64,000 nucleotides of DNA from a virus (taxonomy: Duplodnaviria > Caudoviricetes). The notes under the pieces were generated by a model. That model saw only the letters and a program-made list of their open reading frames with translations. It had not been told where the DNA came from and made no database searches. A program made the translations under genes and the position numbers. Shown here in pieces: positions 1 to 64,000 of this stretch. The stretch's first letter is position 1, and every line of letters begins with the position of its first letter. The stretch covers positions 1 to 64,000 of the IMG/VR virus record IMGVR_UViG_3300014019_000001. The stretch is one strand, 5' to 3'.

Positions 1-3
1 GTC

Positions 4-1656
4 TCACATAATGACAGGGCTCGGAACCGAGCTGTTCTGGCTCAGAGGATCACCATTGCAATAGCCGGATCCGGACATCAGAAGCGAGCCGTCGTCCATG
101 AGGAACGCGAGACCAGCTTCTGCCGCCGTTCCCACCGGACAGACGTCGATAACAATCCTATTTCCAGTCAGCGCGATGTCGACGGTGGTTCGATTGGCCA
201 CGTCGCCGACGCCGAGCGCGCCGACTGCATTCGACCCCCAGACAGCAACGCGGCCATTGGACAGAAGAGCAGCGCCGCGATTGTTTCCGCCAGTGCCAGC
301 CGCGACGATCTTCACCGCGTTCGCAACACCGGCGATCTGAATGAACGTCGAACTGGCCGCGCCAGCGGCTGTCGGATTTCCGTAGCTATTGCCGGCACCT
401 GCTGCCCAAACCGATCCGTCGGTTTTCCTGATCAGGGCGAACTGGTAGTCGTAGCCGTTCATCGCGACTTCCACCACATCGGTCGCCACCTGAACCGGCA
501 CGAGCTGATTGGTCGTGTTACCATTGCCGAGCTGGCCATAGTTGTTGTAGCCCCACGCATGCAGCGCGCCGGTGCTATCGATAGCGAAGGCGGAGTAGCC
601 GTTGGCAAAGATCTTGGTGATGGTCTTACCCACGATCGACCCCTGAACGATCTGCTTCGGGGTCGTAACAGCCGCAACCAGTCCGTCACCGCACTGTCCG
701 TAGGCATTGTATCCCCAGGTCCAGATCGTGCCATCGGCCTTCAACGCCAGAAAGAAGCCGTAGCGCTCGGCGCCGCCGACCACCTTTGCGACATCGGTCA
801 TGATCTGCACGGTGTTAAGCTTGACCGCCGTCGTCCCGTCACCGACCTGGCCATACTCGTTGCGACCGCAGGCGTGAAGCGTTCCGTCGGTGCACAGGAT
901 CATGAGAGTCGTATATTGTTGATTACCAGACTGTTGAGCAATTGCTGCCACGGTCTTCCCGTAGATCGAATTCGCCGGAACGTCCGAAATGCAGAAGGGA
1001 ACGGTCTTGGCAACGGCGTCACCAGAGGCCATGGTTCCATTCATCGTGGTGGCGTTATTCAGTCCCCAGCCCCACAGCTTTCCGTTCTTGCTGATCACAT
1101 AGTTGCAGCCGGAATAGCTGAGGTAGAGCTTGTCCACGCCGGAGAAATCCGGCGGGAACGCGGGGCGAACGGGTAGAGCGCGCGCAAGCGCCAGGCCGTC
1201 GCCCATGTTGTTGTCGCCACCTGCGCCCCACAGACGCATGCTATCATCTGTCATCACCACGCCAAAGCGACGGTAGATGTCCATCTGACCACCCTTGGCA
1301 TTCTCCGGAAGCTTGAGCACCTTCGTGCCCGAGCGAACATCCGGGTTCATCCAGGCCGGCAGGCCGTTCGCTGCGATACCGAGAACCTGACCGATCTGAC
1401 CGGCGGGGAGCCGTGTCAGCGAGGTTCCGTTGTGATAGATGACGTCGCCATGCGTCGTGGCGATCTTGCGAGCGCCCTGCGAAAACAGAGACCACTTGGT
1501 CGCGTCCGTGCCAGGCGCGACACCCGTCGTGTCGTCCGCCTCGCAGATCCACGCGTCACCGTCGAGCGAGACCACATCCCGTTCGTTGTAGGTGACGCTC
1601 GAATTGTATTCCTTCTTCCATGCAAACGCGATTTTGCCGAGAGAGACGGTTGTCAT
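4..1656 (-). CDS. RCC1/BLIP-II-like beta-propeller protein, putative tail receptor-binding protein
   Basis: Repeated xWGxNxYGQ(L/V/C)GxG RCC1 motifs; N-terminal W-x-x-x-Y..Y..D.V segment shared with the neighbouring paralog; follows the tail fibre gene. Confidence 0.75.
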   Translation of the reverse strand: MTTVSLGKIAFAWKKEYNSSVTYNERDVVSLDGDAWICEADDTTGVAPGTDATKWSLFSQGARKIATTHGDVIYHNGTSLTRLPAGQIGQVLGIAANGLPAWMNPDVRSGTKVLKLPENAKGGQMDIYRRFGVVMTDDSMRLWGAGGDNNMGDGLALARALPVRPAFPPDFSGVDKLYLSYSGCNYVISKNGKLWGWGLNNATTMNGTMASGDAVAKTVPFCISDVPANSIYGKTVAAIAQQSGNQQYTTLMILCTDGTLHACGRNEYGQVGDGTTAVKLNTVQIMTDVAKVVGGAERYGFFLALKADGTIWTWGYNAYGQCGDGLVAAVTTPKQIVQGSIVGKTITKIFANGYSAFAIDSTGALHAWGYNNYGQLGNGNTTNQLVPVQVATDVVEVAMNGYDYQFALIRKTDGSVWAAGAGNSYGNPTAAGAASSTFIQIAGVANAVKIVAAGTGGNNRGAALLSNGRVAVWGSNAVGALGVGDVANRTTVDIALTGNRIVIDVCPVGTAAEAGLAFLMDDGSLLMSGSGYCNGDPLSQNSSVPSPVIM

Positions 1657-1665
1657 CTGATCCTC

Positions 1666-3354
1666 TTAAAACATGATCTGAGCTGGGGTGACACGATTCT
1701 GCCCCGCCCAATCGCCAAGTGAGTAGGCGGCCCCAACACCCGCCGAGTAGACACCCCCTTCGGACGTGAGAAAGTGGCACTGTGCGTTGTCAGCGAGTGC
1801 TGTGGTCCACAGCGCTCCAGAGAAGGCAAAGTCCACGATCGTCCGATCGAGAAGCGTGAAGCCAGCCTCCAGCGGCGACCCGTTTGCAGCGGCGACACCC
1901 GATTTCGTATTACCGGCGAACGTCGAGCCGTAGCCCCAGCCAACACATCGACCGTCCGAGCGCAGTGCCATGGCGCAGGAGGCATAATTGACCGATCCCA
2001 TGCGCAGCTTGGTGACGTTCTTCAGATAGTCACCGCCGATCGCAGTCCAGGTGGTGTGATTAACCCCTTCGCCGAGCCCGTAGCTGCCGTAGCCGGCGTG
2101 AACGACCGTGCCGTCCTTCAGAAGAGCGACACAGCGATTGTATTTGCCGGAACCGAGATAGGCATCTTCAACGTTGTCATGCACCTTATAAGGCATGAGG
2201 CTGTTGCCAGTGCCTGATGCAAAAATGTTGCCAGTATAGCCGGTGCCATAAGACCCATACTCGTCGTGACCCCAGCGGTAGAGCGAGCCGTCTTCCAGCA
2301 GGATGCCATAGGAACGATAATACTGGCTGCCAGTGGCAGAATGATCGTCGTCTTCTGCGCCGAAGAATTTCTTCACACGGTTGTTAAAGCCCCAGGGCAT
2401 GAAAGGCGTGAAGCCGGCCGGCGCAAATCCGAGTCCGGTAGCGTCACTCTCCCCAGCCAGATAGAGGATGCCGTTGACGTCGATCAGAGCGGTTGTGGCA
2501 TATTGCGCACTCATGATGAAGATGTCCTTCATCGGGATCGTCAGCGACAGTGTGACAAGCTTCGGCGTGGTGATGGCAGCCGTTGCGCCGCCGTCGGGAA
2601 TGGCTGCGTTTCGATTGCTTCCCCACAGATAGGCCAAACCATTACTGTCGATGCAGCCCATCGTTTTGTAGCCATAGCGACCCTGATTGACGTAGATCTT
2701 CGTGATCACAGCGTCGGCGGGGAGATCACCACTGCCATTGATTTTCTTAGGCACGAGGGCAACAGTCGAACCGCCATCTCCAGCCGCGCTTCCGACATTC
2801 GGACCGGAATACCAAAGGCCGCCCTTTGCATCGAGGTAATAGGTGTCGCCAGCGTAGCCTGACACCACTTTGATGATAGACGGCGTGCCAGGCGGAAAAC
2901 CGACCTTCACCGGCAGAACGTGATTAACCTCGGCGGCCAAGCCGTTGCCAAGCGCGCCGTTTACCGACTTACCCCAGCCACGCACCGAGCCGTCATTCAT
3001 GATGGCGAACATATGGCCGGGATTGAACCAGGCGCCGCAGTCCGCGCCGGTAGTCGTATCCGCAAGAGCTGTGGCGATCACGCCGTTCCGTCCATCCATG
3101 AAGCGAAACTCAACACCAGCCTCGCCCTTGGAATGAAGCACCATCTGAGAGCGACCCGAGACCGCTCCGGAACCAACGACCAGCTCACCCGCCTTCCCGG
3201 CATCAACTTGACCGAGAACGAATTCCTCAAACGCTCCGCTCCGGTAGACCCACGCCCCGCCATTCCTGTAGACGACATCGCGCTCGCGATAGGCGAGATA
3301 GTGCGAGTAGAGGCCCCGCCAGCAATAGCCGATCTTCTCCAGTTCAATTTTCAT
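1666..3354 (-). CDS. RCC1-like beta-propeller protein, putative tail receptor-binding protein (paralog of 4..1656)
   Basis: DGSVRGWG..NGALG and DGSLYRWG repeats; N-terminus (LEKIGYCWRGLY..YRERDVV) similar to 4..1656. Confidence 0.7.
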   Translation of the reverse strand: MKIELEKIGYCWRGLYSHYLAYRERDVVYRNGGAWVYRSGAFEEFVLGQVDAGKAGELVVGSGAVSGRSQMVLHSKGEAGVEFRFMDGRNGVIATALADTTTGADCGAWFNPGHMFAIMNDGSVRGWGKSVNGALGNGLAAEVNHVLPVKVGFPPGTPSIIKVVSGYAGDTYYLDAKGGLWYSGPNVGSAAGDGGSTVALVPKKINGSGDLPADAVITKIYVNQGRYGYKTMGCIDSNGLAYLWGSNRNAAIPDGGATAAITTPKLVTLSLTIPMKDIFIMSAQYATTALIDVNGILYLAGESDATGLGFAPAGFTPFMPWGFNNRVKKFFGAEDDDHSATGSQYYRSYGILLEDGSLYRWGHDEYGSYGTGYTGNIFASGTGNSLMPYKVHDNVEDAYLGSGKYNRCVALLKDGTVVHAGYGSYGLGEGVNHTTWTAIGGDYLKNVTKLRMGSVNYASCAMALRSDGRCVGWGYGSTFAGNTKSGVAAANGSPLEAGFTLLDRTIVDFAFSGALWTTALADNAQCHFLTSEGGVYSAGVGAAYSLGDWAGQNRVTPAQIMF

Positions 3355-5126
3355 AGATGCATCACCAGAGCATTGTTGACGATTGAGAAGGAGACGCGCG
3401 TCATCACCGCCCAGGTGGCGAAGTCCTTCACCTTGAAGTCGCTGGTCTGATCAGTGGTCATCAGGAGATGGCCGTCGGGAGACAGGTTGAAGCCGTAGAA
3501 GGTCGGCTTCTTCAGCGCCTCGGCGAGTGCGTCATCAAGACCATCTACATCCGAAGTCGGATGACGATGAATAATAGGCGCCTTACCCGCGAGCTGATTG
3601 AGAATGGTCGCGGCGAAGTTTGGATCGTTGCCGAGAGCCTCGGCGATCTCCCGAATTGTGTCCAACGCGCCCGGCGCACCGTTGATCAAATTGGCAATCG
3701 CAGCCTGAAGCGCTGCCATGGTCGCAATCTGATTCGTATTCGTGCCCAGCGCGGCCGTAGGTGCCGTAGGAGTGCCTGTCAGAGCCGGACTGTCCTTCGA
3801 GGCGAGAAGCGCCACCGTGTCGAGAAGATCATCAATCTCCGCCATGCCGTGGCGATGACCAACAAGAGAGCGCGCATCCAGCGCGGACTGAAGACCCGTG
3901 ATCTGATTGATACCGTGTTGATGAACGATGGCGGCCGCGTAGGCGATGATAGCCTCCCGCACAAGAGCAGCCGTCCAGGAGGTTTCCTCCATGGAGGCGC
4001 CATTGGCAGCGTCCTCCATTGTTGTAAGCGGCATCTTGTGGTGAGCGCGAATGTTCTCTCGCGCTTCATCAGGATCGGCAAAGTCTGCGCCATTGGCGTC
4101 CTTTCGCATATAGTCGTCGAAAAGTGTCCCATCGACGGCATCAACGATCGCCTGAGTATCGAGCTTAGCCTGTTGGGCGGCTGCATTGGCAGTTTCCGCA
4201 TCGCTCTGCGCCTGAAGCGCAATGTCACGCGCCGACTGAGAGGCATCGCGTGCGCCAATCGCATCGTCGCGAGCCTGGTCGGTGGCAGCCTTGGCGGTAT
4301 CGACAGCGGCCTTGGCGACATCCACCTGCCCCTTGGCGATCAGAACATCCTGACGATCGGCGGCGGCGGCGTTGGCCGAGGCGGCTGCAGCGTTCTCCGA
4401 GACGAGCGCAGCCTGCTGAGACGCGAGTGCGTCAGCGGCAGATGCAGCGGCCGCGTTCTCACTCGCCAGCGCGTCAGCAGCGCTCACAACGGTTTCCTGC
4501 GCTTTCTGCATGGAAGTGTCGCGAGCGGTCTCCGACGCGGCCTGGGCGTTCTCTGCATCGATTTTCGCAGCTTCCGCAGCGGTGCGCGCAGTGACAGCGC
4601 CGGTCTCGGCTGCCTGGGCGGCGTTACGAGCGACCAGAGACTCGTTCCGGAAGATTTCCGTCTCATCGCGGAGATCAGAAGTCGCGGACTCGAGATCCGA
4701 CGCCTCAAGTGCGGAATTTGCAGCGGCAAGAGCGGAAGCTTGAGCCGCCGCCGCCGAGTCTTCCGAATTCTGGGCGCTGTTAGCGGACGCGAGAGCAGAG
4801 ACGTCGGACTGATCGCGGAAACCTTCGGCAGCGAGCTGAGCTGCCTCAGCCGCTGTTGCGGAAGTGGCGGCGTCGATGGCGCTCTGGTCCGCTTGTTCAG
4901 CAAACGCCTGTGCGGCATCTCGGGCCGCGATCGCCTCGGGTGTCACGTCGCCGGTCGGTCCAAGGCTGATCAAATCCACCTGTGGAATTTCAGCGCCAAA
5001 GGACTCAATCTCGATCTCTTCACCAACGATGAGACTGATTACCTCGGCCTGCGGGACTTTGTGGCCGCCGAAGGACTCGATTTCGATCTCGTCGCCGACA
5101 ACGAGGCTGATGACGTTCTCTGCCAT
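3351..5126 (-). CDS. Tail fibre protein
   Basis: Ala-rich coiled repeats, SPALTGTPTAPTA..TNTNQIAT and APGALDTIREIAEALGNDPNFA tail-fibre motifs, HxH repeats; start set at MAENVIS (5126). Confidence 0.85.
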   Translation of the reverse strand: MAENVISLVVGDEIEIESFGGHKVPQAEVISLIVGEEIEIESFGAEIPQVDLISLGPTGDVTPEAIAARDAAQAFAEQADQSAIDAATSATAAEAAQLAAEGFRDQSDVSALASANSAQNSEDSAAAAQASALAAANSALEASDLESATSDLRDETEIFRNESLVARNAAQAAETGAVTARTAAEAAKIDAENAQAASETARDTSMQKAQETVVSAADALASENAAAASAADALASQQAALVSENAAAASANAAAADRQDVLIAKGQVDVAKAAVDTAKAATDQARDDAIGARDASQSARDIALQAQSDAETANAAAQQAKLDTQAIVDAVDGTLFDDYMRKDANGADFADPDEARENIRAHHKMPLTTMEDAANGASMEETSWTAALVREAIIAYAAAIVHQHGINQITGLQSALDARSLVGHRHGMAEIDDLLDTVALLASKDSPALTGTPTAPTAALGTNTNQIATMAALQAAIANLINGAPGALDTIREIAEALGNDPNFAATILNQLAGKAPIIHRHPTSDVDGLDDALAEALKKPTFYGFNLSPDGHLLMTTDQTSDFKVKDFATWAVMTRVSFSIVNNALVMHL

Positions 5127-5128
5127 GC

Positions 5129-5470
5129 CTACCTCGTGATCGGTTGCTGCACAGGAACGATCAGACGAAAGCCGAGATGTTGCGGAGTCAGGCCATCGGT
5201 GCGAACGATGTCGATGTAGACCTTGCGCGACGGCCACCCGGCGGTCGCCGCGCCGGGGACCGTCAGATTGATGGTGCGTTCGTCAATGAGCACGGCGCCA
5301 CCGTTATCGGTGGTCATAGTGTGCAGCACGTCATCGACTTCAGGTGCACGACGGACCTGAGCGCGGAACGTGGCGCCGACCGGAAAGATCGCCTCGCCAC
5401 CGATGACGAGACGCATGGACCAGTCGTAGCCGGCCTGAATAACCTTACCCGGAACTTTAACAGACGCCAT
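5129..5470 (-). CDS. Small tail/baseplate-associated Ig-like protein (BppU N-terminal-like)
   Basis: IQAGYDW..FRAQVR..TL.T..G..YIDIV pattern typical of fibre-anchoring domains; RBS AAAGGAG. Confidence 0.55.
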   Translation of the reverse strand: MASVKVPGKVIQAGYDWSMRLVIGGEAIFPVGATFRAQVRRAPEVDDVLHTMTTDNGGAVLIDERTINLTVPGAATAGWPSRKVYIDIVRTDGLTPQHLGFRLIVPVQQPITR

Positions 5471-5517
5471 CGGAAACTCCTTTGGCAGAATTATAAGTAA
5501 GTGATTACCTACTTACA

Positions 5518-5615
5518 AGCCGGAAGTTGTTCCCTCGCCTTCTTCATACTTGTCTACTGTCTGAATAGAAGAATGTTAGAAGAGTATGAAGAAGGCGAGG
5601 GAACGCTCCGGCTCG
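5518..5615. repeat. Inverted-repeat element, copy 1 of 3
   Basis: Perfect 22-bp arms GTTCCCTCGCCTTCTTCATACT / AGTATGAAGAAGGCGAGGGAAC with outer AGCCGGA/TCCGGCT and AT-rich spacer. Confidence 0.85.
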
Positions 5616-5930
5616 TCAGTAGGAATCCCACACATCGTCGTAGAAGGATTCGCACCGGTCCTGACGCGCCTGCTGCCGTTCGAGAGCCTTCCGCTCCGCC
5701 CGGAGCGCTACACGCGCTTCGGCGCCGACAACAAGGGGCGCGTGCTCCTCTTTCTTGCGCATCGCGCATTCGGCCGGGCGCTCCGCCAGATGGATCTCCG
5801 CCTCGGCCGCTGCCTTCTGTGCGGATACCTCGATCAGACGCTTCTCAAGGCTTGCGCAGCCAGTCAATGTCAGCGCCATCAAGCTCGCAGCGACGACCAG
5901 CAGCTTCGAGACGGGCTTCGTATTCGGCAT
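5616..5930 (-). CDS. o-spanin (Rz1-like lipoprotein)
   Basis: MPNTK..LMALTLTGC lipobox; overlaps the 3' end of the i-spanin in another frame. Confidence 0.75.
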   Translation of the reverse strand: MPNTKPVSKLLVVAASLMALTLTGCASLEKRLIEVSAQKAAAEAEIHLAERPAECAMRKKEEHAPLVVGAEARVALRAERKALERQQARQDRCESFYDDVWDSY

Positions 5931-6237
5931 TTTCTTGCTCCAGGCGAGCCTTTTCGGCGTTGTTGAGAGCGTCGGCTTTCTCAAGAGCCTCAGCATGTTT
6001 TCGGGAAATGGCTTCGGCCTTCTCGCGACGCACTTGCTCAATCTGGATCTTAGTCTCCAGAGCCGTCTTCTCCGCAAGAACGACATAGCCTTCGCGCGCC
6101 TCTCGTGCGACGTCAGGATAGGCGATCAGGTGGTTGTAGCTCATCCAGATAACGCTGGAGATCACGATACCGGCGAGTGCTCCAAGCACGGCGCCGACGC
6201 CCAGAATCAGGGTGTTCTTCGTCGGAAGCGCGATCAT
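5845..6237 (-). CDS. i-spanin (Rz-like)
   Basis: N-terminal TM helix followed by coiled coil and C-terminal Cys; in lysis cassette. Confidence 0.75.
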   Translation of the reverse strand: MIALPTKNTLILGVGAVLGALAGIVISSVIWMSYNHLIAYPDVAREAREGYVVLAEKTALETKIQIEQVRREKAEAISRKHAEALEKADALNNAEKARLEQENAEYEARLEAAGRRCELDGADIDWLRKP

Positions 6238-6503
6238 TCACCCATCTCCGGCTCAACTCGTTCCGATCGGGCGTGCTTGCGCTTGTCGTTGTCATCCCAG
6301 ACAGCGCCGAAGATGTAAGATCCGGCGATTGCGACAACGAGACCGAGCAGCGAGACCAGCGCATTCTGGTGCAGGGCATTGTCGCTGCCCCAGATGATCA
6401 GGTATTCAATGTTGAGCATCGCCCACGCGAGGATGACCTTCATCCAGCGGCGACGGATCTGCCAGTTGTCCGCGACCAGGAGGGCTTTCAGAGCCTTACC
6501 CAT
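6234..6503 (-). CDS. Putative holin (two TM helices)
   Basis: Two hydrophobic segments and charged C-terminus, between endolysin and spanins. Confidence 0.6.
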   Translation of the reverse strand: MGKALKALLVADNWQIRRRWMKVILAWAMLNIEYLIIWGSDNALHQNALVSLLGLVVAIAGSYIFGAVWDDNDKRKHARSERVEPEMGE

Positions 6504-6885
6504 CGGACTTCTTCCTGCGGCGCGGCGAAACGACCGGAACAAGATCCTCATCATCGACGACATCAGCGGGCGTCTCGTCGAGTTCGACCGGGGACGTGGC
6601 GTCGAATTCGCCCTCGTTCAGGTCTTCCTCATCCAGCTCGAAGGTGCCGGGAAAGCGGGTCTCGACCTTCTCGATGAAGGGAAGAGCGATCGCTTCGACC
6701 TCGTTGGTTTTCATGATGTGGTTGATGCCGTCGATGACCTCCTGTCGAAGAACGCCGTCGATGATCCTGATCGGATAGCTGAGGTGAATGATACCCTGGA
6801 GCGCGATCATGGCGCGCTCCGCGCCGATCTTCGCCGACGCTTCGTTGACGGCATCGAGGAGAACCTGGGGAAGCTTGTCGAGCAT
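6496..6885 (-). CDS. Hypothetical protein with acidic C-terminus
   Basis: ORF tightly packed in the lysis cassette; start MLDKLPQ. Confidence 0.6.
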   Translation of the reverse strand: MLDKLPQVLLDAVNEASAKIGAERAMIALQGIIHLSYPIRIIDGVLRQEVIDGINHIMKTNEVEAIALPFIEKVETRFPGTFELDEEDLNEGEFDATSPVELDETPADVVDDEDLVPVVSPRRRKKSDG

Positions 6886-6886
6886 G

Positions 6887-7396
6887 TTATGCCTCATTGG
6901 TGGAGACGCGACCGTCGCTGGAGATGGTCGGGAGATTGAAGCGGTGCTCGGCCGGATAGATGGACGGCCAGCGATAGCCGACGACACGGTTGAGCGCGAA
7001 TGGCTTGATATTCACGGCATCACCCTGATTGCCGCCGAGAACCATGAGGTTGCCCTTCTGATCCTTGCCAACCACGAAGCCGACATGGCCTCCTCCGTCG
7101 CGCGAGAAGACGACGATGCAGCCGACAGCAGGCTTGCTGAGCTTCACGCCGTAGTCGTTCCAGGCGCGAGCAGACGCCCCTGCCCCCTTGGCAGGCACAG
7201 CGAAGCCGGCCTCCTTCAGAACGCCGCCGACGAAGGCGCCGCACCAAGCGGTTTCGTCATCGGTGAACCACGGGGCGCCGATGTCCTTCCACCACTGAAC
7301 GATCTTGGGATTGTGCTTGCCGCCCTTGATCTCGCGCTCGCCGATGTAGCGGGCGGCGTTGTCGAGCCAGGCGAGTCCGGTAGGCTTCAGAGACAT
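6887..7396 (-). CDS. Endolysin, TIGR02594-like (NlpC/P60/CHAP-type)
   Basis: DDETAWCGAFV, GGGHVGFVVG and LGGNQ motifs; start MSLKPTG. Confidence 0.85.
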   Translation of the reverse strand: MSLKPTGLAWLDNAARYIGEREIKGGKHNPKIVQWWKDIGAPWFTDDETAWCGAFVGGVLKEAGFAVPAKGAGASARAWNDYGVKLSKPAVGCIVVFSRDGGGHVGFVVGKDQKGNLMVLGGNQGDAVNIKPFALNRVVGYRWPSIYPAEHRFNLPTISSDGRVSTNEA

Positions 7397-7406
7397 AAGT
7401 AACCTA

Positions 7407-7691
7407 TTACTGATCAATAACGATAGGCGAAGACGCCTTCGAGGCGGCTGACTTCGTGCCGATCGCGAACGTGAGCTGGTCAACCTTCCGATTGAGGTCC
7501 TTCAGCTCGGCGAGAATGTCCTTGGTGTTCTGCTTGTCTTCGGCGATGTATTCGGCATGCGTCTGAAGCGTGAGCTCCTGTGCGACTGCGTGAGCCGCGA
7601 TTTTCCAGCCGAACGTTACGAGTGCAATCAGGCTCAGGACGAAGGTCACGCGAGCCGGAGTCACTGCAAAGCCCTTATCTTCAGCGCTCAT
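7407..7691 (-). CDS. Membrane protein (single TM + coiled coil), holin/antiholin-like
   Basis: One TM helix then coiled coil, directly upstream of the endolysin. Confidence 0.5.
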   Translation of the reverse strand: MSAEDKGFAVTPARVTFVLSLIALVTFGWKIAAHAVAQELTLQTHAEYIAEDKQNTKDILAELKDLNRKVDQLTFAIGTKSAASKASSPIVIDQ

Positions 7692-7751
7692 GATTTCCGT
7701 CCTTAAAGAAGGATTACAGATGCGCCATCATAAGGCATCAGTTACTTACAT

Positions 7752-8066
7752 TCAAGCCGAAGGCGAAGGTTCTTCTGTCTGCGCGGCAATCTTCGCCTCC
7801 AGCTCGTCGGCGCACCTCTCCAACACGTTCCGCTCGATTTCCAGCGCAAGCATCGCGCGCTCAAGCAATCGACTGACGCGAGGATCAGTGGGCAGCATCT
7901 TCTCGTCCTCGGCGCAGATGTAGCGCTCCGTGAGAGTATGCTCGACGCCCTGGTGCGTCATCGTTGTGGGTATGTCCCAGGCGATTGCCAACCCGTTCTC
8001 CACCACAGGAGCCGGCGAAACGGGAAGCGTGGCATAGCGCATGTTCCAGACGAACCTGTCAGTCAT
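7752..8066 (-). CDS. Hypothetical tail-associated protein
   Basis: ORF in tail operon with RBS GAGG. Confidence 0.55.
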   Translation of the reverse strand: MTDRFVWNMRYATLPVSPAPVVENGLAIAWDIPTTMTHQGVEHTLTERYICAEDEKMLPTDPRVSRLLERAMLALEIERNVLERCADELEAKIAAQTEEPSPSA

Positions 8067-8075
8067 GTCAGCACC

Positions 8076-8885
8076 TCAATGAGTAAATTTACCGACCCGA
8101 ATTGTCAGGTCGAAGGTGTAGGAGCTCTCACCCGCCGGCGCTGTCCGGGGAATGTTGCCAATGTAGGTGCCTCCGTATTTTACCTCGCAGGTCATTCCCT
8201 TCCAGGTGGAGACTGACCGGAAGATTCGATTGGAGTGCTTGAACTGCACCTTCACAATACCGTCCTCCACAAACACGCTCATGATGCGCGTCAGCCAGGG
8301 AGTGCCGTCACGAAGGTCGCTGGAGGTTTCGACAATCGAGGTGTTGTTGGCAATGAAGGATCGATCAAGCGGCAGGCCGCACGGGAGCGGACCGATGTCA
8401 GCCAGCGACCCCTGTTTGGTTCGATGCGCGACGGCGTTGATCAAGAGGAAATCAGCGTTGAGGCTATTGACGATTCCGCCGATGGGAAGTGTTGTTTCCC
8501 ATTCGCGCGCTGTGTAGTCGAAACCCTGGTAACTCCACCACTCGTCGTAGTTGATCCATTCATATTCACAGGTGTATTTCTGCCGGCAGGCATAAACGTT
8601 CTCGCAAATCTGCCGGGCCGGACTAACACTGAAGTCCCACCTACATTCTTGCTCGAACCCGCACACCGTCCGGTATTTACAAACATTTTCACGGCGCGCG
8701 CACGTCGGGCTGTTCGGGAAGACAGAATCCTGGCGCCAGTATTTCGCCGGCACGGCGGGAAAATCCACCGAAACGGAAGCAGTGAGCGTCTGGATGATAT
8801 GAGGCATCGGCTTGTTGGTGTCGAAGATCACCTTGCCGTCCTGATTGAGCAGGAAAATACGATCGTTGGATGCGAAGAAGCTCAT
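8076..8885 (-). CDS. Tail-associated protein with Cys-rich insert
   Basis: DGKVIFDT motif typical of tail-tip accessory proteins; seven Cys within ~45 aa. Confidence 0.6.
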   Translation of the reverse strand: MSFFASNDRIFLLNQDGKVIFDTNKPMPHIIQTLTASVSVDFPAVPAKYWRQDSVFPNSPTCARRENVCKYRTVCGFEQECRWDFSVSPARQICENVYACRQKYTCEYEWINYDEWWSYQGFDYTAREWETTLPIGGIVNSLNADFLLINAVAHRTKQGSLADIGPLPCGLPLDRSFIANNTSIVETSSDLRDGTPWLTRIMSVFVEDGIVKVQFKHSNRIFRSVSTWKGMTCEVKYGGTYIGNIPRTAPAGESSYTFDLTIRVGKFTH

Positions 8886-9601
8886 ACCTCTACTCCGACA
8901 CCGGGCTCGCCGGCGAAATTACCTGCGTATGGCGTCCGCGTGATCACTGATCCGCCAGCAGTCACGATGCGAAACGAGCCATTGTTCACATCTGCCGTCT
9001 TGCCTTTCGAGAACCAGAACATCGGGTTCTCGGTCGCTCGGCGCAGATAGTTGTTGTTGGAATCCAGCTTTCCACGCGAGGCAACGAAACGCGCTGGTTC
9101 AGCCATGATAGCCTTAGACGTGTTCGGCTGAATCGGCTGACTGAACAGGATGACCTTATAGGTCTGGACAATCTCAGGCAGTGTCGTCTGATAGACCCAA
9201 GCGGTTTCGAATACACGGATAGCGCCTTCGTCGATCTCCACTGCGACCGTCCGAAATGACGTGCCAACGTTCTGAATCTGTGTATTGGCCGGAAGCATCT
9301 CGCTCCCGATGAACACCAGGCCGTGCGGCTGATAACCGAGATTGTGAGCGAGCGACGTCACCTCATCCGAGACCGGATTGGGGTCGGCATAGGCGTGGAG
9401 CTCGCTGGTCGTCCCCTTCTTTGCGCGAACGGGATGGGTAACGGTGAATTCGATGGTGACGGGCGCGGAAACGTAATCGAGCGCGCTGTGGAAGTAGACG
9501 GCCGCCATGTTGTCGAGCGGGTTCGTCAATGCCCCAGGAACGGCCGGATCGTAGATCGCGACCGTCCCGTCGTTTCCATCAGCGTATAGTTTCTTCGCCA
9601 T
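8882..9601 (-). CDS. Tail-tip accessory protein
   Basis: Follows J; HNLGYQP motif; start MAKKLYA. Confidence 0.6.
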   Translation of the reverse strand: MAKKLYADGNDGTVAIYDPAVPGALTNPLDNMAAVYFHSALDYVSAPVTIEFTVTHPVRAKKGTTSELHAYADPNPVSDEVTSLAHNLGYQPHGLVFIGSEMLPANTQIQNVGTSFRTVAVEIDEGAIRVFETAWVYQTTLPEIVQTYKVILFSQPIQPNTSKAIMAEPARFVASRGKLDSNNNYLRRATENPMFWFSKGKTADVNNGSFRIVTAGGSVITRTPYAGNFAGEPGVGVEV

Positions 9602-9632
9602 CGAGCCAATATAAGTAAGGAATGACTTACTG

Positions 9633-12600
9633 TCAAACTTCAATAGAAATGAACTTGTTGGTGAAGTCGATGACGAACTTGCCGTCGTCGGATTGCGCTC
9701 GTCCGGCCGTGATGAGGCCGAGGTTGGTCGAGACGGCCGAGAGCGAGGTGACATCCATATTGTCTGCCTTCACGGCGCCCGCCTTGAGCTGCATGGTATC
9801 GATGGAGTCGGTCTTGATCTGACCACCATCGATCACCGTTCGGCCGTAGGTCGCGAACAACCACACGCCGCCCTTGTAGGTCGCCAGAATGACGTGATCG
9901 TCCTGGTTGGCGATGGACAGGTTGTTCGTGACGTGGAGCTGCTCTTCGTCCTTGATCCAGTAGACGAACATCGTGCCCGCTGTCCAATCGGCGTGACCGG
10001 CTGGAATGGCCTTCGTCATGACGGCGCCATCATCCCCGACATAGGCGATGGTTCCCGCAGACCAGGAGACGCTATTCACGGCAGGGCTGTTGTGCTCGAA
10101 GGTGATGCCATCGACAGTGATGCCGCGCATACCGATCACCACGGCATTCGCCTTGACGGTGTTTGCCGCCAGCGCGCCGCCGTTGATCTCGGTGCTGTCT
10201 CCGCCCATGGCCCAGTTGTCGAGGGTGCCGGTGTTGGAGACCTTGATCTTGCCAGGCTCGATCAGGGTGCTCTTGGCGTTCACACGCGCTGCGGGATCGG
10301 CCGCGCGATCTGCCACTGTGCCCAGGCTATCCCCATCCTCAACGATGACAGTCTTCGAAATCGTGGTGTTTGCCTGGATTTTCTCGGCCGAAAGGCTTTC
10401 GATCTTCGCCGACGAAACCACAGCATCCTTGAGCTGAAGGGTGTTTGTGATGACGGCATCATTCACCACAAGCTGCTGGGCGCCGACCGTGCCAGCGATC
10501 AGCGTGTTGCCATCGATCATCACCTTGCCGTCGGCCATCTGGAGATCAGTGCCGCCGCGATACACGGCGATCGGAAGACCGTCGTGAAGGAACATGTCGG
10601 TGATCGAGGTGCCGGTGCGCAGCACGGTCTCACCCTCGACATAGTAGATGTAGAGAGAGCCCGCCGACCATTCGGCGCTTCCCGCCGTCACGGTCTGGGT
10701 GTTCACCCCCTGAAGAGCGTTGCCAACGGCGATTTCGAAGATGTTCCACTCAACGTGGTTGTTCTCGGGGGCGTTCGGCGTCAGAACGAGACCGGTGATC
10801 TGGAGGCGCTTCGGCTCAGGAATGGTGGCCGTCACGCCGCTCTTCATCGCCGTGAGCTCGCTCCGATTGCCGGAGGTGTCGACGGCTCGAAGCCAGTAGA
10901 AGCGCTGGACCAAGTTCTCAAGCCCCGTGCGCGCGAACGATGCGCCCGGCGTCTTCCCGATGACCTCGGCGGCGTCCTCGTCGTTCGTTTCGCTTTCGAG
11001 CACCTCGATATAGGCAAGATCCTCCTCGGCGGGGTTGGTCCACGAGAGCCAGAAGGAGGTGAGGCCAGTTGTGATGGAGAAGTTCGTCGGCGTCGCGGGA
11101 GGAGTGGTGTCAGCAACGACGACGTGCTCGACCTCGCTCGTGTAGGGCGAGCGATTGCCGGCGAGATCGTAGGCACGCAGGCGGACCTTGTAGGTCACGC
11201 CGGGCAGGACGCGCCATTCATAGCTCGTGGAGGACGTGAGCGCGGAGATCCAGTTGCCCGAGCCCTGCTTGATCTCGATGTCATAGCCGGCGAGGTCGTC
11301 TTCCGTGTTCTCGACCCACTGGGCGACGAGCTTCGCCAGACCACCTTCAAGATGCGACTGAAGCGCAAGGCCGGCGGGGGTCTCCGGCGCTTCCAGGTCG
11401 ATGCCGCTGACGGCCGTCACGATCTGCAATTCGGGCGAGATGTTCAGATCTTCCCGTCCGAAGGCGTCGTAAGCGGCGAACCGGCAATAGTAGGTCGTTG
11501 ACGGCTCGGCCGGAAAGATGATCATGCTGTCAGCCGAGTCCGTCCACACCGGCGTCGTCAGGGGATCGAAGCCCGTCCCGCTCTCCACCCACACCAGGAA
11601 GCCAGCGAAATCGGCTTCCTGTGCCTGCGTGGCGAAGTGAAAGTAGATCTGGTCTTTCGTGACGTAGGTCATCGGGACGATGGCCGCCGGCGCCAGATTG
11701 CTGAACTCGGCAGTTGCGACTGCCGAAGTGCGATCAAAGGTGTCGGTGACTGTGACTTCAAGACGCACCGCGCGGCGCGCGGAAGGCAATCCCTTCGCGG
11801 TGGCGTCAGCCGCGTTCATCTCGTGGGTGTAGAGAAGGGTCGGACCAGACGTCTCCTGCTCGCGCAGAAGAACGCCCGTCTTCACGTCGAAAATCTTGAC
11901 CGTGTTGTGCTTGTAGAAGGGCGACCAGCCCGGCGTCAGCACGCCGTCATCGGACGTCGGGTCGGAGGAGCCAGCGAAGCTATTGTCCCAGGCAATATTG
12001 ATGTCGCGGCCGACGAACTGCGTTCCCGGCCGATCTGCCAGGCGAATGTTCGTCACGGTCGGCAGAGGAATGCCAGCCGGGCCAATGGCCTCGTATTCGA
12101 CTTCGACCCAATCGGACGGCCGTTTGGTGGCGCTTCGCGAGCGAACCGAGAATGTGTAGGGGCCGGGAGAGACATCATTGAGCTCAACCCAGGTCTTTTC
12201 CGTCTCGCCGTAATTGATCTCGCCGTCGAACGGCGTGATGATCTTCACGTCGAAGGAGCGAGCAATTGCCGTCGGGTTCGGCGACCACGAAAAGAGGATG
12301 CGCGAGCGCTGGGTGCCGTTGAGCTGGTAGAAGACCTCGCGCACCTTGAGGTTTTCCGGCGGCAGCGAGATATCCTTCGGGCGCGTGTAGGGCAGCGGGT
12401 CGAAAACGATGTTCTGCTCGACACGGGCGTATTTCAGCGGGTCGTGGAAAAGCGCCGTCACCTTGAAGACGTTCTTTTCCTCCTCCTGCACGGACAGCAC
12501 GCGGAACTGGCGCGGCACGATGTCCGTGCCGACGATGGCATACATCGCATCCGGCAACAGATCTTCGGCATAGGGCTCGTCAAGAACGGGCGTGTGAGCA

Positions 12601-14324
12601 TTCAGCCAACCGACGATGGCGCGTGTCTCCAGCTTGCCAGCGGGCAGCGCGGCCATCAGCGCGTAGGTTTCCCCAGGCGTTGCCTCAAAGTCACCGTCGA
12701 GATCGACCGTCTTGGCCGGAACATCATAGCCGCGAATTCGACCAGCGAAGCGCACTTGCGCCTTTGCCGGATCGGCGACGGCGACGATATCGCCCGGACG
12801 CACCTCGGCGTGATCCCAGCTCGCCTGGTATTCGACGGTCTCGTTTTCGTGCTGCTCGACGTCCAGGATCCACTTGCCATAACGGTGCGCCAGGCCCCGA
12901 GACGTGCAGCCATCGAAGGTGACGTTCTTCTCGCGCCAGCCATAACGACGGAGCATGGCATCGTTGATGACCACCTCGATCGTGGACTGGTAGAAATCGT
13001 CCGGGTCGTTCCACTTCACAAGCACAACGGAATGGCGCGCCTTCAGAGCCGTGCCGGAATAGTTGAACTCGCCGCCGATGACGTTCGCCGGGGTGACAAT
13101 CTTGATCGGGTCGGCCGGGATGTCGGCCGTCGCGAAGACCTGGCCGAGCGACCAGTAAGCCATCCCGCGCCACGCCGTCGTGACCGACTGGAGGACGTGA
13201 TAGGCTTCCTCGCGCGTGTTGATGACCCCGTTGAAGGTGAAGCGGGGCTCCATCACGTCTTCGCCGGTCACAGTATTCTTGTAGCCGGAAGGCACGAGCT
13301 GGTCGCAATATTGGGCGATCGTGTAGAGCGACCACTTGTCGACGATCTCCGGCCGGATGAACTCGCCAAGGCCGTATCGATCGTTGGTGATCAGGTCATA
13401 GAAGATCCAGGCCGGATTGTTCGTCCAGGAGCGCTTGAAGGTGCCGTCCCAGATGCCGGTATAGGTGCGCGTCTCCACGTTATAGTTGGACGGCACCTGA
13501 ACCTTGATACCGCGAACGTGGTAGGAGCGCGCCGGCACGCTGTTGCCCATATCCTCGCCATTGACTTCCATGGCGACGGCGGCGGTGTGCGGATAGATGT
13601 ATTTGCCATCGACGATGACGACGTAGCCTTCCCACCACAGCTCATTCTGGAGCTCGATGACGGTTGCGTCGTCGGTGACGCGCTCAACACGAATGTCCCA
13701 AGGGGAGCCGTTGAGAGGCAGCTCGACACGATGGGCAATCTGATAGGGGCTGGTGCACTTCTCGTTCTTGATATCCTTCTCGACCGCCAGCGCCCAGGCG
13801 CCGCCGTAGGGACGCACCCAGATGCGATACGAGAGCGAGGCCGTCTGCATGACGCCCTTCGACTTGTTCTGGTAGAAGAGTGCAGGGACGCGCAACAGCA
13901 GCCGCACGGCGTCAGCGTTCGCGTCGACAATGGTGCGCTGGACCGGGCCGACGCTCTTACGGATCTGGACTTCGACCTGATGCGGGGTCTCGACGCCGGC
14001 ATGCCCTGGGAAGTGTCCCTCGTCCGGCAGTCCCTTGTGCTCAGTCCAGTTGACGTTCTTGAAATTGAACGAGTCGTCGGGGTTCTGAAGCGGCGTCTGC
14101 TCGAAGTAGATGGACTTGGCGCCATTCACGAGGCCCTCAATCTCCCCTTCGGAGATCGCCTCGATCATGCGCACGCGCGCCTTGGAGCGCAGCGTATTGT
14201 CGGCGTCCTTGCCGCCGCTACCGCCGCCCTTGCCTTTCCCGCCGCCACCACCAGAGCCGCGAACACGCAGCTCAGCCAGATCCTCGGCCAGCGCCTGGGC
14301 GCCGCTATCCTGCCAGTGTTCCAT
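9633..14324 (-). CDS. Tail tip / host specificity protein (lambda J-like) with FN3 domains
   Basis: ISEGEIEGL, WTNNPAWIFYDL..RYGLG, EPRFTFNG, GCTSRGLAHR.GKW motifs; FN3 repeats (YRVRLRA.D.AGNRS-like). Confidence 0.95.
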   Translation of the reverse strand: MEHWQDSGAQALAEDLAELRVRGSGGGGGKGKGGGSGGKDADNTLRSKARVRMIEAISEGEIEGLVNGAKSIYFEQTPLQNPDDSFNFKNVNWTEHKGLPDEGHFPGHAGVETPHQVEVQIRKSVGPVQRTIVDANADAVRLLLRVPALFYQNKSKGVMQTASLSYRIWVRPYGGAWALAVEKDIKNEKCTSPYQIAHRVELPLNGSPWDIRVERVTDDATVIELQNELWWEGYVVIVDGKYIYPHTAAVAMEVNGEDMGNSVPARSYHVRGIKVQVPSNYNVETRTYTGIWDGTFKRSWTNNPAWIFYDLITNDRYGLGEFIRPEIVDKWSLYTIAQYCDQLVPSGYKNTVTGEDVMEPRFTFNGVINTREEAYHVLQSVTTAWRGMAYWSLGQVFATADIPADPIKIVTPANVIGGEFNYSGTALKARHSVVLVKWNDPDDFYQSTIEVVINDAMLRRYGWREKNVTFDGCTSRGLAHRYGKWILDVEQHENETVEYQASWDHAEVRPGDIVAVADPAKAQVRFAGRIRGYDVPAKTVDLDGDFEATPGETYALMAALPAGKLETRAIVGWLNAHTPVLDEPYAEDLLPDAMYAIVGTDIVPRQFRVLSVQEEEKNVFKVTALFHDPLKYARVEQNIVFDPLPYTRPKDISLPPENLKVREVFYQLNGTQRSRILFSWSPNPTAIARSFDVKIITPFDGEINYGETEKTWVELNDVSPGPYTFSVRSRSATKRPSDWVEVEYEAIGPAGIPLPTVTNIRLADRPGTQFVGRDINIAWDNSFAGSSDPTSDDGVLTPGWSPFYKHNTVKIFDVKTGVLLREQETSGPTLLYTHEMNAADATAKGLPSARRAVRLEVTVTDTFDRTSAVATAEFSNLAPAAIVPMTYVTKDQIYFHFATQAQEADFAGFLVWVESGTGFDPLTTPVWTDSADSMIIFPAEPSTTYYCRFAAYDAFGREDLNISPELQIVTAVSGIDLEAPETPAGLALQSHLEGGLAKLVAQWVENTEDDLAGYDIEIKQGSGNWISALTSSTSYEWRVLPGVTYKVRLRAYDLAGNRSPYTSEVEHVVVADTTPPATPTNFSITTGLTSFWLSWTNPAEEDLAYIEVLESETNDEDAAEVIGKTPGASFARTGLENLVQRFYWLRAVDTSGNRSELTAMKSGVTATIPEPKRLQITGLVLTPNAPENNHVEWNIFEIAVGNALQGVNTQTVTAGSAEWSAGSLYIYYVEGETVLRTGTSITDMFLHDGLPIAVYRGGTDLQMADGKVMIDGNTLIAGTVGAQQLVVNDAVITNTLQLKDAVVSSAKIESLSAEKIQANTTISKTVIVEDGDSLGTVADRAADPAARVNAKSTLIEPGKIKVSNTGTLDNWAMGGDSTEINGGALAANTVKANAVVIGMRGITVDGITFEHNSPAVNSVSWSAGTIAYVGDDGAVMTKAIPAGHADWTAGTMFVYWIKDEEQLHVTNNLSIANQDDHVILATYKGGVWLFATYGRTVIDGGQIKTDSIDTMQLKAGAVKADNMDVTSLSAVSTNLGLITAGRAQSDDGKFVIDFTNKFISIEV

Positions 14325-14932
14325 CAGGCACCCACCGCGATCTTTTCGACGTCCATGCCGCCGGAGATCAGGACAGAACCTGTGATGACCTCGCCGTAGA
14401 CGAGCGGAACCGGGTAGCCCTGATCGTAAGTGTTGCCGGGGCCGGACATGGTGAATGAGGACTCCTTGTCGGAGTCGCTGGACTTCTTCTCCGGCGAGAG
14501 CATCTGCGCGGCGCCGCCGAGAGCGAGCGCTGCGCCGAAAATCATCAGATGGCCGTAAGTGGCGCCGCCGAGGACGCCTGCGCCACCGAAGATCGGCGCA
14601 GCGAAGCCGCCCATGAAGAAGCCGAAGCCGACAAGTGCAACGCCCAGAATGACCTTGAGCAGTCCGGCGCGCTTCGAGCCGGCGACGTGCGGAACAATGT
14701 GCAGATCGCCCCTGCCGAGATGGAAGCTCGCGAGGTCATCCTCGCCCAGCGACATGCCGTGATCGATGTCGTCGCCTCGGACGACATGCCAAGATCCCTC
14801 GCGGAAATCCTTCAGGATGTCGGGGAAGTTGGCTCCGAGCGCGCGCACCGCTTCGGCAGCCGTATTCACATCCAGATCGAACTCGCTGCCATACTTGGCG
14901 GCGATGGCGCCGTAGAGGTGGATTTTACGCAT
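14324..14932 (-). CDS. Tail assembly protein (lambda I-like)
   Basis: N-terminal ubiquitin-like IHLYG..TAAEAVRAL; C-terminal QGYPVPLVYGE..GS..IS. Confidence 0.92.
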   Translation of the reverse strand: MRKIHLYGAIAAKYGSEFDLDVNTAAEAVRALGANFPDILKDFREGSWHVVRGDDIDHGMSLGEDDLASFHLGRGDLHIVPHVAGSKRAGLLKVILGVALVGFGFFMGGFAAPIFGGAGVLGGATYGHLMIFGAALALGGAAQMLSPEKKSSDSDKESSFTMSGPGNTYDQGYPVPLVYGEVITGSVLISGGMDVEKIAVGA

Positions 14933-15710
14933 CGACGCCCTCGTGACGAACCCAGAGAGCAGCCTGGCGACCCCAAAGACCGGCCGGCTCTCGGCGCGAG
15001 GCGCGCATCGGAAGGTGATGAATGATCACATCGTCCGTAACCAGGAGACCGGCGTGGTTCAGCTTGTCCGAACGCAGCTTGACGAGAAAACCATCGCCGG
15101 CGCGCGCTTCATGGGGCTGAATGATGCGGAAACCGTTCTTCTTCAGACCGTCGGTGTAGAGATCCTTGCCATGCTCCCACCAGCCGTCGTCGCGCGGCAC
15201 TTCAGGCAGAAAGCGCGGCTCATACGGCCAGACATCGCTGACGCCTTGGGCGGCGAGACCATCTTTCCCGAGCGCGAAGGCATCTCGGATCAGCGAATAG
15301 CAATCGTGAATGCCGTGCAAGAACTGGCGGCCGATCAGATCGGTCTTCGGCACACCATCGCCCCACATGATCGGATCACCGATGCGCGTGACGCCATCTT
15401 CTTCGAGAAGAGGAATGATGCCCCACGGAACGTTCGTCTGGATCTGACCAAGCATGTCTGCTTCGGTCGGGAACAGCGGCCCGCCCGGATGAGAGTGCAG
15501 AACGGCCTCGATGCCGCCTCGCTTGGCGTAGGCCGCGTAGACCTTCGCCGGAATTTCGAAATCGACGGTCGGATCGGAGGCGATGTTGTCGCAAGGCACG
15601 TATTCGCCTCGAAAGACGATGCCGCAGCTTTCGTTCGGATAGACGCTCTTGGCGTGGTCCTTTGCTGCTTCGATGACGGAATAAGGAAGCAGTGACTTAT
15701 GATTGTTCAC
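14925..15710 (-). CDS. Tail assembly protein K (JAB/MPN + NlpC/P60)
   Basis: YPNESCG, HSHP..D JAB motif; DCYSLIRD and NHAG NlpC/P60 motifs. Confidence 0.92.
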   Translation of the reverse strand: MNNHKSLLPYSVIEAAKDHAKSVYPNESCGIVFRGEYVPCDNIASDPTVDFEIPAKVYAAYAKRGGIEAVLHSHPGGPLFPTEADMLGQIQTNVPWGIIPLLEEDGVTRIGDPIMWGDGVPKTDLIGRQFLHGIHDCYSLIRDAFALGKDGLAAQGVSDVWPYEPRFLPEVPRDDGWWEHGKDLYTDGLKKNGFRIIQPHEARAGDGFLVKLRSDKLNHAGLLVTDDVIIHHLPMRASRREPAGLWGRQAALWVRHEGVDA

Positions 15711-16420
15711 GCGCGAATCCTCGCTACTCCCGGAAAGCCGCCAAAGGGCAGCGGATTGTTCTTGCCGAAGCGCGCTTCACAGCACGAGATGCGCCGGCTC
15801 GGCACGTCCAGCGCCGGATCAAAGACCTCTTGGTCGTTGATGTCGAAGAAGCGATGAGCGGCGAAGGGGCACTGCGCCTTCGAATAGTCGAAGGTGTTTG
15901 TGGAGGGATTGAAAGCCCGGTAGCGCCAGAGACAGGTATCCCGGACAACGGGCCGACCGGGAAGCATCTTGCCTTCCTGGTCGATCGCCGTGGACAGTTC
16001 CCACTCCAGATAGACCGGGTTTTCCGCCACCTTGCGCTCGACGCGGAACTGGTCAGGACCGTAGAAGGCAGAGCCGTCCGGCTCGGAACCGTTATCGAGG
16101 AAGCGGGCAAAGGTGCGAATTCGGTAGATCGGGCAACCCAGAACGTCGCCGAACGTGCTCAGGATCGACTGCATGATGCCATCGTGGTTGGCGACGCGGA
16201 TGGTCGGGGTAGGAAGTGCGCCCACGCCGGAGGTCTCCATGCCGGTGAACTCGCAATCGATCGCCTGATACTGAACGCCGCCAAACGAGACCGCCTGGTC
16301 AAGCTCTCTGCCCTGCACAAACGAGATCTGGGGGCCGCCGATAGAAGTCGTGTCGAGCGTGAACAGGCTCACGATCGCATCGGGATTCAGGGATTGCGCG
16401 ACTTGCTGGACGGTGGTCAT
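15707..16420 (-). CDS. Minor tail protein L
   Basis: RIRTFARFLD, C-terminal Cys cluster and LPFGGFPG. Confidence 0.92.
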   Translation of the reverse strand: MTTVQQVAQSLNPDAIVSLFTLDTTSIGGPQISFVQGRELDQAVSFGGVQYQAIDCEFTGMETSGVGALPTPTIRVANHDGIMQSILSTFGDVLGCPIYRIRTFARFLDNGSEPDGSAFYGPDQFRVERKVAENPVYLEWELSTAIDQEGKMLPGRPVVRDTCLWRYRAFNPSTNTFDYSKAQCPFAAHRFFDINDQEVFDPALDVPSRRISCCEARFGKNNPLPFGGFPGVARIRA

Positions 16421-16473
16421 AGGGCCTCATGTAGATGGCCCTATAATAAGTCATCGATTACTTAGCTACAAGG

Positions 16474-16827
16474 CTAAATCTGCGAGGTAAAGCTCTGCAC
16501 CAGCTTAGCGCTCATCTTCCAGACACCATCGGTGAGCTGCTTGCTCCACTCCTTGCACGTCCACTTGGCAGTTCGGTCATGCCCGGCCGGCTTGTAATAG
16601 AACGGCTCGGCTCCCTTGCGCGCGACGAAGAAGCCATAGATCTGCTTCATCTCGAATTCCGTTAGTCCGTTCCAGCTCAGATCGACAGTTTCACGGATGT
16701 TGTTGATCCCATCCGGCGTCGGCTGGGAGTAGCCGTCGCCAAATTCAGCTTCGAGAACCTTCACCTGGGGCTGGAAGTTGGTGCCAGGGGACGGCTTCAC
16801 AATAGGGTCGAATGTCGGAAGCGCCAT
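16474..16827 (-). CDS. Minor tail protein M (distal tail)
   Basis: FGDGYSQ..PDGINN motif. Confidence 0.92.
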   Translation of the reverse strand: MALPTFDPIVKPSPGTNFQPQVKVLEAEFGDGYSQPTPDGINNIRETVDLSWNGLTEFEMKQIYGFFVARKGAEPFYYKPAGHDRTAKWTCKEWSKQLTDGVWKMSAKLVQSFTSQI

Positions 16828-19800
16828 TATCGGTTCCTGTTGTTCGCGAAGTTGCCCGGACGGGTCTGTTTACGCATCTCGTCGGCAACGACACCTCGCA
16901 TCGTTGCCTCCATCTGTTTTGCCATCTGCTTTGCGAGATCCTGGTTCTGCTCGTGGGTGCCAGCGGAGCCATTGACCGTGACGGGGGCGTTGATCGCAAA
17001 CGTGGTCTGGCTGAAGCCACCCATGTTTGCCATCTGCTCGGGGGTGAAGACCCCCTCCCCTTCCTGTGCGATGATCGGCACCTCGCCACGCCCGAGCTTC
17101 GGACCAGCAAGGTTTCCCATAGCGTTCACGATGCCGCCGCTATGAAACTTCTTGGCACCGACGAAGATGCCGGGATTGACCGCCCGGTGAACAGCAGCCG
17201 CGCCGACGATACCGCCGCCATGGAAGACGCCAGCTTTGCCCTTGGTTGCCGCTCCGGCGAGCTGCTTGCCCTTTCCACCAAAGCCCTTCTGGCCCATGTT
17301 CGGAGCGCCGGCCTTGTTGCCCATCCCGGACCAGATCTGCGACATCATGTATTTGATGCCCATATTGATCACGTCCTTCAGGATGCCCTGAATGACCTGG
17401 CGCAGGTCGCCGGTGCCCATGATGAGATTCGTCAGGCCGTCGGCCAGCGAGTTCATCCAGCTCTGGGTAGCGTTTGCGAGATTGGTCTGCAGGTCGCCCC
17501 ACTGCTGGAGCATCCCGGTGATCGGGCTTGCGGCGGCGGCCGCCTGCCTGCGAAGAGCAGCCTTCTGTGCTTCGGCGGCTGCGACGATCCGGACCTTTTC
17601 CTGTTCGGAGCCCTGAAACGCAGCGACCTCAGCATCAATACGCGCAATCTCTTCCTGAAGCGCAATCTGCCGGCGCTGACTTTCCGACATCAGGTTTCGG
17701 TTGATATCGGACGTTTCCTTCGCCCATTTCGCACCAGCTTCTGACGCTTCCATGTTGCGATGCTGACGCAACATGGTCTCACGCAGGGCGAGCGCTTGGC
17801 GATACTGTTCGGTCTCGCGACCATAGGCGCGCTCGACATCAGCAAGGTAGTCGTCAAGGTCCTGGCGAAGAGACCGATAGGCGCTGCTGGACTTCTTCTC
17901 CAGCGGATCGAGCATGCGTGCGTTGGCTTCCTCGACACGGCGGGCGAGTTCGATCTGCCGCTGTTTGAACTGCTCGGCGCCGCTGTCGGCCTTACTCATT
18001 GCCGACTTCCGCTTCGCGCGATCGGCTTCAACCCGGTCGAGCTCCTTCGCGGCAGCAATCAGCTCCTTGTATTCGGGAGCTTCGAGATCCTTGGAGCCCA
18101 GCTTGCCGGAGCGAATCTCGTCCTGAAGCTCCTTCAGGTTCTTGCCGGTTCCCTCGATGCCCTTGGCGGCTTCTTCGGCCTTGGACTTGAGCTTTTCCAG
18201 ATAATCGGCGCGACCTTGCTTCTGCTCCTTGGAGAGGAGATCGGTTTCCTTGCTTTGCAGGTTTTCGGCGGCAGTCTTCAGCTTTTCCGACGCAGCCACG
18301 CGCTCGGCGATCTGCGCCTGCATCGAGGCTTCAAGACCAGGATCATAGGTCGGAGCAGCGTTCTTGCCCGAGTTCAGCGCGGCAGCAGCCGCCACCGTCG
18401 GGCCCCGGCCGACGTTCGGATCGCCGCGCCACTCGAAGTGCATCGCATCCTTGACGGATTTCCAGTCGCCGCCCCAGGACAAACCCCATTTCGCCGCAAG
18501 CGCCGAGATGTTCTTCGGCATATCGGTGATGAGGCGATCGTCCATCGGGTTCGTCGCCGGATTGATGTCGATGGCATTGCCGAAGGCGTGCTCGGACAGG
18601 CTGTTCTTGCCGCGCTTGTTGCGCAGGTTGTAGCCGCCGATGGATTTGACGTTGTAGCCCTGATCGATCAGTTCGTTGACGAAGCCTTGGAACGCTGCGG
18701 CGGCTGCCTTGTGCACCTGAGCCTGCATGCCGTTCGAGAAACCGATCGACGTAATGTTCTCCGCAGCCCAACCGGGAGCGCGTGGATTGCCCCAGGCGCT
18801 CATATTGCCGGACATCAGGTTGGCGCCGGACGTATAGCCGCCCTGCCCGGTCCACGCGGCGATCGCTTCGACCGGGAGATGAGCGACCGGAAGCGTGCCA
18901 GTGCCCTGCGGCATTGCGAGACCGGAGAAATTGATGCCGTTGAGACCCTGACCGATCTGATCGAGGATAAGGGTCGTTTCGCGCAGCTTGTCGTTGACGC
19001 CCTGGATCTTGTTCTGGGTCGGATCGCCGAACACGTTGTTCTGCAGGACGTCGCCAAGCTGGTTCGACTTCGAGCCGGCGATGTCCAGGCGACCGTAGAC
19101 GCCCTCCAGCGCCTTCGCGATCTCGGAGGCAGGGCCAAGCCCCTTGTAGGCGCCGTTGTTCATGCGCAGGATGAAGCGCTCACCCTCGGTGATCGTGCGC
19201 CCCTGCTGCTTTTCGAGCAGCTCCATCTCGCGATCGAAGAGGCGCTTCTCGATATTCTTCAGGTCGCGTTCGGCATCCTTCTGTCCCTGCCGCAGCTCCT
19301 CGAAGGCTTCGAGCTCAGCGGTGGCCCGGCGAATGTCCTCAGCCAGTGCCTGGACCTCTTCACGCCCCATATCGCCGAACTTGTTCGTCGCCAGCATTTC
19401 CTGAAGCTTGGCAAGCTCGGGCGAGGTGCCGGCAATTTCAGCCTTCACCCCGGCGATGCTTTCTTTCAGGCGCTGAAGCGCTTTCTCGCCCTTGTCGTAG
19501 GCCGAGTTCGGATCCTGCACCTTGGCGAGCAACGGGACAGTTGAAGCCTGGAAGTTCTGAAGAGCTTCCTTCTCCTGGCGAAGGCGGCCGCGAAGCGAAT
19601 TGACGCGCTCCAGCGCCTGCTTCTTTGCCTCACCGGAGGCATATTTCTCGACCTCCTTCTCCCAGAGGAGCATTCCCTCCAATTCGCGGATCTGGTCTTC
19701 GTAGAACTTCTTCTGGGCCTTGCTGTAGGCTTCGCGGCGCTCCTCCTCGACCTTCTGAACGTCGCCACCACTCTCGCGCGCCTTGTTCGCGAGTTCATTG

Positions 19801-21488
19801 TAGTGCTGATCGGCCTCGATCATCTCACGGTCGTAGCTCGACTTGATCAGGTTCAGCTTTCGCTCGACCTGTTCGTTGAACCTCGTGAGAGCCTTGTTGT
19901 CCTCGCGCTCGCCAGCCTCCTGAATCAGGCGCTGGTGACGCGCCTTCGCTTCCTCAAGCTCCTTGGTGGTCTTCTCGATTTCCTCAGTCCATTTGCCGGG
20001 CGAGGCCATCGTGGAGGCTGCCTGCATTGCTGCAAGCCGCTCCTCGAGAAGATGGATCTGAGCGGTCGAAGTTTCCTCCGCCTGCCGGCGAGACTCGCCA
20101 CCGAACTTCACAAGTTCGTCGTAGGCGGTGCTGATCCGATCGCCGAACCACCCGAAATACTGGCCAGCGGCATAGACAGCCATACCGAGGCCGGCGATCC
20201 AGGGCGCAAACGCAGCACCCGCCATGAGCACGCCGCGAATACCTGCCCCCAGGGTGCTCATGGCAGCACCGATACGAACAGCCGCCGGCGCACCGGAGTT
20301 CGCCGCGATGGTCCAGTAATTCATCTGGGTGCCGGCGATGCCGAACTGAACACCAACGAGCTTCAGCTCATTGCGGAGCGTGCCAAGAGCAGAGCCGAAT
20401 GCGCCGAGTCCCTTGAAGAGCAGGTTGGCGCCAAAGACCATTGCCGCAGCCTGGGCGACATTTGCGATCTCGCGGCGGAACGCGACGAGCTGATCGATGG
20501 CTGCGCGCACCCACTGCACACCCTTAGCCATCGCGTTGCCAAGCTGATCGGCATATGCCTGAGCTCGCGGCGAAGTCAGAAATTCATTCAGGTCCCGGAG
20601 TTGATCCTTCAGGGCGCCGTCGAAGAACTTCAGGCGAATGGTGTCAGAGGTCGCCAGCAGCTCAAGCTGGGTCTGAGTGCGTTGAAGCTGACCGTTGAAG
20701 GTCTGCATCATCTGCTTCGCGCGGCCACCAAAGGTGCGTTCAAGCTCGCCGAAGAAGGCCGTCAAGGCTGCCTTCGACTCCACACGCCCGGTCGAGATAT
20801 CCTTGATGAGCTGAGCCATGGAGACGCCCATGGAGCGCGCCATAAGCTCCATGGCACGCGGCATGTGCTCGGCGATCTGCTGGCGCATTTCTTCCATCTG
20901 GACGACGCCCTTACCGGACATCTGCGAAATACCGACCAGCGTGCGCTTCATCTGCTCTTCGCCGCCGCCGAACGCCGTAATGCCGTCCGCCAGCGCGTCG
21001 AGCGCACCCTTGGTCGGATCAATGCCGGTTGCGTTCAGGCGCACGAAGCCGTCAGTGATGGATTTAAGCGTGAAAGGCATTTCCATTGCCTTTTCACGCA
21101 GCCAGGCCACGTTTTGACCGGCCTCTCGCAGCGGATCGCTCGAACGAGCCATGCCGCGCATCTGGAAGTTCAGCTTCTCGAACTCGGCGTTGATCCGAAC
21201 GATCGAACCCATCCAGGAATTCTGGACGCTGGCGACCTTGGACATGCCGAGGGAGAGCATTCCCGTGACGATCGACACATCGCGCAGCGTCGAGAGGAAG
21301 CCCCTACTCGTGCTGTCTGCCTTGGAGATCGAGGAAATGACGTTGATACCGGCCTGGTTTAGCGCCGTGAGAGCGGCCGATCCGCGTGCGACGTTCTGTT
21401 GGAAACGGCCGATTGTCTCTCCGGCATGAATCATGCGGGAGACAAACTGACCGTCTGCAAGTTCCAGTTCGACGCGGATCGCTGTCAT
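16827..21488 (-). CDS. Tape measure protein with internal M15-type peptidase domain
   Basis: 1553 aa; tape-measure N-domain (QMSGKGVVQMEEMRQQ), long helical repeats, SEHAFGNAIDINP..WGGDW..DAMHFE, C-terminal FHSGG..GEVPIIAQEGEGV. Confidence 0.95.
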   Translation of the reverse strand: MTAIRVELELADGQFVSRMIHAGETIGRFQQNVARGSAALTALNQAGINVISSISKADSTSRGFLSTLRDVSIVTGMLSLGMSKVASVQNSWMGSIVRINAEFEKLNFQMRGMARSSDPLREAGQNVAWLREKAMEMPFTLKSITDGFVRLNATGIDPTKGALDALADGITAFGGGEEQMKRTLVGISQMSGKGVVQMEEMRQQIAEHMPRAMELMARSMGVSMAQLIKDISTGRVESKAALTAFFGELERTFGGRAKQMMQTFNGQLQRTQTQLELLATSDTIRLKFFDGALKDQLRDLNEFLTSPRAQAYADQLGNAMAKGVQWVRAAIDQLVAFRREIANVAQAAAMVFGANLLFKGLGAFGSALGTLRNELKLVGVQFGIAGTQMNYWTIAANSGAPAAVRIGAAMSTLGAGIRGVLMAGAAFAPWIAGLGMAVYAAGQYFGWFGDRISTAYDELVKFGGESRRQAEETSTAQIHLLEERLAAMQAASTMASPGKWTEEIEKTTKELEEAKARHQRLIQEAGEREDNKALTRFNEQVERKLNLIKSSYDREMIEADQHYNELANKARESGGDVQKVEEERREAYSKAQKKFYEDQIRELEGMLLWEKEVEKYASGEAKKQALERVNSLRGRLRQEKEALQNFQASTVPLLAKVQDPNSAYDKGEKALQRLKESIAGVKAEIAGTSPELAKLQEMLATNKFGDMGREEVQALAEDIRRATAELEAFEELRQGQKDAERDLKNIEKRLFDREMELLEKQQGRTITEGERFILRMNNGAYKGLGPASEIAKALEGVYGRLDIAGSKSNQLGDVLQNNVFGDPTQNKIQGVNDKLRETTLILDQIGQGLNGINFSGLAMPQGTGTLPVAHLPVEAIAAWTGQGGYTSGANLMSGNMSAWGNPRAPGWAAENITSIGFSNGMQAQVHKAAAAAFQGFVNELIDQGYNVKSIGGYNLRNKRGKNSLSEHAFGNAIDINPATNPMDDRLITDMPKNISALAAKWGLSWGGDWKSVKDAMHFEWRGDPNVGRGPTVAAAAALNSGKNAAPTYDPGLEASMQAQIAERVAASEKLKTAAENLQSKETDLLSKEQKQGRADYLEKLKSKAEEAAKGIEGTGKNLKELQDEIRSGKLGSKDLEAPEYKELIAAAKELDRVEADRAKRKSAMSKADSGAEQFKQRQIELARRVEEANARMLDPLEKKSSSAYRSLRQDLDDYLADVERAYGRETEQYRQALALRETMLRQHRNMEASEAGAKWAKETSDINRNLMSESQRRQIALQEEIARIDAEVAAFQGSEQEKVRIVAAAEAQKAALRRQAAAAASPITGMLQQWGDLQTNLANATQSWMNSLADGLTNLIMGTGDLRQVIQGILKDVINMGIKYMMSQIWSGMGNKAGAPNMGQKGFGGKGKQLAGAATKGKAGVFHGGGIVGAAAVHRAVNPGIFVGAKKFHSGGIVNAMGNLAGPKLGRGEVPIIAQEGEGVFTPEQMANMGGFSQTTFAINAPVTVNGSAGTHEQNQDLAKQMAKQMEATMRGVVADEMRKQTRPGNFANNRNR

Positions 21489-21490
21489 TT

Positions 21491-21895
21491 CTACCCTTCG
21501 GCTTCCGTGTCAGTAATCACTGACTTAGGTTTTCGTGCCGGAGGCGCCCTGCCCATCAGGGCGTGAAGCGCCTCGCGGTTGAATTCGGGATCGAGACTGT
21601 CATCGTCCATGTCGAGAACCGGAGTGGTCTGCTCGAAGACGAGGATCTGACCCATTTGTCGTTGCAGACGCTCGACGGACGCCGTGTAGCCTTCCTGCGA
21701 GGTCGCCGTGGCGAGAAGCTGGATCGTCCTGAGATCGTCTTCAGCTTGGAGGCGATCAATCTGCCGGAGCAGATAGAGGAATCGCTTCCATTCGAGCCGG
21801 AACAGCTCCTCGAAACCGAATTTGTAGAACCTCAGAACGCGGGCAAACTGGTATCCGAAGTCGACGGACGTCAGCTTGCCGCTGATGCGTTTCCC
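21491..21895 (-). CDS. Tail assembly chaperone GT extension (-1 frameshift product)
   Basis: Slippery GGGAAAC (21889-21895, minus strand); -1 frame open GKRISGKLTSVDFG...EAEG* to TAG at 21491. Confidence 0.8.
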   Translation of the reverse strand, partial: GKRISGKLTSVDFGYQFARVLRFYKFGFEELFRLEWKRFLYLLRQIDRLQAEDDLRTIQLLATATSQEGYTASVERLQRQMGQILVFEQTTPVLDMDDDSLDPEFNREALHALMGRAPPARKPKSVITDTEAEG

Positions 21896-22206
21896 TCGGC
21901 GTCCTCCTCGACCGTTTCGACCTTCTCGCCGTTGGCCGTCATCGCGAAGTCGGCGATGGCCTTGATCTGGATGATCGTGAGTTCGTCCAGCTCCTTCGCA
22001 GGGATCGTCGGGAAGGCTCGCTTCACAACGTTCATGGCAACGCGCATTTCGTCAGCCACGGTGGCGTTCATCGCCAGACCTTCGAGATCCTTCATATTCT
22101 GGAGAAAGGTTTCGACGCTGGCGACCTTGAGCGAATGCTCCTTGCCGTTCAACTTGATGACAAACTCAGACTTGGCGGCGACGGCATCGAGGTCGAGATA
22201 CTGCAT
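21871..22206 (-). CDS. Tail assembly chaperone G
   Basis: Lies between tail tube and tape measure genes; start MQYLDLD; ends just after the slippery site. Confidence 0.85.
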   Translation of the reverse strand: MQYLDLDAVAAKSEFVIKLNGKEHSLKVASVETFLQNMKDLEGLAMNATVADEMRVAMNVVKRAFPTIPAKELDELTIIQIKAIADFAMTANGEKVETVEEDAEGNASAAS

Positions 22207-22233
22207 TTGGATAAAGCTCCGTGGGTTGAATGG

Positions 22234-22266
22234 AAAGGCCGACACCCTGAGAGCGTCGGCCTTTTT
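22234..22266. terminator. Rho-independent terminator after major tail gene
   Basis: AAAGGCCGAC-loop-GTCGGCCTTTTT hairpin. Confidence 0.7.
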
Positions 22267-22298
22267 GGTCTTAGGCTAAGTCAGCCGTTAGTTACCTT

Positions 22299-22814
22299 TT
22301 AGGCCGCAGCAGTGTCGTCGCCGACCGAGAAGATCTCGCCGTCTGCGTCGGCATAGCCCTTGAAGTTGGCGACGAAGACGCGCTCGTCGTCGAGCTTGTA
22401 GGCGAAGTTCAGCGCGCCGGGGCAGGCTGCCTTGAAGACGGTGAAGTCGTCCTCGCCGGACGTGCCCTTGGGGCGCAGAACGAGCTTCTTGGCGACATCG
22501 AGCAGCGAGGTCGAAACGCCGGTCGTGACGACGACCTTCTTCTTGGTCGGATCCGTGCCGTCGGTGACGAGCGTGGCGCCCGGCATGATCTTGACCAGGT
22601 TGTCGAGGGTCGTTTCGGCCAGGGGAACCTTGACCGTGACCGTGCGACCGGTGATCAGTTCGTTGATGGGCGTCTCACCCATCTGGTCGACCTTCACTTC
22701 ATGAGTGGAGGTCTGAACTTCAACTTCGACGCCGCCCTTGGTGAAGCCAAGGTCGACCTGATCGAAAAGAACGGAGCAGACTCCGAGTTTCACATTCTCC
22801 GTGGACGACGCCAT
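22299..22814 (-). CDS. Major tail (tube) protein
   Basis: VKLGVC..DLGFTKGGVEV..VDQMG motif; position before chaperones. Confidence 0.88.
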   Translation of the reverse strand: MASSTENVKLGVCSVLFDQVDLGFTKGGVEVEVQTSTHEVKVDQMGETPINELITGRTVTVKVPLAETTLDNLVKIMPGATLVTDGTDPTKKKVVVTTGVSTSLLDVAKKLVLRPKGTSGEDDFTVFKAACPGALNFAYKLDDERVFVANFKGYADADGEIFSVGDDTAAA

Positions 22815-22918
22815 GGCATTATTCCTTCTTTGCGGAGGCAACAGTAAGTAATCACTTATGATACCTCGCGCGAAGAGACGGATCAAGCTATTTAGCTAAA
22901 TCGCGAAATACCTAAGCT

Positions 22919-23335
22919 TCACTTCGGCTGAATGGCAAAAGCGGTGGTGAAGTTCAGAGACCACTCGAATCCATTGCCATCGAGCCGAGGAAACTGAATT
23001 GGCAGCGTCGACGGGTAGAAGACGTGGATACGCACCCTTCCCCGCCTTGCCGCCTCTGGGAAGTCTTCCGGCTCATCAATCTGAAGAGCGGCCACCACTT
23101 CATCGGCGAGGATGCCACCGAGCTCCGGATCTACATGCCGGACAATCGCCTGCAGGCTGGGCTTGTGGAAGCCAGGCAGGTAAGGATCGACCGGGATGCC
23201 CGTGAGTGGGTTCTTGAACATGACGCCCTTGCTCGCATCCGCCGGCATCGTGTGCCGAAAGAGTGTGGAGCCCGGCACGGCCGGAACCGACAGATTTGCG
23301 TCGATGAGCTTCTGCTCCAGGATATCCCAGATCAT
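22919..23335 (-). CDS. Tail terminator / completion protein
   Basis: Position and size; C-terminal EWSLNF. Confidence 0.65.
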   Translation of the reverse strand: MIWDILEQKLIDANLSVPAVPGSTLFRHTMPADASKGVMFKNPLTGIPVDPYLPGFHKPSLQAIVRHVDPELGGILADEVVAALQIDEPEDFPEAARRGRVRIHVFYPSTLPIQFPRLDGNGFEWSLNFTTAFAIQPK

Positions 23336-23338
23336 GCC

Positions 23339-23806
23339 TTATCCTTTGATTGCGCTGGTGACGACCGAAACCAGATGCTTTGTGAGCGTCTGCTGTTCCT
23401 TTTCTGCCGCGCGCTCCAGAAACTTCTCCCCGATCACATGATCCGGGTATTGCGCCTGCTTTTCCTTGGTGCCGGCGCGAGCCATCGGGTTATCGTTTGG
23501 CTCCACAATGATCGAATTGTAGTTCTCATGGATGATCAGCGCATACTGGGCGACGTTGACCCCGTTGATGGTGGGCACGATGTCAATGTCGAGCTGAAGG
23601 CGGCCGCGCTCGCCGACGGTCCTGACGATCTGAATCGCCTCCTCCAAGTTCCATTTATCTCGAGGCGCGTTGATGCGTGCCTCGTCACGGATGCGCAATG
23701 CGGCGCGACGCATCGCGCCTCGGGCTGTATCGACCACGCGCGACGACGTGTGGCGCAGCTCAGCGCGCACCTGATCGACACCTTTGATGGTCAGCCCGAC
23801 CTTCAT
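23339..23806 (-). CDS. HK97 gp10-like tail completion protein
   Basis: AP.D..NLE.AI, YALIIHE and KFLERA motifs. Confidence 0.8.
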   Translation of the reverse strand: MKVGLTIKGVDQVRAELRHTSSRVVDTARGAMRRAALRIRDEARINAPRDKWNLEEAIQIVRTVGERGRLQLDIDIVPTINGVNVAQYALIIHENYNSIIVEPNDNPMARAGTKEKQAQYPDHVIGEKFLERAAEKEQQTLTKHLVSVVTSAIKG

Positions 23807-24147
23807 TGAGGCTGGACCTCCATATCGACCTCGTAATGATCCAGCTCACCAGTGACCGTGTAACGCGGATGGATCGCTACAACGCGATAAAGGACCTCGA
23901 GGTGCTCGAAGCGATCCTCAAAACCCGGCTTGATCTGCTTCACAATCAGGATCTTTGCCTTAGAGATGAGCTCGTCGGCAGAACCACGCGAGGCCGAGGA
24001 GTCGGCGCGCACGTTGGTCTTGTCCGTCTTCACGTTCAGATTCACCGGGGCGAACGGGCAGTCGATCGGCGGCGCATATGTCGGACGAGCATGGATGTCG
24101 CGCCCGGTCAACTTGTGGAGCTTGCCGATCTGGTTAGGCCGGAACAT
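23803..24147 (-). CDS. Head closure / head-tail adaptor
   Basis: Small beta-rich protein in head-tail block; start MFRPNQ. Confidence 0.6.
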   Translation of the reverse strand: MFRPNQIGKLHKLTGRDIHARPTYAPPIDCPFAPVNLNVKTDKTNVRADSSASRGSADELISKAKILIVKQIKPGFEDRFEHLEVLYRVVAIHPRYTVTGELDHYEVDMEVQPQ

Positions 24148-24907
24148 GCGCATCCTCCATCGCCAGAACGGCGTTCGAATTCGGATGGAAAATCGTGTCG
24201 CGGATCTCGGAGTAGGTCGGCAGATCGGCAGAGGACGAAAACGCGATGAGCGTGTCGTGGGACTCGGCGTTCGGATCCAGATGAACCACCCGCGCACGGC
24301 GCAGGCCGTGATCGGCGAGCGTCAGCATGACCGTCTCGTTGTAGACCGACAGCAGGGAGTGACGCCAAAGAGTGCGCACGAACTTCCTGCTCGACCATTT
24401 CCGGTTCGTCCGATCATGAAAAGCGAATTCCAGATCGGCGCTGTTGCCGATCCGATATTCAATGAGCGCCTGGCGCTGACTGATGCCGCGCGAGCGAGAC
24501 GCCGCGTAGACCTCCAGCGATACGCGCTGAAGCTCCCGTCGCATAAGGGCGATGTCGCGATTGATCTGTGCAAGAAGCTCGTCGGTGGCATAGCGCAGAG
24601 CAGCGCTCAGGTGCTCGGTGACGCGCTCCGTCAATTCATCTGCGTCGTTGCTCGCAATTTCACGCAGCGTCGTCTGGTGAGCTTCTCTTGCGATTTCCTG
24701 AAGCAGGCGCTCAGCATGCTCCATCTCCTGCGAGAGATAGGTCTGCGCCATACCCAAAGCTTCAGCGATGAAGCGCGCCGCATGAGTGGATGTGCCGAAC
24801 GCGAGATCGTTGAGCGCCCGAGAGAAGTGCGCCTGCCAGCTATCAGCCAGGAGGCCGTATCGAGCGGCTGCCTGGTCCGCCTCCTGGGTCAGTCGATATT
24901 GGATCAT
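24134..24907 (-). CDS. Putative minor head / morphogenesis protein
   Basis: Helical protein ending FHPN, reminiscent of MuF-like minor capsid proteins; head block. Confidence 0.5.
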   Translation of the reverse strand: MIQYRLTQEADQAAARYGLLADSWQAHFSRALNDLAFGTSTHAARFIAEALGMAQTYLSQEMEHAERLLQEIAREAHQTTLREIASNDADELTERVTEHLSAALRYATDELLAQINRDIALMRRELQRVSLEVYAASRSRGISQRQALIEYRIGNSADLEFAFHDRTNRKWSSRKFVRTLWRHSLLSVYNETVMLTLADHGLRRARVVHLDPNAESHDTLIAFSSSADLPTYSEIRDTIFHPNSNAVLAMEDAHVPA

Positions 24908-25707
24908 GCGCGAGCGATCCGATGATTGTAGTAGATGTGCCCGGTCAGATGCTGAAGCGTAGCAGACGAGACGCCGTGTTCGACCTTGCCGGCGCGGAGC
25001 ATCATCGAGCTTTCGCCAATGGTCTCAGACAGAATGCCGGCCCGGTGCTTCTTGGCGATGGGGTCGCCCTCCAGCAGTTCGTTGGCTTCGGTGAGCTGGG
25101 CCATGCGCAGCGCTTTGCGGAAGTAGGCCGGCCATGCCATGAACTCGTCTTCCGTGACCGTGGGCCACGCGGAGCGCATGATGATCGTTTCTTCGGCGAA
25201 GATCTCCGAGCGATCGCGCAGGTTCTCCGCTTCAGCGGTCTTGAATTTCATAGGGATGCGCGTCAGTCGATTGAAGGCTTCGACTAGCGCGACGTAGCGC
25301 TGCTCCTCAGACGCGCCTGACCAGCCGGAAATATTGGTCATATCGCGCGCAAGGATCTCGGCGCTTTCGAGCGTCTGGAAGGAGTTGGTCATCACCTGGA
25401 GACGGAATTCGCCCTCGATGACATAGGAGAATGAGCGCCGAATGACGCCCTTATCCGTGACCAGGCCGACGCGCAGAATGCGGCCAGCCGAGAGCTGGCC
25501 AACCCCGAGGACATTCAGCGCGGCCGGAATGATAATCTCCTTCGAGCCCTCATCGGGATCGAAGGGTAGATTGGGCATATCCAGCAGCATCTGATCGTCG
25601 CCATCGAAAAGCTTGGCATTCACTTCGACCGGAACGACGGGGTTGTTGTTCAGATCGGTGAACGGAAACGTGACAGCGACGTTATATTCCTCGGGGTAGA
25701 GCTTCAT
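24904..25707 (-). CDS. Head-tail connector protein
   Basis: NSF.T..A..W..ALV.A..L and SETIGESS motifs typical of connector families. Confidence 0.65.
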   Translation of the reverse strand: MKLYPEEYNVAVTFPFTDLNNNPVVPVEVNAKLFDGDDQMLLDMPNLPFDPDEGSKEIIIPAALNVLGVGQLSAGRILRVGLVTDKGVIRRSFSYVIEGEFRLQVMTNSFQTLESAEILARDMTNISGWSGASEEQRYVALVEAFNRLTRIPMKFKTAEAENLRDRSEIFAEETIIMRSAWPTVTEDEFMAWPAYFRKALRMAQLTEANELLEGDPIAKKHRAGILSETIGESSMMLRAGKVEHGVSSATLQHLTGHIYYNHRIARA

Positions 25708-25710
25708 GGC

Positions 25711-26535
25711 TTATTCCTTGGGCAGCCGACGTTCCAGCTCTGCACGGATAAGATCCTCGCGATCAGCGTCCGGCAGAGCATTCCATTCGGCGGCCGTGGC
25801 GCCAGAAAGCTGATGTGCAACGCCGACCAGCTCGCCAAGCGTGACGGTCTTGCCATCGATCTCATAGGACGATGCAAGGACGGACGAGCCGAGAAGCGTT
25901 TCGCCGGCCTCCGACTGATCCTGCACGGATGCGGTGATGGCGGCGGACATGTCGCCGGAGATTGCGGCGTCGATCACGTCGGCCGCCGGCTGCTCCACCT
26001 TTTCCTCGACAATCTCGTCTTCGGCTTCCTTTTGAGCTTCAACAGCAGCCCTGATGGTGCCGTTCTGCTTTTCAAGGAATTTATTCTGCGCTTCGAGGAT
26101 CAGTTCGATGAGCGCCGGAATGGCCTTGCCCTTGACGTTCCAGGGCTCAGCCACGACGCGCAGACCCTTGATGCCCTTCTCGTCTGCGAGCGCCTGAAGC
26201 TCTTCGTGCGTGTAGAAGGTTTCGGCCGGAGACTTCGACTCCTTCAGCTTGATCTGAAGATCTTCGGCTTTCCGTTCGGCCTCGGTCTGGCGCGGAAGCG
26301 ACTTGTGAATCTCCGCGCTGCGTGTGGCGGAGTCGCGCAGGAGGCGCGGCACAACGCCGGCTTCGCCGAGCTCATTGCCCTCGTCATCGAGTTCGATGAG
26401 CGGCATGGCGGCAGAGAGGCGATCAGCAATGCGCTGCGGAACCGGTTCGATGGACACGCCATCCTTGAAGTTCACCGTGCCGATCAGGCCGGTATAGCCA
26501 GCCCATCGAGAGCCGGAAAGTTTCAGTCGCTTCAT
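25711..26535 (-). CDS. Hypothetical head-associated protein
   Basis: Follows the capsid gene; GYTG..G.V.F.DGVS N-terminus; HeH-like ELQALAD.KGI segment. Confidence 0.6.
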   Translation of the reverse strand: MKRLKLSGSRWAGYTGLIGTVNFKDGVSIEPVPQRIADRLSAAMPLIELDDEGNELGEAGVVPRLLRDSATRSAEIHKSLPRQTEAERKAEDLQIKLKESKSPAETFYTHEELQALADEKGIKGLRVVAEPWNVKGKAIPALIELILEAQNKFLEKQNGTIRAAVEAQKEAEDEIVEEKVEQPAADVIDAAISGDMSAAITASVQDQSEAGETLLGSSVLASSYEIDGKTVTLGELVGVAHQLSGATAAEWNALPDADREDLIRAELERRLPKE

Positions 26536-26556
26536 ATGAGCCTCTTGGGTGAATAG

Positions 26557-26584
26557 AAAAGGGGCAGGAAATAATCCTGCCCCT
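26557..26584 (-). terminator. Rho-independent terminator after capsid gene
   Basis: AGGGGCAGGA-loop-TCCTGCCCCTTTT on minus strand. Confidence 0.8.
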
Positions 26585-26616
26585 AATATTAAGTCATCGA
26601 TTACTTATGTGCAACC

Positions 26617-27516
26617 TCAGACGTTGATACCCTTCAGGCGGCCGACGGAGTGCGTGGCCTTGAGAGCCGTGCCGCAATACCATTTCACGCGCCAGCGCGA
26701 GGCATCCTTGTTTTCGAGCGTGCCGAGCGACTCCAGGCGAATGCCGGCAGAGGCGCCGCCGAAGAGACCATGGAAGCCATCGGCTTCGTTCAGGCGCAGC
26801 GCGTAGACCGAGGTCGTGTCGTTGTTCGTGCCCTGCGTTTCATCCAGCGGGATGAAGTCGTTCATGATGATCGGCGTGCCGTCGTAGGCGGGAATCGGAC
26901 GGCCGAAGTTCTCGATCATCATCATGTCGGCGGTGTTGCCGCCGAAGGCACGGTTGAGTTCGCGAATGGCGAGCCAGACCTTCGGATGCATCATGAGAAC
27001 GTCGGCGCCGAGCTTGACGATCTGCTTCAGTTCATCCAGGGCGCCGAAAGACACAGCAGCACCGTTGGCGCCGGCGGTCAGGGTCTGATCGGCGGGCATC
27101 AGCTTGCGGATGCCGTCGAATTCCTTCGGATTGACGGCGGAGTCACCGGTGATCAGCGTGCGGCGGAACTTGCGGCCCAGAGCCTTCGCCTTGGCGGCGA
27201 TCTGGATGGCAACCTGGTCGTTCAGGTTGGACTGAACTTCGGTGGTGAAGTTGTCCATGTCGACCTGACCAGCGAGCACCTTGAGACGGGTGTCGACCGG
27301 CACGAAGGTTGCCGCGCCTTCCGGCACGTCTTCGTATTCGGAGAGGAACTGACCTTCGGAGAGCGTGCCCTCGCGAACGTAAGAGTAAACCTTGTCCTTC
27401 GCTTCCACGAAGGGCACGAGGGCGAAGAGCTCATCGTTGTCGATGATCTCCTCGATAACGCCACGCTGCCGGTCTTCAATCGACAGCTTGTTGGCTTCTG
27501 CGACGAGCAGCGGCAT
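26617..27516 (-). CDS. Major capsid protein (HK97 fold; SSU5/pHCM2-like)
   Basis: MPLL..EA.KLS..GVIE.II..D.LFA..PF, KEFDG, RWRVKWYCG..LK; highly biased codons; follows scaffold. Confidence 0.9.
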   Translation of the reverse strand: MPLLVAEANKLSIEDRQRGVIEEIIDNDELFALVPFVEAKDKVYSYVREGTLSEGQFLSEYEDVPEGAATFVPVDTRLKVLAGQVDMDNFTTEVQSNLNDQVAIQIAAKAKALGRKFRRTLITGDSAVNPKEFDGIRKLMPADQTLTAGANGAAVSFGALDELKQIVKLGADVLMMHPKVWLAIRELNRAFGGNTADMMMIENFGRPIPAYDGTPIIMNDFIPLDETQGTNNDTTSVYALRLNEADGFHGLFGGASAGIRLESLGTLENKDASRWRVKWYCGTALKATHSVGRLKGINV

Positions 27517-27646
27517 TTGGAACTCCTTGTAGTCGTTTGCCGTCAAGATACGTAAGTAATGACTTATCATAACCTGACGGCAAACCTATTTACAAGCAGA
27601 TTTTTTACGTAACCGCTTACTTATCTGTTATATAGCCAAGTTTGGC

Positions 27647-28588
27647 TTACTTCTGGCCGGAATTCAGACCAGCCAGAATACGCGAGGCGCCGTAGAGCTC
27701 GCCCTTCTTCGCCTCGGTTTCCTGGGTCGACTTGGTGCCAGGCGTGTGCTTCGAGGCGGCGCCGGGCGTAACCTTCGCCTTCAGAAGCGTGTCCTTGTCC
27801 GGATCAGCGTCCACGATCTTGCGGAGCGCGGCGTCGAAGGAAAGCGGCTCACCGGATGCATCGACGAGCGGCGTGCGATTGGCGGCGCCGGCCGGCTTGT
27901 CATAGGGAATGCGCTTGCCGTCCTTCACCTCGAAGTAGCTGCCGTAGAGCACACGGGCCTTCGTCGGGGTCAGCACCAGATCGTCCTTGATGAAGGTCGA
28001 GGTGGCAAAGTCGTTGCCGATCGTCAGATTGTCGACGTCGCCGGCGAGCCGCTTGATCTGACCTTCGAGGGCCTTCTTCTCCTCGGCCCAGGTCTTGCGC
28101 TCGGCCTCGCGCTCCTCGGCGATGCGCTGCTTGAGGCGATCGAACTCACCCTTCGCTTCGAGATCCTTTTCCTCGCGCTGCTTCTCGGCCTCGATGAGAG
28201 CCTTGACCTTATCCAGGTCGATGCCCTTGAACTTGTCGGCCTCGGCACGCGCGGCGGCGAGCTGCTCTTCGGTTTCCTTGAGCTTGCCCTTCTTCTCCAT
28301 GACCTCCCGGAGCAGCTTCTGCTTCTCCTTCTCGGCCTCGGACATGTTCTTTTCGGCTTCTTCCTGCGCCTTGCGCTCGGCTTCGGCCTTCTCAGCAGCA
28401 GCCTTGTCGGCGGCGGCTTTTTCTTCAGCAGCCTTTGCAGCAGCAGCTTCAGCGGCGGCCTTGGCGGCAGGGTCCTCGTGACCGGTCTCATCCGGCGGCG
28501 CCAGGAACGGCTTGGGGCCGATGCCCGACATCAGGGTTGCGATGCCCATACGCGGAAGGACAGCGTTCATTGCAGCAGACATTTTCAC
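27647..28588 (-). CDS. Capsid scaffolding protein
   Basis: Lys/Glu/Ala-rich coiled coil between portal and capsid genes. Confidence 0.8.
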   Translation of the reverse strand: MKMSAAMNAVLPRMGIATLMSGIGPKPFLAPPDETGHEDPAAKAAAEAAAAKAAEEKAAADKAAAEKAEAERKAQEEAEKNMSEAEKEKQKLLREVMEKKGKLKETEEQLAAARAEADKFKGIDLDKVKALIEAEKQREEKDLEAKGEFDRLKQRIAEEREAERKTWAEEKKALEGQIKRLAGDVDNLTIGNDFATSTFIKDDLVLTPTKARVLYGSYFEVKDGKRIPYDKPAGAANRTPLVDASGEPLSFDAALRKIVDADPDKDTLLKAKVTPGAASKHTPGTKSTQETEAKKGELYGASRILAGLNSGQK

Positions 28589-28662
28589 TCCTTTGACCAG
28601 TATCTCGGTCGATCTTCATTTTTGCCCGGTATCTTGGGCGTTCCGTTCGGCCTGACGGCCGG

Positions 28663-30267
28663 CTATGCCTTTGCAGGCTGCTTATTCGGCGAGTCCTTTG
28701 TCACCTGTCCCTGTCGACCGGGCGCTGCGGCGGCTTTGGAGCCGAATGACGTGGGCGCGTTGAGGAGAAGATCCTCCCCTTCGAGCCATTTGTTGATGTC
28801 TTCGCGGATCTTCTTCTTCAGATCGTCAGCAAGCTGCGGGAAGAGCTTCTCGACCATCATCCGCATGTGCTCGCGCCGAACCTCAACGGGCGCCGTAAGC
28901 TTGGCGAGGGCCTCGGCGGTAACGAGATCGTCAACCAGACGCATGACGTCGAAGGTCGTGGGATAGGTGACAAGATCTTCCTTGGGCGACGCAATGCCAG
29001 CCCACCGGCAAACCAGGTCCACGATCCTGTTCTCGGCGTTCTGGCAGCTCTGCGCCTTCGTCAGCAGCAGGGAGTTCACGCGCTCGAAGTCGTATGCCTT
29101 GGCGACGCCCGACGAATTGTCGATGCCAACGGCATTGTCTTCCTTGGTGCGTTCGCCGGCCAGGCCGATCGTGTGGTAGATTTCGTTGATGATCTTGTTG
29201 ATCACCGCGAGGATCACGCCAGCCTGCTTGGGATCGGGCGACAGAAACTCTGGCTTCGCAGAGGAGCCTGCGCCGGGGTCGTAGACGAAGATCCGTTTAG
29301 TGCCGAGTTCGAGCACCTTGGTATAAATGTCGTCGCCGGCGGCGATGGCATTCGCAGGAATTGCGAGCTGCGAGAAGGTCTGATCCTGAATGATGGCGTC
29401 GAGGTTCGACAGGTAGTTGGTCACTGCCCGGTCGAGATAGGCGATATCGTCAATCAGGCCCGGCGCCTCGTAGGGCTTGGACTCGATGGTGTGGTCATGC
29501 AGGATCACCGGCACGACGCCGAGATTGTGCGCCTGACGACCGATCTCGCGCACCACCTTTTCGGTCCTGCGACCTACACGAACAACCTCTTCCTCGTAGA
29601 GCACCCATTCGGTGCGCGTCCAGAGACGCACGCGCTCGATGACGTCGCCGGTGTCGTTGATCGGATCGGCGTCGTCACGGGTGAGCTCGCGGAGCTTGAT
29701 CCACAAAAGCCCGCCGTCGCCATCCTCGTCATAGGCGTAGTCCAGAATATCGATGGCGCTGACGATGTAGGCGTAGATCCGGAAGTTCTGCTTCTTCGCC
29801 TCAGCGATGGACAGCGGACGCCGAGCCCCCTCCTCCGTCTCGGCGAGCTTCATGTTGTTGTCCACGACGATTGCGACCCGGCCGAAGATCGAATTCGACC
29901 CGGCGGACGAGCGCATGAACTGCGAAATGTCGTGTCCGTTGAGAGTCGTCCGCTTCCAGAACTCCTTCACGACATCGGGCGTGCCATCTTCCTTACGGGC
30001 GATCGTGCCCTTGAAGAGGTATTTCTGGATGAGGTCAACGACCTCCTTGGTGTGATTGAAGCGGTAGGCGCGCTCGCGACGCTTGTTAAACTCGTCTTCG
30101 CCTTCCTTGTGGTAACGGAAGATGTTGTCGAGGAACCACTCGCGGCCGCCATTGTAGGCAGCTTCCAGAAAGTGCCAGTGCGCCGCCATGATGTTGTAGC
30201 GGGGATGGCGCCGATCATAGAACGCGCGAAGTTTATCCTTGTGCTCTGCCGACTTTGCCGTTGCCAT
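28663..30267 (-). CDS. Portal protein
   Basis: 534 aa directly after large terminase; HNLGVVPV and SGVAKAYDF motifs. Confidence 0.9.
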   Translation of the reverse strand: MATAKSAEHKDKLRAFYDRRHPRYNIMAAHWHFLEAAYNGGREWFLDNIFRYHKEGEDEFNKRRERAYRFNHTKEVVDLIQKYLFKGTIARKEDGTPDVVKEFWKRTTLNGHDISQFMRSSAGSNSIFGRVAIVVDNNMKLAETEEGARRPLSIAEAKKQNFRIYAYIVSAIDILDYAYDEDGDGGLLWIKLRELTRDDADPINDTGDVIERVRLWTRTEWVLYEEEVVRVGRRTEKVVREIGRQAHNLGVVPVILHDHTIESKPYEAPGLIDDIAYLDRAVTNYLSNLDAIIQDQTFSQLAIPANAIAAGDDIYTKVLELGTKRIFVYDPGAGSSAKPEFLSPDPKQAGVILAVINKIINEIYHTIGLAGERTKEDNAVGIDNSSGVAKAYDFERVNSLLLTKAQSCQNAENRIVDLVCRWAGIASPKEDLVTYPTTFDVMRLVDDLVTAEALAKLTAPVEVRREHMRMMVEKLFPQLADDLKKKIREDINKWLEGEDLLLNAPTSFGSKAAAAPGRQGQVTKDSPNKQPAKA

Positions 30268-30323
30268 ACCGCTTACCTTGAAGTTTCCTTAAATAGTAAG
30301 TCACCAATTACTTATTTGCAAGG

Positions 30324-31592
30324 TTACAAAGAGAGACCCAGGATCTTGATGTCACGCACCGGATGTTCGAGATCGGCATAATAACCGAATGCGTCGGCGG
30401 CGTGCTCGACACCAGCCGACTTGTCGACCTCTCGCGTGCCGGGCTTGTAGATCGTCTGCTCCAGCGCATTGATGAAATGCCGACACTTGCGATCAACCTT
30501 CAGACGCACCACGCCTTCAGCCGTCTTCAGCAGCCGGTTCACGGCGTTCACACGGTCAGCCACCGCAGGATGCTTGCGCTTGAACTTGATGTTCTTGAAG
30601 CCGGCCTCGCGCAGGATGTCGAGATCAGACTCTCCTCGCCCGTGACTCCGGTTGTTGCCGGCCGGGTCAGGATAGATGCGCATCTGATTCATATGGCGGT
30701 GATAGCGCCGAGCCAGCTCGTCGGCCGTCTCCTGCGTGTTGGAGCCGAAGAGCACGCACTCGTCCACCACCCAGATCTCGCCGTTAGGCTGCTCCTGAAT
30801 GATGACCGACGACATCGGATCGATATTGAAGTCCTGGCCGACGTAGATTGGCAGTTGGGGATTGAACGGAAAATCGCCAACATGCTCTTTTCGATTGAAG
30901 GCATAGTAGACGCGGCCGCTCATGGTCTCGAAGCTGGCTTCGAACTCCTGGCGGAAGGACTTTTCGTCCATATCGCGGCGCGCCTGCTCGATTTCCTTCT
31001 TCGGAATGAATGGCGACGTGATGGTCGGAAACTGCCAGCTCTTCCAGGCGTTGACGACCGTCCGGCCCTTCTCGTCCTTGTAGGTATCGCCCTTCTGACC
31101 TTCCTGGAACTTGTCGTAAAGCCAGTTGAAGGATTTCGGAGTGCCGATGAAGATCACCCGGCCGCCGGTGGTGGCGAGCGTCGGACGCAGAACCTTCTCC
31201 CAGGTGTCTTCCTTGACGTCCTGAGCTTCGTCCATGACCAGGAACGAGATGCCGACGCCTCGCAACGAGTCCGGCTTGTCGGCGCCCTTCAGCATGATCC
31301 TCGACCCGTTGATCAGGTGGATCGTCATGCGCGTTTCGTTCATGCGCTTGATCCACTTGGCGGGGATCGAGAGCTTGAGGTCTTCCCAGAGAATGTCGCG
31401 CGCCATCTGGTAGGTCGGAGCGACATACCAGACGAGCTGGTTCTTCTTGCCAGCGGCGGCCTGAATGAGAGCGATCTTGCAGACCTGGGTCTTGCCCCAG
31501 CGCCGGCCGGCGACGATCACGCGGAATCGACGCGGATCCTGGAGAACACGCTTCTGACCGAGATGAACCTTGAGCTGGCCGGAACCGATCAC
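30324..31592 (-). CDS. terL: Terminase large subunit
   Basis: Walker A AGRRWGKT, LRG..LVMDE Walker B, IGTPK, GQDFN nuclease, HAADAFGY. Confidence 0.95.
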   Translation of the reverse strand: MIGSGQLKVHLGQKRVLQDPRRFRVIVAGRRWGKTQVCKIALIQAAAGKKNQLVWYVAPTYQMARDILWEDLKLSIPAKWIKRMNETRMTIHLINGSRIMLKGADKPDSLRGVGISFLVMDEAQDVKEDTWEKVLRPTLATTGGRVIFIGTPKSFNWLYDKFQEGQKGDTYKDEKGRTVVNAWKSWQFPTITSPFIPKKEIEQARRDMDEKSFRQEFEASFETMSGRVYYAFNRKEHVGDFPFNPQLPIYVGQDFNIDPMSSVIIQEQPNGEIWVVDECVLFGSNTQETADELARRYHRHMNQMRIYPDPAGNNRSHGRGESDLDILREAGFKNIKFKRKHPAVADRVNAVNRLLKTAEGVVRLKVDRKCRHFINALEQTIYKPGTREVDKSAGVEHAADAFGYYADLEHPVRDIKILGLSL

Positions 31593-32257
31593 GAGGACAC
31601 CATTCCCGTGAGGTCCTGGTCGACGGACTTCAGCAGCGCGTCGATATCGGTATCCTCATCGAGGGCGCCGATGTCCTGGTGGTGCTTCACGATGTCTTCG
31701 GCGGTCAGATCGACCAGCGGCAGCTCCGGAAGCTCATTCTCGTCGACCGTCTCGTCAGCGCGCAGGATTTTGTTCAGGCGCGCATCGATGCCTTCGATGA
31801 GCGTGAGCTGAAAGCGGCGAATAGCCTTCAGGTCGTCATCGATCGACGCCATCGAGGCGTTGGTCTTCACGGTATCGCCGACGAGCTTGGCTGCGATCAG
31901 GGTAGCGTTCCTGATCATCTGGTAGCCCTGCAGACGAGTTTCCTCGATCCACGCTGCCCTCTTAGCCGCGAACGTCTCGGCGCGTGCTGCCGCCGCCGCT
32001 GCTTGATTTACAGCCGCCTGCTGCACCGCTGCCTGCACCTCATGAGCGCGCGAGCCGCGACGAATGCCGTTGTTCTTGAAGCGCTGCGAGAGATTCTGCC
32101 GGGAGACGCCGAATTCGTCGGCAAGTTCAACGACGCCTTTGATACCCAGCTCGTAGGATTCCACGATCTGTGCCCATTCAGCATCGGTGAGCCGGCGACT
32201 CTTTTTGTCCTCGCCGGCGGAGTTCTCATCCGAACCGGAGAGTGTTTCCTCTGACAT
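31589..32257 (-). CDS. terS: Terminase small subunit (N-terminal HTH)
   Basis: ELADEFGVSRQNLSQRF HTH; immediately upstream of terL. Confidence 0.8.
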   Translation of the reverse strand: MSEETLSGSDENSAGEDKKSRRLTDAEWAQIVESYELGIKGVVELADEFGVSRQNLSQRFKNNGIRRGSRAHEVQAAVQQAAVNQAAAAAARAETFAAKRAAWIEETRLQGYQMIRNATLIAAKLVGDTVKTNASMASIDDDLKAIRRFQLTLIEGIDARLNKILRADETVDENELPELPLVDLTAEDIVKHHQDIGALDEDTDIDALLKSVDQDLTGMVSS

Positions 32258-32295
32258 ATTCCCTTCCAGCATAACTAAGCAGTGACTTACATTCT

Positions 32296-32402
32296 AGCCG
32301 GAGGAGTTTTCCCTGTCCATCTTCATACTAAGTTATTAATTACTTACTTTAGAGTAGATAATAACTAAGTATGAAAGAGGCGAGGGAAACATCTCCGGCT
32401 CG
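32296..32402. repeat. Inverted-repeat element, copy 2 of 3
   Basis: AGCCGGAG..TTCCCT..CTTCATACT / AGTATGAAAGAGGCGAGGGAAACATCTCCGGCTCG, upstream of terS. Confidence 0.8.
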
Positions 32403-32403
32403 T

Positions 32404-32664
32404 CTAACGTCCTCCGGATCGGAACCAGTCGTAGGCCGAAGGAGTGGGACGAATGATCTTGAACATTCCGGCGCGCTCCAGCTCGATGATGCCGCGCTTT
32501 ACCAGGAAACGGAGACTGGTCCGGAGAGACCCGTAGGCGCAGGTGTATGGCAGCGCCTGGTGCAGCTCCGTCACGGTGTAAAAGGTTCCGTTGTCGGCTG
32601 CCTCCAGGACAAGGTGCATGATCTGGCGCTGCTTGTCGGTGCGCTTTGGCTTAGATCGGCGCAT
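32404..32664 (-). CDS. Winged-helix DNA-binding protein
   Basis: TDKQRQIM..VTELHQAL..SLRTSLRFLVKRGII wHTH pattern. Confidence 0.75.
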   Translation of the reverse strand: MRRSKPKRTDKQRQIMHLVLEAADNGTFYTVTELHQALPYTCAYGSLRTSLRFLVKRGIIELERAGMFKIIRPTPSAYDWFRSGGR

Positions 32665-33532
32665 GGAGCTTCAGCCTCTCGTTCGGCCCTTGGAGATCGA
32701 ATTGCGTGATCGGTAGACGCTCCGGAACGCTGCCCTTCGGGTCCGGGCATTGCCAGACGCCATACATGGGCGAAGCCAGGCTCATCTGCTGAATGCCCTT
32801 GATCACTTCGACGGTCGACATGGCGGCCACGCGCGCCGCTCCGCGCTCCCGGTTGGCGCCGGTGTTCTCCAGCGCGGAGTTGCGCAGATAGAAGTCCTTG
32901 CACGCCTGGATCAGCTTCTCGCGCGCCGCCGGGCTCTTAGCCTCGATCTCGGCGACAATCGCCAGGTAGTCCTGCGGCGAGGCTTCGAAATGAGAACGGA
33001 AGAACTTCATGCCAGCGTCGAATTTGTTGGCGTTCATCGGCTCCACAAAGCGGAAGCCGGCCTTCTGGCCGAAGAGGTTGAACTTCGACATGGACGACTG
33101 GATCTCCATGAAGGTGTTACCCTCCATTCGCGAGACCAGGTTCATCATCCGGTAGCCGACGCCGATCCCGCGATACATAGTGTCCACCACGAAGCGCGAG
33201 ATCACTCGGAAGTTCTGGTTGATGTAGAGATAGCGGTTGGTGTTCGTGAGCCTGGTTTCGCCAGAACCGGGCGCCAGCTTAGGAAACACCAGATGGCGCT
33301 CCCGGAGCATGCCCTTGGGCGAACCGGTCACGATCACTCCGATGGTCTCCTCGCGCAGTCGCAGGCGCCAGAAACGGGGGCCGAAAGGCAGCGCCTCTGC
33401 CTTGTAATGGAGATCGTGAAGAAGATCCCAATCGGTCTTGTCCCCACGCTCGACCATCATTTCGCGGGCAAGCGCGAAATTCGCTCGTGGGTTCGGGTTG
33501 CGCTCGATCAGCGTGTCGGTGTCAAGCATCAC
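32651..33532 (-). CDS. GNAT acetyltransferase, Mom-like (putative DNA-modifying)
   Basis: LHDLHY near N-terminus; ISRFVVDTMYRGIGVG acetyl-CoA-binding motif A. Confidence 0.75.
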   Translation of the reverse strand: MMLDTDTLIERNPNPRANFALAREMMVERGDKTDWDLLHDLHYKAEALPFGPRFWRLRLREETIGVIVTGSPKGMLRERHLVFPKLAPGSGETRLTNTNRYLYINQNFRVISRFVVDTMYRGIGVGYRMMNLVSRMEGNTFMEIQSSMSKFNLFGQKAGFRFVEPMNANKFDAGMKFFRSHFEASPQDYLAIVAEIEAKSPAAREKLIQACKDFYLRNSALENTGANRERGAARVAAMSTVEVIKGIQQMSLASPMYGVWQCPDPKGSVPERLPITQFDLQGPNERLKLHAPI

Positions 33533-33746
33533 GTCGAAACCAGCCCTTGCGCTTCCCTGTGCGAATGAGCGTGCGCCAGAAGTCGCTGAGTGATGCGCCC
33601 AGCCAGATCAGCAGCACAGCATAGAGACTATTGGCGATCAGCTCGCTCATCCGTCGTCCTCCTCGCCGCGACGCAGCCGCACTTCGAGGAAGGCCAGAAA
33701 CAGGATGATCACGAGCAGAATGGCGAGGAGCTCGACCCAGCTTCCT

Positions 33747-33959
33747 TCACTTCCGGCCATTAACTTCCCTCCACCACTTCAGGGTTTTGTCACAGTGATT
33801 GAGATCCACGGTGTCGAGGATCTGGCAGAGCACGCAGCCCCACCTCTTCCGATCGTCGCGTGCGCGAGCGGCTCGATAGGACAGCGTTTCGGTGGGCGCG
33901 CCGCCGAGCAGCGCATTCACCAGGATTGAAACCGCTACGGCGATCGAGCGGACGGACAT
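33747..33959 (-). CDS. Small phage protein
   Basis: NALLGG.P.ETLS.R..C..L..D.NHC pattern. Confidence 0.6.
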   Translation of the reverse strand: MSVRSIAVAVSILVNALLGGAPTETLSYRAARARDDRKRWGCVLCQILDTVDLNHCDKTLKWWREVNGRK

Positions 33960-34037
33960 GCGCCCTACCCCGCCAGGACCGGCGCGACGGCGCATCCACT
34001 CAGAAAGAGCGAAATAGCGAAAACGGCAAAGCGCGAT

Positions 34038-34364
34038 TTAGCCATTTCCGACCCGTCGACCGGTGTTGTATTCGACCTGAACGGCGCGATCGTCCCAGAA
34101 CTCGATGAGACCGAGATCCTTGACGCAGGTGATCGGAAGGGTCCGGCCAAACTGCATCATGCAGAACACGTTGATCGCCGGCGCGTAGTTCTCGTTGGTC
34201 GAGGCGCGCGCCGTGAAGATGCGCACGTCCTTGCCTTCGTCGAGCCACTGGCGCACTCGGCCGACCATCGCGGGAATGGGAGCGCCGACGTGATCGATGC
34301 CGCGCCAGTGGTCGTATTCCGCCAGCGTGCCGTCGAGATCGACGCCGATCCAGCCCTTAGCCAT
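34038..34364 (-). CDS. HAD-family phosphatase-like protein
   Basis: IGVDLDGTL, IFTAR and WDDRA motifs. Confidence 0.8.
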   Translation of the reverse strand: MAKGWIGVDLDGTLAEYDHWRGIDHVGAPIPAMVGRVRQWLDEGKDVRIFTARASTNENYAPAINVFCMMQFGRTLPITCVKDLGLIEFWDDRAVQVEYNTGRRVGNG

Positions 34365-34653
34365 CGACGATCTCCCAATCCTCTGCGAGGATATCGGTCT
34401 GCGAGGCGAGCCAGCCGGTCACGGTCGAGCCGTCAGCAGCACGCAGATTGAGGTTGGGCATACGAACCGACGTGCCGCGATCGCCTTCCTCGAAGAGGGA
34501 GTTGCGCACGCCGCCGGTGAGCAGCGCATTCGTGGTGAGCGGCGGCCGGGAACCCTTGTTGAGGAAGACGAACATCCCCTTTCCGTTCCAGCCGTCACGG
34601 GCGACACGCCCGCCGCCCGACTTCAGGTGTTCGATTGCAGCTCCGAAATTCAT
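34357..34653 (-). CDS. DUF2829 / Tad2-like anti-defence sponge
   Basis: MNFG.A..LK.G..VAR.GWNGKGMF...W.ASQTDILAEDW signature. Confidence 0.8.
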   Translation of the reverse strand: MNFGAAIEHLKSGGGRVARDGWNGKGMFVFLNKGSRPPLTTNALLTGGVRNSLFEEGDRGTSVRMPNLNLRAADGSTVTGWLASQTDILAEDWEIVDG

Positions 34654-35294
34654 GTCATTTCCTTCCGTTCGACTTCGACACGCTCGCGAAAACGCTTGGT
34701 GATCGTCAGATCAGGGCCAAGCTCCTCGCCGAGGTCCGTGTGGGTGGTTGCGACCATGAAGGTCTTGCCGAGACGTCGGGCGACCTTCTGGATGTTGAAC
34801 GCCACGATCTTTGCCGTGACGCGATCAAGGACGGCGCCGAACTCGTCTGCGATCCAGACGTCGGCGTCCTGCTCCATGATTTTTGCGAGCTTCAGTCGGT
34901 AGCGCTGGCCGTCCGACAACTCCGATGGTTTGCGAATGTAGATCCAGGCGTCGGAGATGCCGGCTTTCGCGAGCAGATCGGTCGCTTCGACAGTGGTCTT
35001 GCCCACAAGGTCGATGACCGGGCGCTCTTCGAGCTGGATTTCACCGAGATCGGCGATCCTGAGCCCCTGCCCTGCCATCTGGGTCTTCAGATCGCGCAGC
35101 AGCAGCGACTTGCCGGAGCCCGACTGGCCGGTGATGTAGACGACATCGCCTTGGTTCACATCGATCTTCAGGTTGTCGTAGATGACGAACTTCTTGTCCG
35201 ACAGCGCCAGGCCAAAGCTCTCACCGATTTCGAGCACGCGGGACGTGCGCTCCACATTGCTCTCGAATGCGCGGGAGATCGTGTAGGTCGTCAT
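34650..35294 (-). CDS. Soluble ABC-family ATPase
   Basis: Walker A GQSGSGKS, signature LSDGQ, Walker B WIADEF, H-loop ATTH; no permease nearby. Confidence 0.9.
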   Translation of the reverse strand: MTTYTISRAFESNVERTSRVLEIGESFGLALSDKKFVIYDNLKIDVNQGDVVYITGQSGSGKSLLLRDLKTQMAGQGLRIADLGEIQLEERPVIDLVGKTTVEATDLLAKAGISDAWIYIRKPSELSDGQRYRLKLAKIMEQDADVWIADEFGAVLDRVTAKIVAFNIQKVARRLGKTFMVATTHTDLGEELGPDLTITKRFRERVEVERKEMT

Positions 35295-35659
35295 TCCATG
35301 TCCACCAGGATTTCGTTCTGAACGATGTCGAGGAGTGCGGCCTTCACGGTTTCCAGGTAGCCGATGAGCTTGCACGCCGAGAGGTCGGCGTGATCGTCGT
35401 TCGGCAGCACGAGATCGGAGAAGAAGCACTTGTCCTGGGCGTTCCAGCCCACAATGAGCGCGCCAGAGTAGCGGCCGTCGTAGACCATCTCCGCGAAGTT
35501 CTCGACGAGCTCCACGGTGTCTGCATCCGGCTCGGGGGCCTTCAGTTCGTCCGGCAGCTCTTGCTCGACCTCTGCGAGCTCCTCGTTCGGCACCTCGCGG
35601 CGCGTCTTGATCGAGATGATCTTTGCCTTGGGAATTTCGTCCTGCGGGATGTCGCTCAT
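35291..35659 (-). CDS. Hypothetical protein
   Basis: ORF overlapping the ABC ATPase start (ATGA). Confidence 0.6.
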   Translation of the reverse strand: MSDIPQDEIPKAKIISIKTRREVPNEELAEVEQELPDELKAPEPDADTVELVENFAEMVYDGRYSGALIVGWNAQDKCFFSDLVLPNDDHADLSACKLIGYLETVKAALLDIVQNEILVDME

Positions 35660-35673
35660 ACGTAAGTCATTAC

Positions 35674-36327
35674 TTATGAATTGAGTTCGATGAAAGCGAC
35701 CAGGGCATCAGCGCCCTTGAGGGCGGTTTCGTCCTCAACGCGGCTCATGAAGCTTCGGATTGCTCGGGACTGGGCGATGGTCACACGCTTGAAGCCAAAT
35801 GCATCGGCGATCGGCGCGGCCGTATCGTCCACCTCGTCGGCCTTCTTCGCATTGGCCTGCTGCTGGGCTTCGACGGCGCCGGAGATGTCCTCGACGAAGA
35901 AGTCCGTAGAGATTTCGCCAAGGTCGGAGGTCGAGAATTCCAGCTCTTTTTCGTCGAAGCCGAGGGTGAGCAGATCGATGTCAGTCTCGGCGAGCCGGCG
36001 CAGTTCGTCCTGGATCAACGACATGTCGTAGGACGCGCCTGTCACCCGGTTGTCGGCGAGGCGCAGCGCGTCGGCTTGCTCCTTGGTCAGATCCGAGCGG
36101 ACGATGACCGGCACCTTCTTCCGGCCGAGCTTGATGGCTGCCAGACGCCGGCCATGGCCGGCGATGATCTCGCCGTTGGTCCAGACCACGATCGGTTGCG
36201 TCCAGCCGTAGGTGAGGATCGCCTTCGCGAGCTTTTCGATCTCGTGCTCGGGATGGTTCTTGGCGTTGAGCGCGTAAGGGATCAGCTTATCGACGTCCCA
36301 AAGCTCGATCTTCGGCTGATCACTCAT
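35674..36327 (-). CDS. ParB/Srx N-terminal domain protein
   Basis: LIPYALNAKNH, GWTQPIVV, IIAGHGRRLAA, LRLADNR. Confidence 0.9.
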   Translation of the reverse strand: MSDQPKIELWDVDKLIPYALNAKNHPEHEIEKLAKAILTYGWTQPIVVWTNGEIIAGHGRRLAAIKLGRKKVPVIVRSDLTKEQADALRLADNRVTGASYDMSLIQDELRRLAETDIDLLTLGFDEKELEFSTSDLGEISTDFFVEDISGAVEAQQQANAKKADEVDDTAAPIADAFGFKRVTIAQSRAIRSFMSRVEDETALKGADALVAFIELNS

Positions 36328-36493
36328 CGTAGTCTTTCCTGTAGATGTCCCAGAGCTCCTCGTTAGAGGGCTGCCGGGTGTTGATTTTCGGTTCGAAGAA
36401 CTCCCCTGCCCCACAGGCCCGGCACTCCGGGCGAACGATCCTGGGGTTGAAGTAACGGCATCCGGTGCAGTCGGAGAACTTCGGCTCTTTCAC
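36320..36493 (-). CDS. Small zinc-ribbon protein (57 aa, not in ORF track)
   Basis: GTG start overlapping upstream stop; MKEPKFSDCTGCRYF..ECRACGAGEFF, two CxxC. Confidence 0.65.
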   Translation of the reverse strand: MKEPKFSDCTGCRYFNPRIVRPECRACGAGEFFEPKINTRQPSNEELWDIYRKDYDE

Positions 36494-37218
36494 GCGGCGA
36501 TCTCCGCCAGCGCTGCATCGAGGTCTGCTTCGTCGACGGCATTCTGGGTGCTGCGGGACTCGAACTGACCGACAAGGAGATGAACCAGAGCATCGCCGGC
36601 GTTCGTCAGGTCGTCCTGCGTGGTGAAGCCCTGTGCCTTCATCGTTTTGGCGATGAGCGCTGTGAGGCGCTCGGCGTCGCCCAAGGAAACCTTGAAGCGC
36701 ATCTGGGTGTGGGTCTTGGGCGCCTTCGCTGCCGGCGGCTCCGGGTCAGGCTGATCGCCCGGCGACTCGAAATTCCCGTCAATGTCCAGATCATCGAGCG
36801 CTATATCAGTGCTTGAGAAGATCGTTGTCAGGTCTTCGTCGGCAAAGGGCAGGAAACTCTGAAGCTCGCCAACATCACCGAGGGTCTTGAGAAGTTCGGC
36901 GAAAGACAGTGTGTCGTCGGCGCCGTAGCGAGCATTGTCGAGAACAGAGATTTCCTTGGCTCGTTTGTCGTCAATCTGCCCGAGGTTGACGACAGGAATC
37001 TCCGAAAGCCCGATCTTCTTCGCGATGTGCCAGCGGTGCTCGCCGCCGATGATCTCGTATGTGCCGTTTACTTCACGCACGACCACCGGCTTGAAAAGGC
37101 CATTTCGTTTGATCGATTCCTCAAGCTTCGCCTCGTTGTCGGGGGAGACGATGTTGGTGTTCCAGGAATTCGGAACGAGCTTTTCGGGATCGAGATTGAG
37201 CAATTGCGGTTGCGACAA
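36490..37218 (-). CDS. ParB-like nuclease-domain protein
   Basis: LVPNSWNTN, KPVVVR, YEIIGGEHRW, DNARYG. Confidence 0.9.
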   Translation of the reverse strand: MSQPQLLNLDPEKLVPNSWNTNIVSPDNEAKLEESIKRNGLFKPVVVREVNGTYEIIGGEHRWHIAKKIGLSEIPVVNLGQIDDKRAKEISVLDNARYGADDTLSFAELLKTLGDVGELQSFLPFADEDLTTIFSSTDIALDDLDIDGNFESPGDQPDPEPPAAKAPKTHTQMRFKVSLGDAERLTALIAKTMKAQGFTTQDDLTNAGDALVHLLVGQFESRSTQNAVDEADLDAALAEIAA

Positions 37219-37294
37219 TGGTTCATCCTCTGATAAGTAATCTATTACTTACCACATAACCGAAAGCCTGCAAGAGGCAATGAGGAAAATTTGA

Positions 37295-38887
37295 ATGGCT
37301 GTTCTTCAGCTCGCCCACAACGCAGTCGCCGCCAAGCTGATCAATCCGCCGGCTGAGGTTGCCCAGGCAACGGCCGACCTGCTCTCCTACGTCGTGGATG
37401 GCGCCGATCACATCTGGTCGGTCAATTCAGGGCGCTGGGATGGCCGGTCGAGTTTCTACGACACGACCAAGCACGCCTTCCCAGCCGGTTTCGTCTATCT
37501 GGTTCACGCAGAACTCACCAAACGGGGCCACACCGTTCATCTCGTTCGTAAGCCGCACGCCCCTCCCCTCGGCCCCGAGAACCCCATCGTGGATGAGTTC
37601 GGGAATGACGATCCGCGTTACGACTACCAGATCCGGGCGCTGCGCCAGGTCGAGAAGCATGGGCGCGGGATCATCCAGGTGGCCACCGGCGGCGGCAAGT
37701 CGAAGATCGCCAAGCTCATCATGGCGCGATACCGCCGGATGACCCTCTTTCTGACGACGCGCGGCATTCTGCTCTACCAGATGGATGACCAGCTCAAGAA
37801 GCTCGGGCTCAACACCGGCCAGATCGGCGACGGCGAGTTCAAGGTCACGCGGGGTGTGAACCTTGGGATGGTCCAGACGCTGGTTCAGGCGCTTGAGGTT
37901 CCGGATCTGCACGCGGAACGCCGGGCGGTCGTGAAGTCGATCCATCTTTCGAAGTCGAAGGACGAGAATCTCTCCAACGAGGAAATTAGCAAAATCGCTA
38001 AAGAGCGATTTGACGAAAAGACGAAAAAGCGAAATCAGATCCTGAAGATTCTGGATATGATCGAGGTGGTCATCGGCGAGGAAGCTCACGAGGCCGGCGG
38101 CGAGAGCTATTACAAGATCCTGCAGCACTGCAAGAACGCCACGATCCGGGTCGCGCTAACCGCCACGCCGTTCATGCGCGACAGCGCCGAGGACAACATG
38201 CGCCTGATGGCTGCATTCGGTCCGAAGCTGATCATCATTACCGAGAAGATGCTGATCGAGCGGGGCATCCTGGCAAAGCCCTACTTCAAGTTCGTGGACT
38301 GCCGCCCTCACCCCAAGCTGCGCCGCACGAGCCCGTGGGAGCGCGCCTACAAGCTCGGCTACATCGACAACGACTTCATGCTTCAGGAGGCTCTCCGCGA
38401 CGCTCTGAACGCCAAGCGCGTCGGCCTGCCCGTGATGGCGCTGTGCGTGCGCAAGGAGCACGGTCAGAAGATCGAAGCCTTCTATACCGCCAACGGACTG
38501 AAGGCGAAGTTCATCTATGGTGAGTCCAAGATGGAGATCCGCCGGCGCTTCATCGAAATGCTGGCAACCGGCGACATCGACGTTCTGATCGGCACCACCA
38601 TCCTCGATGTCGGCGTGGACGTGCCGGCTGTCGGTCTGGTGCAGCGACTCGGAGGCTACAAGGCCGAGATCCAGCTTCGCCAGCAGATCGGCCGTGGGCT
38701 TCGCGCCAAGAAGAACATCCCGAACTATGCGTTCATTGCCGACTACTCCTGCAACATCAACACGACCTTGAACGAGCACGCGCGCCAGCGCCGGGCGATC
38801 GTGGAAAGCACACCTGGCTTTGCCGAAGGCATTCTGCCCGCCAATCAGGACTTCCCCTGGGCGATCTTCGAGAGGAAAGCGGCGTGA
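37295..38887 (+). CDS. Superfamily 2 DExH helicase
   Basis: Q-motif DYQ, ATGGGKS, EEAH, LTATP, DVGVDVP, QQIGRGLR. Confidence 0.92.
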   Translation: MAVLQLAHNAVAAKLINPPAEVAQATADLLSYVVDGADHIWSVNSGRWDGRSSFYDTTKHAFPAGFVYLVHAELTKRGHTVHLVRKPHAPPLGPENPIVDEFGNDDPRYDYQIRALRQVEKHGRGIIQVATGGGKSKIAKLIMARYRRMTLFLTTRGILLYQMDDQLKKLGLNTGQIGDGEFKVTRGVNLGMVQTLVQALEVPDLHAERRAVVKSIHLSKSKDENLSNEEISKIAKERFDEKTKKRNQILKILDMIEVVIGEEAHEAGGESYYKILQHCKNATIRVALTATPFMRDSAEDNMRLMAAFGPKLIIITEKMLIERGILAKPYFKFVDCRPHPKLRRTSPWERAYKLGYIDNDFMLQEALRDALNAKRVGLPVMALCVRKEHGQKIEAFYTANGLKAKFIYGESKMEIRRRFIEMLATGDIDVLIGTTILDVGVDVPAVGLVQRLGGYKAEIQLRQQIGRGLRAKKNIPNYAFIADYSCNINTTLNEHARQRRAIVESTPGFAEGILPANQDFPWAIFERKAA

Positions 38888-39075
38888 GGAAATTGGTCGA
38901 TCCGGTGCACTTTTTCGACGCCCATGGGAAGTCCATGCTGACCCGGAAGCACGAGGAGCAGCGCATTGCAGAGCTTGAGGCCGAGATTGTCAGGCTCAAG
39001 CAGCTTCTCAAGCGAACCGTGGATGCGCTAAAGAGCGAAAGGGCGAAACCACGAAATAGCGAAATGAGGAACTAG
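38884..39075 (+). CDS. Small coiled-coil hypothetical protein
   Basis: GTGA overlap with helicase stop. Confidence 0.5.
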   Translation: MRKLVDPVHFFDAHGKSMLTRKHEEQRIAELEAEIVRLKQLLKRTVDALKSERAKPRNSEMRN

Positions 39076-39156
39076 CTCAAGCGCGAAATCGCTGAATACC
39101 TGTTTCGTCCCGCTATAGATAAGTAATCAATTACTTCTCTATCAGCAGGGCCTTCA

Positions 39157-39723
39157 ATGTCTTCGCACCCCTACCCCCGCTTTATCGGCATCTGCGGAAA
39201 TCCGAAATCGGGCAAGTCGCTCGCCCAGGAAATTCTGTCCCAGGATCTGAACTATCTTCCGATCGACGACGGGCATGTGCTGCGCGAATTCGCCGTCAAC
39301 AAGCTCGGCCTCACCTGGGACGACGTTCAGACCCAGGAAGGCAAGCAGCGCGTCACCGAGATTCTCGGGAAAGAATGGCAGCACCGGATTCTGCTGGGCG
39401 AGCTGGGCAATCGTCTTGAGGAGATGTTCGGCGACCACATCATGCCGTTCATCGCCACGCGCAACCTCTACCCCAATGCGCGCTACTCCTTCGGCTCCGT
39501 TCGCAAGAACCAAGGGCATTTCTTCCGCGCCAATGGCGGCATCATCATCGAGATCGTCAATCCCCTCGCCCCGCCGAGCGGTAACGCTTTCGACCTCTAC
39601 GATACGTCGGCAATCACGCGCACCGTCATCAACGATGGTATGCAGCGCTTCCCGGACGCCCCGGAGCGCGCCAGGGCGCATTTCCGTGCCGAGTTGCTGT
39701 CTGCTGTCGAGGCGGCCGTGTGA
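39157..39723 (+). CDS. Deoxynucleoside monophosphate kinase-like
   Basis: IGICGNPKSGKS P-loop, R.LL..LG, SVR..Q..GG.II.I. Confidence 0.75.
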   Translation: MSSHPYPRFIGICGNPKSGKSLAQEILSQDLNYLPIDDGHVLREFAVNKLGLTWDDVQTQEGKQRVTEILGKEWQHRILLGELGNRLEEMFGDHIMPFIATRNLYPNARYSFGSVRKNQGHFFRANGGIIIEIVNPLAPPSGNAFDLYDTSAITRTVINDGMQRFPDAPERARAHFRAELLSAVEAAV

Positions 39724-40256
39724 TGGCGAGTGTTTTGGATCTCGATGCCGGCACTTTCACGATGAACAGCCAGGACGGGCCTTCGGTTCTGCGCGGTGGG
39801 TCGGTCCAGCTTTCGCAACTGGCACCTCGCGCTGCTGACCAGGACCCCGGCATGCAGGTGTGGTGCGAAGGCGAGCTTATCGGTTGGCTTGCCGTGGACC
39901 CGAATTACCTTCGTGGCGGCTTCTACGATCTCGTCATGATAGACGATCTTCCGTCGCTGACCGCCGGCTACGACGATCTGACGTCGCTGCCAGTCCCTTC
40001 ACCCCGTCAGATCAGTCTGCGCGTGGTTCGACGCACTGCCTCGATCTCTCTGTTCGAGGTCAACATGGCGAGGAACGAGGTCGAAGTGCAGGCGCTGTTC
40101 CGCAAGCGTCACAATGTTCCGTCGTCGGCCTCCATGGATCGGGACAACAACACCGACGCCTACGTCTTTCGGTGGCGCGTCTTCGATGTGACCGTCGCTC
40201 AGTCGGAAACCATCTTCGACCTGGACAACTTCACGCCCAATCCGGACCATCGCTAG
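39720..40256 (+). CDS. Hypothetical protein
   Basis: Overlapping ORF in the same operon. Confidence 0.55.
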   Translation: MMASVLDLDAGTFTMNSQDGPSVLRGGSVQLSQLAPRAADQDPGMQVWCEGELIGWLAVDPNYLRGGFYDLVMIDDLPSLTAGYDDLTSLPVPSPRQISLRVVRRTASISLFEVNMARNEVEVQALFRKRHNVPSSASMDRDNNTDAYVFRWRVFDVTVAQSETIFDLDNFTPNPDHR

Positions 40257-40325
40257 ACTTCGTTAACCAGAATCGGCTATCCGCTTTTAGCTAAATCTCG
40301 TTCTAGCGAAAGGCGGATATAGCCA

Positions 40326-40973
40326 ATGAGCGAATTAGTGATCGCATGCCTGTCCCAGAAGGGCGGCGTCGGCAAAAGCACCCTCGCCCGTTTGATCGCC
40401 CGGACATACGCCTCGGCCGGCTGGAGCGTGAAGATTGCCGACTTCAACACGAAGCAGCTCACCTCGGTCGACTGGGTTGGAACACGGATGAAGCTCGGCC
40501 TTGAGCCGGTCATCCACGCCGAGCCCTATGCCTCGGTCAAGAACTTCAAGCGCGAGAACTTCGACCTGATCGTCGCTGACGGTAAGCCGGACAGCGACGA
40601 CACCTCGCTTGCCATCGCGCGCATCGCCCAGCTCATCGTCATCCCGACCGGTCTCTCCACGGACGACCTCAAGCCGCAGATCCTGTTCGCGAACGAGCTG
40701 GTGCAGAAAGGCGTGCCTCGGGATCGCATCATGATCGTCCTGAACAAGGTGACGGAGAGCGAAGCCTCGGTGCAGGAGGTTCGCCAGATCCTGCGCTCGA
40801 CCGGCTATCAGATCGCCGAATACGACCTGACGGCGAAGACTGGCTATCAGAAGGCTCAGGACGCCGGCCGCTCAGTCGCCGAAACGACCTTCCCAACGCT
40901 GAACGAACGCGCCGACGGTCTCGCTTCCGAGATCGTGGTCAAAATGAATGAACTGTCGGAGAAAGCAGCATGA
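40326..40973 (+). CDS. parA: ParA partition ATPase (type Ib, no N-terminal HTH)
   Basis: QKGGVGKST deviant Walker A, IADFN..Q, LIVADG, VIPT; 215 aa. Confidence 0.92.
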   Translation: MSELVIACLSQKGGVGKSTLARLIARTYASAGWSVKIADFNTKQLTSVDWVGTRMKLGLEPVIHAEPYASVKNFKRENFDLIVADGKPDSDDTSLAIARIAQLIVIPTGLSTDDLKPQILFANELVQKGVPRDRIMIVLNKVTESEASVQEVRQILRSTGYQIAEYDLTAKTGYQKAQDAGRSVAETTFPTLNERADGLASEIVVKMNELSEKAA

Positions 40974-41209
40974 CGAAGACACCGACGAAAGCTCCGGTCC
41001 CGAAGCCTGCAAGTCTGAAGATGGATTTCATGGCCCAGGCCACGCAGGCGGCCGCCAACAACATGTCCGACAAGCTGAAGGATATGAGCTTCAAGGTGCC
41101 GGAGGAGTTTCATCGCCGCTACAAGTCGGCGGCCGCAATGCATGGTATCCAGATGAAGGACATCCTTGAGCAGAGTTTCGAGCTCTGGCTCAAGCGCGCA
41201 GACCAATAG
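40970..41209 (+). CDS. Small ribbon-helix-helix partition protein (ParG-like)
   Basis: Flexible N-tail plus MSFKVPEEFHRRYKSAAAMHGIQMKDIL RHH pattern; ATGA-coupled to parA. Confidence 0.8.
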   Translation: MTKTPTKAPVPKPASLKMDFMAQATQAAANNMSDKLKDMSFKVPEEFHRRYKSAAAMHGIQMKDILEQSFELWLKRADQ

Positions 41210-41325
41210 TCAGAACATACGGGGCGCCCCGGAAAGGGCGCTTTCCGTAAATGCCGAAAAAGCTAAATCCCGAAATGACGAGCGCCGAGAACGCCGCCAT
41301 GAACAGGAAATAGGTGGCCACGGCG

Positions 41326-41778
41326 TCAATCACTGTGCTTCACCGAACGCACCTCGCCGCCGGTCCATGGGTCGACCTCAATGGTCAGCCGGATCGCGTC
41401 CTCGGCGCTCTTGCCCAGCTTCATCGCCATGTAGGCGCTCTGCTGCCCGGAGCCGATGGCGTAGAAGTCGGCTTTGACCGGTCCTGTGAATGCCCGGCCG
41501 TCGTTCCAGTAGAAGGCAGATCCGTCCGGCTCGACGACCAGCGCCTGAACAAGGTGCTCCTGATCGGCCACAGCGCGCTCCAGGGCGGCGTCATCCGGTA
41601 GACTGTTCAACCAGGCCAGAAAGTTGCTGGGCGCGCCCACGACGCTGCTGGAGACGCCCACAAGGCGGCCGCCGCGCAGGCGAAAGACCTTGGTCTTGTT
41701 CCCGATGGGATGCTTGTCGCCGGAATAGGCCCGGCTGTCACCTGCGAGGATGCCGGCGCGATAGGCGATTGTCGTCAT
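41326..41778 (-). CDS. Ntn-hydrolase / HslV-like peptidase
   Basis: N-terminal MTTIA..AGDSR, AIGSG, D..TGG. Confidence 0.8.
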   Translation of the reverse strand: MTTIAYRAGILAGDSRAYSGDKHPIGNKTKVFRLRGGRLVGVSSSVVGAPSNFLAWLNSLPDDAALERAVADQEHLVQALVVEPDGSAFYWNDGRAFTGPVKADFYAIGSGQQSAYMAMKLGKSAEDAIRLTIEVDPWTGGEVRSVKHSD

Positions 41779-42116
41779 GCAAGATCGCCCAGAATGCGCT
41801 TCGGCTGCATGATCGCCCGGTTGAGGCGATAGAAGGCGTCCTCGACGTGCCGGCGCGCGATCTGCACGGAAGCTTGGTCGATCTCCTGGCTGTCCCGGTT
41901 GCGAACGTGCTCATCGACGCGGCGCAGAACCTTTTCCTCCAGGATCTTGTTCTCGTTCACCATGTCGATCTTCCACTGCTCGACGGTCTTGGCGTAGCCG
42001 GCGACGGGCAGGCCGGAATGACCGGGAATAGGCGAGGGCGCCTTCTGGTCGTCAAAGAGGGGAAGTTGATGCGTGTCGGCAACCTCGGCGGCACGCTGCT
42101 GCTCGGTTCGGTCCAT
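41775..42116 (-). CDS. Acb2-like anti-CBASS sponge
   Basis: VAGY..IDMVNENK...IAR..VE.AF..LNRAIMQP follows the Acb2 pattern; true start 42116 (longer ORF overlaps tRNA). Confidence 0.7.
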   Translation of the reverse strand: MDRTEQQRAAEVADTHQLPLFDDQKAPSPIPGHSGLPVAGYAKTVEQWKIDMVNENKILEEKVLRRVDEHVRNRDSQEIDQASVQIARRHVEDAFYRLNRAIMQPKRILGDLA

Positions 42117-42142
42117 TCGATGATCCTGTGGGGTAGGGGAGT

Positions 42143-42218
42143 TGGCTGAGGAGGCTGGGCTCGAACCAGCGACAGGGCGATTAACAGTCGCCAGCTCTAC
42201 CATCTGAGCTACTCCCCA
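42143..42218 (-). tRNA. tRNA-Asn (GTT)
   Basis: Cloverleaf with anticodon loop CTGTTAA, TTCGAG T-loop, G73, encoded CCA. Confidence 0.95.
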
Positions 42219-42222
42219 ACGT

Positions 42223-42299
<77 letters not shown>

Positions 42300-42550
42300 T
42301 TGATGGGAAGATCCTAAGTAAGTGATTACCTACAGTCAAGCGCGATTTAGCGAAAAGGCTATTTGGCTATAGAGCGCTATCGCTAGGAGAGGTGGCTACA
42401 GGCAGTTCCGGATCTGTGGGGCCGGGGTAGACGCAACTTAGGTCAAGGTCCATCTCGTCGGGACACAGAGGAGAGGTGGCTAGGATGCCGGGGAGTTGGT
42501 GAGCGATGGAGGTATCCCCTTGAAATCACACGCAAATCTCTAAGACTTCG

Positions 42551-42580
42551 CTTGCACTACTCGCAGCAAACGTCTAATGT
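42551..42580 (+). promoter_or_regulatory. Sigma70-type promoter of the GG-free island
   Basis: cTTGCAC-N17-TAATGT, close to rhizobial CTTGAC-N17-CTATAT consensus. Confidence 0.7.
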
Positions 42581-42615
42581 GTATTCATCAACAGAGAGCA
42601 AGTAGCTCAGTTGAT

Positions 42616-42645
42616 TTGAAGCAAGCGCTTCAAGCTCTTTGACAT
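42616..42645 (+). promoter_or_regulatory. Hairpin + boxA-like antitermination signal
   Basis: TTGAAGC-AAGC-GCTTCAA hairpin directly followed by GCTCTTTGACAT. Confidence 0.55.
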
Positions 42646-42719
42646 TCGAATAGATGACATGCGACGCATCCCGATTGAGCGCGTTCATGTCACAGAAAGC
42701 TAATATTTCATCTTCAATA

Positions 42720-42739
42720 GTAAGTCATTACTGACTTAC
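42720..42739. promoter_or_regulatory. Operator palindrome (perfect copy of the ~28-member family)
   Basis: GTAAGTCA-TTAC-TGACTTAC upstream of the RBS of 42761. Confidence 0.85.
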
Positions 42740-42760
42740 ACAACATGAGAGAGAACGAAC

Positions 42761-43336
42761 ATGACTGACAATAACAACGTATTCTCGACCGCTCTTAACG
42801 CTCGCGTTGACGCTGCTGTCAAAGCTGACAAGATGAGCGAGAGCAACCGTGAGAAGCTTCGCAACTTCGCGAAAGAGTGCAACAAGTCTGAAAAGCTCGT
42901 CGCTTTCTTGAGCGCGTGCGCTGTTGACGTGCGCGTATTTGAAAACGACGTCTACGAGATCGACAAGCTGCGCAATCTGTCGCGCTTCGCAGTCGATGAA
43001 ATCGCAGCGCGCGATTTCAACGAAATGAACAGATGCGTGTTCCTGACAGCGCTCGCTTTCGAACGCGCTGATATCGCGTTCACGAGAGAAGACGCGACAC
43101 ACGCTTGCAGCGCGCATTACAAAATCAAAGACGCGAAAAAGCGCGCGCTGACTTCGCAGAACGCAAAGACTGTCGCTGACAGCACAGTCGCATCGCAGCA
43201 TAGAAGCTCGCTCAAAGCGCTTGAAGCGCTGAACGTGCTTCGCAGCGTCAACAAGAGCGAGTTTCGCATGAACCTGCAAAGCGATGCGACGATTAAGCTC
43301 GCAGCGAAATTCAATATCGACCTGACGGCTAAGTAA
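42761..43336 (+). CDS. Gly/Pro/Trp-free protein, probable winged-helix regulator, paralog of 44351..45136
   Basis: 191-aa ORF with own promoter and leader; C-terminal STVASQ..SSLKALEALNVL..EFRMN wHTH-like; visible similarity to 44351..45136. Confidence 0.8.
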   Translation: MTDNNNVFSTALNARVDAAVKADKMSESNREKLRNFAKECNKSEKLVAFLSACAVDVRVFENDVYEIDKLRNLSRFAVDEIAARDFNEMNRCVFLTALAFERADIAFTREDATHACSAHYKIKDAKKRALTSQNAKTVADSTVASQHRSSLKALEALNVLRSVNKSEFRMNLQSDATIKLAAKFNIDLTAK

Positions 43337-43422
43337 GCACTTACTGCTAGAGCGCTAGAAATAGCGCTCTAGCTATTTCGCTAAATAGCCCAACCGGGCA
43401 TCCCGCGCCCCTGGAGCCACCC

Positions 43423-43584
43423 ATGAACCTCCTCCTGATCGCCGTTGGCGTGCTCTTTGCCGTCATCCGCGCAGCCGCCTGCTATCTGGACCCTCATCCG
43501 GGCAACCAGTTCAACCTCATCATGAGCCTGCTCCTTGCCGGCGTCCTCATCGTCGGCAGCCTGGAACAGCCGGACTATGTATGA
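43423..43584 (+). CDS. Small two-TM protein (not in ORF track)
   Basis: RBS GGAG; MNLLLIAVGVLFAV...LLLAGVLIVG. Confidence 0.55.
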   Translation: MNLLLIAVGVLFAVIRAAACYLDPHPGNQFNLIMSLLLAGVLIVGSLEQPDYV

Positions 43585-43771
43585 GCTGCTCCTGATCACC
43601 ATCGTCAGCGCGTCCAGCGCTGGCGCCTCCGCCATCGAGACCCAGGCGATCGAGACCTACGATACCGCCGACGCCTGCCTCGATGCCGTCAGCCAGATGC
43701 CGATCCGGAAGATCCAGCTCCCGACCGGACAGACCCTCACCCTGAAACTCGCCTGCGAGAAACGACCATGA
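43577..43771 (+). CDS. Small secreted protein
   Basis: Signal-like N-terminus MYELLLITIV; Y.T..AC...C pattern. Confidence 0.55.
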   Translation: MYELLLITIVSASSAGASAIETQAIETYDTADACLDAVSQMPIRKIQLPTGQTLTLKLACEKRP

Positions 43772-43953
43772 GCAAGCACCAGCCCGTGCAGGACGACACC
43801 TGCCGCCACAAATTCAAACCGTCGACACTGGCAGCCAGACAGGCTGCCTACGACACCCTGGACGAGGATTGGCTCGATGACGTCGAGCACCTGGCGTTGC
43901 CGCACTATCGCTTCGGCGATGGCGTGCGCCACTACCTGGAAGGAATCGAATAG
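43768..43953 (+). CDS. Hypothetical protein
   Basis: ATGA-coupled ORF. Confidence 0.5.
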   Translation: MSKHQPVQDDTCRHKFKPSTLAARQAAYDTLDEDWLDDVEHLALPHYRFGDGVRHYLEGIE

Positions 43954-44303
43954 CCCCAAGGCGCCCTACCAAGGGCGCCAGCGGGAGCCGCCCGCCGACC
44001 CATGGAAGCCCACGGAGCCCCGTGGAGAGCGTTTCCCATGGTCGCATGAGCGCTGGCCCGTCCGAAGGGCCAAACGCGCGTCCTGGGCCGCCTGTGCCAA
44101 TATGCGCCCCATGGGGTGCCATGGCGAAAGCCCGAAATCAGGAAATAGCGAAATCGGGAAAGGAATACGAAGGTGCTGGTCCTACGGCCGACCAGCACCG
44201 GATCCCATGGAGCCCACCGGTTCCCCTAAGCCGCTCCGCCTGAATTCGCCCTAGGCTCACAATCGCCGCCCATGGAAACCCATGGGCCGTAACCCGCCAC
44301 GAA

Positions 44304-44332
44304 GAAGGGCAGCCCGTAGACTGCCCTCTCGT
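44304..44332. terminator. Terminator-like hairpin between convergent units
   Basis: AGGGCAG-CCCGTAGA-CTGCCCT. Confidence 0.55.
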
Positions 44333-44350
44333 TCTCTCTGGACTTGTGCC

Positions 44351-45136
44351 TTACGCCGCCAGCACCTCCTGGAGGCGCTTGGTCTGCGGCGTGTCGGTCA
44401 GCTCGTAGACGGGCGCGCGGAACGTGCCGGAGTTCTTGACGATGCCCATCGTCTGGAGAGCCGTCATGGTCGAGGACGTCTGCGTCGACATGGTGCCCGG
44501 ATCGACGGTGTGGCGGATGAGGATCTTCTGCATGGCGGCGCTGACCTTCACCTTGTCGCAGGCTGCAGCCTTCGCCATCTCCCCGGTGAACTTCTCGCCG
44601 GCGGCGCGGAAGGCGAAGAGGCTCTTGCAGATGGCGATGTTGATCTTGTTGGTCAGGGCGCCGTCCCGGAGACCCTTCACCAGGTCAGCGAGCTTGTCCG
44701 CCGCGTAGACGTTGAAGCGGCTGCCTTCCGAGACGGACCGGTTGATGAAGTCGGGCTCGACCTGGGCGGCGATGAGGATTGCCGCTGCGGAGGGCAGGGT
44801 GAGCTTGGCGCGCGTCTTGTCCAGGCTCTTGTGGATCCGCTCGTTGTTCGGGTTCTTGGTCTTCTCGTAGGTCGCCCGGTCGTCGAAGCCCTTGGCGACC
44901 TTCTGCGCCATTGCCAGCTTCTGCTCGTCCGTGTAGCTGTCAGCGATCTGGGGCAGGGTGAGCTCGACAGCGCCGTCGCCGGCCGGGCCGGGGTCAGACT
45001 GGACCGTTTCCGAGACTACGACAGTATTGCCGTCGCCCGTTTCGAGACCGGCGAGAATAGCAACTTCGTGATCCGTGATGACTTCCTCGGATACGACGGT
45101 CGCCTGTGCCTTCTTTGCGTTGTTGTTCTTAGCCAT
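44351..45136 (-). CDS. Probable winged-helix regulator, normally coded paralog of 42761..43336
   Basis: NVYAADKL..N..N..AF..FT.E.A..TV..T.STQ.SS..AL..GIV; start MAKNNN. Confidence 0.8.
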   Translation of the reverse strand: MAKNNNAKKAQATVVSEEVITDHEVAILAGLETGDGNTVVVSETVQSDPGPAGDGAVELTLPQIADSYTDEQKLAMAQKVAKGFDDRATYEKTKNPNNERIHKSLDKTRAKLTLPSAAAILIAAQVEPDFINRSVSEGSRFNVYAADKLADLVKGLRDGALTNKINIAICKSLFAFRAAGEKFTGEMAKAAACDKVKVSAAMQKILIRHTVDPGTMSTQTSSTMTALQTMGIVKNSGTFRAPVYELTDTPQTKRLQEVLAA

Positions 45137-45386
45137 TTCGTGTTTCCTTCTCTCTCGTTTTCCTCTCAAGCGCTTCATTGCTCTTGATGATTACAAGATA
45201 GAACGTGTCTCTATGGGTGTCGGCTGGGAAGAACAGGCATGTTGCATGGTAATACAGGACCGTTACTCCATGGGACCGGAAGGTTCTCCACGGAGCCCCA
45301 CGGAACGCCATGGCTGACCGTGGAGAGGGGAGGGCGAGCCATGGGCCGGGAAGATGATTTGTCCCTAAGGAGACGGCGCGCGTTTT

Positions 45387-45511
45387 ACGAGCCGGAGGAG
45401 TGCCATTTTAGTTTTCCCTTAATTCGCGTCTCCATACTATGTATATATACCCTTTAAAGACGTAATAACTTACTTAGTATGGAAGAGGCGAGGGAAGCGT
45501 CTCCGGCTCGT
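45387..45511. repeat. Inverted-repeat element, copy 3 of 3
   Basis: ACGAGCCGGAG..TTCCCT..TCCATACT / AGTATGGAAGAGGCGAGGGAAGCGTCTCCGGCTCGT. Confidence 0.8.
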
Positions 45512-46438
45512 GGGTTGGTAGGCGATTCCGTGGGTGGATGGGTTTCCGGCCGTGGAAGTCCGTGGTGAACCTTGGCGCGGCCACCTCACCACCGCTTTTC
45601 GATCGCCCTTCAATCTTCCTAGGCTCTTCGCTTTCTTCACCCTCTACGCGTTCACGCTGTCGCTCACTCTAGCCTCAGTCTCCCTATAGCTCTCCTAGGC
45701 TACGCTCCTTTCTACAGTCGCACGTTCACCTCATACGCACCTGGTCTTCTCCGGCTCGTGCTTCTTCTGGTGATCGCCCTTTCGCTCATTCGGGAAATAG
45801 CTATTTCGTGTGATCGCTATTGCGCTACGCCAGTGTGTTGCCAGTTGCTGCGTCTCCTGTGTGCTGTTTCGCTCAGGGTTGATCACCTGATAGCGTCCAT
45901 GACTCTTCTGCGTGTCGTTGCTGCTCTCGGGCGTGTTTGCTTGCTGGTGAGCTTCTATGCGTCTTTGAGGGTTTCGCCTGTTCATGGCTGTAGCGGTTTA
46001 CCGAAATCGCTTTTTCGCTATTTACGGATTTGGCTGCAAACCTGGTGCTAAGCTAGGGCTAAGGATCCTCTTATTCCGGATAAGAAGGTTGGCGGCCGGG
46101 CCTAGGTTCATTTCGATGGCGAAACGGTATGGAGCCATGGGATTGAGCGCCCGTGGAAGGCCGTGGAGTTGACGGCGCGCAAAGGAAAGGGCAGAGCGCG
46201 GAGAAAGGATAAGCCGCGACATCTGCCCTTTGGTAGGTGCCCAAGCACCCGGCGAGCGATAGTTTGCAGACTACCGCCGCCCTTCCTTTGCCTGACCTGC
46301 CGGGGGAGAAACTCCGGCATTCAGTGCTGTCGGTGTTATTCCACTAGGAGGGCGCATGAATCCCACCTGCTTGCACGACCGCCGACTGCGCGCTAGTAAC
46401 CGCTTACTTAGTTATAGCGGCCGGAGAGAGGCTTGCGC

Positions 46439-46612
46439 CTATTCTTCGACGGGCTCTGCCTGGTAGTCCTCGAAGAAGTTCTCAACGCCGAGGCGTTTTG
46501 CCTCTGCCTGTGCCTCGGTGATTCCGGCCGATGGTGTTCCGGTCCAGGTGAAGATGTGGACGCGACGCTTGGCCGGTGCGCTGTAGGCGGTGATCTTGTG
46601 GCGCATTGTCAT
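46439..46612 (-). CDS. Hypothetical protein (57 aa, not in ORF track)
   Basis: RBS AAAGGGG; MTMRHKITAY... Confidence 0.55.
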   Translation of the reverse strand: MTMRHKITAYSAPAKRRVHIFTWTGTPSAGITEAQAEAKRLGVENFFEDYQAEPVEE

Positions 46613-46618
46613 TCCCCT

Positions 46619-46843
46619 TTAGGCCAGTCGGATGATGTCGAAGAGCAGGTGAATGTTGTTCCAGATCTCCTGCTGTTCCTCGGAGCCGTCAGCTACGGGC
46701 ATGACGTCGTTGTTCTGCTCCTCGGCGCGCTGGGCGGCCTCTACCGGGTCGTGGCCGTATTGCGTCGCGTCGATGATTGCCTTGAGGACGCGGTGCTGGG
46801 CTTCCGTCAGCACGATGGTTTTGGTCTTCTTCGGCTTGCTCAT
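46619..46843 (-). CDS. Hypothetical protein
   Basis: RBS GGAG; start MSKPKK. Confidence 0.6.
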   Translation of the reverse strand: MSKPKKTKTIVLTEAQHRVLKAIIDATQYGHDPVEAAQRAEEQNNDVMPVADGSEEQQEIWNNIHLLFDIIRLA

Positions 46844-46920
46844 CGCTTGTCTCCGTCTCGCGTTTCGATGATTCACTGTCGCACGACGCGAGACGGGTTG
46901 CGGGAGGGCCGTGACGGCTG

Positions 46921-47211
46921 TTATCGGGTGCGCAGGTAGTCGTAGTTCCGCAGGTAGTTGCGGATGACAATCGGTGTGAGCTGGGTCAGCACGGCTTCGT
47001 CGTTGATCAGGTCACGCATAGCGGCACCAGTGAGGAACAGGTGCGCCGGCAGGTTCGGCACATGGTTGTTCTGCGGCGAACGCGGGCAGCGGAAGCGAAG
47101 ACGGCGCGACAGCAGTTTGACGCGCCCGACATACTCGCCGTTGACATACGCCTTGGCGAGTTCGTGATCGATGGTGTCGTAGGTGACGTTCAGGGCGATG
47201 GGCTTTGTCAT
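46921..47211 (-). CDS. Hypothetical protein
   Basis: ATGA-coupled; start MTKPIAL. Confidence 0.55.
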   Translation of the reverse strand: MTKPIALNVTYDTIDHELAKAYVNGEYVGRVKLLSRRLRFRCPRSPQNNHVPNLPAHLFLTGAAMRDLINDEAVLTQLTPIVIRNYLRNYDYLRTR

Positions 47212-47537
47212 GTTCGATACTCTCCGGTTTTGTGATGGCGGAACAGCATGGTGGCGGGGCACCAGATCCAACCTTCTCGCGCCATGGCTTGGCGATGCTC
47301 CTCTTCCAGCTCGCGGCGGCGCTTCGTCTCGGCCTCCTTCTGGCGCGCCAGGAGCTGACCTTCCGGACTCTCGGTAAACTGAGTGTCCTTGATCCACCTC
47401 TCGGCGTCGGCGTAGCTGTAGGTCGTGTAGCAGGGGGTCAATGACCAATTCTTGAGCGGCCATGGACCGAGCGCCTTGCGGACGAAATAGGTGATGGAGG
47501 TGCCGGAGGCGCGGGGCTCGATCTTGTATTCAGCCAT
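47208..47537 (-). CDS. Hypothetical protein
   Basis: RBS GGAGAG; phage-like codon usage. Confidence 0.6.
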   Translation of the reverse strand: MAEYKIEPRASGTSITYFVRKALGPWPLKNWSLTPCYTTYSYADAERWIKDTQFTESPEGQLLARQKEAETKRRRELEEEHRQAMAREGWIWCPATMLFRHHKTGEYRT

Positions 47538-47621
47538 GGATTCTCTCCATGATCACGGAGATGGTCGCGAGCAGCATGAGCGCGACCAGGACTGTCGCCA
47601 TGATGTGGTCGGCGAAGGTCT

Positions 47622-47906
47622 TCATCGGATGTTCCTCTCGCACCAGAAGTCGATCCAGTCGTCTGTGCCGGTGTCAGCGATGCGCTCGTCTTCCGGCAGG
47701 CCGTTCACGATCAGGCACCAGCCAATGCGTCGTCCGCCTTCGTGCTCAAACAGGATCACCTGGGCCTCATCGACGGCGTTCACGGCTGCCTCGGCGCGTG
47801 AGGCACGCGTGCCTTGGTAGTCGGGCTCATCGCCGCCGCCGTCGACCACGATGAAGTGCCCGGCGTCAGCAGCGTCTTTGAGGAGCTTGCGAACGAAGTT
47901 CGTCAT
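47622..47906 (-). CDS. Hypothetical protein
   Basis: ORF in minus-strand operon. Confidence 0.6.
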   Translation of the reverse strand: MTNFVRKLLKDAADAGHFIVVDGGGDEPDYQGTRASRAEAAVNAVDEAQVILFEHEGGRRIGWCLIVNGLPEDERIADTGTDDWIDFWCERNIR

Positions 47907-47908
47907 GG

Positions 47909-48154
47909 TCAGCTCCTCTGCAGGATCTCGGTGACGGCGGCGGAGGCCAGGGCGAGCGTCGGATGACCTCCGTGATCCCTCATGCCGGTGATCTGCCCGG
48001 CGCCGTCGCGATAATATTGATTGACCCAGAACTCGCCGAAGGAGTGCTGGATGGCAAAGTCCGACTCCTTGCCGTCTACGAGAACGACCGTCTGGTCATC
48101 CTCGGACTCAGGGCACTCGGACGCTTCGAAGCGAAAGGTGATCTGTTTGGTCAC
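47909..48154 (-). CDS. Hypothetical protein
   Basis: RBS AGGAG downstream of promoter/operator. Confidence 0.6.
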   Translation of the reverse strand: MTKQITFRFEASECPESEDDQTVVLVDGKESDFAIQHSFGEFWVNQYYRDGAGQITGMRDHGGHPTLALASAAVTEILQRS

Positions 48155-48232
48155 TGCTGTTCTCCTAAGTAATTCAATACTTAGAGAATAGCGTTTCGAC
48201 AGCCGGGTTACGGCTGGTTTGTTGCGGTAGGC

Positions 48233-48862
48233 TTAGGGAGTCGTCTTGGACTGCAGGTAGTGGCGATAGTAGCCGGTGCGCTCCACGGGCTCGAACTCGA
48301 TGAGTTCCTCGGAACTGATCAGCGCCGGCAGACCTTCCTTCAGGACCTTGGCTGCATTCTCACCGGTGATCTGGTGAAGGACGATCGCCTTCACGCTGAT
48401 GGTGGGCACGGCATCCGGGTTCTTCGACCATGCCTTTGCCTGGACAGCGCGCACCTGGCGAGTGACCTCCCGGAGGGTCGGGAGTGAGTAGGTTTTGCCG
48501 CCGTGCTGGAATTCGTAGATCGTGACGCCCTTGGCTCGGCCTGACTTCCTCTTGGCCCGTTTGGCGCGGGGCGGTTTCGCCTTGGCAGCCTGGCGCCGGA
48601 TCTCAGGAAGGTTGTTATGCGCCCGGCGGCCGGCATCGGTCAGCTCCACACCGCCCGTTTCGTTGAAGGCGACGAAATCGATGCCTAGGAGCTTTCGGAT
48701 CAGCACAGCGCCCACGAAGCGGCCGGCGGCCGGCTTGCTGGTGTGGTTGTTGCCTACACCCCAGACGTTGAAGCCAGCCGGGTAAAGCGCGCCCTCTCCG
48801 AGGAGACGAAGGGCGGATTTCATGGCTGGGGTGACGATGACGTCTTTTCCGGATTCGCTCAT
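48233..48862 (-). CDS. Hypothetical basic protein, possible N-terminal wHTH
   Basis: TPAMKSALRLL...ELTDAGR pattern. Confidence 0.55.
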   Translation of the reverse strand: MSESGKDVIVTPAMKSALRLLGEGALYPAGFNVWGVGNNHTSKPAAGRFVGAVLIRKLLGIDFVAFNETGGVELTDAGRRAHNNLPEIRRQAAKAKPPRAKRAKRKSGRAKGVTIYEFQHGGKTYSLPTLREVTRQVRAVQAKAWSKNPDAVPTISVKAIVLHQITGENAAKVLKEGLPALISSEELIEFEPVERTGYYRHYLQSKTTP

Positions 48863-48917
48863 GGCAGTGGCTTATCTTATTGCGGATAAGATGAGCTAGA
48901 TTGCCCGGAAGGATAGG

Positions 48918-49196
48918 TCAACCCTGAGTGTCAGCCTGGCGAGATCGCGGCGGGTAGATGTTCACCCGGAAGAGGGGCTTCATCATGCCGCTGTTCTTCA
49001 TCATCGCCATGGCGTTGTCGGCCACGTCCCGGTCTTCGAACTTGTTGCCGTGGACGACTCGCCCGCTGTCGTCGTAGACCGTCATGAAGCCGATGGGCTC
49101 AGGTTTGCGGAGCTCGCCAAGGACCTCAAGGTCATCCTCGATCATCTCCGCAATCCACCTCTCCAGATCGTCGAGTGGATCGCTTGCAGCGTTCAT
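48918..49196 (-). CDS. Hypothetical protein
   Basis: ATGA-coupled; start MNAASDP. Confidence 0.5.
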   Translation of the reverse strand: MNAASDPLDDLERWIAEMIEDDLEVLGELRKPEPIGFMTVYDDSGRVVHGNKFEDRDVADNAMAMMKNSGMMKPLFRVNIYPPRSRQADTQG

Positions 49197-49819
49197 CGCC
49201 GTGGCCCCTCCAGTTTCTCGACGGCGATCCAGAACTTCTGCTTCTGATACAGGTCGGTTCTGCTGACCAGAGCAGTGTCCCGGTCCAGGCGATGGACATG
49301 CACAGATCCGGGCGTGTGGCCTTTCACGTCGTCTCTGATGCGCGCCAGGCCGGGCACGGAGAACGGAAGCGAGAGGGTCGGCTCGCGGGGCGTCGACAGC
49401 AATGATGCCTTGATCTTCGGGAGATTGATGGGTTCCGGAAACTGCACCTCGATCGGAATGAGGTTCGTCGGGCAGTCTCCTTTGCCGCCCGTCGTCCGGC
49501 CGAGGTCGCCACAGGAATCGGAGCGGTTGTAACGGTGAATGCCCTTGTCGCAGAAGACGCACTCGTAGCCCTTGGTGTCGGCGCGACCCTTGATCGTGAC
49601 CAGCTCGCCGCCGAGGCTCATATAGGTCTTGCCGACCTCGAACCGGAAATTCTCCGGCGCGTTGATGTCCGGGCGAAATTTCAGCAAGCAGGCGATCGCC
49701 TGGAGACGATTGCGCGTGTTGGTGTCGAGGATCTTTTCGCCGCCGAGCTTCCACAGCCAGTCGGCGTGCGACCATACCTTCGGATCGATCTTGGCTTCGT
49801 ATTCTGCCATTGTGGTCAT
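49193..49819 (-). CDS. Hypothetical protein
   Basis: ATGA-coupled ORF. Confidence 0.6.
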   Translation of the reverse strand: MTTMAEYEAKIDPKVWSHADWLWKLGGEKILDTNTRNRLQAIACLLKFRPDINAPENFRFEVGKTYMSLGGELVTIKGRADTKGYECVFCDKGIHRYNRSDSCGDLGRTTGGKGDCPTNLIPIEVQFPEPINLPKIKASLLSTPREPTLSLPFSVPGLARIRDDVKGHTPGSVHVHRLDRDTALVSRTDLYQKQKFWIAVEKLEGPRR

Positions 49820-50115
49820 GCTGCGAGCTCCTTTGCAGAAAGTGGGCCGGTGGGCGGCTCAAGGTCGATGAGGTGCGCGGCGGTTTCCTTCACGATCTCC
49901 TGCTTGTCGCCGACAAGCAGCCATCCGTCGTCGTCACTCAAGGGATCGTAGATGACCTGGCAATCGGGCGAGGCATACTTCTGGGCGCGTTCAAGCAGAC
50001 CATCCGGTCGATCCGAGGCGTTCTCGAACTCCTTCCAGGTGGCGAGCTTGAAGCCGTAGGACTCGACAGCCTTCAGTGAAGCATCGAAATTCGCGAGCAG
50101 TTCCTCGGTCGTCAC
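49816..50115 (-). CDS. Hypothetical protein
   Basis: Coupled ORF. Confidence 0.6.
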   Translation of the reverse strand: MTTEELLANFDASLKAVESYGFKLATWKEFENASDRPDGLLERAQKYASPDCQVIYDPLSDDDGWLLVGDKQEIVKETAAHLIDLEPPTGPLSAKELAA

Positions 50116-50351
50116 GTCGGCCTCCCGTCGCAGCAGGGGCAGGTCTCGAAACGGCCGTTGCGCTCGTCGGCGTAGTTGTAGATGGCTGCGCCGTTGACCG
50201 AAGCCTGCTCTGGATATTCTGCACAGGGGTCGCCGTGGCAGAATGCACAGGTTCCGTCAGGTCCACGGGCGTATTCGGCGATATAGGCTACTTCGCACTC
50301 GTAGCCTGAGATATGCATCTTGGGCATTGGGTTTTCCTTCTGAGGGTTCAT
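50112..50351 (-). CDS. Small Cys-rich (zinc-finger-like) protein
   Basis: CAFCHGDPC...TCPCCDG. Confidence 0.55.
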   Translation of the reverse strand: MNPQKENPMPKMHISGYECEVAYIAEYARGPDGTCAFCHGDPCAEYPEQASVNGAAIYNYADERNGRFETCPCCDGRPT

Positions 50352-50887
50352 TGATCACCCTCCGCAGCCTACTGATCCCGAATTAGCTATAGCGCTAATT
50401 GGCGATTTCGGATTCTTGGAGGGGATCGTGAGCACTCAAGCGGGCACACTTCCCGGAAATGGCTGGTTGGTCTTTTGACCGCCAAGAGCGGGGTAGGGAC
50501 TTTTCACCCAGACTGTCCGAACGGACGGGGCGACGGATTTACCGATGATCGGCTATTTGCGTTCGGAGGTAGCCACCCTCATTCGGACGTCGGCGTCGAG
50601 CGCATGTTTCTCCTCGCGTTCTGCCGGTAATTCAGGCGACCGGCGGCACCATCGTCTCAAACGTTCAGTGCTGATGGGCTGTTTGCGTCCGAGGTTGCCA
50701 TCCTCATCACTTGATCCAGGTCGTGCGCGCTCTCCTCGCTGCTCTGCTTTGATGCTTAGACAGTAGCGCGATGCGATCAGGTTTGCGGCCGGATCGTCAC
50801 GGTAAGTAAGCGGTTAGCTCTATAGCGGGACGCAGAAGGGTCGCCACGGGTTTGTGGCGAAGGTGATACGGAGGAGAGGCGGAGTGC

Positions 50888-51118
50888 TTACGAGAAGGGG
50901 TGGGGCTGGGTTTGCATGAAGAGCTCGGCCTGCCCCATGGCATCCCGATGCTGGCTGATCTGGTAGAGCTCCTCGACCGTGATCTTGAAGACCTGATCTC
51001 GGAGCCGGAGATACATGTCGCCGCTCGACCCTTGGGCGACACTCGAATCCTGATCAAGCTGGCCATCGCGAATGATGGCGTTGGCGATCATCTTGTAGAC
51101 TTCGTTCCGGCTGGTCAT
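50888..51118 (-). CDS. Hypothetical protein
   Basis: RBS GGGAG. Confidence 0.55.
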   Translation of the reverse strand: MTSRNEVYKMIANAIIRDGQLDQDSSVAQGSSGDMYLRLRDQVFKITVEELYQISQHRDAMGQAELFMQTQPHPFS

Positions 51119-51145
51119 GACTTTCTCCCAAGCTGATGAGGGAGA

Positions 51146-51367
51146 TTAAGCCATGAATCCGGTCGGAGGAAAGAACCCAGCGTAATCATCTAGGTCGTTT
51201 ACGTCGATGGTGATGTTTTCTGTCACCCCAGCGCCGTCCGTCACCTCAAAGGTGATCTTCTTGTCATCCATCATGGCGCGCATGAGTTCCTTATAAGCCT
51301 CAAGAGCTGCATGACGGTTATCGGTCACATTTTGGATCTTCGAGGTGATCGAGACGATATGGGGCAC
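51146..51367 (-). CDS. Hypothetical protein
   Basis: RBS AAGGGAG then GTG. Confidence 0.5.
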   Translation of the reverse strand: MPHIVSITSKIQNVTDNRHAALEAYKELMRAMMDDKKITFEVTDGAGVTENITIDVNDLDDYAGFFPPTGFMA

Positions 51368-51378
51368 AGCGCACTCCC

Positions 51379-51759
51379 TTAAAGGTTCTTCAGGTTCTCG
51401 AGCTCCGTGAAGCGCTCGTAGCGGATCTCCGGCGAGCGGCACCAGGCGGTGTTTTCGTAGACGCCCGTCGGCCGGCCGTTGCTCATGGCGACGACGTAGC
51501 CCATTCGGCCGACGTATCCGCCAAAGCCGTTTTTGCTGTTCGCCTTCACGCAGACGTAATTGTGGGTAGCGTTACCCATGATCCAGGAGATCTGGGCGTC
51601 ACGCACGGAGTAGGGGTCTCGAAGCGCGTCGCGCGCTGCCTCGGCGATCGCCACACGCACCGCCTTGGTGACGGGCTTCTGGCTGGCGAGCTGCTCAGGA
51701 CCGGTCATGCAGCCGGATAGTGCAACGGCTGCGGTAGTGAGAAGGATGATTGAACGCAT
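51379..51759 (-). CDS. Lipoprotein
   Basis: Lipobox ALSGC; LRDPYS...VCV..NSKN.FGGYVG motif. Confidence 0.75.
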   Translation of the reverse strand: MRSIILLTTAAVALSGCMTGPEQLASQKPVTKAVRVAIAEAARDALRDPYSVRDAQISWIMGNATHNYVCVKANSKNGFGGYVGRMGYVVAMSNGRPTGVYENTAWCRSPEIRYERFTELENLKNL

Positions 51760-51839
51760 AGATACCCCTCAAACGCGAAATTCTCTCATAAGAGGAATAT
51801 AGCGATGCTGCAACGGGGTAGCGTTGGGTGCCCGAAGAC

Positions 51840-52301
51840 TCACGCCTCGTCCGGATCGATGCCGGTGATATTGTGGAGCTCGTCGAGCGACAGATGAAGC
51901 TCGTCTTCCTCGGGAATGATGTAGTCCGCGAGGTAAGTTTCAAATTCGTGGGTGGTGCGGATGCGCTCGATCAATTCGATGAAAGCCACGGCCATCAGAT
52001 CGTGGTCGGCATCTGGGTGAATTGTCCAGCCATTGGCATTGAGGAATAGGAAACCTGCGTCAAACGCCGTGCGTTTGTTGCCTTGCTCAAAAGCGTGCGC
52101 CATGGCGATACCCTCCATGTAGGATACCGCCAGATTCAGAGCATCCGGCTCTTCGTAAGCCCACAGGTTTTGAGGGCGCATAAGTGCGCCCTCAAGCTTC
52201 TCTGGGAACAACAGGGCATGATGCTCGCCTGTCGCTATGGTGTTTTCGAGATTGATATTGACGACGACTTCGGTAGGAAGCCAAATAGGTTCACTTCGCA
52301 A
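51840..52301 (-). CDS. doc: Doc/Fic-family toxin
   Basis: HAFEQGNKRT Fic motif; KLEGALMRPQN. Confidence 0.88.
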   Translation of the reverse strand: MRSEPIWLPTEVVVNINLENTIATGEHHALLFPEKLEGALMRPQNLWAYEEPDALNLAVSYMEGIAMAHAFEQGNKRTAFDAGFLFLNANGWTIHPDADHDLMAVAFIELIERIRTTHEFETYLADYIIPEEDELHLSLDELHNITGIDPDEA

Positions 52302-52434
52302 GGACGGCGTGAACCTTCGGGAAGCGCTTCATGGCGGTCGCGATCAGCTTGTCATAGTTCACCGGCGCCTTCGAAGGACGCACGTCGAACGTCTTCCTGG
52401 TTTCGGTAACGGTGATAGCTTTTACGGCGCTCAT
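52291..52434 (-). CDS. Putative antitoxin (47 aa, not in ORF track)
   Basis: MSAVKAIT...LIATAMKRFPKVHAVLAK*, overlaps doc start; RBS AGAGG. Confidence 0.6.
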   Translation of the reverse strand: MSAVKAITVTETRKTFDVRPSKAPVNYDKLIATAMKRFPKVHAVLAK

Positions 52435-52567
52435 AGTAGTGGCCTCTCTTTATGCGATCTGTTTTATCAGTTGAGTCTTAGGGATGCAAACTGAATCAAC
52501 AGGAGGCGAACGGGCAGCGAGCAGCGATGTTCCCCTAAAGTTACGCATTGACTCATGAAGCCATAGT

Positions 52568-52582
52568 GAACAAATAAGGAAC
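52568..52582 (+). promoter_or_regulatory. Alphaproteobacterial LexA (SOS) box
   Basis: GAAC-AAATAAG-GAAC immediately before the ATG at 52583. Confidence 0.8.
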
Positions 52583-52873
52583 ATGAGGCATCGACGTGGC
52601 ATTGACCTGACAGTGCGGGAGAGCCGCTACGACATTCTTTACCTGGGACCGCTCCTGGATCCGGTGCATACGACCTTTGACGATATCCCGGAGTGGCACG
52701 CCCTGGGCGGCCATTGTGCCCGTTGCGAGCGCACCGGCTGGATCAACCGCTGGGAGGTCTCAAGGAAGTGGGGCAAGCACACTTTCCTAGGCTCACTCGC
52801 CGGTCGACTGAGGTGCTTAGGGTGCGGCAACAAGGATGGGAACAAGTGGATTCTCGGCAAGCTGCCAAGATAA
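52583..52873 (+). CDS. Zinc-ribbon protein, SOS-controlled
   Basis: CARC...LRCLGCG. Confidence 0.7.
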   Translation: MRHRRGIDLTVRESRYDILYLGPLLDPVHTTFDDIPEWHALGGHCARCERTGWINRWEVSRKWGKHTFLGSLAGRLRCLGCGNKDGNKWILGKLPR

Positions 52874-52934
52874 TTCTTGCAAAATAAATAGTGGCCACTA
52901 AATATATAACCGTCGCTAACGAAAGGAGACGGTT

Positions 52935-53276
52935 ATGGAAAGAAGGCATGAGGATCAGATGCGCGCCGTGATCGAGCGCGTTCAAACCCACGGCGTCGCA
53001 GAGGTTCTGAAGAGTGAGATCCGCTTGTGGTTTGGCCAGGACAGAGTAGGGCGCCGCACCTGGCGCCAGATCGCCCAGATGTGGCGCGAGACCAGTCAGG
53101 ACATCTCCAAGCACAAGATGTTGGTCGGCGGGCTCGACACCGAGCATTGGTATTTCGTCTATGCCTACAACGCACCGACCAACGCGGCTTCGTATCTCAA
53201 GGACGTGCGTTACCTCGCCGGCGAGGTCAATCCGGAAGGGCTGCCGGTTGCAATTCCGGAAGACGGCGAGGAGTGA
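52935..53276 (+). CDS. Hypothetical protein
   Basis: RBS AAAGGAG and AT-rich promoter region upstream. Confidence 0.65.
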   Translation: MERRHEDQMRAVIERVQTHGVAEVLKSEIRLWFGQDRVGRRTWRQIAQMWRETSQDISKHKMLVGGLDTEHWYFVYAYNAPTNAASYLKDVRYLAGEVNPEGLPVAIPEDGEE

Positions 53277-53348
53277 ATATTGCCTAGGAGCGAGCGTAGT
53301 TGATACGCTCGTCTTCCTGAACCTGCCATGGGAGCGGCGGCCGGATTG

Positions 53349-53363
53349 TTAACCACCTGTTAA
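53349..53363. promoter_or_regulatory. CtrA-type box
   Basis: TTAA-CCACCTG-TTAA plus nearby GGTTAA and CCATTAA half-sites. Confidence 0.6.
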
Positions 53364-53450
53364 GGTTAATGGTTTCTTACGCTGAAAACTCTAGTGGACC
53401 ATTAAGGTTCGCTAGAGAGGAGGGTAGGGAAGGAGAGGGTGTTGCTGCTC

Positions 53451-53972
53451 TCACAAATACCTTCCCAGGAACTGGCGCACTTCGTCATCGGTCATGTCGC
53501 CGAGGTCGCTGGCGCCAGGGCAGACAAGAACGTCATCGCCGAGCTTCGCCAGCGGCACACCGCTTGGTCCAGGGTCACACACCGCAACCGTTGCTCTCGA
53601 TATCGAGCGCAGCCAAGGAATGATCTGCTTCGGATCGTTCGACAGCGTGCCGATGCCGGCCAAGCCCAGGTTATGAACGCGCACGGCATCGAACAGGCCT
53701 TCCATCAGGAAGAGAGGGCCGGGGCGGTCAAAGGTTTCCAGTCCGAACACAGCGATGTGCCCGTTTGATCGATAGGTGTAGTAACGCCCGTCGCGCGGAT
53801 GGTTCTTCGCCTTCTTGTCAGCATCTGGGCGATACTGCTGATAGCCGCACAGCACGCCTGACAGATTGTAGAGCATAAAGGTCGCGACACGCTCCCGCTC
53901 ATCGATCGCTGGTGAATAGAGGGAGAAGTCGACGTGCCGGTCCTTCAGGTGCTGAATCATTGAAGGTGTCAT
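53451..53972 (-). CDS. Toprim-domain primase-like protein
   Basis: GYQQYRP, FLMEGLFDA, AVCD.G, DLGD. Confidence 0.75.
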   Translation of the reverse strand: MTPSMIQHLKDRHVDFSLYSPAIDERERVATFMLYNLSGVLCGYQQYRPDADKKAKNHPRDGRYYTYRSNGHIAVFGLETFDRPGPLFLMEGLFDAVRVHNLGLAGIGTLSNDPKQIIPWLRSISRATVAVCDPGPSGVPLAKLGDDVLVCPGASDLGDMTDDEVRQFLGRYL

Positions 53973-54196
53973 CCGCCCACCTGCTCGGCCATAAGGGCGT
54001 ATTTGGCTTCGAGCACAGGCACCAGCGCCAGCATCTCCGTCTCGGTCAGATCGTCGTGCTCCTCGATCTCGGGAATGATGCCGCCCTCATCGGGGTCGCC
54101 GCGCACCAGGATGTCGTAATAGTGGATCTCCTCACCGCGCTCAGCGATGCGATCATCGTGCATGGCGAAGACCTGAATCTCGGTCGCAGGCGTCAC
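53969..54196 (-). CDS. Hypothetical acidic protein
   Basis: GTGA-coupled ORF. Confidence 0.5.
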   Translation of the reverse strand: MTPATEIQVFAMHDDRIAERGEEIHYYDILVRGDPDEGGIIPEIEEHDDLTETEMLALVPVLEAKYALMAEQVGG

Positions 54197-54384
54197 TTGC
54201 TTTCTTCCTTGAGGCAGCTCGGGCAAACGTCTTCCCGGAAATTGACGTCCGGCTCGCAAACGATGCGCCAGCCGGCCTCTTGCGCGGCTCTCTTGGTCTC
54301 GCCGTCGTAGGGCCAGGGAAGGTTCAGGCTGAACGTCGTCACCTTGCATCGATCACACAGAATGTATCGGCCGCCTTGGGGCAT
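54193..54384 (-). CDS. Small zinc-finger protein
   Basis: CDRC...GW...DVCPSC. Confidence 0.6.
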   Translation of the reverse strand: MPQGGRYILCDRCKVTTFSLNLPWPYDGETKRAAQEAGWRIVCEPDVNFREDVCPSCLKEESK

Positions 54385-54659
54385 CAGAATCTCCCGTATT
54401 TGGGGCTGGAGCGCATCGCGTCAGCCTCGGCTAGACGGAGCGCCCGTTCACCGGAACGGTGCTCGCGGACTCCCTGTGCGCCTTCTGCGAGGTAGATTTC
54501 GTGTTCCTCTTCCGTATCGAAGGCGTCGGTGCAGAAGCTGCATGGAGGATTGCCCGTCCAGCACGAACATCCACGGTCGAGTAACTCGCCATCCGGATCT
54601 TCGAATATCTTTCTCTCCGCTGGCGCTCCGTGATGAGCTGGAAGATTAAGTCGCATCAC
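54384..54659 (-). CDS. Small Cys-rich protein
   Basis: GCSC..NPPCSFC. Confidence 0.6.
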   Translation of the reverse strand: MMRLNLPAHHGAPAERKIFEDPDGELLDRGCSCWTGNPPCSFCTDAFDTEEEHEIYLAEGAQGVREHRSGERALRLAEADAMRSSPKYGRF

Positions 54660-54665
54660 TCGACC

Positions 54666-54869
54666 TCATTGGAGAGCGACCCGGAGCGAGATCCTCTGGT
54701 CTTCGTTACCGACGAAGTGAATGACCTGCTCGACCATGTGAATGTCGCCTCGTGGCGCGCTGTCGATGATCAGGATCTCGCCGGCTCTAGGAACGTGTTT
54801 GAGATTGACCTCCCAATACCGCCCGGTCAGTTCCTGCGTATCGCTGACCTCTTCCACTTGAACCTTCAT
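54666..54869 (-). CDS. Hypothetical protein
   Basis: Start MKVQVEE; VPR.GE..V..V.H pattern. Confidence 0.5.
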   Translation of the reverse strand: MKVQVEEVSDTQELTGRYWEVNLKHVPRAGEILIIDSAPRGDIHMVEQVIHFVGNEDQRISLRVALQ

Positions 54870-55309
54870 CAATCGACACTCCACGTTTTCACGATTTCTT
54901 CCACGGATTCGAACTTCATTGGCGCCTTGCCTTCCTCGATCACCGTGAGGATGTCGCTGCAATGGATCAGGGCGAAGCGCATACGGCGCTCGGCATTCGT
55001 GATCCACGGCTGCGTCTTGAGCGGCAGGTGGTTCATGGGCCAGGAGGCGACATCGCGGATCTTCTCGGCATCATGCTTCATACGCTCCTGATAATGGGCG
55101 TCACGGATTTGCTTCTTCTTCAGGGCGCGCTCGTTGAGGAGATCGGCGAGACGCCGGCCGGGATCTGCCGCCCGTGCTGCTTCTTGCGTCAGGGCACGCA
55201 CGTCCTCGGGGCTGAGAAGCATGAATTCGCGGAGCTCGTCCTTGATATGGGCATGCGCTGCTTTCCAGATATCGGGGCGCTGGTGCCAGGGGAGGGTGTT
55301 GTTAGACAT
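54869..55309 (-). CDS. Hypothetical protein
   Basis: Coupled ORF. Confidence 0.6.
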   Translation of the reverse strand: MSNNTLPWHQRPDIWKAAHAHIKDELREFMLLSPEDVRALTQEAARAADPGRRLADLLNERALKKKQIRDAHYQERMKHDAEKIRDVASWPMNHLPLKTQPWITNAERRMRFALIHCSDILTVIEEGKAPMKFESVEEIVKTWSVD

Positions 55310-55312
55310 GGT

Positions 55313-55768
55313 TCAGTCCACCGGAGCGAGTTGTTTCCAGATCCAGATGTCGCCGGCCTCGTCTTCGTAGCAGGTCTCGCCGTTTTCATCGGGAAGCGGC
55401 ACCTGTGTATCCCAATGGACCTTGCTCTCGCCGGCGTAGCAGGGCGTGCCGTCAGGCTTGAAGCCAGACACCGCTGCCGTCACAAGGACATGCTCGCAGA
55501 CGCCGACGATCACAGCGCCGGTTGGCGATTTGTAGCGGCTTGGCTCCTGAAGATCCGCGAGATAGTTGTTCAGCGCGTCCTCGACCTCGGTCTTCGTGAC
55601 CATTTCCATGATTTTGACCGCCTGGGATCAGGCCGTCTTCGATCTCGGATCGGTCGCTTCCCAGAATTTGTGACCGACCGGCGCCTGGTAGCCACTGCCG
55701 ATCAACTCAGCGAGGATGTGGCGGGCCAGATCGTTCGTTTCGTGGACAATCTGCTCGTCGGTTCTCAT
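55313..55768 (-). pseudogene. Gene interrupted by an in-frame TGA (55628-55630)
   Basis: MRTDEQ...DPRSKTA*SQAVKIMEMVTK... reads in a single frame. Confidence 0.5.
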
Positions 55769-56022
55769 GATGCCTTTCCTTCGATTGCTGTGCCGGCGGG
55801 GCGATAGCTGTCGTCAAATTCCGGCTGTTTGGATCGGGCGATGACGTCGCGGATCTTCATCAGCAGCTCTCGCGGGAAGATGCTCTCCACCGCCTTGCAT
55901 GCCTCCAGGTTTTCGACCGAGGCGCCACAGAGCGGGCAGGGGTTGGGCACGTCGTTGTGGCAAGGGCATCGCTTTGACGCCCAATCCACCACTTCCTTGA
56001 GCATGGCCACGGCATCAGTCAT
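55765..56022 (-). CDS. Small Cys-rich protein
   Basis: CPC..PCPLCG..C. Confidence 0.55.
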   Translation of the reverse strand: MTDAVAMLKEVVDWASKRCPCHNDVPNPCPLCGASVENLEACKAVESIFPRELLMKIRDVIARSKQPEFDDSYRPAGTAIEGKAS

Positions 56023-56222
56023 CACCAGCGTCCTTCTGTGATCATGCGCGCCTGAATGCCGTTGGCGTCGTAGTCGCCGGGACGAAGCTCCAACTGGCGC
56101 GCCGCTTCGTCGATGAAGTGGCTGTAACTCGGACCCATGCCGACGTCCGGGCATGCGTCGTCGTAGCGCTTGAGCGCCATAGCCAGTCGGAAGACGGCAA
56201 TGTTGGCGTCGACACACTTCAT
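56022..56222 (-). CDS. Hypothetical protein
   Basis: ATGA-coupled ORF. Confidence 0.5.
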   Translation of the reverse strand: MKCVDANIAVFRLAMALKRYDDACPDVGMGPSYSHFIDEAARQLELRPGDYDANGIQARMITEGRW

Positions 56223-56776
56223 GGCTTCGACTCCAGGCCCATCATCAGGGTGCAGCACTGCGACCAGGCGCGCTGCCAGAGCGTTTCGTCGCCACCACGC
56301 AGGGCGCGTTCCAGCAGCTCCTTCTTCTCGCGCAGATAGACGGGCGCGAAGCCGGGGTCGTAAAGGGCGATCGAGGACGTGTTGTCGATCAGGTCGGCGA
56401 TCTTGATGGTCTTGGTCTGGTTCGACGCCTCGGCCAGCCGGTTGAGGTTGATCTCGAAGCGCTCCTTGCGATTGCCCGCCTCCAGACCGACATTCGTCAG
56501 CGCCTGGACCTTCAAGTAGACCACGGTGCCAAACTGGTCCTCGATGTGGTCGAGGGTGATGCCGGTGTCTTCCACCACGTCATGCAGCAAGGCGGCTGCG
56601 ACGTCGGTCCAGTGATGCCCGTGGACGGTCTGCACGATGGCGGCCACGGCACGCGGATGGGCGATATAGGCTTCGCCCGTGTATTTGCGCACCTGGCGGG
56701 CACCGGTATGTGCCGCGAAGGCGAACAGATCCGCCGTCTGGATCATGCGAGATCCGAGGTTGGAATAGTGGTTCAT
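56219..56776 (-). CDS. HD-domain phosphohydrolase (RelA/SpoT hydrolase, Mesh1-like)
   Basis: AH..Q.RK.TGE.YI.HP, AALLHDVVEDT, IKIADLIDN. Confidence 0.88.
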   Translation of the reverse strand: MNHYSNLGSRMIQTADLFAFAAHTGARQVRKYTGEAYIAHPRAVAAIVQTVHGHHWTDVAAALLHDVVEDTGITLDHIEDQFGTVVYLKVQALTNVGLEAGNRKERFEINLNRLAEASNQTKTIKIADLIDNTSSIALYDPGFAPVYLREKKELLERALRGGDETLWQRAWSQCCTLMMGLESKP

Positions 56777-56949
56777 CCGAAGAACCCTCCGCAGGCGAGC
56801 ACGATCAGGGTGATGAGGGTGACGACGATCTGCACGGGCGCGCGAATGACGACCTCCTTCCCGTTCTTGGATGCTGCCGCGATCATGCCGAAGGCAAGCC
56901 ACGCGAGGATGACCCACTGCGGCCAGCCGAAGGATGCGACGTTGATCAT
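56773..56949 (-). CDS. Small two-TM protein
   Basis: GWPQ...GGFF hydrophobic. Confidence 0.6.
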   Translation of the reverse strand: MINVASFGWPQWVILAWLAFGMIAAASKNGKEVVIRAPVQIVVTLITLIVLACGGFFG

Positions 56950-57107
56950 TCCATTTCCTCTCTCGTTTTGCGCTATAGGTAAGCGCTTACTGATCATGCT
57001 CGGGGTCAAAGCGCCTTGGTCGGACAAGGCTTCCCACGAGTTTCGGGGTGCTACTGAAACGCCCTCATGCGTGACGGAGTTCGCACATACCCGCCGACAA
57101 GCTAAAC

Positions 57108-57194
57108 TGGAGTGCTGAGCAGGATTCGAACCTGCGACGCCCTTACGGGACCGGATTTGCAATCCGGCGCGTTCAACCACTTCGCTACCAGCAC
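57108..57194 (-). tRNA. tRNA with GCA (Cys) anticodon and long variable arm
   Basis: GTGCTGG/TCAGCAC acceptor, CCGGA-TTGCAAA-TCCGG, variable CCC-GTAA-GGG, GCAGG-TTCGAAT-CCTGC, U73-CCA. Confidence 0.85.
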
Positions 57195-57900
57195 GAATGA
57201 CGATGGACACAAGGCAAGCTCGAAGCTGCATCCGGTTCTCCCGGATCACTACGGGCGATCAACTCCGCAAGCCATCGTCATCTTGGCGAGCTTCCATCGC
57301 GCCTCCCCAGGTGTCTTTTTGCGACTGAGGTCTACCTGGTTACACCTGCTTGCCGTCGCTATTCAGCGCCAGCGAATTTCTCCTGGGAGAGACAGCCAAT
57401 CTCTCCTTTCTCAGCGCCGCAGATTGTCGAAGGCTTTCTCCGCTGCGCCACTACTCAGCCCGTCAATTCGGACCCAAGACCTTGTTGCCCATTCGGGCGA
57501 AACTGGCGCTCACGAGAGGAGTCGAACCTCTAGCCGGCTGGCCTGTGACTTGCGTCACTCCGACTGCTTCCGACGTCACCCGACAGCTATTCGACCCTTA
57601 TCCGGAGTCCAGATCGACATCGCCTGGAAGCTAGAGCATTGTGCGGCACTCTCTCCGCCCGTCACGATTTCACTCGTCGCCGAGGTCGCGACCCTCGGAT
57701 GCCTTAATTTTCAGCCCACGCTGGAGACATAGGATAGCTACTCCTCGCTCCGTCACTGACCAGATCAACGCCCGCCTAGAATAGGCAGAAGATCCAGAGG
57801 CTACCGGCGCCCGTGGCGCTTGGGCAGTGGGCATTATCGGCGCTTCAATTCTGGCGTTACCGCCAACTCTGACGCACCAATCTCACTTATTTCATTCCCG
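57195..57900 (-). ncRNA. Candidate large structured non-coding RNA(s)
   Basis: No credible ORF; promoter+operator upstream; many hairpins, several with GNRA loops; one T-arm+CCA module. Confidence 0.5.
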
Positions 57901-57992
57901 ACACCTCATTCGCTGTTGCTGTGCGATCTAACTAAGTGCTTACATATCTCTTATAACGCGCTTAGCGTCGGGTCACTATTGGATTCTTCAGG

Positions 57993-58346
57993 TCAGTAAT
58001 CGGAGGCGTAGAACAGGGACAGGACGCGGATGGTCACGGCGGGATCCTCCGGGTGATTGCTGCCGCTCTCCTCGTCCAAGGCGTAGTAGTCGATCTTGAA
58101 CATGAAGGGCTTGCTCTCGCCCTCAACCGTGAACGTGCCGAAATCGTGCTCATGGTAGGGATCATTGTCCTCCGGCCAGTCGTCGAAGGTTCGCAGCGCC
58201 TGGATGATCGGTGTCAGCCGCTCACGGTCAGGGCGTTCCCGCGCGAGATCGCCGGTAAGAATGCTGTGACCGTTGATCGATCTTCCGGTTGTCCGAAGCT
58301 CGTCGTTGAGATTGCGGGTGCGGATTTTCTTCTCTTCCTCTGTCAC
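57993..58346 (-). CDS. DUF3768-like protein
   Basis: IR.LND.LR, F..DNDPY.EHDFG, FKIDYY, T.RVL. Confidence 0.85.
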   Translation of the reverse strand: MTEEEKKIRTRNLNDELRTTGRSINGHSILTGDLARERPDRERLTPIIQALRTFDDWPEDNDPYHEHDFGTFTVEGESKPFMFKIDYYALDEESGSNHPEDPAVTIRVLSLFYASDY

Positions 58347-58606
58347 CACAGATCCTCGGAATAGAGCGACGGCCCCTTGCTGTCGCTGATGATTTGCTTG
58401 GCGCGCCAGGCAATACCGTATGCCTCGACGCGGTTGACGTAGCGCCCGGTGCTTGTGACAAAGCCTTGGCATTGCGGGATCATGGCCGACCCGTTCAGCC
58501 CCATAGTCTGATCCATGGTCTGGATGATCGTGTGATGGCGCGCCGGTGGTGGTAGACTGACTATGGCGCCGAAATAGACGGCGGCCGCAGCTATGCGTTC
58601 ATCCAT
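58343..58606 (-). CDS. Phage hypothetical protein
   Basis: RHH..QGFVTS.GR.V.R.EA..LYSEDLW. Confidence 0.7.
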   Translation of the reverse strand: MDERIAAAAVYFGAIVSLPPPARHHTIIQTMDQTMGLNGSAMIPQCQGFVTSTGRYVNRVEAYGIAWRAKQIISDSKGPSLYSEDLW

Positions 58607-58802
58607 TGCGAATCCTCGCTATTTCAGCCTGAACCTCTTCCAGTTGCTGTCTCAGCATCCGCTCTCGAACCATCAGCGGCGCCAGGCGCTCAAGCTCGCC
58701 AATGACCGTCTCTGCGATCTTTTGGTGGTCGTCGAAATCATCGGGAACGATTGTGGTGAACTCGATTCTGTGGTGCATGCGAACGGGCTCGTAATTGGCC
58801 AT
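58599..58802 (-). CDS. Hypothetical protein
   Basis: Coupled ORF. Confidence 0.55.
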   Translation of the reverse strand: MANYEPVRMHHRIEFTTIVPDDFDDHQKIAETVIGELERLAPLMVRERMLRQQLEEVQAEIARIRNG

Positions 58803-59284
58803 CAGAACCTCCCGAAGTTGGGGTTTGCTTGCTTCATGTCGGCGGTGAGCGCATCGACCAGCCGGGCGTGCATCTGCTCGCCGATGACCTTTGCCATCGC
58901 TAGGGAAGGGTATTCTTTGCCGACGCGGCGGTCTCCGACCCTGATGGTCCAGAAGCTGCGAGGTCCGGCTGCAGGGTTGGGGTTGCGCGGATCGTGCGCG
59001 TCACCTCTCACCCGGATGATGTCGACCTTGGCTGCCGGAAACACCTCGTTCTCGAAGGAGAAGTCTGGCGGCGATGGCGGCAGAGATCGCGGCCAGGTGA
59101 AGGACAGCTCATCGATCCAAAAATGCGTGATAGCCTTCCCGGAAAGCGTGCCGCGATCCTTGAGCTTCGTCAGGGTGAAATCGGACTTAGGATAGGGCGT
59201 TGGCAGTGCCATATCGATGATCGGCAGTTTTCTCATCTTGCCGAGGTCGTCTTCAAACTCCAGGGAGTAGCTGGTCAGAGCCAT
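58802..59284 (-). CDS. Hypothetical protein
   Basis: Coupled ORF. Confidence 0.55.
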   Translation of the reverse strand: MALTSYSLEFEDDLGKMRKLPIIDMALPTPYPKSDFTLTKLKDRGTLSGKAITHFWIDELSFTWPRSLPPSPPDFSFENEVFPAAKVDIIRVRGDAHDPRNPNPAAGPRSFWTIRVGDRRVGKEYPSLAMAKVIGEQMHARLVDALTADMKQANPNFGRF

Positions 59285-59514
59285 CTGGGCACCACATGGT
59301 CCACACGGTTGAATGGAATGAAGACCGAATTGCCATGAGTGCCCGTGTCGAGAAACAACTGCGTGTCCTGCTCGGTTTGCAGCTCCAGGAAATACTCATT
59401 CATCGACTTCAACGTGCCTTGGAAACGATGCCCCGAGAGCGTGGTGACGATCAGCTCGAAGGCTTTGCCCTTCGCCTGCGTCTCGATGTGTTTCAGAATC
59501 CGATAAGCGCTCAT
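59275..59514 (-). CDS. Sm/Hfq-like fold protein (putative)
   Basis: LIVTTLSGHRFQGTLKSMNEYFLEL (Sm1-like) and SVFIPFNRVDHV (Sm2-like). Confidence 0.5.
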   Translation of the reverse strand: MSAYRILKHIETQAKGKAFELIVTTLSGHRFQGTLKSMNEYFLELQTEQDTQLFLDTGTHGNSVFIPFNRVDHVVPRWL

Positions 59515-59723
59515 ACGTGTGCCAGCTCCCTTCTCACCCGGCGGATCTGCGAAATGACGTTCTTGATGGCGCGGCGGTTGTTATCGCCGGTAGTCTTGCG
59601 GGGAACGACGCCGGCAAGCTGGCCGCATACCCGGATGTGGTAGTGGCGGGTGCCATTCTCGATCTCCCAGTCGTCCTGCTTCTCGAGCTCCGTCATGAGG
59701 ATCGGCGGAAGGCGGTTGCTCAC
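59511..59723 (-). CDS. HicA-like small protein (putative)
   Basis: WEIENGTRHYHI...VP...RAIKNVISQIRR. Confidence 0.45.
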   Translation of the reverse strand: MSNRLPPILMTELEKQDDWEIENGTRHYHIRVCGQLAGVVPRKTTGDNNRRAIKNVISQIRRVRRELAHV

Positions 59724-59968
59724 GTCACAGCCCTCGGGAACGACACGACGTTGGTCGCCGGCTGCTCGGGCTCCTCCTTCTTGACGGGCGCGGCCGCCGG
59801 CGCCTCGATGACCTCTTCGACTTGCTCATCCGTGGGCACGACGCAGCTCGCCAAGCGCAGATAGGCGCCGCCGATCTTAACCTTCAGTATGAAGCGACCG
59901 GGCGCAGGCTGCGTGATTACGAGCCGGCCGGACGCCAGCGCTGAGTTGATCAGGTATTCGACGATCAT
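59720..59968 (-). CDS. Hypothetical protein
   Basis: RBS AAGGAG after promoter/operator. Confidence 0.6.
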   Translation of the reverse strand: MIVEYLINSALASGRLVITQPAPGRFILKVKIGGAYLRLASCVVPTDEQVEEVIEAPAAAPVKKEEPEQPATNVVSFPRAVT

Positions 59969-60035
59969 CGTTCACTCCTTCGCTAAGTCAGTTATTACTT
60001 AGTATAGCGAGAGAGTGAGCGGGTTGCGTTTGGAT

Positions 60036-60278
60036 TCAGTCGGCCGCCGCGAAACGCCGCTCCGACCAGTTGGCGAAAGCGGCGTCGGCCTTGGTCTCGG
60101 TCAGGCGCAATGCAGAATCGACGGCGTTGATGAACACGCCACGGTCGGCTTCACTGTATTCTGCAAGGCTCGCCTTGATCGGGCACTCCTCGCCGGGATG
60201 GCGCGCGGTATAGGCCCGCCGCATGGATGCAAGAAAGCCCTCGGCGGCGAACTCAAGGCGCAGGCGGCTCAAGCTCAA
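60036..60278 (-). CDS. Hypothetical protein
   Basis: ORF with RBS AAGGAG. Confidence 0.5.
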   Translation of the reverse strand: MSLSRLRLEFAAEGFLASMRRAYTARHPGEECPIKASLAEYSEADRGVFINAVDSALRLTETKADAAFANWSERRFAAAD

Positions 60279-60687
60279 GATTCAACTCCTTCAGTAGGCG
60301 GCGGACGTCGGCGTAGGTCCAGGTCTTCCTGCTCTTCGACGGCCCATAGGCTGTTTCGTTCAGGGCTATAGCGATCTCGTGTCCGTTCGCGTCCGTCTTC
60401 AATCGACGGATATTCAGAACGACCGGGGTCAGAGCCCGAAGCATTTCCTCGTGATAGGCACGTTTCGCGGCATTCATGGCTGGAATCGCCAGCGCGCCGC
60501 GCTCCTTGGCTGTCATCGGCCGGCGCAAGAGCATCATGCCCGGCGCCAGATCTTCGATCAGTGTGGGATCGATCGCCAGGAGATCTTTGATGAGGTCGAC
60601 GGCGTGCTCTGCCCCAGCCTGCATGTCGAGGCGGTCGAACGAAATCTCCTGTCGGACCGCCTCTTTGAGCCTAGTGCTTGGCGACAT
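60253..60687 (-). CDS. Protein with recombinase-type DNA-binding domain
   Basis: EIAIALNE...KTWTYADVRRLL. Confidence 0.55.
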   Translation of the reverse strand: MSPSTRLKEAVRQEISFDRLDMQAGAEHAVDLIKDLLAIDPTLIEDLAPGMMLLRRPMTAKERGALAIPAMNAAKRAYHEEMLRALTPVVLNIRRLKTDANGHEIAIALNETAYGPSKSRKTWTYADVRRLLKELNLELEPPAP

Positions 60688-60988
60688 CGATCAACTGCTC
60701 CGGCCCCACGACGCCCTCGGCGATCTCGTAGAGGATGGACATGATCTGCTCGTTCTGGAGCGCGACGCTGAGCGCCATCAGGCGCTTGCCGATTTCGAGC
60801 TGGGCGAGCTCGGTCTCACCCCACTTCTCCGGGTTCTCCTTCAAGGAACTTATTCCTGTCGAAAAGACCTCAACTTCGCCATTAACGCGAAGAATGATGC
60901 CGCAATCGCCCTCTTTGATGAGCGGCTCATCGGTTCTCGGCTTGGGGGACAGGGTGTCGAACAAGCTCGGAACTGTGGTTTGGGACAT
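60671..60988 (-). CDS. Hypothetical protein
   Basis: RBS AGGAG; start MSQTTV. Confidence 0.6.
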   Translation of the reverse strand: MSQTTVPSLFDTLSPKPRTDEPLIKEGDCGIILRVNGEVEVFSTGISSLKENPEKWGETELAQLEIGKRLMALSVALQNEQIMSILYEIAEGVVGPEQLIDVAKH

Positions 60989-61171
60989 CTGACTGCAAAC
61001 TCCTAAATTCACTCAATTTTATGTGCTTTTGTGCTTTTGCTGTTATAGCAGACGTGCATCGGGTCTTGTTGGCAATTCTACAGGTTGTTGTGAAACAAAT
61101 GAAGAACATTGTTGCCATCCTAGGATGAACGGCGTTATATGGGGTAGGTCAGAATTCCTAGTGGAGATATC

Positions 61172-61441
61172 ATGAGAGAGACGCAATTCAACGAGGAAGT
61201 GGACGCGCTGACGGAGGCCGTGCTCGTCGCCATGGAGGAACACTTCAAAATCAAAGGCTTGCACTTTGAGAGGGCGAATTTCGTCAGGGAGACGTCGGCC
61301 GACCTGGACCAGATCAGCCGGGAGGCTTACTTCTTCGGGGCGGAAACATTTCCTGACATCGAGCGCTCCGCCGTGGAACGCGTCATTCCGGCGCCGTTTC
61401 GACGACCTTCACCGCTTCCTTCAGCTCACTTTCCGTCATGA
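61172..61441 (+). CDS. Hypothetical protein
   Basis: RBS GGAG; degenerate LexA box upstream (61093-61107). Confidence 0.5.
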   Translation: MRETQFNEEVDALTEAVLVAMEEHFKIKGLHFERANFVRETSADLDQISREAYFFGAETFPDIERSAVERVIPAPFRRPSPLPSAHFPS

Positions 61442-61637
61442 GCGCGCACTGCTGGCGCTGGTAGATCACCGTTTCGCCCTTGTCGTTGAACTTGGGCGGC
61501 GCCATGCTCTCATTGATCTGCGCGACCTGACGCTCGCATTCCTTGAGGGGCAGGACGTCCAAGACTTTCGTGTCGATCCTCGGCTCGGCGGTTCCGCCGA
61601 TCATCTGCACCAGGATTATCACGCCAACAAGTTTCAT
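61383..61637 (-). CDS. Small secreted protein
   Basis: Hydrophobic N-terminus MKLVGVIILV; two Cys. Confidence 0.5.
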   Translation of the reverse strand: MKLVGVIILVQMIGGTAEPRIDTKVLDVLPLKECERQVAQINESMAPPKFNDKGETVIYQRQQCALMTESELKEAVKVVETAPE

Positions 61638-61702
61638 CTCTACCAGCCTTCGGTTCCGGAGTTGCAATGCGCGATTGTAGCCGCGCATTGCACTTGTAGG
61701 AA

Positions 61703-61999
61703 TCATGTGACGCGATTGGAAGACCAGTTTTTCTTCAATTCGCAAATTCCCCGGAGCGCGTCTTCGTGGACATAGTTCGGGTGACGATACCAGAAGGCGA
61801 GGGCCTTCTCGCAGAGCACGATTTCCTTTTCCGCCTGGCGTTTCTCGACAGGTGACGAGCGTGGATTGTCGCGAACGAATTTCAGGAAGAGGAGCTGATC
61901 GTAATGCTTCAGGTAGTGCTTGGTGCCGTTCCACTTCCAGACGTTCAATGCAGGCCGGTCAGCACCTGCAACTCGGCTCGTATCATAGAAATAGGTCAT
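61703..61999 (-). CDS. Phage hypothetical protein
   Basis: EKRQAEKEI..CEK.L.FW.RHPN motif. Confidence 0.65.
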   Translation of the reverse strand: MTYFYDTSRVAGADRPALNVWKWNGTKHYLKHYDQLLFLKFVRDNPRSSPVEKRQAEKEIVLCEKALAFWYRHPNYVHEDALRGICELKKNWSSNRVT

Positions 62000-62111
62000 A
62001 GCGTTTTCTCTCTTTAGCGATTTAGCTAATTGAAGAGTAGCGCGCTCAGACGAGGAATGCGGCTGGCTGTTGCGACGTTGGGAAGGAACCCCATGGGACG
62101 CGCCGCCCATG

Positions 62112-62140
62112 AAAAAGCCCAGGGCGCGAACCCTGGGCTT
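62112..62140 (-). terminator. Rho-independent terminator
   Basis: AAGCCCAGGG-loop-CCCTGGGCTTTTT on minus strand. Confidence 0.8.
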
Positions 62141-62166
62141 GGGGCCGAGACTGCTTGGGAGGAGGA

Positions 62167-62706
62167 TTAGTCTTCGGCCACATTCCGGACCATGAGCGGG
62201 CGCTGGGAGAGGCGCAGCGGCTGGTCCGAGAACAGATAGTCGCCGTGCCATTCGACATAGGCGTTGGTGTCGGCGGTGAAGAAGAAGATCCCCTCGGTAT
62301 TCTCGCCGTAGGCGCCGTCGTAGTCGGGCTGCTCGATCTTCTCAAGGACGGTCGTGCCGCCGACGGAGAACTTCTGCGGCGCTTCGCCGGCCATCAGGTA
62401 GCTCTTGAGCGACGTGACCTTACCCCGGATCGGGTATTCGGCGACGACGTTGCCGTAGGAGAGCAGGTAGATGTAGCCGGACATGTTCTGCTGGTTGATG
62501 CGCTCCAGGCGCTCGACCAGGTTCTTGCGCTCCAGCGACGTTTCGAGACGCGGATTGGGAATCGCGTTCATGAGACGCTGCTGGTTGCTTTCGACCTGGG
62601 CTGCGTTGCGCTGCGTGGTGGTCGGCTCGGCGGGCTCACAACCGGCGAGAACGGCAAGAGCCATGAGGCCGGCGAGCAGCGCGTAATGATGGCGGGTGCG
62701 GGACAT
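62167..62706 (-). CDS. Lipoprotein
   Basis: Lipobox LAGC; GYIYLL..G..GKVTSL.SYL..DG.YG.N..GIFFFT. Confidence 0.75.
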   Translation of the reverse strand: MSRTRHHYALLAGLMALAVLAGCEPAEPTTTQRNAAQVESNQQRLMNAIPNPRLETSLERKNLVERLERINQQNMSGYIYLLSYGNVVAEYPIRGKVTSLKSYLMAGEAPQKFSVGGTTVLEKIEQPDYDGAYGENTEGIFFFTADTNAYVEWHGDYLFSDQPLRLSQRPLMVRNVAED

Positions 62707-62715
62707 TGACGATCC

Positions 62716-63144
62716 TTAGTTCAGCTCCGCCGGCAGATCGCTCGTGCGGAAGAGGTTGCGATTGGCCATCTGGGTCTTGGCGTTGTATTCGGCGACCATC
62801 TGGGCGCGCTGACCACGGAGACCGAGGAGAACGTTGTTGAGGCGCGCCCACTCCTGGCGATCCTCGAACTTCCAGGTGGAGCGCGCACCGGCGCTCTGCT
62901 CGAAGGATGCAAGCGACGCCTCGGCCGCGCCGATCTTCACGCCGATCGCCTGAACGTCCTGGTATTGCCGTTTGAACCACTCGTAATTGTGGATCATGTT
63001 GTCGGCGTTGAAGGTGCGCTCCGCTACGCCCGAGGCGGCGCGGAAGGGCAGGGTGAGAATGCCGGCTACAGAACCGGCGATCACCAGGCCGGATACGATG
63101 CCGATGGCAGCAAGTCCGGCTACGAAGATTTCGCGGGCTTTCAA
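62716..63144 (-). CDS. Membrane-anchored coiled-coil protein
   Basis: N-terminal TM; NYEWF...YNA...ANR..F. Confidence 0.7.
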   Translation of the reverse strand: MKAREIFVAGLAAIGIVSGLVIAGSVAGILTLPFRAASGVAERTFNADNMIHNYEWFKRQYQDVQAIGVKIGAAEASLASFEQSAGARSTWKFEDRQEWARLNNVLLGLRGQRAQMVAEYNAKTQMANRNLFRTSDLPAELN

Positions 63145-63245
63145 GTTCGCTTCCTTTCAGGGCGATAGAGCATCCAAGCGCTCACCGCCAAACCGATCAG
63201 GAAGGGTCCGAGAACAGCGGCGGTGAGCGCGAGTTTCATGGTCGA

Positions 63246-63590
63246 TTAGCCGCGACGACCGACCGGGCCGCCGGCGTGAAGGCCGAAGAGGGTGGCGAGG
63301 ATCGCTTCCGGCGGAATCGTGAAGCCAGCGGTCTCGCATTCGCACGGCGGCAGTTTGGTCGAGTCGACGCCGAGCTCTTCGAGCTGGTCGGAGACCTTTT
63401 CTTCCTTCTGGGCGAGTTCGATGAGGGCGAGCTTCTGGAAGGTTTCCAGGGTGTTCTGGGACAGATCGACGTGAGCGCCGGAGCCAGCCGCCACGCGAAC
63501 GCCGAGGTCCTCGACAGCGGCAATCTGGGCACGGATTGCCGTCAGTTCGGACGACAGCTTGGACACCTGGTTGAGATCGGAAATGTGCAT
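63246..63590 (-). CDS. Hypothetical protein
   Basis: RBS AAGGAG after promoter/operator. Confidence 0.6.
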   Translation of the reverse strand: MHISDLNQVSKLSSELTAIRAQIAAVEDLGVRVAAGSGAHVDLSQNTLETFQKLALIELAQKEEKVSDQLEELGVDSTKLPPCECETAGFTIPPEAILATLFGLHAGGPVGRRG

Positions 63591-63691
63591 TCTTACGCTC
63601 CTTTTGCGTTTCGTGATGCTCGTCTAACTCATCACTTACTTACTTTATAGCGAGTCAGACGCTGGGTTACTTGTGGTTTCTGTCGGTGTTA

Positions 63692-63988
63692 TCAGGCTGC
63701 TTCAGGAAGCTCTGCCACCTCCTTGTGCGTTGCCAACATTGCCTGGTGGGCGCGCTCGCGCACGTCGGCGAAGCTGGTGAGCTGGCTCATGCCGTCGCTG
63801 TAGACGACCTTCAGGAGGTTCTTGAGCTTCTCGTCCGGCCGAGCTTCGCTCTCCTTGATCGCAATGAGCCCGTGGCCGGTGTCGATGACGATCTGCCGCC
63901 CCGCCTTGGACGTCTTGGCGGGATCGGTCGCAGGCTTCTTCTGCAGGTCCGCCCAGCCGGCGCCGGTATCAATCGCGTTCGCCTTCAT
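63692..63988 (-). CDS. Hypothetical protein (may start beyond the window edge)
   Basis: Open frame near window end. Confidence 0.5.
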   Translation of the reverse strand: MKANAIDTGAGWADLQKKPATDPAKTSKAGRQIVIDTGHGLIAIKESEARPDEKLKNLLKVVYSDGMSQLTSFADVRERAHQAMLATHKEVAELPEAA

Positions 63989-64000
63989 CGCGAAGTTGAG

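Follow-up and report, generated by a model that had tools for sequence, protein, structure and literature searches.

A phage gene and its leader written almost without GG and CC dinucleotides in distantly related phage-plasmids

Layout and composition of the locus

We analysed a 64,000-nt stretch (the window) of the 116,399-bp genome of a tailed phage, a rhizobial phage-plasmid, and describe an island within it in which a gene, its leader and its terminator hairpin are written almost without GG or CC. On its left lie tRNA-Asn and tRNA-Met (42143–42299, minus strand), the first genes of a divergent leftward unit; an Rfam search of 41.5–46.8 kb found nothing beyond these two tRNAs. Next comes a conserved upstream element (42385–42511, plus strand) that ends at the last GG (42511–12) and contains two copies of AGGAGAGGTGGCTA (42385–98 and 42469–82) and a small CCGG hairpin. 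With 25 GG per 130 nt, against a genome mean of 9.2 (s.d. 3.4), it ranks with the stretches of highest GG density in the genome. The matching region in relatives holds 30–31 GG, and in most of 12 aligned relatives the word AGGAGAGGTGG-TAGGA-CCGGG keeps a fixed distance (about −68) to the leader motif. Helical periodicity of GG in this block was rejected (autocorrelation ≤0.15), leaving a specific conserved word rather than a phased array. Chi-like protection by the G-rich flank was set aside by reasoning only, as its orientation would shield the outside and not the island.

Promoter-like sequence marks the island boundary (42516–42550, plus strand). The island opens with ATCCCC (CCCC at 42516–19), followed by CTTGAA (42519–24), a 16-nt spacer and TAAGAC (42541–46), the last within TCTAAGACTTCG (42539–50). 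This word is identical in 15 loci whose proteins fall to 18% identity and occurs as variants in three more distant loci; almost everywhere among these loci, the final GG before the island lies within a few nucleotides of −28 from the word. The promoter around TCTAAGACTTCG is putative, and a simple sigma-70 scan did not call a promoter there.

A structured, untranslated leader precedes the gene (42551–42760, plus strand). It is about 210 nt long, or about 220 nt from the start of the invariant word (42539–42550) to the ATG (42761), longer than the ~175 nt given in a preliminary description of this DNA. Two hairpins (42587–96/42606–15 and 42616–22/42627–33) both keep their pairing through double, compensatory changes. 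The leader further contains a boxA-like word, GCTCTTTGACA (42634–44), on which a literature search found no paper, the word GCATCCC (42666–72) and an operator-like palindrome, AGTAAGTCATTACT (42719–32). It has no GG and two CC, both counted from one CCC. The ribosome-binding site, GAGAGAGAA (42747–55), lacks GG, whereas other genes of the phage have GGAGAGAGAA. We propose that a weakened ribosome-binding site, together with the loss of three amino acids described below, is the price of the purge.

The open reading frame (42761–43336, plus strand) encodes a 191-aa protein. An operator-like palindrome, TAAGTAAGCACTTACT, lies over its stop codon and is followed by a terminator hairpin with a T-rich tail (43330–43380, plus strand), formed by a perfect 12-nt inverted repeat with arms at 43346–57 and 43362–73 and a 4-nt loop. 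The palindrome at the stop codon belongs to a word family, TAAGTAAG.

The purge is unmatched elsewhere in the genome. A dinucleotide scan found a GG-free run of 816 nt on the plus strand (42512–43327), the longest in the window; the runner-up measures 122 nt within the window and 146 nt genome-wide, and no other region comes close. From its base content (194 G and 211 C; GC 0.50 vs 0.594 for the window), 46 GG and 54 CC are expected in the island, which has 0 and 10. Three of the ten CC come from the boundary CCCC, two from a CCC at 42670–72, and the other five lie at 42789, 42847, 43042, 43273 and 43321; none is part of GCC. This recount bears out the preliminary description, which had placed a GG-free stretch at 42513–43326 with CC, after 42520, at these positions only. 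The chance of such a GG-free run is ~1e-21 and that of ten or fewer CC is 2e-13. G and C are still abundant, and GC and CG steps run ~1.7-fold above expectation. A lone GG stands in the final codons (43327–28), and the purged zone extends through the terminator to about 43395, with 1 GG in 885 nt.

It is the nucleic acid, and not the protein, that is under constraint. Purging spans the promoter region, the leader, the GG-less ribosome-binding site, the 191-codon gene with its codon junctions, and the terminator, and it exceeds what the protein sequence would impose. When we held the protein fixed and resampled synonymous codons with genome codon usage, 2,000 trials gave 20 ± 4 GG and 36 ± 5 CC (minima 9 and 19); the gene has 1 and 5. 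The ban on GG and CC therefore yields a product without Gly, Pro or Trp, an absence with P ~2e-12 under the genome's amino-acid usage. Both points, the missing residues and the constraint on nucleic acid, had been made from first inspection, and the translation and the codon-aware null agree with them.

Conservation of the GG/CC purge

The island recurs in relatives whose proteins have diverged widely. Relatives were reached through a protein cluster search, the invariant leader word and a profile search; searching 50,697 phage records with the unit by blastn and tblastn, and IMG/VR with a back-translated pattern, gave no match. In all, 17 related loci have GG/CC-free islands of 0.7–1.5 kb although their proteins fall to 18–31% identity. 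Normal GG/CC content in orthologous loci would have refuted the idea in the preliminary description, but at these identities they too are GG/CC-free. The leader word alone retrieved seven further IMG/VR relatives and the record of Rhizobium phage RHEph10 itself, with islands in the same 0.7–1.5-kb range. In RHEph10 and in Rhizobium phage RHph_X66 (hereafter X66), the syntenic genes share about 30% identity or less with ours, and the islands measure 1058 nt and 792 nt, respectively. The deposited annotation of RHEph10 chose an opposite-strand open reading frame at the island gene.

The ban is actively kept. The cluster search gave four homologues at 81–91% identity. Among homologues at 80–91% identity, four-fold sites differ by 35–63% in the plus frame and all copies stay purged; because synonymous positions have turned over this far without restoring the dinucleotides, sequence comparison indicates that the purge is maintained by ongoing purifying selection. 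Some relatives' islands hold a second small gene, likewise without Gly, Pro or Trp. Three distant members (L128–L130) have the same synteny and islands of 0.9–1.3 kb in which CC is banned as strictly as GG, and a copy from Shinella runs 889 nt without GG and with one CC. The genomes of island hosts range from 44 to 63% GC.

Avoidance extends over both leader and coding sequence and, in most lineages, over both dinucleotides. Summed over 14 relatives, leaders contain 16 GG and 30 CC against 123 and 201 expected, and coding parts 22 and 63 against 450 and 510. The 11 strictest islands together have 22 GG vs 30 CC. Counts per island are 0–5 GG and 0–7 CC where 27–84 of each are expected. The purge is partly relaxed in two copies whose genomes have ~50% GC: one has 6 GG and 10 CC, the other 9 GG and 24 CC. 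Relaxation is uneven in the clade of loci L003–L005, with GG at 0, 6 and 9 vs CC at 20, 10 and 24; the gene counts are 0 GG and 20 CC in L005 and 9 GG and 24 CC in L004. On a 954-nt metagenome contig, the last 918 nt lack GG and the gene has 20 CC. Avoidance in the strict lineages thus goes beyond the sense strand, and only the L003–L005 clade is asymmetric.

The amino-acid signature extends far into the protein family. A profile built from 12 island proteins found 355 cluster representatives. Among the best 150 of these, which share under 50% mutual identity, 82 lack Gly, Pro and Trp entirely and 97 have at most two such residues. Longer family members of the type of the paralogue described below have a median of 18.5 such residues.

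The encoded proteins, iteron arrays and wider neighbourhood

The island product is predicted to be a winged-helix DNA-binding protein. In its AlphaFold2 model (pLDDT 79.8), the N-terminal part is helical and a winged-helix domain forms the C-terminal part, at about residues 71–187. Winged-helix matches to these residues reach Z 6–7 (rmsd 1.9–3.3 Å over 69–96 residues), in a range, Z under 8, where matches are common, and a BFVD match is a viral protein with a TM score of 0.74. The island protein is the fastest-evolving gene product of its neighbourhood.

A second gene downstream (44351–45178, minus strand) encodes a 275-aa protein of ordinary codon composition, with a disordered N terminus and a C-terminal winged-helix domain in its model (pLDDT 79.4; residues 160–275, Z up to 9.2, rmsd 2.1 Å over 78 residues). 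Only one winged-helix domain is clear in each of the two models. BLASTP aligns the two proteins at 28% identity over 107 aa (E 2e-6), and hhalign of the two family profiles gives a probability of 90% (E 1.6e-6); on these alignments, the two genes are old paralogues. Orthologues of the paralogue, at 39–81% identity, occur in 9 of 11 island-bearing loci searched, and the other two have little or no downstream DNA. Pfam, PHROGs and NCBIfam gave no family match for either protein, and Foldseek against the PDB gave nothing significant.

Arrays of CC-NN-GG iterons flank the paralogue gene. Array A (43996–44290) has nine CCRYGG, mostly CCATGG, several at 10-bp spacing; array B (45268–45566) has nine more, with runs at exact 10-bp spacing; and a further trio lies at 46135–46166, making 21 copies altogether. 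Outside the arrays, CCRYGG is seen 120 times against ~226 expected. All ten relatives examined, and also L128 and L129, have arrays of CC-NN-GG at 10–11-bp spacing downstream of the island; most are CCATGG, but those of X66 are CCTAGG and CCGCGG. The iteron centre varies (AT, GT/AC, TA, CG) and the outer CC and GG stay; what is constant in the iteron is thus the very pair of dinucleotides that the island excludes. Wherever the downstream DNA reaches far enough, island, paralogue and CC-NN-GG arrays occur together.

The wider region encodes ParA, ParG, an Acb2/Tad1-hairpin protein and a Tad2-like protein. In X66, a RepC-type replication gene is annotated elsewhere in the genome, as are RtcB and RNA ligase 2. 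The RHEph10 group has been discussed among phage-plasmids (PMC7969092). Upstream of the terminase gene, a conserved operon of two ParB-N proteins, an ABC ATPase and a GNAT-like protein runs into the packaging genes; GNAT is a weak assignment (Pfam E 0.008, otherwise language-model neighbours only). A literature search on COG2401 found no paper. Stenotrophomonas phage BUCTxx99 has the two ParB proteins, the ABC ATPase and the GNAT-like protein at 43–55% identity, and a search of its 109 kb found no island, island gene, paralogue, ParA or phased arrays. BUCTxx99 keeps the operon without the island; the island therefore goes with the plasmid-type module and not with the ParB–ABC–GNAT-like operon.

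Restriction sites have been purged across the genome. Seen against expected counts are 0/157 for GTAC, 0/41 for CAGCTG, 0/28 for CCGCGG, 0/21 for CCCGGG, 2/20 for AGGCCT and 0/17 for CACGTG. X66 shares with this genome the complete loss of GTAC and CACGTG. When the two are compared together with BUCTxx99, only this genome lacks CAGCTG, CCGCGG and CCCGGG altogether, and BUCTxx99 has a different set of sites at zero. The island is rich in other targets (20 GCGC, 15 CGCG, with CTAG and GATC also present) and therefore is not generally restriction-proof.

Possible readers of the GG/CC step

The pattern is what might be expected if something carried by the phage-plasmid family itself read the GG/CC step on duplex DNA. 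We infer that such a reader exists, that it is element-borne, and that the island protein acts as a regulator. The island would then be a self-contained transcription unit, with promoter region, structured leader, winged-helix gene and hairpin terminator, that purifying selection keeps free of the GG/CC step on both DNA strands. It would hold one regulator gene whose expression is needed at establishment or in plasmid maintenance, and the rest of the GC-rich genome would be subject to the reader. Tentatively, our leading explanation is that a regulator gene is kept beyond the reach of an element-borne reader of duplex DNA. Two lines argue that the reader travels with the element: the ban does not change between hosts whose GC content differs widely, and restriction targets change by lineage while the GG/CC ban stays constant. 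The roughly equal ban on GG and CC in the strict lineages fits a reader of duplex DNA.

The most concrete candidate for this reader is the neighbouring winged-helix system, as predicted from the paralogue gene and the CC-NN-GG iterons at helical phasing. Under this candidate, the island would be the only DNA that these proteins cannot touch. A weakness is that just 3–4 CC-NN-GG hexamers are expected in 900 bp, so avoidance of iteron sites needs no full dinucleotide ban; to our knowledge, winged-helix proteins do not read two base pairs. A covalent DNA mark would be the second candidate, against which stand the lack of any known DNA-modification gene in our searches and the purged GG/CC-containing restriction sites. 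A wider claim, that the reader acts on nearly the whole phage-plasmid genome, as a new covalent mark or a coating winged-helix protein, and that one regulator gene is written outside its reach, is possible but doubtful. Two observations stand against reading on duplex DNA: the GG/CC asymmetry of the three ~50% GC lineages fits a strand-specific or RNA-level reader better, and the boundaries of the unit coincide with those of the putative transcript, which also suits reading at the RNA level.

Escape from host defence is an unlikely alternative. Here the unit would act first during a staged entry and would have been stripped of GG/CC-containing restriction sites or CRISPR PAMs. The phage clearly evolves by target avoidance, as the zero counts of GTAC, CAGCTG and others attest; anti-defence genes (the Acb2/Tad1-hairpin and Tad2-like proteins) lie nearby, and the island protein evolves faster than its neighbours. 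Yet the purged restriction sites differ by lineage and the GG/CC ban does not, across hosts spanning 44–63% GC, and the island is full of GCGC, CGCG, CTAG and GATC. Thousands of GG and CC remain elsewhere, where cutting would still be lethal unless entry were staged, and nothing points to a DNA end close by: every long contig has the island at an internal position, which in this 116-kb genome is at 42.5 kb and ~10 kb away from the terminase gene. Where a contig starts is arbitrary, and just one contig, that of 954 nt, begins at the island boundary; a terminal position judged from contig ends was rejected when the loci proved to be internal chunks. In a general form, as the preliminary description had offered in second place, escape from a GG/CC-directed activity may still account for the purge.

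We consider an RNA-level explanation to have a small chance of being right. In this reading, the mRNA must lack GG to escape an endoribonuclease, a CmdT-type RNA ADP-ribosyltransferase or anti-Shine-Dalgarno binding. Precedents are known in motif-less mRNAs that resist MazF and in CmdT, which acts on GA. The purged zone corresponds to one transcription unit, from about −40 to the terminator; sense-strand GG is rarer than CC in the L003–L005 clade; the family encodes RtcB and RNA ligase 2, by their annotation in X66; and conserved leader hairpins with the boxA-like word would offset weak translation. A reader of GG in RNA, however, does not explain why CC is as strictly banned as GG in the strict lineages and in L128–L130. 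Nor does it account for the 22 nt upstream of the putative −10, which are GG-free in 13 of 14 distinct sequences (1 GG against ~20 expected from the flanks), though this stretch is G-poor and the point weak.

A bulky modification at every GG on both strands of virion DNA is improbable. The preliminary description had proposed that such a mark blocks host RNA polymerase and that this is the first gene to be read; it would be the only one readable on incoming DNA. The conserved promoter region within the constrained DNA would agree with this, as would the conserved operon of two ParB proteins, ABC ATPase and GNAT-like protein. The gene content gives the proposal no support. A six-frame search of the 99%-complete genome with PF00145, PF01555 and PF01702 found no member, while control genomes scored; the genome thus yielded neither a C5 or N4/N6 DNA-methyltransferase gene nor one for TGT/DpdA, other chemistries being possible. 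The operon's GNAT assignment is weak, and BUCTxx99 carries the operon without an island in 109 kb. GG/CC-containing restriction sites are at or near zero, as if unprotected; DNA there is therefore exposed to restriction, which argues, indirectly, against a blanket bulky mark.

That no reader exists, and that chance, foreign composition or a past burst of hypermutation made the island, has virtually no chance of being true: island GC does lie below that of the genome (0.50 vs 0.59), but the run is far too improbable, G and C stay abundant with an excess of GC and CG steps, and the trait survives saturating synonymous change down to 18% protein identity, a conservation that already refutes it. 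We rejected four narrower candidates. GG-to-AG hypermutation would leave an AG or GA excess, and the island has none. DarT1 was dropped as a GG reader because no consensus motif is known for it. If GG/CC were avoided for the sake of oxidative or UV damage, a nearly absolute ban would not be restricted to a single unit. A tRNA-supply reason for the missing Gly, Pro and Trp leaves the purged junctions, leader and terminator unexplained.

The island resembles several known systems in part. The first-step-transfer DNA of phage T5 naturally lacks EcoRI sites, and the leading region of T7 carries gene 0.3/ocr. As in these phages, a small unit that would act before the rest of the genome is safe lacks the sites for a harmful activity. 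T5 and T7, however, avoid a 6-bp host restriction site at the physical end that enters first; the island excludes a two-letter step from both strands and gives up three amino acids for it, and the ban does not vary with the host. Avoidance of restriction sites or PAMs likewise selects short words out of phage DNA, and it is strong in this genome for GTAC, CAGCTG and CCGCGG. Such avoidance is genome-wide, concerns words of 4–8 bp and follows the host, whereas the island purge is local, removes a dinucleotide and does not differ between lineages. Motif-less mRNAs, without ACA for MazF or GA for CmdT, share with the island a whole coding sequence rewritten without a 2–3-nt word so that the product is made; their avoidance is strand-specific and confined to the transcript, unlike that of the island, where CC is also purged in most lineages and the promoter region is included.

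Other parallels concern the proteins and the logic of the purge. In their C-terminal domains, island protein and paralogue are predicted to share the winged-helix fold of proteins that bind repeat arrays, such as TubR of type III partition systems, ArsR/MarR-type regulators and ORC/Cdc6. The paralogue gene lies between phased repeat arrays, as is seen with centromere- and iteron-binding proteins, and by this analogy its product may bind the arrays. Unlike TubR, ArsR, MarR and PadR, the two proteins match no curated sequence family. Iteron-type plasmid initiators such as RepA/RepE combine two tandem winged-helix domains with a gene flanked by iterons; here the paralogue gene has flanking arrays, and each model shows one clear winged-helix domain. 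CpG-free transgenes and vertebrate CpG islands offer an analogy only: there, too, a gene escapes a dinucleotide-directed mark, or what follows from it, by lacking the dinucleotide, but no GG/CC-directed mark was detected here. Literature searches for a GG-free or dinucleotide-free phage gene returned nothing relevant, and we know of no described bacterial or phage system that reads GG/CC with a large fitness effect.

A ban that costs three amino acids and persists in orthologues drifted to ~20% identity implies that something reads GG/CC with large fitness consequences. If the wider claim, of a reader that acts on nearly the whole genome, is true, the composition of its sequence would control the island gene, in a bacterial parallel to CpG-free genes, and over 80 lineages of natural proteins built of 17 amino acids would be accounted for. 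Identifying the reader could bring to light a DNA mark, a form of silencing or a defence that is new, and would also help to explain how widespread phage-plasmids of 110–120 kb become established. The unit is a ready test bed, as GG and CC can be restored by synonymous recoding, and the family constitutes a natural set of predicted folded DNA-binding proteins made from 17 amino acids.

Putative promoter-associated words in and around the island

A single word recurs across the phage-plasmid genome. TAAGTAAG occurs 18 times in the whole genome, against about one copy expected: nine copies lie in the window, at 5494, 9612, 27623, 42315, 43330, 45476, 46410, 50803 and 63642, and nine more lie outside it. 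In about half of the copies the word sits within the palindrome AAGTAAG-NNN-CTTA, preceded by a CTATAnn hexamer 1–4 nt upstream and, 13–14 nt ahead of that hexamer, by an AACCC box. TAAGTAAG thus looks like a single operator common to many phage promoters, a dispersed regulon similar in appearance to that of P1 C1. Three of the 18 copies touch the island, the transcription unit purged of GG and CC.

Two further words belong to the island itself. Its boundary word, CCCCTTGAA (window 42516-42524), is similar to CCCTTGAA, the -35 element recognised by the heat-shock sigma factor sigma-32, a likeness between sequences that we treat as a lead only; if it holds, a sigma-32-like -35 element would explain why the CCs in this word are tolerated. 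In the untranslated leader, just after a hairpin, lies GCTCTTTGACA (window 42634-42646), which is kept in the window's clade and in the distant island-bearing relative L130. The rrn boxA antitermination signal of E. coli is TGCTCTTTAACAA. GCTCTTTGACA closely resembles this signal, and the putative boxA might guard a weakly translated, GG-less message against Rho.

Gene orientation and starts

The island CDS deposited for the relative RHEph10, gp148 (L007:15258-15938, JX483881.1), is placed on the strand opposite the conserved gene. Running opposite to gp148 are the ribosome-binding site GAAAGAGAGAAA with an ATG at about L007:15283 and, upstream of that ATG, the conserved leader word in the conserved gene's orientation.

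Among the neighbouring minus-strand genes are a Tad2-like gene (window 34357-34653) and one for an HslV-like peptidase (window 41326-41778). The longest ORF of the Acb2/Tad1-hairpin protein (window 41775-42203, minus strand) overlaps tRNA-Asn (window 42143-42218, minus strand) with its 5' end, and the protein must therefore start at an internal Met. Genome-wide, GG is densest at the right end of the record, beyond the window: positions 116181-116399 of the genome carry 27-30 GG per 130 nt.

Restriction sites, RNA-ligase and NAD-salvage genes

Restriction sites are purged to an extreme degree across the whole genome. GTAC (0 of 157 expected), CAGCTG (0 of 41), CCGCGG (0 of 28), CCCGGG (0 of 21) and CACGTG (0 of 17) are absent, while AGGCCT (2 of 20) and CTAG (41 of 155) are depleted. 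The purged sets differ in Rhizobium phage RHph_X66 and in the island-less Stenotrophomonas phage BUCTxx99, so each lineage tracks the restriction enzymes of its own hosts.

According to the record annotations, which for RHph_X66 were taken from its 76-120 kb region, RHph_X66 has a gene for RNA ligase 2 and two for NAD salvage (NMN adenylyltransferase/Nudix and nicotinamide phosphoribosyltransferase), and RtcB is present in both RHph_X66 and BUCTxx99. These genes suggest that the phages routinely face host defences that damage RNA or deplete NAD.

Follow-up and report, generated by a model that had tools for sequence, protein, structure and literature searches.

The question raised by this locus is why a phage should keep two genes for what looks like one protein, one of them written almost entirely without the dinucleotide GG. 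The window analysed here comprises 64,000 nucleotides of a 116-kb genome, and both open reading frames are present where the first-pass annotation had placed them. The short paralogue, S (42761..43336, + strand), encodes 191 aa, a helical N-domain followed by a C-terminal winged-helix domain, while the long paralogue, Lg (44351..45136, - strand), encodes 261 aa from a start at 45136 that matches the Shinella annotation. Lg has a normal composition, with 15 Gly and 9 Pro, and S contains 0 Gly, 0 Pro and 0 Trp. Their kinship, previously claimed by eye, is borne out by a significant similarity in a single BLASTP comparison (E 2e-6, 28% identity over 107 aa, spanning all three blocks matched by eye), by profile-profile comparison in hhalign of 5 S sequences with 34 Lg sequences (probability 95.8%, E 6.7e-9, 130 columns), and by a shared fold containing a winged helix, with an identical order of helices and strands in the two structural models. 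In addition, the Lg profile recovers the S proteins of related loci with E down to 3e-36. The joint alignment takes in the whole of S and the C-terminal ~175 aa of Lg, whose N-terminus is a disordered acidic tail of ~55 aa and whose remainder forms the same core as S. S and Lg are true, ancient paralogues of one uncharacterised phage protein.

The difference in composition follows conserved positions. The substitutions quoted in the first-pass annotation (DPGT in Lg and ADST in S, likewise MGIV/LNVL and FTGE/FTRE) are real, and altogether ten conserved Gly/Pro columns of Lg are changed in S, which places Asn, Asp or Ala there and yet remains subject to purifying selection. That conserved Gly and Pro are a normal part of this fold is proved by Lg. 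The same annotation regarded S as the copy that was purged; the replacement itself stands, but its direction is something we infer, the tree being midpoint-rooted and therefore silent on which copy is ancestral. Both the pair and the purge are ancient and family-wide and not peculiar to this genome.

The exhaustive HMMER search returned 59 representatives, ~45 of them short forms sharing less than 50% identity with one another, and nearly all of these are devoid of Gly, Pro and Trp. A word-based protein search gave only 4 close homologues of S, the rest being reached by the exhaustive search; for Lg, more than 100 homologues were found. Phylogeny of the homologues sets S and Lg apart (support of the bipartition 0.994) with congruent subclades. 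In ~35 related phage-plasmids of the RHEph10/pLM21S1/B1VFA type the S gene lies 1-6 kb after the Lg gene, and two cultured phages, B1VFA and RHEph10, have the pair as well. The S genes of these two were reached through Lg and a local profile, and a tblastn search with S through 50,697 phage records gave no match at E 1e-3 although both phages carry S. Purifying selection acts on S, with dN/dS of 0.03-0.26 in the family and 0.12 in the comparison with the Shinella orthologue. Its evolution is faster than that of Lg, as seen from longer branches and higher dS, and at one locus (L008) a divergent S stands next to a conserved Lg. The duplication is old and has been kept as a pair in rhizobial phage-plasmids of this type.

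In regard to nucleotide composition, a GG-free, CC-poor island extends over 42513..43326 on the + strand and includes a promoter-like element, a leader of ~210 nt and nearly the whole S gene. Given the G and C content of the island itself, 46.5 GG and 54.5 CC would be expected, and 0 and 10, respectively, were found; it is unique in the 116-kb genome and its longest GG-free run, the runner-up measuring 146 bp. When the S units of 27 related loci with a long island were pooled (26.3 kb), they contained 0 GG and 182 CC, with a CC rho of 0.10, and a rho of 1.7-1.8 for CG and GC. GG is thus excluded absolutely from the coding strand of the S unit and CC about ten-fold. In two lineages (L036 and L039) the ban is absent and the conserved element retained, and some lineages have a GG located 10-60 nt past this element, so that the ban is not absolute in them if transcription starts there. 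Since GG is missing from the non-coding leader, also in related loci, and from codon junctions, the rule acts on DNA or RNA, and S lacks Gly, Pro and Trp as a by-product of it. The replacement in S of Gly and Pro conserved in the normal copy likewise means that the nucleic acid, not the fold, is what the ban acts on. The rule is enforced on DNA or RNA, not on protein. Downstream of the gene, a perfect 12-bp hairpin GCTAGAGCGCTA/TAGCGCTCTAGC followed by TATTT (43346..43373, + strand), itself without GG or CC, is the likely S terminator. The Rfam scan showed two tRNAs only above threshold.

Every island begins at the same conserved element, which in this genome reads GGTATCCCC-N19-TCTAAGACTTCG (42511..42550, + strand) and is a candidate dedicated promoter of S at the 5′ edge of the island. 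The form kept in the family is GGCATCCCC-N19-CTAAGACTTCG, with the consensus GGCATCCCC(A/T)TCA-N16-CTAAGAC(T/A)TCG, and it occurs in one copy in this genome and in each related locus, always upstream of S and on its coding strand. In 20 of 28 loci, the distance from the last upstream GG to CTAAGAC is exactly 28 nt. A host sigma70 promoter had been proposed for this copy, but a scan for the sigma-70 consensus found none in front of S, and the family retains this different, genome-unique element instead. Closer to the gene, just upstream of a GG-free ribosome-binding site GAGAGAGAA, a perfect 8-bp inverted repeat, GTAAGTCA-N4-TGACTTAC (42720..42739, + strand), is also kept in the Shinella relative and may serve as an operator or form a hairpin in the leader. 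The 17-bp palindrome TAAGTAA-N3-TTACTTA had no full site in relatives, and enrichment was confined to its half-site, in roughly one locus out of two. A supposed likeness between ATCCCCA and the DnaA boxes of alphaproteobacteria was dropped, as the literature gave no support for it.

Lg has a different control region. The phage-type motif GACACCC-N11-TTCTAT noted earlier upstream of this copy was located at 45221-45197 of the minus strand. It falls within a candidate promoter, GCCGACACCC-N14-TATCTT (45195..45225, - strand), for which the Shinella counterpart is GCCGTAACCC-N14-TATCTT, that is, AACCC-N14-TATCTT. AACCC boxes 13-14 nt upstream of -10-like hexamers form a promoter class in this genome, the common phage type being AACCC-N14-TATNNT, and the extended class to which the Lg promoter belongs recurs at 48209, 60025 and 69761. 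The phage encodes a sigma factor of its own, which would be a more usual activator of AACCC-type promoters than S, the supposed starter of Lg and the middle genes in the bootstrap relay proposed earlier. Sequence comparison thus points to a genome-unique element in front of S as opposed to a common AACCC promoter with CCRYGG arrays for Lg. These hexamers are spaced by 10 bp and occur downstream of Lg (44000..44285; at 44000/10/20/36, 44109/19, 44205 and 44270/80) and just upstream of its promoter (45268..45344; at 45268, 45288, 45298, 45308, 45318 and 45339), the latter array being kept in Shinella with interchange of CCATGG, CCACGG and CCGTGG. Further phased groups (45528..46166; at 45528/50/60 and 46135/51/61) lie in a gene-poor stretch of 1.3 kb upstream of Lg, which also has an AT-rich block at ~45400-45480, and in the majority of related loci Lg is likewise bordered by phased clusters.

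An Acb2/Tad1-like gene and tRNAs are found beside S. ParA/ParG partition genes are located near the pair, and RepC (PF03428, 132.7 bits) is encoded 63 kb away, at 108035-108484; the element is a plasmid-prophage with a RepC-type replicon (PMC4447125). In the relative pLM21S1 no recognisable DNA methyltransferase is present (PMC5537653), and B1VFA has fixed ends with terminal repeats of 3.6 kb (PMC12509600). We considered whether the terminal repeat corresponds to the segment from S to Lg, as 42514 plus 3650 reaches the last CCRYGG array. The contig ends of 16 loci had no common mapping point, and the B1VFA record begins near tRNA-Cys.

No function has been assigned to S or Lg by any family, structure or paper found. 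Pfam holds no family for either at E up to 1, PHROGs gave nothing better than E 0.1, and look-ups in Atlas and BFVD returned only relatives without names. The models are confident, with a pLDDT of 92.3 for S and above 90 for residues 55-261 of Lg, and they agree with the first-pass view of a winged-helix (wHTH) fold, both showing a three-helix core with a beta-hairpin wing. In S these elements are helix 88-102, a short strand, helices 109-116 and 140-156 and the hairpin 160-170, with a matching set in Lg. All 50 top matches of the VIA structural search are winged-helix domains (58-95 residues aligned, falling on residues 81-187) with Z of 6.5-8.3, although the calibration given with the tool rates values of 7-8 as middling. 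The matches include kleisins and kite proteins, and winged-helix domains can bind proteins too. The top Foldseek match of Lg is a weak one to TubR (E 0.25, TM 0.25/0.51), and ORC/Cdc6 winged helices appear in the lists of both proteins, the fold matches being not significant (E >0.17). A profile search of PDB sequences found spurious cytochrome b562 fusions only, and prediction of a complex between the Lg core and S scored 0.00 ('no answer'), which speaks neither for nor against one. A helix with the pattern T-x3-Q-x2-S-S-x2-A-L is conserved in both families. Judging by the fold, both proteins may bind DNA, and the role of a regulator is a guess resting on the same ground.

Viewed against known winged-helix regulators (MarR, ArsR/SmtB, Fur and T4 MotA), the C-terminal 100 residues of S and Lg superpose on winged-helix domains (Z 6.5-8.3), including the N-domain of MotA, and the Thr/Gln/Ser-rich helix lies where a recognition helix would be expected. 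The match to the MotA N-domain (Z 6.8, rmsd 3.6, 79 residues) is tied with many other winged helices. Unlike these regulators, S and Lg have 25 residues inserted between helices 2 and 3 and carry an additional helical N-domain of 80 residues, neither belongs by sequence to the curated wHTH families (MarR, HTH_5, HTH_20 and others), and DNA binding is only predicted here. MotA of T4 is an activator working by sigma appropriation, its box replacing the -35 element at activated promoters, whereas the AACCC boxes of the present genome could be read by the phage's own sigma factor.

Our preferred explanation combines the ancient pair and the nucleic-acid rule with two suppositions, and as a whole we hold it tentatively, at a little under an even chance. 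S and Lg would both use the helix they share, T-x3-Q-x2-S-S-x2-A-L, to bind DNA and, given that helix, might recognise the same sites, for which the CCRYGG arrays are candidates. S would be the version that can still be produced while templates or transcripts bearing GG/CC are blocked, for example right after DNA entry or during shut-off, and Lg would be produced under the phage's own sigma programme. The strand asymmetry, with GG never and CC rarely found on the coding strand, would fit a block at CC of the template strand or at GG of the RNA. Against this explanation, the CCRYGG arrays may belong to another protein such as ParG, ParB-like proteins or RepC, the structural matches are of middling Z and of a domain type that also binds proteins, the ban is absent from L036 and L039 and may not be absolute in some lineages, and pLM21S1 lacks a recognisable DNA methyltransferase (PMC5537653). 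A more specific proposal, which we find possible but rather doubtful, is that these phages impose or face a block wherever the template has CC, and hence the transcript GG, and keep one unit free of it so that a spare copy of a DNA-binding protein can be made at a time when nothing else can. Such a block could come from virion DNA bearing a bulky mark at CC, or from a nuclease that is directed at GG and serves shut-off. In that case S would stand in for Lg as a starter or fail-safe version.

Alternatively, Lg could be a maintenance protein and not a transcription factor, an iteron or centromere binder coating the phased CCRYGG arrays that surround the Lg gene, with S, which lacks the tail, competing with it or helping it and so modulating copy number or the switch from plasmid to lytic growth. 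Hexamers phased at 10 bp on both sides of Lg and conserved in most loci, the gene-poor and partly AT-rich stretch upstream, the resemblance, albeit not significant, to TubR and ORC/Cdc6, and the nature of the element as a plasmid-prophage with ParA/ParG nearby (PMC4447125) would all suit this. However, RepC at 108 kb (PMC4447125) and the ParA/ParG cassette are already there, neither Lg nor S has a Rep_3 or RepC signature in Pfam, and the GG ban on S is left unexplained. We consider this alternative unlikely. As for the comparison it invites, the plasmid initiators P1 RepA and F RepE are flanked by iterons of 17-22 bp. Similar to these and to TubR-tubC, the Lg gene lies between short phased repeat arrays, one of them over its own promoter, but the repeats are 6-bp words every 10 bp and the genome has its RepC and ParA/ParG elsewhere.

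Less probable still is that S shares only ancestry with Lg and acts early against defence or in host takeover, its gene being free of GG/CC so that a host nuclease or defence system that recognises very short words containing GG/CC, in a PAM-like or restriction-like manner, does not reach it before it has acted, similar to the site-poor DNA of T5 or T7 that enters first. An Acb2/Tad1-like sponge gene and phage tRNAs adjoin S, which furthermore has its own unique control element and evolves faster than Lg, as the L008 locus illustrates, and B1VFA has the fixed ends and terminal repeats of T5-type phages (PMC12509600). On the other hand, guarding 0.8 kb leaves the other 115 kb exposed to a DNA-cutting defence, the asymmetry between GG and CC is not what double-strand recognition would produce, contig ends do not place virion ends relative to S, and the recognition helix common to both proteins argues for a shared target. 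Finally, the pairing could be an accident of composition, with S not being a real gene or the similarity arising by chance or convergence. The GG/CC-free stretch is indeed open in several frames on both strands, and the GenBank record of RHEph10 annotates a gene on the opposite strand (gp148, the wrong strand). This explanation is refuted by the dN/dS in the S frame, the profile matches between the families, the confident model of S with the same topology, and the synteny kept in 35+ loci.

Two known systems resemble the rule itself. The T5 pre-early (first-step-transfer) genes and the leading early region of T7 are a small set that has to function before the remaining genome can be used, and they are poor in host-nuclease sites, these phages avoiding particular sites of 4-6 bp. 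In contrast, the word banned here has 2 nt, its exclusion is absolute on one strand and limited to one transcription unit, and S has a paralogue of normal composition as a control. The likeness, which includes the fixed ends and long terminal repeats of B1VFA-type phages (PMC12509600), is by analogy, and first entry of S would be an assumption. At the RNA level, mRNAs lacking ACA escape the endoribonuclease MazF, every copy of a 3-nt word being removed, mostly as an engineered trick and in few natural genes. Removal of a short word from the transcript and the coding-strand asymmetry of the S unit fit such a rule, but it would not explain why CC is depleted as well. We know of no GG-specific RNase, and none was found in this analysis.

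The pair represents a built-in control, in which one genome has a single fold in two versions, the first retaining conserved Gly and Pro and the second having none at all. As the pattern recurs in ~30 lineages with only ~30% identity and saturated synonymous sites, selection against GG has been continuous, and pair and recurrence together prove that it is directed at a single dinucleotide within a single transcription unit. The literature search returned no described system, and no paper, with a dinucleotide rule of this kind. In practical terms, GG-free islands that are open on both strands mislead gene callers, as in RHEph10. The S family also builds from Asn and Asp those turns that normally need Gly, and demonstrates that a winged-helix protein is possible without Pro and Trp, which is useful for protein design; if the proposed block is true, the family would be a long natural experiment in making such a protein from 17 amino acids. 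For the widespread rhizobial phage-plasmids concerned, finding the cause of the ban should bring to light a DNA mark, a sequence-directed nuclease or block, or an entry strategy that is new.

The gene S (42761-43336, + strand; 191 aa with no Gly, Pro or Trp) and its longer partner of normal composition, Lg (44351-45136, - strand; 261 aa), are paralogues, as the first-pass annotation had proposed from an alignment by eye. They share 28% identity across 107 residues in BLASTP (E 2e-6), their family alignments match with 95.8% probability in hhalign (E 6.7e-9), and in the joint alignment the whole of S corresponds to the C-terminal 175 residues of Lg, with R15, Y65, K69, N87, L130, Q146 and A153 (S numbering) invariant. 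Both AlphaFold models are confident (pLDDT 92.3 for S, above 90 for the core of Lg) and present an identical succession of helices and terminal hairpin, and Lg additionally has an acidic, disordered tail some 55 residues long. The proposed replacement of Gly and Pro in the GG-free copy was likewise found: at ten columns where Lg conserves Gly or Pro, S has Asn, Asp, Ala or a gap, and 24 of 37 S sequences have Asn in place of the invariant Gly of LGIV in Lg.

In regard to function, S and Lg had no match in Pfam, PHROG or PDB sequences and no significant Foldseek match in PDB, while BFVD returned two unnamed phage proteins and nothing else. All VIA-align matches to residues 81-187 (Z 6.5-8.3) were winged-helix domains, including regulators, kleisins, ORC, histone H1 and MotA, so a winged-helix assignment is reasonable for the predicted structures; of the earlier "probable wHTH regulator", the fold is thus plausible, and the regulatory role is inferred. 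Since T142, Q146 and S149, in a helix at the recognition position, are kept in both families, a common target of S and Lg is suggested. CCRYGG hexamers at 10-bp spacing bracket Lg, and such phased clusters flank it in most loci; these equally conserved arrays are a candidate for that target.

The first 64 kb of a 116,399-bp virus record make up the window; CheckV puts this record at 99% complete, and its RepC lies at 108 kb. A 117-kb circular plasmid from Shinella zoogloeoides, which carries terminase, capsid and tail genes together with ParA, is a close relative, and Lg family members also occur in Rhizobium phages B1VFA, V1VFA-S, RHph_X66 and RHEph10 and in the phage-plasmid pLM21S1. Members of this group are described as plasmid-like prophages that carry ParA and a RepC-type replicon (PMC4447125, PMC5537653), and the ends of B1VFA are fixed, with a direct terminal repeat of 3.6 kb (PMC12509600). 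A word-based search turned up only four close homologues of S, and an exhaustive HMMER search across 1.84 billion representatives gave 59 matches; of these, about 45 are short forms, nearly all with zero Gly, Pro and Trp despite mutual identity below 50%. Related loci were drawn with the Lg profile (5 genomic and 35 viral); in almost all of them S lies 1-6 kb downstream of Lg, mostly on the opposite strand, and 29 of 33 S cores picked up by the joint profile are Gly-free. In the shared-core tree, 37 S and 39 Lg sequences separate cleanly (support 0.994) and their subclades are largely congruent, which argues for a single old duplication inherited together; judged by this phylogeny, the pair is ancient. 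With wider sampling, Lg forms one compact clade amid a broad S radiation, in a tree whose root is not placeable. S branches are longer than Lg branches, and one locus holds a window-like Lg (71% identity) beside a highly diverged S, so exchange of S among phages or a faster mutation rate may be at work.

The rule behind the GG-free S unit acts on nucleic acid. On the + strand, 42513-43326 contains no GG (46.5 expected) and 10 CC (54.5 expected), and all other GG-free stretches of the genome are at most 146 bp. The S coding strand is GG-free across 750-1700 bp in about 27 loci, where the background is 55-97 GG per kb. The 27 pooled islands (26.3 kb) hold 0 GG and 182 CC (observed/expected ratio 0.10), with CG and GC raised to 1.7-1.8 and with G still at 23% and C at 26%. 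The absence of GG extends to non-coding leaders (40-440 nt) and to all codon junctions, and in the cultured phage B1VFA both GG and CC are missing across at least 850 bp. With dN/dS of 0.03-0.26, S is, on sequence grounds, a working protein gene; its dS of 0.56-1.65 is above that of Lg, synonymous divergence being 1.6- to 4-fold that of Lg in the same genome pairs (the window's own locus/L001, L020/L023, L026/L040), and GG must therefore have been removed repeatedly. RHEph10 (JX483881) also has the island; there, GenBank places gp148 (10770-11486) on the + strand of the GG/CC-free stretch, which is the wrong strand, the S homologue being on the - strand (10863-11486, E 1.8e-31), and the annotated gp142 ends in another frame than the Lg match.

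Every island starts with a conserved element, GGCATCCCC(A/T)TCA-N16-CTAAGAC(T/A)TCG, single-copy per locus and in this genome (42511-42550), and the distance from the last upstream GG to CTAAGAC is exactly 28 nt in 20 of 28 loci. Immediately upstream of the island, at 42440-42512, there is a GG-rich block (22 GG per 200 bp), non-coding yet conserved with Shinella. The element departs from the sigma-70 consensus, and a consensus scan detected no sigma-70-like site ahead of S, contrary to the host promoter first assigned to it; however, TTGAAA and CTTGCA-N17-CTAATG upstream of S in the window's own clade are conserved with Shinella, so a putative host promoter is possible. The leader has a perfect inverted repeat just 5' of the GG-free ribosome site GAGAGAGAA, and a hairpin without GG or CC lies 3' of the stop codon.

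Upstream of Lg, the phage-type motif noted earlier was borne out as GCCGACACCC-N14-TATCTT, conserved in Shinella as AACCC-N14-TATCTT and resembling three further sites in the genome. A sigma-70-family protein (Sigma70_r2, E 1.7e-7; L048:1066-1713, genome 101754-102401, - strand), directly downstream of a CobS/MoxR-like ATPase, is likely to be the reader of AACCC-N13/14-TATNNT promoters; a T7-like RNA polymerase (PF00940) had no match in the genome, in a search that also missed its control genomes. Furthermore, TAAGTAAGTNATTAC (palindromic core TAAGTAA-N3-TTACTTA) has 25 sites in the window against 0.04 expected (e.g., 5494, 32329, 37234, 39120, 42315, 43330, 45462 on the - strand, 48166 and 59984). 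It often stands immediately 3' of the -10-like hexamers TATAxx or CATAC, so it probably serves a class of promoters as an operator or 5' hairpin. Enrichment of the TAAGTAA-N3-TTACTTA half-site extends to the Shinella plasmid and to roughly half of the related loci, and in others ATAGCTA or GTAGCTA is enriched.

S and Lg could represent two versions, separately controlled, of one putative DNA-binding function, with S written so as to evade a block that depends on CC in the template or GG in the transcript. The relay proposed earlier, in which S switches on Lg and the middle genes, is compatible with this reading, although the phage sigma factor would be a simpler switch for Lg-type promoters. 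Alternatively, Lg could be a maintenance protein acting on the CCRYGG arrays; 1.5 kb from S lies a type Ib partition cassette of ParA (CbiA/ParA/MipZ) and a 79-aa ParG-like ribbon-helix-helix protein (PF09274; 40326-41209, + strand). S itself could be an anti-defence protein; its neighbours, besides ParA/ParG, are two tRNAs and a gene for an Acb2/Tad1 hairpin domain product (PF24729, E 8e-10, above cut-off; 41775-42203, - strand), which may act as a sponge for the cyclic-nucleotide signals of defence systems (anti-CBASS/Thoeris). The long ORF of this gene overlaps tRNA-Asn, so its true start is probably internal.

Two lineages lack the exclusion of GG. In locus L036, the S protein (11684-12316, - strand) contains 8 Gly plus 3 Pro and there is no island, and in locus L039 the second copy (13218-13934, + strand) is of normal composition and runs antisense to the CTAAGACTTCG element, which this locus keeps. 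Both are useful negative genomes in the search for the cause of the GG exclusion.
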